IMG/VR virus record: IMGVR_UViG_2663763339_000007
From: a virus
Lineage: Duplodnaviria; Heunggongvirae; Uroviricota; Caudoviricetes
Direction: 5' to 3' (one strand)
DNA: 10,561 bases
Shown: positions 1 to 10,561 of the stretch, one piece after another
How the letters are laid out: every line of letters starts with the position of its first letter
Numbering within the stretch: position 1 is the first letter of the stretch
The notes under the pieces: model-generated
Seen by the model: only the letters and a program-made list of their open reading frames with translations
Database searches by the model: none
Told to the model about the DNA's origin: nothing
Program-made: the position numbers and the translations under genes

Positions 1-2955
1 CGCAGGATGACGCCGGACAGCACCACAGACCAGCTGCAGAACAAAACGCTCTGGTCGTCATACACCGAAATCATCGATGTGAAACAGTGCTACCCGAACA
101 CGGCACTGGTCGGCGTGCAGGTGGACTCGGAGCAGTTCGGCAGTCAGCAGGTGAGCCGTAATTATCATCTTCGCGGGCGCATTCTGCAGGTGCCGTCGAA
201 CTATAACCCGCAGACGCGGCAATACAGCGGTATCTGGGATGGAACGTTAAAACCGGCATACAGCAACAACATGGCCTGGTGTCTGTGGGATATGCTGACC
301 CACCCGCGCTACGGCATGGGGAAACGTCTTGGTGCGGCGGATGTGGATAAATGGGCGATGTATGTCATCGGCCAGTACTGCGACCAGTCAGTGCCGGACG
401 GCTTTGGCGGCACGGAGCCGCGCATCACCTGTAATGCGTACCTGACCACACAGCGCAAGGCGTGGGATGTGCTCAGTGATTTCTGCTCGGCGATGCGCTG
501 TATGCCGGTATGGAACGGGCAGACGCTGACGTTCGTGCAGGACCGACCATCAGATAAGGTGTGGACCTATAACCGCAGTAATGTGGTGATGCCGGATGAT
601 GGCGCGCCGTTCCGCTACAGCTTCAGCGCCCTGAAGGACCGCCATAATGCCGTTGAGGTGAACTGGATTGACCCGAACAACGGCTGGGAGACGGCGACAG
701 AGCTTGTTGAAGATACGCAGGCCATTGCCCGTTACGGTCGTAATGTCACGAAGATGGATGCCTTTGGTTGTACCAGTCGGGGGCAGGCACACCGCGCCGG
801 GCTGTGGCTGATTAAAACGGAACTGCTGGAAACGCAGACCGTGGACTTCAGCGTGGGTGCTGAAGGGCTTCGCCATGTACCGGGCGATGTCATTGAAATC
901 TGCGATGATGACTATGCCGGTATCAGCATCGGCGGGCGCGTGCTGGCGGTGAACAGCCAGACCCGGACGCTGACGCTCGACCGTGAAATCACTCTGCCAT
1001 CCTCCGGTACCACGCTGATAAGCCTGGTTGACGGAAGTGGCAATCCGGTCAGCGTGGAGGTTCAGTCCGTCACCGACGGCGTGAAGGTGAAAGTGAGCCG
1101 TGTTCCTGACGGTGTTGCAGAATACAGCGTGTGGGGGCTGAAGCTGCCGACGCTGCGCCAGCGCCTGTTCCGCTGCGTGAGTATCCGTGAGAACGACGAC
1201 GGCACGTATGCCATCACCGCCGTGCAGCATGTACCGGAAAAAGAGGCCATCGTGGATAACGGGGCGCACTTTGACGGCGACCAGAGCGGCACGGTGAATG
1301 GTGTCACGCCGCCAGCGGTGCAGCACCTGACCGCCGAAGTCACCGCAGACAGCGGGGAATATCAGGTGCTGGCTCGCTGGGACACGCCGAAGGTGGTGAA
1401 GGGCGTGAGCTTCCTGCTCCGTCTGACCGTAACAGCGGATGACGGCAGTGAGCGGCTGGTCAGCACGGCCCGGACGACGGAAACCACATACCGCTTCAGG
1501 CAACTGGCGCTGGGGCGTTACACGCTGACGGTCCGGGCGGTAAATGCGTGGGGACAGCAGGGCGATCCGGCATCGGTATCGTTCCGGATTGCCGCACCGG
1601 CAGCGCCGTCTCGGATTGAGCTGACACCGGGCTATTTTCAGATAACCGCCACGCCGCATCTTGCGGTTTATGACCCGACGGTACAGTTTGAGTTCTGGTT
1701 CTCGGAAAAACGGATTGCGGATATCAGGCAGGTTGAAACCAGCGCGCGTTATCTTGGTACGGCACTGTACTGGATAGCCGCCAGTATCAATATCAAACCG
1801 GGCCATGATTATTATTTTTACGTTCGCAGTGTGAACACCGTTGGCAAATCGGCATTCGTGGAGGCTGTCGGTCAGCCGAGTGATGATGCATCAGGCTATC
1901 TGGATTTTTTCAAAGGCGAGATAGGGAAAACCCATCTGGCTCAGGAGCTGTGGACGCAGATTGATAACGGTCAGCTTGCGCCTGACCTGACTGAAATCAG
2001 GACGTCCATAACGGATGTCAGCAATGAAATAACACAGACCGTCAATAAGAAACTGGAAGACCAGAGTGCAGCGATCCAGCAGATACAGAAGGTTCAGGTT
2101 GATACAAATAATAACCTGAACAGCATGTGGGCAGTGAAGCTGCAGCAGATGCAGGACGGACGCCTTTATATTGCGGGTATCGGTGCCGGTATTGAGAACA
2201 CCCCTGACGGCATGCAGAGTCAGGTGCTGCTGGCAGCAGACAGGATTGCGATGATTAATCCTGCGAATGGCAACACAAAGCCGATGTTTGTTGGTCAGGG
2301 CGATCAGATATTCATGAATGAAGTGTTCCTGAAACGCCTGACGGCCCCCACCATTACCAGCGGCGGTAATCCTCCGGCATTTTCCCTGACATCAGACGGG
2401 AGACTGACGGCGAAAAATGCGGATATCAGTGGCAGTGTGAATGCGAACTCAGGAACGCTCAACAATGTCACGATTAACCAGAACTGTACGATTAAGGGCA
2501 TGCTGGAGGCGACCCAGGTCAGAGGAGATTTCGTTAAAGCTGTATCAAAAGCCTTCCCGAAAAAAGTCGGTACGTGGGGTAACACGGAAACACCAAACGG
2601 TACGGTTACAGTCACCATCAGCGATGATCATAACTTTGACCGCCAGATTATTATTCCGCCCATTATTTTTAACGGTATAGCGTATGACGATCCGGGGAGC
2701 GGAAATAACCCAGGAGGCACGCGATACACGGGTTATGGTTTTGAAGTTCGCAAAAACGGCGTATTAATCGCATCCAGAGAAACTAAAGGGGCCATTCCCG
2801 GTAGTTACAGTGCAGTTATTGATATGCCGAGTGGCAGGGGAAGCGTCACTCTGGAGTTTAAGATTTTCCAGAAAGGCAATCAGGGGGCAGGCAATATCAC
2901 CGACTGTACGGTGATTGTGACCAAAAAAGCCGCTTCCGGCATCAGTATTCGTTGA
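1..2955 (+). CDS. J: Host-specificity / tail tip protein J, C-terminal ~982 aa; 5' end lies outside the window
   Basis: Uninterrupted frame-1 ORF from the window edge (codons readable from nt 1) to TGA at 2953-2955. The translation matches my recollection of lambda gpJ, and the gene sits directly upstream of lom as in lambda. The internal antisense ORFs show no independent signals. Similarity is recalled, not computed. Confidence 0.93.
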
Positions 2956-2976
2956 AATATTTATAACCCCAATAAA

Positions 2977-3001
2977 GGGCGTCAGGAATGACGCCTTTTT
3001 T
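2977..3001 (+). terminator. Rho-independent terminator downstream of J
   Basis: Stem GGCGTCA (2978-2984), loop GGAA, stem TGACGCC (2989-2995), then a T-run 2996-3001, about 20 nt after the J stop codon. Confidence 0.75.
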
Positions 3002-3025
3002 ATTGCAGAAAAGCGAGAGGTAATT

Positions 3026-3625
3026 ATGCGTAAAGTTTGTGCAGCAATTTTGTCCGCAGCCATTTGTCTGGCCGTATCCGGTGCGCCTGCATGGGCGTCT
3101 GAACATCAGTCCACGCTGAGCGCGGGGTATCTTCATGCCTCGACGAACGTCCCCGGCAGCGATGATCTGAACGGGATTAACGTGAAATACCGTTATGAGT
3201 TTACGGACACACTGGGGCTGGTGACGTCATTCAGCTATGCAGGAGACAAGAATCGCCAGCTGACCCGTTACAGCGATACCCGCTGGCATGAAGATTCCGT
3301 TCGTAACCGCTGGTTCAGCGTAATGGCGGGGCCGTCTGTGCGCGTGAATGAATGGTTCAGCGCGTATGCGATGGCGGGTGTAGCTTACAACCGTGTGTCG
3401 ACTTTCTCCGGGGATTATCTTCGCGTAACTGACAACAAGGGGAAAAAGCACGATGTGCTGACCGGAAGTGATGACGGTCGCCACAGCAACACGTCTCTGG
3501 CGTGGGGGGCTGGCGTGCAGTTTAACCCGACCGAATCCGTGGCCATTGATATTGCTTATGAAGGCTCCGGCAGTGGTGACTGGCGCACTGACGGTTTCAT
3601 CGTGGGTGTCGGTTATAAATTCTGA
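3026..3625 (+). CDS. lom: Outer membrane protein Lom (Ail/Lom/PagC/OmpX family beta-barrel), 199 aa
   Basis: ATG at 3026 preceded by GAGAGG (3015-3020). N-terminal signal peptide MRKVCAAILSAAICLAVSGAPAWA. C-terminal aromatic residue (…GVGYKF), typical of outer membrane beta-barrels. Sequence matches my recollection of lambda Lom, and the position between J and stf is as in lambda. Confidence 0.93.
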   Translation: MRKVCAAILSAAICLAVSGAPAWASEHQSTLSAGYLHASTNVPGSDDLNGINVKYRYEFTDTLGLVTSFSYAGDKNRQLTRYSDTRWHEDSVRNRWFSVMAGPSVRVNEWFSAYAMAGVAYNRVSTFSGDYLRVTDNKGKKHDVLTGSDDGRHSNTSLAWGAGVQFNPTESVAIDIAYEGSGSGDWRTDGFIVGVGYKF

Positions 3626-3651
3626 TTAGCCAGGTAACACAGTGTTATGAC

Positions 3652-3678
3652 AGCCCGCCGGTTCAGGCGGGCTTTTTT
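3652..3678 (+). terminator. Rho-independent terminator downstream of lom
   Basis: Stem GCCCGCC (3653-3659), loop ~GGTTCA, stem GGCGGGC (3666-3672), then TTTTTT (3673-3678). Confidence 0.8.
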
Positions 3679-3689
3679 GTGGGGTGAAT

Positions 3690-6380
3690 ATGGCAGTAAA
3701 GATTTCAGGTGTACTGAAAGACGGCACAGGAAAACCGGTACAGAACTGCACAATCCAGCTGAAAGCAAAACGTAACAGCACCACGGTGGTGGTGAACACG
3801 CTGGCCTCAGAAAATCCGGATGAAGCCGGGCGTTACAGCATGGACGTTGAGTACGGGCAGTACAGCGTTATTCTGTTGGTGGAGGGATTCCCGCCGTCAC
3901 ATGCCGGGACCATCACCGTGTATGAAGATTCCCGACCCGGTACGCTGAATGATTTTCTCGGTGCCATGACGGAGGATGATGCCCGTCCTGAGGCACTGCG
4001 CCGTTTTGAACTGATGGTGGAAGAGGTGGCGCGTAACGCGTCCGCGGTGGCACAGAACACGGCAGCCGCGAAGAAGTCAGCCAGCGATGCCAGCACATCA
4101 GCCCGTGAGGCGGCAACCCATGCGACTGATGCTGCAGATTCAGCACGTGCAGCCAGCACGTCAGCCGGACAGGCCGCTTCGTCGGCTCAGTCAGCGTCTT
4201 CCAGCGCAGGAACGGCATCAACAAAGGCCACTGAAGCCTCAAAAAGTGCTGCCGCTGCAGAGTCCTCAAAAAGCGTGGCAGCTACCAGTGCCGGTGCGGC
4301 GAAAACGTCAGAAACGAATGCCGCAGCGTCAGAACAATCAGCCGCCACTTCTGCATCCACCGCGACCACGAAAGCGTCAGAAGCTGCCACCTCAGCCCGG
4401 GATGCGGCGGCCTCAAAAGAGGCAGCGAAATCATCAGAAACGAACGCGAAAGCGTCGGAAACCCGTGCAGAATCCTCAAAAACGGCAGCGGCATCGTCCG
4501 CCAGTTCGGCGGCGTCATCGGCATCATCGGCGTCTGCTTCAAAAGATGAGGCGACCAGACAGGCGTCAGCAGCGAAGGGCAGCGCCACGACGGCATCCAC
4601 GAAGGCGACAGAGGCTGCTGGTAGTGCGAAGGCAGCAGCTCAGAGCAAAAGTACGGCGGAATCTGCAGCAACGCGCGCTGAGACAGCGGCAAAACGGGCA
4701 GAGGATATTGCATCCGCCGTGGCGCTTGAGGATGCGAGCACGACGAAAAAGGGGATAGTACAGCTCAGTAGTGCGACTAACAGCACTTCCGAGTCACTGG
4801 CGGCAACACCAAAAGCCGTTAAGGCCGCGTATGACCTGGCTAGCGGGAAATACACCGCACAGGATGCAACGACAGCACAGAAAGGGATAATCCAGCTAAG
4901 CAGCGCGACCAACAGCACGTCTGAAACGCTGGCGGCAACGCCAAAGGCAGTAAAAGCAGCCAATGACAATGCTGAGAAACGTCTGCAGAAAGATCAGAAC
5001 GGTGCGGATATCCCTGGCAAAGACACCTTTACGAAAAATATTGGTGCCTGCCGTGCCTTCGGTGGGTCAGTAAGCACAACAACAGGAAACTGGACGACTG
5101 CACAGTTTATCGAGTGGCTGGATTCTCAGGGAGCATTTAACCATCCATACTGGATGTGCAAGGGTTCCTGGTCTTATGGCAATAATAAAATCATTACTGA
5201 TACTGGCTGCGGTAATATTCATCTCGCCGGAGCTGTCATTGAAGTAATGGGGATAAAGTCAGCGATGACGATCCGCATTACCACTCCGACCACATCCAGC
5301 GGTGGCGGAACAACCAACGCCCAGTTTACCTATATTAATCACGGAACAGATTATTCACCTGGCTGGCGAAGGGACTATAACTCCAGAAATAAGCCAACGG
5401 CATCAGAGATCGGGGCGCTACCGTCAGGTGGAACAGCAGTATCATCAGTTAATCTGGCTTCAAAAGGTCGGGTAGCCGCGCTGACAGACAATACGCAGGG
5501 GGCAGCAGGTCTTGAGTTATACGAGGTGTATAACAACGGATATCCAACAACGTATGGAAATATCATTCACCTGAAAGGGATGACAGCCGTTGGCGAAGGT
5601 GAGTTACTCATCGGCTGGAGTGGTACAAGCGGTGCTCATGCTCCGGCATTTATTCGTTCACGACGGGATACGACCGACGCAAACTGGTCGCCGTGGGCGC
5701 AGCTTTACACCTCGGCTCATCCTCCTGCAGAGTTTTATCCAGTCGGTGCACCAATCCCGTGGCCATCAGATACCGTTCCGTCTGGTTATGTCCTGATGCA
5801 GGGGCAGACTTTTGACAAATCTGCATACCCGAAACTTGCAGCCGCTTATCCGTCAGGCGTGATCCCTGATATGCGTGGCTGGACGATTAAGGGCAAACCT
5901 GCCAGTGGTCGGGCCGTATTGTCTCAGGAACAGGACGGCATTAAATCGCACACCCACAGCGCCAGCGCATCCAGTACGGATTTGGGGACGAAAACCACAT
6001 CGTCGTTTGATTACGGCACTAAATCCACGAATAACATCGGGGCGCATACGCACAGTGTGAGCGGTACAGCCGCAAGTGCCGGAAACCATACTCATAGTGT
6101 CACAGGCGCATCAGCAGTCAGCCAGTGGTCACAAAATGGGTCAGTACATAAGGTAGTGTCTGCGGCCAGTGTGAATACAAGTGCTGCAGGAGCGCACACT
6201 CATAGTGTCAGCGGCACAGCTGCATCTGCAGGTGCTCACGCACATACTGTCGGTATTGGTGCTCATACGCACTCGGTTGCGATTGGCTCACATGGACACA
6301 CCATCACCGTTAACGCTGCTGGTAACGCGGAAAACACCGTCAAAAACATCGCATTTAACTATATTGTGAGGCTTGCATGA
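3690..6380 (+). CDS. stf: Side tail fibre protein Stf, full length (~896 aa from ATG 3690; the ORF track starts at in-frame GTG 3684)
   Basis: ATG 3690 preceded by a G-rich SD (GGGGTG, 3681-3686). N-terminus [26 protein letters not shown]… matches my recollection of lambda Stf. Contains a long Ala/Ser/Thr-rich shaft, two copies of the phage tail fibre repeat, and a C-terminal tip with repeated GAHTHSV / GAHAHTV / GSHGHTI motifs ending …[11 protein letters not shown]. The stop TGA (6378-6380) overlaps the next ATG. Confidence 0.93.
4060..4730 (+). repeat. Ala/Ser/Thr-rich low-complexity coding region of the Stf shaft
   Basis: Translation is dominated by short A/S/T/K/E-containing units (…[48 protein letters not shown]…). 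This explains the many long alternative-frame ORFs in the track over 3833-4969. Coordinates are approximate. Confidence 0.7.
4746..4962 (+). repeat. Tandem duplicated ~44-codon coding repeat within stf (phage tail fibre repeat motif)
   Basis: Peptide [32 protein letters not shown] is followed about 132 nt later by [32 protein letters not shown]. The nucleotide copies at about 4746-4830 and 4878-4962 are clearly related but diverged. Confidence 0.8.
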
Positions 6381-7279
6381 TTACGCTCATTCTTTCTGCA
6401 CCAGTAACCGAAATGGCTGAAGCATTTAAGCGGGTATTTGCAAATGCAGATAATGTGAATATTGTCGGAAAGCCATTTGAAACAATCAGAGAATTTGACT
6501 GCATGGTAAGTGCGGCAAATAGTTTCGGCCTGATGGATGGCGGTGTTGATGCCGCCATTACCACATTCTTCGGTTCTCAGCTACAGGCCCGCGTTCAGAA
6601 TCATATTCTTCGTGAATATCTCGGCGAGCAGCCTGTAGGTTCTGCATTTGTTATTGAAACGGGGCATAATTATCACCCCTGGCTGGTACATGCGCCAACA
6701 ATGCGTGTTCCGTTGACAATTGACGGAACAGACGCTGTATATAACGCAACTTGGGCAGCTCTACTTGCTATCTTTCAGCACAATAAAAACGCAACGACAG
6801 ACAGGAAAATAAAGACGGTGGTATTCCCTGCAATGGGAGCCGGATGTGGTCAGGTGCCGTTTGAAAGCGTTGCCCGGCAGATGAAGCAGGCATGGGATAA
6901 CTTTAATAAAAAAACAGAATCAATTAACTGGGAATACGCACAATCCCGCCAGTCGGCAGTATTTGGCACATATGCATACTGTCCGGGTAATTCTGTTTGC
7001 CGTTATGCGGATACTAAATATATTGGATGCGGCGATTATCGGACGTATTGCTCACGTTCCGGGCAGGTCTGTATTAACCCTGAACATCAGGCTGATGATG
7101 TACTGATACAACATCAGGCTAATAACCGGTTTCGCCCTGGTTCGCATATACACCGGATTAATCCAGAAAATCCTGTAGGTAATGTCATCTCTGGCGCACA
7201 TAGCCACGGAAGTAGCATCGTTATTGGTGCTCACACCCATACGCTCAATAAACAATATTCTGTCTCTGATATTAAGTAG
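6377..7279 (+). CDS. Macro-domain (ADP-ribose binding/processing-like) protein with a Cys-rich linker and a tail-fibre-tip-like HxH C-terminus, 300 aa; inserted between stf and tfa
   Basis: ATG 6377 overlaps the stf stop (ATGA) and is preceded by GAGG (6368-6371). Macro-domain motifs read directly from the translation: [21 protein letters not shown] (cf. the canonical VNAAN…GGGVDGAI), [21 protein letters not shown], and [14 protein letters not shown] (cf. AFPAISTGVYGYP). The C-terminal ~120 aa has five Cys ([32 protein letters not shown]), then GSHIH…[17 protein letters not shown], resembling the stf tip HxH repeats. The ORF is visibly AT-richer than stf. Family assignment is motif-based only. 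Confidence 0.7.
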
Positions 7280-7287
7280 AGGTGAAC

Positions 7288-7863
7288 ATGGATTTCAGAA
7301 TGAGTGAACAACCACGGACCATAACAATTTATAATCTGCTGGCCGGAACTAATGAATTTATTGGTGAAGGTGACGCATACATTCCGCCTCATACAGGTCT
7401 GCCAGCAAACAGTACCGATATTGCACCGCCAGATATTCCGGCTGGTTTCGTGGCTGTTTTCAACAGTGATGAGTCATCGTGGCATCTCGTTGAAGATCAT
7501 CGGGGTAAAACGGTTTATGACGTGGCTTCCGGCGACGCGTTATTTATTTCTGAACTCGGCTCATTACCGGAAAATGTCACCTGGTTATCCCCGGAAGGGG
7601 AGTTTCAGAAGTGGAACGGCACAGCCTGGGTGAAGGATACGGAAGCAGAAAAACTGTTCCGGATCCGGGAGGCGGAAGAAACAAAAAACAGCCTGATGCA
7701 GGTAGCCAGTGAGCATATAGCGCCGCTTCAGGATGCTGTGGATCTGGAGATCGCAACGGAGAAAGAAACCTTGTTGCTGGAAGCCTGGAAAAAGTATCGG
7801 GTGTTGCTGAACCGTGTTGATACATCAACTGCACCGGATATTGAATGGCCAGCCCTACCGTAG
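7288..7863 (+). CDS. tfa: Tail fibre assembly protein Tfa (~191 aa from ATG 7288; the ORF track starts at in-frame GTG 7282)
   Basis: ATG 7288 preceded by GAGG (7279-7282). Translation [79 protein letters not shown]… matches my recollection of lambda Tfa. Confidence 0.92.
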
Positions 7864-7960
7864 GGTAAGATATATAAATTCTATAATTAGAAGTATCTTT
7901 CCATTTAAGGCTAGGAAGGGGGGCTTGGAAAACGTAAGGAATCTCACACCGAGATTATTT

Positions 7961-8551
7961 TTATATATCAGGTGTCTGATTTTTTGCTTTAGCTCTTAAA
8001 ATGGTTTGCCGCGAGGTTTTGAATTCTTGGGCAATGTCACTTATATTTATACCTGACTTAATTTGCTCTAGTACCCTCTGTATTTGTTCATCATTTAACA
8101 CAGGTGGGCGACCAAATCGCTTTCCTGCGCCCCGTGCTCTTAATATCCCTGAATGAGTACGCTCAAGTAAAAGGTCTCGCTCAAATTCAGCGACTGCTGA
8201 AATTACTTGCATCATCATTTTTCCAGGTGGACTGGTCAGGTCAACGCCCCCCAATGCTAAGCAATGCACTTTGATACCTGCTTTGGTCAGTTGTTCCACC
8301 GTTTTACTGATATCCATTGGATTACAACCGAGGCGATCCAGTTTTGTGACAATCAATGCATCACCTCTTTTCAGTCGATCAAGCAACTGGTTAAAACCAG
8401 GACGCTCACTGGTTGCTGCTGAGCCGCTAATTTGTTCTTCAATTATTTGCTGAGATTTGATGTTAAAACCTGCACTTTCGATTTCCCGACGTTGATTTTT
8501 GGTTGTCTTTTCCAGAGTTGATACCCGACAGTAAGCATAAATTCGAGACAT
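7961..8551 (-). CDS. Small serine recombinase (resolvase/invertase family), 196 aa
   Basis: N-terminal catalytic region [20 protein letters not shown] with the serine-nucleophile context YxRVST. Conserved acidic/Arg positions (…[12 protein letters not shown]…, …[12 protein letters not shown]…). A GRPP motif is followed by a C-terminal helix-turn-helix-like segment ([19 protein letters not shown]). The N-terminus differs from the Pin/Gin/Hin consensus as I recall it, so resolvase versus invertase is not assigned. Confidence 0.88.
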
Positions 8552-8576
8552 AGTGAGATCTTCTATACGAAATTGG

Positions 8577-8712
8577 TGTACATATCATAATGCATCTCAG
8601 AAAATAATTTTGATTATTTTTGTACATATTTGTATGTACACGTTCGAAAATAAACGAATGCGTATGCAACCCCGTAATTTTGGTGAGACCCAAAATCGAT
8701 TTTGTGAAAAAT
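8577..8712. promoter_or_regulatory. Cluster of palindromes in the recombinase upstream region: candidate operator and/or recombination (res/crossover) site
   Basis: TGTACATA occurs at 8577-8584 and 8621-8628, with its reverse complement TATGTACA at 8633-8640, giving a perfect 8-bp inverted repeat with a 4-bp spacer at 8621-8640. A perfect 14-bp palindrome CAAAATCGATTTTG lies at 8691-8704, overlapping ATTTTGG(8677-8683)/CCAAAAT(8690-8696). These lie 26-160 bp upstream of the recombinase start codon (8551, minus strand). Confidence 0.35.
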
Positions 8713-8869
8713 GGCCTTAACTCGGTTTGTTTTTCGAGTTCCGGGCGGACTCAAGGAAGAAGAATAGTGTTGCGTGTTATTTTAACCAGATTTCAAGTTG
8801 TTTGGTCGTGGAAAAGTGGAGCAAAATGTTGTTAAAGTGGAAAAATGATAAGAAAGTAAGTTTATTATA

Positions 8870-9103
8870 TTACATTTTACCATTTAAATTTTTGTTGTCT
8901 TTAAGAACTGATATCGCTGTTTGTAATAATTCTTTGTTATCCAGCCATGACTTTTTCTTTATGTTTCCTTCAATGTAATCAAGCAATGTTCTGGTATTGA
9001 TAGGTCTTCCCTGTTTTGCTACTTCCACTACAGCATCCCCTAGGATAATTCTTACTTCAGGAAGCTGCGCAGGGAACCACTTTAGGGTGTCTTTTGATTT
9101 CAT
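8870..9103 (-). CDS. Hypothetical small protein (77 aa from ATG 9103; 88 aa if started at 9136)
   Basis: Open frame in an AT-rich region where stops are frequent. The internal Met at 9103-9101 has an AAGGA SD (reverse complement of 9112-9116) about 8 nt upstream, whereas the ORF-track start at 9136 has no recognisable SD. No recognisable motif in MKSKDTLKWFPAQLPEVRIILGDAVVEVAKQGRPINTRTLLDYIEGNIKKKSWLDNKELLQTAISVLKDNKNLNGKM. Confidence 0.45.
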   Translation of the reverse strand: MKSKDTLKWFPAQLPEVRIILGDAVVEVAKQGRPINTRTLLDYIEGNIKKKSWLDNKELLQTAISVLKDNKNLNGKM

Positions 9104-9603
9104 GAAGATATTCCTTAAAATATTATTGATTTTCATTGCGATATTGTATGTCTGATTCAGGATATGTTGACTTATACATCGGTTTTGTCTGGGTTATTGG
9201 ATATGCCAATCCCTAATTTTATTAGAGCATGACTAAAAATGCTGAATATGATAAGGAGCGAAGTGATTATCAGTATGCTGTTCATATAGCCTCGAATTAG
9301 TAATGTGTTATATATGATATAGTTGACAATTTTTATCCTGGGTGTTCTTAAAGTTCGTAGATAAACATTGTCGTTTCAGGTATACAGGAATGCTAACAGG
9401 TGGCGGCAAAAATCAGGCGGTTTATGGCGCAAGCTGAAGTGTCAACTGCAAACTATCTTATGCAGAGACTCTACACGGATTGGGTTTAAAAGTATACATA
9501 GATAACAGTTTTTATCTGAAGAAGAAAAATATCAAGGTGATATAGCCTATATGCCTATGATGCGGAGGAATGAATGTGATGGGAGTGATGTATCTGAATA
9601 GTT

Positions 9604-9644
9604 GAAAAACCGCAGACACGCCTTATGCAAGAACGTGCTGCGGT
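9604..9644 (-). terminator. Rho-independent terminator downstream of the methyltransferase-like gene (minus strand)
   Basis: On the minus strand, ACCGCAGCACG (stem), a ~13-nt loop, CGTGTCTGCGGT (stem with one bulged base), then a T-run (plus-strand A-run 9604-9608), immediately after the stop codon at 9651-9653. Confidence 0.65.

Positions 9645-10561: not shown

Follow-up and report, generated by a model that had tools for sequence, protein, structure and literature searches.

A macro-domain gene with a Cys/His-rich tail set between the stf and tfa genes of lambda-type phages

In T2-, T6- and S16-like phages, the gene for the gp38-type adhesin lies directly 3' of the distal fibre gene, a position from which a product could sit on the fibre tip. 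In the needle of T4 gp37, histidines coordinate seven iron atoms along the trimer and are essential (PMC6957217). Macro domain genes are also carried by phages, and the survey of Iyer et al. often located them among morphogenesis genes (PMC9503650). A role has been described for AdfM (Tk.4 in T4; gp104 and gp108 in the chimalliviruses PhiKZ and PhiPA3), which counters DarTG2; the DarG2 and AdfM macrodomains remove ADP-ribose from thymidine in ssDNA, and the phage is protected from DarTG2 (PMC13309987). Among MacroD-type enzymes, OiMacroD has a diphosphate motif that includes an aromatic residue (S130-x-G132-V133-Y134), while the Macro2-type clade, to which yeast Ymx7 belongs, has been described as poorly studied (PMC5413906).

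Here we describe a macro-domain gene located between stf and tfa in a window of 10,561 nt (the whole stretch of DNA analysed, from the Caudoviricetes record IMGVR_UViG_2663763339_000007).

Gene order and presence or absence at the stf/tfa junction

The following features define the locus:

3684..6380, + strand: stf, side tail fibre gene, 898 aa (Pfam phage_tail_N, Phage_fiber_2, Collar and Phage_fiber; phrog_295, tail fiber)
6368..6371, + strand: GAGG Shine-Dalgarno, 5 nt 5' of the macro ATG, within the last stf codons
6377..7279, + strand: macro-domain protein gene, 300 aa plus stop, ATG start
6379..7287, + strand: 909-nt insert, from alignment with lambda, 2H10, SPF_0923 and others lacking it
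7256..7279, + strand: last 7 codons (YSVSDIK) plus stop, from nucleotide alignments
7279..7284, + strand: GAGGTG, Shine-Dalgarno for tfa, supplied by the insert and absent at empty sites
7288..7863, + strand, stop included: tfa, tail fibre assembly chaperone (Pfam Caudo_TAP, 150.5 bits)

The 300-codon reading frame with an ATGA overlap to stf, as proposed in the first-pass annotation, was confirmed, with the macro ATG at 6377-6379 and the stf TGA at 6378-6380. The same annotation had the tfa start 9 nt past the macro stop (TAG, 7277-7279), and the tfa ATG indeed begins at the ninth nucleotide, 7288, leaving 8 nt between the two; at an identical locus, the NCBI annotation places the macro stop and the tfa start in the same way. 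The GAGG upstream of the macro ATG is present as described but is not the gene's own, being part of the stf codons and serving, according to alignment with empty sites, as the tfa Shine-Dalgarno in phages without the insert. The surrounding sequence, GTGAGGCTnGCATGAT, is kept in all phage-type loci. Codon 2 of tfa is GAT here versus GCA in lambda, and from 7294 onward the sequence is again homologous to the empty sites. The 289-aa alleles have a 1-nt indel that brings a stop directly after NKQ, and the YSVSDIK DNA becomes an untranslated spacer.

Insertion of the gene at a lambda-type junction, also suggested earlier, is borne out by empty sites, in which a single A replaces the insert (...GCAT/A/ATGGCA...); CATG is found on both insert flanks. 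The boundaries are exact relative to lambda, 2H10 and SPF_0923, with flanks that are 91-98% identical. Counted at a coverage of at least 80% of the junction query, the empty junction occurs in 3,782 of 5,426 E. coli genomes, and 128 genomes have a filled one. The order Stf tip, macro gene and tfa was observed in 90/90 phage-type loci examined, in all of which the Stf-tip stop overlaps the macro ATG and tfa lies within -10 to +31 nt. On this comparison of loci, the gene is rare, optional and dispensable for the fibre, and its synteny is strict. Its placement between a fibre gene and a chaperone gene, with coupling to both, might indicate an obligate assembly factor (co-chaperone) for this fibre-tip type. 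However, Stf tips and Tfa that are 96-98% identical at the DNA level abut directly in the functional phages 2H10, PhiR29, SPF_0923 and lambda, and the junction is empty in thousands of E. coli genomes. Since near-identical Stf tips and Tfa work without the macro gene, the gene is not part of fibre assembly, and an obligate co-chaperone, already contradicted by the empty sites, is hardly credible.

Carriers of the gene include lambdoid phages (Gifsy-1 among them), the P2-like phages SEN4/5 and Chuche, and a 110-kb phage-plasmid. Nearly all copies lie in prophages of E. coli and Salmonella, pathogens included (ST131, O157, Gifsy-1), while Chuche, isolated from mud, and SEN4/5 are isolated phages with the gene. 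Databases contain at least 1,700 members of the family, which corresponds to PHROG 2613 and bears the RefSeq name 'macro domain-containing protein'; its member in Gifsy-1 of S. Typhimurium LT2 is annotated with a Macro domain. The initial view that such a gene would be unusual under either of the origins then considered was therefore too strong. The family is annotated in databases, yet uncharacterised, and literature searches returned no biochemical, genetic, transcriptomic or proteomic data for any member. The label 'phage tail protein', attached to many members and even to cyanobacterial homologues, is a transitive annotation error.

Promoter- and terminator-like sites at the macro locus showed no excess over the shuffle expectation, and no + strand promoter-like site was found 5' of the macro start within the scanned interval 5600-6377. 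Because the gene has no promoter or terminator of its own and is coupled on both sides, it is expected, from its overlapping stop and start, to follow late-operon expression. The same layout bears on whether this could be a lysogenic-conversion gene, expressed from the prophage for the benefit of the host (in stress ADP-ribose metabolism, in immunity to the ADP-ribosylating toxins of competitors or by action on ADP-ribosylation in a eukaryotic host). Conversion genes are known to occur at the tail-fibre end of lambdoid prophages, lom is a near neighbour in the window (Pfam), and nearly all copies reside in E. coli and Salmonella prophages, including those of pathogens. However, an overlap with the stf stop leaves no room for a separate promoter, no terminator follows, and the N-terminus in the AF2 model is the first beta-strand of the fold, with no signal peptide. 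Together with the occurrence of the gene in the isolated phages Chuche and SEN4/5, these features make a conversion function very improbable.

The macro domain and its cellular relatives

Three features were mapped in the N-terminal part of the protein:

6377..6964, + strand: macro domain, aa 1-196 (Pfam Macro, AF2, Foldseek, 36 invariant columns)
6518..6550, + strand: catalytic-loop signature N48-x6-G55-G56-V57-D58
6833..6850, + strand: diphosphate-loop region M153-G158

The N-terminal macro domain that had been recognised from its motifs was recovered in profile, structure-prediction and fold searches. Pfam Macro (PF01661) matches with 68.6 bits (cut-off 22) at aa 44-169, an alignment that spans the full profile (positions 1-118 of 118). 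The AF2 model predicts a three-layer alpha/beta/alpha macro fold, with pLDDT mostly above 90 across aa 1-196. Foldseek returned 156 PDB matches at E<=0.001, and among those listed all are macro domains or macro-based designs; the best solved-structure match is 1njr, the yeast Ymx7 ADP-ribose-1''-monophosphatase. Macro_2 (PF14519) remains below threshold (23.4 bits versus a cut-off of 27, aa 42-112 only), and precomputed PF14519 hits exist in many family members. A DarG/AdfM-like identity was rejected, as DarG profiles reached only 12-14 bits (PADLOC, E=0.005 and 14.4 bits over 39 aa; NCBIfam antitoxin_DarG, 12.7 versus a cut-off of 250). In the viral fold search, a tk.4 homologue appeared only at rank 31.

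The catalytic loop N48-SFGLMD-G55-G56-V57-D58 is invariant across 77 phage and cellular sequences, and 36 alignment columns are invariant between the phage family and its cellular homologues. The loop matches N30...G37-V39-D40 of OiMacroD, with N48 and D58 corresponding to the distal-ribose contacts N30 and D40 (PMC5413906). The diphosphate loop reads M153-G-A-G-C-G158, versus G-T-A-T-G in the cellular homologues, and contains no aromatic residue. The dN/dS of the domain is 0.12-0.13 (pooled pairwise estimates, no phylogenetic correction). Judged by these residues, the domain has most likely kept the ability to bind and hydrolyse an ADP-ribose derivative, although the MGAGCG loop, lacking the MacroD-type aromatic residue, makes catalysis, as opposed to binding, uncertain. 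Sequence and fold matches would tentatively place it near the poorly studied Ymx7/Macro_2-like group, with a retained MacroD-like N-x6-GGVD loop.

Standalone cellular homologues of 198-225 aa occur in Chloroflexota, Cyanobacteria, Acidobacteriota and Planctomycetota. They are 46-54% identical to the phage protein, end at about aa 195-210 and have no tail, and no conserved neighbours that would hint at a substrate were found among them. Since the relatives from cells, at about 50% identity, terminate near residue 195-210, the phage protein is a fusion, as the first-pass annotation had held in describing a macro domain joined to a C-terminal module. By this comparison, the macro domain is of cellular origin and the architecture is in two parts.

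The Cys/His tail and its likeness to the fibre tip

Residues 200-300 contain 5 Cys and 8 His, arranged in two segments that are listed here together with the comparable part of stf:

6039..6299, + strand: six His boxes (G[ASN]HxH) of the Stf tip, starting at 6039, 6081, 6189, 6231, 6258 and 6285
6974..7090, + strand: Cys-rich module, aa 200-238, C202-x5-C208-x16-C225-x6-C232-x4-H237, family-invariant (alignments)
7091..7255, + strand: His-box tail, aa 239-293, with GSHIH from 7139, GAHSH from 7193 and GAHTH from 7226

The Cys4/His module was found only in the macro family in an exhaustive scan of 1.84 billion proteins; no fibre protein with the Cys4 module was found in phages or among these representatives. 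For aa 186-300, no Pfam hit was obtained even at E<=1. AF2 predicts small beta-hairpins in the Cys module (pLDDT 50-66) and leaves the His-box tail unstructured in the monomer model (pLDDT below 50). All intact members surveyed have the Cys module, and only one (265 aa) is without His boxes. The tail is a private, lineage-specific extension, for which metal binding together with oligomerisation or docking is the most likely function.

The HxH echo of the Stf tip that had been noticed in the tail lies well beyond chance. A six-frame scan of the window located G[ASN]HxH in two places only, with three copies in the macro tail and six in the 150 C-terminal aa of Stf; in 200,000 shuffles of the tail that preserved its composition, a count of three was never reached (P<5e-6). 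All six Stf boxes are invariant in an alignment of Stf tips from 13 loci. In hhalign, the tail matches the Stf double His box with a probability of 87.7%, with only 18 columns aligned. Profile alignment showed that the Stf terminal cap is absent from the macro tail, and homology to collar or fibre repeats was not found there. The stf-like DNA reported near the macro 3' end is real as a likeness (6237-6271 versus 7205-7239, 26/35 identical with a 12-nt exact word), but it stems solely from coding of the same peptide, IGAHTH: the best pair of His boxes is identical at 17/21 nt, with differences mostly at synonymous positions, and the match is no evidence of recent duplication.

Sequence variation bears on whether the tail has any role. 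A functional macro domain might carry it as a leftover, captured in frame from an old fibre 3' end or from spacer DNA. The dN/dS of the His-box tail is the highest of the protein (0.37-0.44; pooled pairwise, no phylogenetic correction), the number of boxes among alleles ranges from 0 to 4 and tail length varies, several alleles have lost individual boxes (GTPTHT, GAYNHG), and some Salmonella alleles retain a single box. The extreme C-terminus toggles by a 1-nt indel that alters the final 7-11 residues of a stretch conserved as DNA; moreover, AF2 yields no structure and the cellular homologues function without a tail. In contrast, across about 35-40% protein divergence there is little or no change at the four Cys, at His237 or in the first His box (G255, H257, H259), and E. 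coli, Salmonella, Erwinia, Citrobacter and Enterobacter all retain the Cys4 module and this box. The E. coli-type tails differ by a 12-nt indel that preserves the frame, the Izhakiella variant has its tail swapped for another sequence, convergently rich in Cys and His, and the Cys module persists even in the 265-aa member. The dN/dS of the Cys module is 0.19-0.45 (pooled pairwise, no phylogenetic correction), and on such estimates the tail as a whole is under relaxed but real purifying selection, at 0.19-0.45 versus 0.12-0.13 for the macro domain, clearly below 1. A tail without a role is thus rather doubtful. The more specific proposal of the first pass, a relic of the 3' end of an older stf allele, found no support in the sense of a dead remnant, given the cross-genus conservation, the in-frame indel, the dN/dS of 0.2-0.45, the missing fibre cap and the lack of any real fibre with a Cys4 module.

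The His boxes may instead point to a virion-associated fibre accessory, close to the first-pass reading of a protein loaded by Tfa that rides on the virion. The tail would form a metal-stapled trimeric mini-needle, chaperoned by Tfa, or dock on the Stf tip; the macro domain would then ride on the side tail fibre and act at or near the cell surface, or would be a gp38-like cap. This is consistent with three fibre-type boxes and their alignment to the Stf double box, with the essential iron-binding histidines of T4 gp37 (PMC6957217), with a gene always flanked by a His-box fibre tip and tfa and coupled to both, and with the late, structural-operon expression expected from the layout; a tail that is unstructured as a modelled monomer would fit an obligate oligomer. 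However, identical Stf tips and Tfa function without the macro gene in lambda and most E. coli prophages, the fibre-tip similarity is confined to 18 columns without the conserved terminal cap or a Pfam fibre hit, and boxes are lost or reduced to one in some alleles. The Tfa type also varies within one tail type, with 51-65% identity to the Tfa of the window among loci with a 274-aa macro protein. Pocket residues that are invariant with cytoplasmic homologues favour an intracellular ADP-ribose ligand over a surface glycan, and side fibres are not injected. A virion accessory is accordingly doubtful. A bolder form, in which the tail is a portable 'fibre-tip tag' that forms a metal-stapled trimer, chaperoned by Tfa, or co-assembles at the Stf tip, so that an active ADP-ribose enzyme is displayed on the side fibres or carried by them, is improbable; if true, no earlier case would exist of an enzyme that erases or reads ADP-ribose as part of the receptor-binding organelle of a phage, and the tag would offer a natural scaffold from which to hang cargo on fibres.

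Proposed role and comparison with known systems

The reading that we favour, at roughly an even chance of being right, is an accessory late-operon ADP-ribose-processing macro enzyme with a Cys/His tail, which hitch-hikes in a host-range cassette and probably serves counter-defence. The 909-nt cassette occupies the precise point where the stop of a lambda-type Stf tip overlaps the tfa start and preserves translational coupling on both sides; it would travel between lambdoid, P2-like and phage-plasmid genomes within the mobile host-range module. Late in infection, the enzyme would strip ADP-ribose marks or intercept ADP-ribose-derived immune signals, while the Cys4(+His) module and the fibre-type His boxes that follow it would bind metal and mediate oligomerisation or docking. 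An anti-defence role, already raised in the first-pass annotation, is plausible by analogy. For such a factor, late expression is odd timing, save where the protein is packaged or its target is replicating or progeny DNA.

That phage macrodomains act as counter-defence enzymes is a very recent finding (AdfM versus DarTG2). The present family is of a different macro class, has a unique metal-binding-type tail and resides within the module that temperate enterobacterial phages exchange most often, the fibre tip with its chaperone. Should it prove to be a counter-defence enzyme, adsorption specificity and evasion of immunity after entry would be transferred together in a single host-range cassette; should the tail direct the enzyme to the fibre or Tfa, cargo would be loaded onto virions by a novel route. 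Model systems open to immediate manipulation are Gifsy-1 (S. Typhimurium LT2), P2-like phages and those lambda-like phages that have the exact empty site.

Among solved structures, Ymx7/YMR087W (1njr) is the closest match (Foldseek E 4.9e-11, 198 aligned columns) and is a standalone macro enzyme; however, identity is 21% with TM scores of 0.48/0.57, and Ymx7 has neither the Cys/His tail nor a phage context. MacroD-type proteins (OiMacroD, YmdB, human MacroD1/2, viral Mac1) share the macro fold and the N-x6-GG[V]D distal-ribose loop but are 17-27% identical, have S-x-G-V-Y where the phage protein has MGAGCG, and lack the Cys/His module. With the His-box needle of T4 gp37 and lambda Stf, the tail shares G-x-H-x-H boxes at similar spacing and a double box that can be aligned by profile, whereas it has no shaft, collar, terminal cap or fibre Pfam hit, and a Cys4 module precedes its boxes. 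Like the gp38-type adhesin genes, the macro gene lies directly 3' of the distal fibre gene; its product, in contrast, has an enzyme fold instead of a fibre-binding domain at the N-terminus, tfa (the homologue of the gp38 chaperone) is a separate downstream gene, and no sequence or profile similarity to gp38 was found in any search of the macro protein. As with morons such as lom and bor, an extra gene separates neighbours that are adjacent in relatives and whose functions are independent of it, although here the gene is set into a stop/start overlap and coupled on both sides, without its own promoter or terminator. AdfM differs in being DarG2-like with a catalytic Lys, in having no His-box tail and in not being reported at a tail-fibre locus; it nevertheless provides the sole functional precedent for the role of a phage macro protein.

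Placement of the macro gene between stf and tfa

The window spans a lambdoid prophage's distal tail module; downstream of tfa, it also contains what remains of a second prophage. The main features are:

7-2955, J, distal tail module
3026-3625, lom
3684-6380, stf, side tail fibre
6377-7279, plus strand, macro ORF of 300 codons
7288-7863, tfa, tail fibre assembly chaperone
7961-8551, minus strand, Pin/Gin-type DNA invertase downstream of tfa

The ATG of the macro ORF overlaps the stf stop as ATGA, a GAGG lies 5 nt upstream of it, and the TAG stop is followed by GAGGTG and by the ATG of tfa, which begins at the ninth nucleotide past the stop; what the first-pass annotation stated about the sequence is correct. 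The GAGG had also been taken for the ORF's own Shine-Dalgarno sequence, which it is not: it sits within the final stf codons and is the ribosome-binding site of tfa in phages without the macro ORF, the insert supplying a second one for tfa. When compared with the empty-site phages lambda, 2H10 and SPF_0923, the window shows homology up to …GGCTTGCAT (6378) and again from ATGG…TTCAGAATGAGTG (7288/7294), with flanks 91-98% identical; the 909-nt segment between them (6379-7287) sits where those phages have just one A, in the TAATG overlap of stop and start. Promoter- or terminator-like sites for the macro gene itself did not exceed shuffle expectation, and transcription is expected to come with the late operon and translation through coupling.

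Among phage-type loci this placement is fixed: in 90 of 90 a lambda-type Stf tip (with the end …NYIVRLA) has its stop codon overlapped by the macro ATG, and tfa starts -10 to +31 nt from the macro gene. Carriers include lambdoid prophages such as Gifsy-1 (STM2588.1n), the P2-like myophages SEN4/5 and Chuche, and phage-plasmids of ~100 kb. The survey of stf/tfa junctions across phages and prophages proposed in the first-pass annotation found the gene present in some and absent from others. It occurs in 128 of 5,426 complete E. coli genomes, at 131 places (22 on plasmids), while 3,782 E. coli genomes hold an empty junction, counted at 80% or more coverage of a 121-nt junction-spanning query, the only safe figure; both counts are inflated by clonal lineages, e.g. 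ST131. This distribution marks the macro gene as a rare, dispensable passenger of the mobile host-range cassette, needed neither for fibre assembly nor for receptor recognition. The last by weight of four rival explanations, that the product is an assembly factor, is contradicted by the empty sites, and an obligate assembly role was rejected on the same ground.

Several loci deserve separate mention. In E. coli C5, whose locus matches the window in all other respects, J upstream of the cassette is split by an IS3-family element (3253-4430 of that locus); thus, at least some carriers are defective prophages, and the macro gene is intact there. A 10-kb contig of a 'Bacillota bacterium' MAG (JAEWTL010000041.1) holds a 91%-identical copy with E. 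coli-type stf/tfa flanks, and its taxonomic assignment almost certainly reflects mis-binning or contamination. Around the invertase, directly after tfa, there is no alternative fibre-tip/tfa set and there are no inverted crossover sites. A second, truncated tfa occupies 10376-10561 (plus strand), and 92 nt of it (10469-10560) are 85% identical to the 3' part of tfa (7696-7787; direct repeat D3). Together, the invertase and the truncated tfa look like a decayed invertible host-range switch or a junction with an older prophage; in C5 the DLP12-side genes appY and ompT come next. The Rfam family IS009 (RF02111) matches 7631-7829 (plus strand, 218.5 bits) within the tfa coding region; the model behind this 'sRNA' family seems to derive from tfa genes themselves, namely from their conserved 3' half. 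The Stf shaft (4065-4613 and 4729-4967) includes an Ala/Ser/Thr-rich low-complexity region, in which short direct repeats form several families and a 107-nt repeat recurs at a distance of 132 nt, corresponding to Phage_fiber_2 repeats; the antisense strand there contains long spurious ORFs.

The macro domain and its cellular relatives

The N-terminal macro domain proposed in the first-pass annotation was confirmed by profile, fold and structural neighbours. Pfam Macro is matched over its full length by residues 44-169, with 68.6 bits (cut-off 22). AlphaFold2 monomer models from a 77-sequence alignment resolve aa 1-196 as a macro fold, mostly at pLDDT >90, but not the C-terminal tail, and models from just 17 close sequences (mean pLDDT 55) were unusable. 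The PDB matches listed by Foldseek are macro domains or macro-derived designs, headed by the yeast ADP-ribose-1''-monophosphatase Ymx7 (1njr, E 4.9e-11) and continuing with TTHA0132, macroH2A, PARP9/14 macro 1, OiMacroD, DarG, MacroD2 and YmdB. The catalytic-loop signature N48-x6-G55-G56-V57-D58 is invariant in 77/77 sequences; its counterparts in OiMacroD, N30, G37 and D40, hold the distal ribose (PMC5413906).

In contrast to MacroD-type enzymes, which have an aromatic residue in the diphosphate loop, the phage protein has MGAGCG without an aromatic. Because of this loop and a Macro_2 profile score just under its cut-off, we assign the domain to the macro superfamily, closest to the poorly studied Ymx7/Macro2-like group and outside the MacroD-type and DarG-type classes. 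Membership in DarG/AdfM was rejected since DarG profiles gave only 12-14 bits.

A scan for cellular homologues, limited to one genome per species, revealed standalone proteins 198-225 aa long; their identity is 46-54% over aa 1-195, where they end, and their hosts lie in Chloroflexota, Cyanobacteria, Acidobacteriota, Planctomycetota, Bacteroidota and others. The phage protein is thus a macro enzyme of cellular type to which the enterobacterial phage lineage added a C-terminal extension. The window protein has kept all 36 alignment columns that do not vary between cellular and phage members, and the macro domain has a dN/dS of 0.12-0.13 (pooled pairwise Nei-Gojobori estimate, made without a tree). 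Both findings speak for retention of the ancestral ligand pocket and, with it, of an intracellular ligand of ADP-ribose type. No neighbouring gene family was common to more than 11 of the surveyed cellular loci (L013-L085) and none there pointed to ADP-ribose metabolism; for want of conserved neighbours, an operon clue to the substrate was rejected.

Two cyanobacterial standalone proteins (P0125 and P0149) and many Salmonella entries are named 'phage tail protein' in NCBI. This label looks like transitive annotation from the tail-locus position of phage members, and is no sign of tail function. Two further database proteins join part of the macro protein to plasmid-partition-like Pfams (P0018, 463 aa) or to DUF1441 (P0242, 190 aa); they are probably assembly or gene-call chimeras, not real architectures.

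Composition and evolution of the Cys/His tail

The tail begins with four invariant cysteines and His237 (C202-x5-C208-x16-C225-x6-C232-x4-H237, within aa 200-238), followed by three His boxes, GSHIH, GAHSH and GAHTH (aa 239-293). The echo of the Stf tip described in the first-pass annotation stood for the boxes alone. G[ASN]HxH occurs six times in the Stf tip, three times in the macro tail and nowhere else in the window, and none of 200,000 tail shuffles contained three copies. When profiles of 14 tails and 13 Stf tips were compared, the probability reached 87.7% but over only 18 columns, the double His box, and neither the Cys module nor the Stf terminal cap had a counterpart. The DNA likeness noted earlier between the macro 3' end and stf was borne out as well (26/35 positions agree, among them a 12-nt exact word; 17/21 nt in the best box pair, with mostly synonymous mismatches). 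It arises because both genes code for the shared peptide IGAHTH, which accounts for so short a match, and a recent duplication of the stf 3' end was rejected.

The tail had no Pfam match even at E<=1, fibre repeats included, and tblastn of the C-terminal module against 50,697 phage records returned family members only. An exhaustive phmmer/HMMER scan of 1.84 billion representatives produced six matches, of which four are fragments of family members and the other two are spurious: a ricin-lectin repeat protein and a repeat protein without significant Pfam match. As neither the tblastn nor the phmmer scan found a fibre, derivation of the tail from a real fibre was rejected at detectable levels.

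Conservation of the Cys module and of the first His box extends across 48 unique tails (E. coli, E. albertii, E. fergusonii, Salmonella, Erwinia, Citrobacter and Enterobacter), while the number of boxes ranges from 0 to 4. Single boxes are lost in some E. coli alleles (GTPTHT, GAYNHG), a 12-nt in-frame indel removes IQHQ, and a 1-nt indel switches the end between NKQ* (289 aa) and the longer form (300 aa). Since the DNA stays conserved through this last switch, the final seven residues of the window protein are probably incidental. Pooled pairwise dN/dS lies at 0.19-0.45 in the Cys module and at 0.37-0.44 in the His-box tail, as expected of selection that is relaxed yet purifying. These values bear on the second rival by weight, a functional macro domain with a functionless tail. 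In Izhakiella australiensis (L010-L012), the macro domain is shared (in L011, 68% identity over aa 1-199) and is followed by an entirely different 100 aa, again Cys/His-rich (…GCDCGCGWGS…GAHTHS…GAHHHGVKK), which is an independent or replaced tail. From these sequence patterns we conclude that the tail is functional as a Cys/His-rich element, most likely a metal-binding one, and that its distal part is loosely constrained. A specific partnership of the tail with Tfa appears disfavoured because Tfa type varies within one tail type.

A true relic of the macro family is found in Salmonella phage SEN34 (4001-4165), where an orphan Cys4-module fragment, 60% identical to aa ~190-245 and without a macro domain, follows tfa and an O-acetyltransferase gene and is in part covered by a 73-aa 'hypothetical protein'.

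Proposed role and comparison with known phage macrodomains

The macro fold with intact pocket residues, its fusion to a Cys4/His-box tail under selection, the fixed placement between Stf tip and tfa, and dispensability for the fibre are established. From these, the macro protein may be expected to bind or hydrolyse an ADP-ribose derivative in the infected cell, and could aid the phage against ADP-ribose-based host functions. According to Iyer et al., Macro genes of phages are often found within morphogenesis regions, and their proposal was that the virion serves for early deployment (PMC9503650). For the tail, metal-dependent oligomerisation or docking would be the likeliest role; the equivalent histidines of T4 gp37 hold iron along the axis of the trimer (PMC6957217). 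The rival given most weight makes the protein a virion-displayed fibre accessory; the SEN4/5 paper contains no virion proteomics. A lysogenic-conversion gene ranks third.

The family itself is not new to databases, and it is less exotic than the first-pass annotation supposed. It corresponds to PHROG 2613 ('unknown function'), its RefSeq name is 'macro domain-containing protein' (the window product has the same sequence as WP_000631346.1), and the Gifsy-1 annotation already records the Macro domain and a similarity to an Acaryochloris protein. In the searchable literature we found no description of the family's function, tail or stf/tfa linkage, and none of STM2588.1n or any stf-linked macro protein.

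For phage macrodomains, a function has precedents only in T4 Tk.4/AdfM and chimallivirus AdfM, both of which remove DarT2 marks from DNA. The jumbo-phage structural neighbours of the present domain, PhiPA3 gp271 and a Noxifer 'tail protein', differ from the published AdfM proteins gp108/gp104. We rate the family as a phage macrodomain protein that represents a distinct macro class, carries a private tail and keeps a fixed position within the host-range cassette, and as a well-defined candidate that is directly testable in model phages.

Follow-up and report, generated by a model that had tools for sequence, protein, structure and literature searches.

A Probable Relic of a Tn3-Family res Region Upstream of the Serine Recombinase Gene pin in an Escherichia coli Lambdoid Prophage

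Introduction

The spacer upstream of pin, a small serine recombinase gene of Escherichia coli lambdoid prophages, is rich in short inverted motifs, and the question it raises is whether these mark a recombination site, an operator or something else. A preliminary description had proposed them as a candidate recombination or operator site, either a res site or a crossover site of the Hin/Gin/Pin type. We have addressed this question in a window of 10,561 nucleotides (the whole stretch of DNA analysed, to which all coordinates refer), whose gene content identifies it as the right arm of an E. coli lambdoid prophage. On the plus strand we assigned J (7-2955), lom (3026-3625), the side tail fibre gene stf (3684-6380), an ORF with a macro domain (6377-7279) and the tail-fibre assembly gene tfa (7282-7863). 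The minus strand carries pin (7961-8551), encoding a 196-amino-acid small serine recombinase of the PinQ/PinR type with Pfam Resolvase and HTH_7 domains, ydfK (annotated at 8870-9103), the gene of a small YnaM/YnfT protein (ynaM, listed between ydfK and the following gene) and a SAM-dependent methyltransferase gene (9651-10319). The spacer, 8552-8869, runs from the ydfK stop codon to the pin start codon, both genes pointing leftward.

In the best-matching genome the prophage adjoins appY-ompT-envY. The block formed by pin, the spacer and ydfK is also found in the functional phages mEp460, Tritos, Kati, Turner, HannyBb and 2H10, where it lies between tfa and int. Among the 5,426 complete E. coli genomes searched, 2,793, or about half, contain the module, and many harbor two to three copies in different prophages. 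A homology break in one locus (L055) was considered as a module boundary and rejected, since it represents an IS5 insertion.

Results

Motifs in the Spacer

The motif TGTACATA occurs where it had been described, at 8577-8584 and 8621-8628 on the plus strand and at 8633-8640 on the minus strand. These three exact copies compare with 0.29 expected, and three or more were found in only 1 of 200 shuffles; matches with one mismatch are at chance level (9 found, 8.0 expected). The perfect 14-bp palindrome CAAAATCGATTTTG is also present at 8691-8704, flanked by ATTTTGG/CCAAAAT repeats (8677-8696). Nevertheless, 47% of dinucleotide shuffles of the window contain a perfect palindrome of at least 14 bp (3.5% for the 318-bp region alone), so it does not exceed chance at the scale of the window. 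The weak resemblance GTATACATA exists as a sequence, but at 9492-9500 and not at 9484-9492.

Like the preliminary description, we found no matching second site within the window, nor did any motif have an inverted partner there. The search for additional copies, extended to the complete 45.9-kb genome of phage mEp460_ev081, which carries the same module, returned no second TGTACATA cluster, palindrome or res copy in either sequence; the palindrome occurs once in that phage.

Homology to Tn3-Family res Regions

When the 318-bp spacer was compared with plasmids by blastn, only its first 82-98 bp matched, always adjoining a recombinase homologue (E values of 2e-15 and 7e-9). Alignments of 10, and then 16, upstream regions revealed family-wide conservation over about 115 bp. 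In an nhmmer search, a DNA profile built exclusively from 12 non-prophage res regions matched the window at 8553-8649 on the minus strand (E=1.9e-13; alignment end 8649, envelope end 8664), and no other significant match to it was retrieved from the window, K-12 Qin or the 45.9-kb phage mEp460_ev081. The conserved segment, 8552-8666, abuts the pin ATG.

Read in gene sense, the family consensus begins with subsite A, a 26-bp dyad (TGNCCGAAACCGRYCGGTTTCGNACA) followed by 14 variable bp, and continues with subsite B, a 32-bp dyad (TGTCCGAAAGTnAGTGAAATTAATTTCGGACA) followed by TGCATTATAAT. Then come C1 and C2, direct repeats of the form TTCGTACA-N4-TTTCGTACA, and about 20 nt to the ATG. The half-site of the family is TGT(A/C)CGAAA, which resembles the gamma-delta site TGTCCGAAAT. 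Between site B and C1, 14 non-prophage sequences share a nearly invariant TTATAAT; in the window the family alignment places TTATGAT here (8584-8590, minus strand) as the putative ancestral -10 of tnpR.

Scanning with a 13-nt position weight matrix (PWM) derived from 72 non-prophage half-sites located six half-sites at -116, -101, -76, -55, -37 and -24 from the ATG, with identical offsets in family members and in the window. A 6-bp insertion displacing the right half of A had been entertained and was dropped, the gap-free profile alignment retaining the family spacing.

Decay of the Half-Site Array

Although the register of the array is kept, its quality is not, and three subsites with binding-quality half-sites were not found in the PWM scan. 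The best preserved half-site is C2 (TATACGAAA, 8564-8572, plus strand, at -24), with 12.7 bits against a family range of 7.8-17.0, and C1 (TGTACATAT, 8577-8585, plus strand) reaches 6.5 bits (family 3.4-15.4). The relic of subsite B (8595-8626, minus strand) conserves the 32-bp length of the dyad; its left half, B_left (TGTACAAAA, 8618-8626, minus strand), scores 9.9 bits (family 7.6-16.5), while B_right (TCTCAGAAA, 8595-8603, plus strand) scores -1.1 bits (family 11.3-17.0). The gene-distal relic of the 26-bp subsite A (8641-8666, minus strand), located with the PWM and nhmmer, corresponds to res site I by position only. Here A_right (CGTTCGAAA, 8641-8649, plus strand) scores 5.7 bits (family 13.1-18.4) and A_left (CATACGCAT, 8658-8666, minus strand) 3.1 bits, against a pooled family median of 14.8. 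Three of the six half-sites (A_left, A_right and B_right) are thus outside the family range of their own site, and two more are given as below the pooled 10th percentile of 7.8 bits. True A and B sites have dyad sums of 24-36 bits; no half-site dyad of at least 16 bits was found in the complete phage mEp460_ev081, and none of at least 10 bits in the window.

The K-12 pinQ type has gone further: B_left there scores 3.4 bits and C1, where K-12-type prophages carry the mutated form TGTTCATAT, less than 3. Among 86 prophage copies there are few substitutions in this region, and these fall on the TGTACA cores (TGTGCA, TGTTCA, TATACA). Since the recognition helix of the recombinase, T(T/S)RQTILR, is nearly identical across the family, we read the site changes as decay and not as co-evolution with the protein. 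The A_left position scores 8.1 bits in the phage 2H10 variant versus 3.1 in the window, which suggests that this half-site is decayed and not absent.

Two of the three TGTACATA copies coincide exactly with family half-site positions. The copy at 8577-8584 is half-site C1, in a variant common to the IncK plasmid and the Providencia transposon. That at 8621-8628 overlaps B_left (8618-8626), which is correctly read on the minus strand, as TGTACAAAA; by eye the orientation is ambiguous, because TGTACA is itself palindromic. The third copy, at 8633-8640, falls between B and A, in 14 bp that are not conserved, and its positions 8635-8640 are the predicted -35 of the pinQ/pinR promoter. As a sequence, the dyad formed by 8621-8628 and 8633-8640 (8-bp arms, 4-bp gap) is real, but its arms belong to different units: the family alignment splits them, and 20 bp fits no subsite length, so that TGTACATA-N4-TATGTACA was discarded as a single binding dyad.

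Relatives of Pin and the Extent of the Relic

In a PDB search Pin is about equally far from Gin (7e-27) and from the gamma-delta and Tn3 resolvases (about 2e-22). It shares about 34% identity with Cin of P7 and 32% with PinL of phi80, and a published comparison gives 38% identity to PinE (PMC12529663). In contrast, it is 70-80% identical to a large family of plasmid resolvases (1,849 PLSDB records). These distant relatives were drawn from a plasmid collection and from protein look-ups; a search of GTDB genomes with a single protein for close relatives recovered only E. coli-type copies. Homologues that are 70-77% identical adjoin a Tn3-family transposase in Shewanella baltica, Rahnella, Xenorhabdus, Providencia, Vibrio anguillarum and Serratia. 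In some of these the neighbouring transposase gene (DDE_Tnp_Tn3) diverges from the resolvase gene, with a 160-bp gap between the two; in the others it lies upstream and points the same way, 118 bp off. This arrangement is the standard tnpA-res-tnpR order of Tn3-family transposons. In the IncK plasmid copy, whose intact res is at 109873-109990 of NZ_CP029742, an antitoxin/ParE toxin pair lies upstream of res, and IS4321 beside the recombinase gene. Such toxin/antitoxin pairs and IS4321 are usual companions of Tn3-family transposons. In the tnpA-res-tnpR layout the promoters lie within res, with site III adjoining tnpR and site I distal (PMC7157771).

On the other side of pin, 6 bp after its stop codon, lies a degenerate Tn3-family terminal inverted repeat (7918-7954, minus strand; in gene sense TCTCGGTGTGAGATTCCTTACGTTTTCCAAGCCCCCC). 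The alignment with its counterparts in the Providencia, Shewanella and Xenorhabdus elements (TCTTAACGTGGGATATTTTCCGTTTTCCAAGCGGACCCC) includes their terminal C/G run and an exact 12-mer, CGTTTTCCAAGC, at 7923-7934. No similarity to tnpA was detected in the window, and only this one degenerate repeat is present. The segment 7918-8666 would thus represent the repeat-tnpR-res end of a Tn3-family element. Its left edge can be placed only to within about 17 bp: the profile alignment does not extend past the centre of subsite A, and since A_left has weak homology (3.1 bits), the edge could be that centre and not 8666. A junction at the subsite A centre might have arisen by resolvase-mediated recombination with a pseudo-site.

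The catalytic domain also bears on what Pin can do. Aligned to gamma-delta resolvase, Cys76 replaces the catalytic Arg (R71 in gamma-delta and Tn3), and Lys15 replaces Q14. At this position of the DRLG-R motif, Cys is found in all 93 fetched prophage-type loci and in the big prophage protein clusters, whereas Arg is found in 15 of 15 transposon or plasmid loci and in 112 of 120 cluster representatives. In Tn3 resolvase, mutation of R71 to A or K abolishes recombination and lowers cleavage rates about a thousand-fold, and Q14 mutants fail in resolution in vivo (PMC2794168).

Comparison with Known Recombination Sites

The array shares several features with the res of Tn3 and gamma-delta (Tn1000), namely its place directly upstream of the resolvase gene with the promoter embedded, its length of about 105-115 bp with six half-sites for three dimers, and a long middle subsite (32 bp here, 34 bp there) between shorter ones. 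Further likenesses to Tn3-family transposons are the terminal inverted repeat, which ends in GGGG, and, where relatives are intact, a transposase gene on the other side. It differs from Tn3 and gamma-delta in being a relic without a transposase or a partner site, and Pin is only distantly related to their resolvases in sequence (E about 1e-22). Moreover, intact members of the subgroup have a direct repeat, and not an inverted one, as their proximal subsite, and their distal dyad has 26 bp and a GT/AC centre instead of 28 bp and a central AT/TA. Going by position only, A would be the crossover subsite of this transposon subgroup, its centre in the family being GT/AC and not the AT/TA of Tn3. 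The closest named elements are ISSba14 (Shewanella) and ISYps3 (Yersinia/Klebsiella), names taken from plasmid annotations. Their resolvases share 72-75% identity with Pin, and in an alignment with their tnpA-tnpR intergenic regions 8552-8666 matches half-site for half-site. Both are transposons that are complete, or nearly so, and have strong sites, whereas the window retains just the repeat-tnpR-res end, within a phage genome.

With Hin, Gin, Cin and PinE, Pin has in common that it is a small serine recombinase with a C-terminal helix-turn-helix, encoded beside tail-fibre genes, as well as the name pin. In those systems the crossover site is found just upstream of the invertase gene. Here, however, there is no invertible segment, pin converging on tfa and having ydfK upstream. 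A hix-type 26-bp site (TTNTCNNAAACC-NN-GGTTTNNGANAA) had no match with up to three mismatches in the whole window. A Hin/Gin-type crossover site, the second option of the preliminary description, was rejected on the lack of a hix- or gix-like consensus match and of an inverted partner, and on the low identity to Cin and PinE (about 34-38%). The site is, in kind, a relic of a Tn3-family res and not a hix/gix/pix-type site, judged from its sequence. The res site that had been proposed upstream of its own recombinase gene thus holds by origin, 8552-8666 being homologous to a Tn3-family res and promoter, and fails as an intact site, its half-sites being decayed.

The Promoter of pin

A consensus scan (9 of 12 matches) predicts a sigma-70 promoter of pin at 8613-8640 on the minus strand, with a -35 TGTACA (8635-8640), a 16-nt spacer and a -10 AATAAT (8613-8618). 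Promoter-like sites in the region are not above shuffles in number (8 versus 5.9). The -10 lies within the position of subsite B and the -35 in the A-B spacer. The same hexamers were assigned by Shimada et al. 2014 (PMC3946193) to RNA polymerase SELEX peaks in the K-12 ynaE-pinR and ydfK-pinQ spacers, as predictions attached to an in vitro polymerase-binding peak. The K-12 pinQ/pinR promoter has the same TGTACA-16-AATAAT in the orthologous spacer, whereas the window variant keeps TGTACA at two further positions that are lost in K-12. A reported Fur-site cluster of ydfK/ynaE was set aside, since it lies at the ydfK start codon, outside the region.

Discussion

The homology, the terminal repeat and the state of the half-sites combine into a reading that we consider likely: 8552-8666 would be the decayed res and promoter of a Tn3-family resolvase gene, now most likely only a promoter and leader and not an active crossover site. 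A Tn3-family transposon would have inserted into non-essential DNA of a lambdoid phage, the transposase being lost afterwards, and 7918-8666 would be its leftover right end. If the intact relatives behave like Tn3 and gamma-delta, resolvase dimers bound to the array would both repress the promoter and bring about recombination, at the gene-distal subsite, between two res copies in direct repeat. The prophage array would have preserved the register and lost the quality, with A and B_right out of range and only C2 good; at most, Pin might still bind weakly to C1/C2 and B_left. Because the array is decayed, there is no partner site and the active site has two substitutions, the segment most likely serves today only as the pin promoter and 5' leader, with a predicted start near 8606. 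Recombination at 8552-8666 would be very unlikely.

What remains of the array could have another use. In an alternative scenario, which we regard as doubtful though worth retaining, C2, C1 and B_left form a working operator through which Pin, having lost its capacity for recombination, represses its own promoter. These half-sites each score within the family range of their own site (12.7, 6.5 and 9.9 bits, respectively), and all three are located within the predicted promoter or shortly after it. The helix that recognizes the DNA is conserved, such autoregulation is an established property of the Tn3 res (PMC7157771), and the pinQ/pinR transcript is inducible, rising 14-fold upon T2 infection (PMC12529663). 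Nevertheless, in none of the subsites would a dimer find two good halves, C2 is the single half-site left in the commonest prophage type (K-12 pinQ/pinR), and the substitutions of close variants hit precisely the TGTACA cores, unlike what a conserved operator would show. That Pin still recombines here, at a res or at a crossover site bordering an invertible segment with its partner elsewhere in the prophage or chromosome, we hold to be highly improbable. The descent from a genuine res would fit such a role, as would the two to three modules that many E. coli genomes carry in different prophages and the report that PinQ promotes inversion in vivo, albeit at the e14 pix sites (PMC12529663). Yet it is subsite A, whose position would make it the crossover site, that has decayed most, and the window and the complete phage genome lack a second TGTACATA, palindrome or half-site dyad; no hix/gix/pix-like site was seen either. 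Both the Cys at the R71 position and the Lys at the Q14 position coincide with residues whose mutation disables Tn3 resolvase (PMC2794168), and a published BLAST survey encountered inversions only in e14 and none in Qin or Rac (PMC12529663). Still, as a point against the relic reading, PinQ has been reported active on e14 in vivo (PMC12529663), and Pin, and possibly also the upstream sites, may be functional in a way that a PWM cannot judge.

The ydfK-proximal part of the spacer lies outside the relic that we favor for 8552-8666. The segment 8667-8869 is shared with no plasmid or transposon copy, and in E. coli it is tightly linked to ydfK and pin (3,328 places versus 3,353). The palindrome, which had been counted as part of the recombinase site, lies here, in the 3' flank of ydfK, the plasmid and transposon homology ending near 8650-8666; it is shared only with ydfK-linked prophage copies. 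It is conceivable, and in our view unlikely, that ydfK has in 8667-8869 a functional element at the RNA or DNA level, which might act as a terminator, form a structure in the 3'-UTR or bind a protein of the host or the phage. The segment is directly downstream of the ydfK stop codon and on the coding strand includes a predicted AACUCG...CGAGUU hairpin followed by AUUUUU (8718-8744), plus an 8-bp AUUUUGG hairpin. Additionally, the K-12 ydfK-pinQ spacer was marked as H-NS bound by Shimada et al. (PMC3946193), and of the roughly 2,770 E. coli records that carry the distal segment, nearly all have it at 95% identity or more. Prophage copies, however, share about 97% identity over the entire intergenic region, so this conservation is a sign of their recent common ancestry. 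Furthermore, RNA folds of both strands were no better than shuffles (z -0.4 to -1.9), a terminator scan found nothing in the region, a permissive Rfam scan of 7800-10561 gave no match in it, and the changes in the 2H10-type variant do not consistently preserve the palindrome. A second copy of the distal segment was found nowhere among the sequences tested, and no support for a function of the palindrome was obtained; it is probably incidental AT-rich DNA downstream of ydfK and not part of the res unit.

If the descent of 8552-8666 from a Tn3-family res is accepted, the motifs are explained by it, no new kind of element is needed and the practical message is modest. The consequences for the protein might be wider. 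K-12 pinQ and pinR have been treated as Pin-type invertases, and a 2025 paper ascribes to them an anti-phage role via e14 inversion (PMC12529663); the transposon origin, the decayed res and the replaced Arg reframe the functions to be expected. In the literature searched we found nothing linking pinQ/pinR to a Tn3-family tnpR or a res relic. We put forward, as a tentative idea that is more probably wrong than right, that lambdoid phages domesticated a Tn3-family resolvase: in the PinQ/PinR clade the Arg-to-Cys change would have been fixed, the transposase lost and the res left to decay, with a promoter perhaps rebuilt from res debris and the protein, at a dN/dS of about 0.4, kept for a job other than cointegrate resolution. 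If so, that job could be DNA binding or regulation, or the reported trans-acting anti-phage activity of PinQ, which would then need a mechanism other than classical Pin/Gin inversion.

Regarding selection on the gene itself, pin has a dN/dS of 0.39 within the prophage clade and of 0.15-0.20 versus the plasmid copy, which indicates a constraint that is relaxed, yet present. This degree of purifying selection on pin was counted against reading the locus as a relic.

Active Site of Pin and the pix Sequence of e14

All prophage-type copies of Pin (those at loci L021-L100 and the window copy, 7961-8551) carry a cysteine at residue 76, the position occupied by the catalytic arginine (R71) in Gin, in the gamma-delta and Tn3 resolvases, and in the family of Tn3-type transposon and plasmid resolvases closest to Pin. 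A lysine (Lys15) at the Q14 position is also present in the window copy. In Tn3 resolvase, resolution is abolished by mutations at R71 and at Q14 (PMC2794168). Cys76 and Lys15 sit uneasily with the recombinase activity reported for PinQ, which is described as inverting the pix sequence of prophage e14, TTCTCCCAAACCAAGG (PMC12529663). This sequence bears no resemblance to TGT(A/C)CGAAA, the conserved half-site of the resolvase family; yet the recognition helix of Pin is that of the family.

A Transposon End in the Phage Arm and Its Neighbourhood

Directly 3' of the pin stop codon lies a degenerate Tn3-family terminal inverted repeat (7918-7954), and the segment 7918-8666, which reaches to the gene-distal subsite A of the decayed res site, is therefore the end of a transposon lodged within the phage arm. 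This relic has been targeted by insertion sequences. In one viral contig (L055, about 480-545) the end of an IS5 adjoins subsite A. Beside the recombinase homologue of the IncK plasmid, an IS4321 is located in the terminal repeat (L013, 2314-3318).

Two directly repeated stretches, GTGGAAAAGTG (8808-8818) and GTGGAAAAATG (8837-8847), follow shortly after the stop codon of ydfK, with a spacing of 29 nt. At the other end of the gene, a cluster of Fur sites scoring 17 bits has been predicted by information theory in both ydfK and ynaE, its centre 8 nt inside the gene (K-12 1631071 and 1432273; PMC2189734); in the window it falls at about 9095, at the ydfK start and outside the ydfK-pin spacer (8552-8869).

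The ybcY-like SAM-dependent methyltransferase of the prophage (9651-10319, minus strand) shares 53% identity with a methyltransferase from a 28-kb Erwinia amylovora plasmid (L019, 3415-4074), encoded there beside the recombinase homologue; the two families are found together again there, in an arrangement different from that of the prophage. In the intergenic stretch that separates the methyltransferase from the small YnaM-like gene there is a weak Rfam CssrB match (9505-9642, plus strand), which scores 28.5 bits (E=0.003) where the gathering score is 76.

The pin-ydfK-ynaM-methyltransferase block is flanked on each side by a direct repeat of the 3' part of tfa (7696-7787 and 10469-10560, 85% identity), the second copy being a tfaX-like remnant. 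Both copies have partial Rfam IS009 matches (7800-7829 and 10399-10561), under the IS009 gathering score. Upstream of tfa, after the gene for the side tail fibre, comes one encoding a 300-aa macro-domain protein (6377-7279, plus strand); its counterpart in genome NZ_CP031321 is interrupted by an IS3 element.
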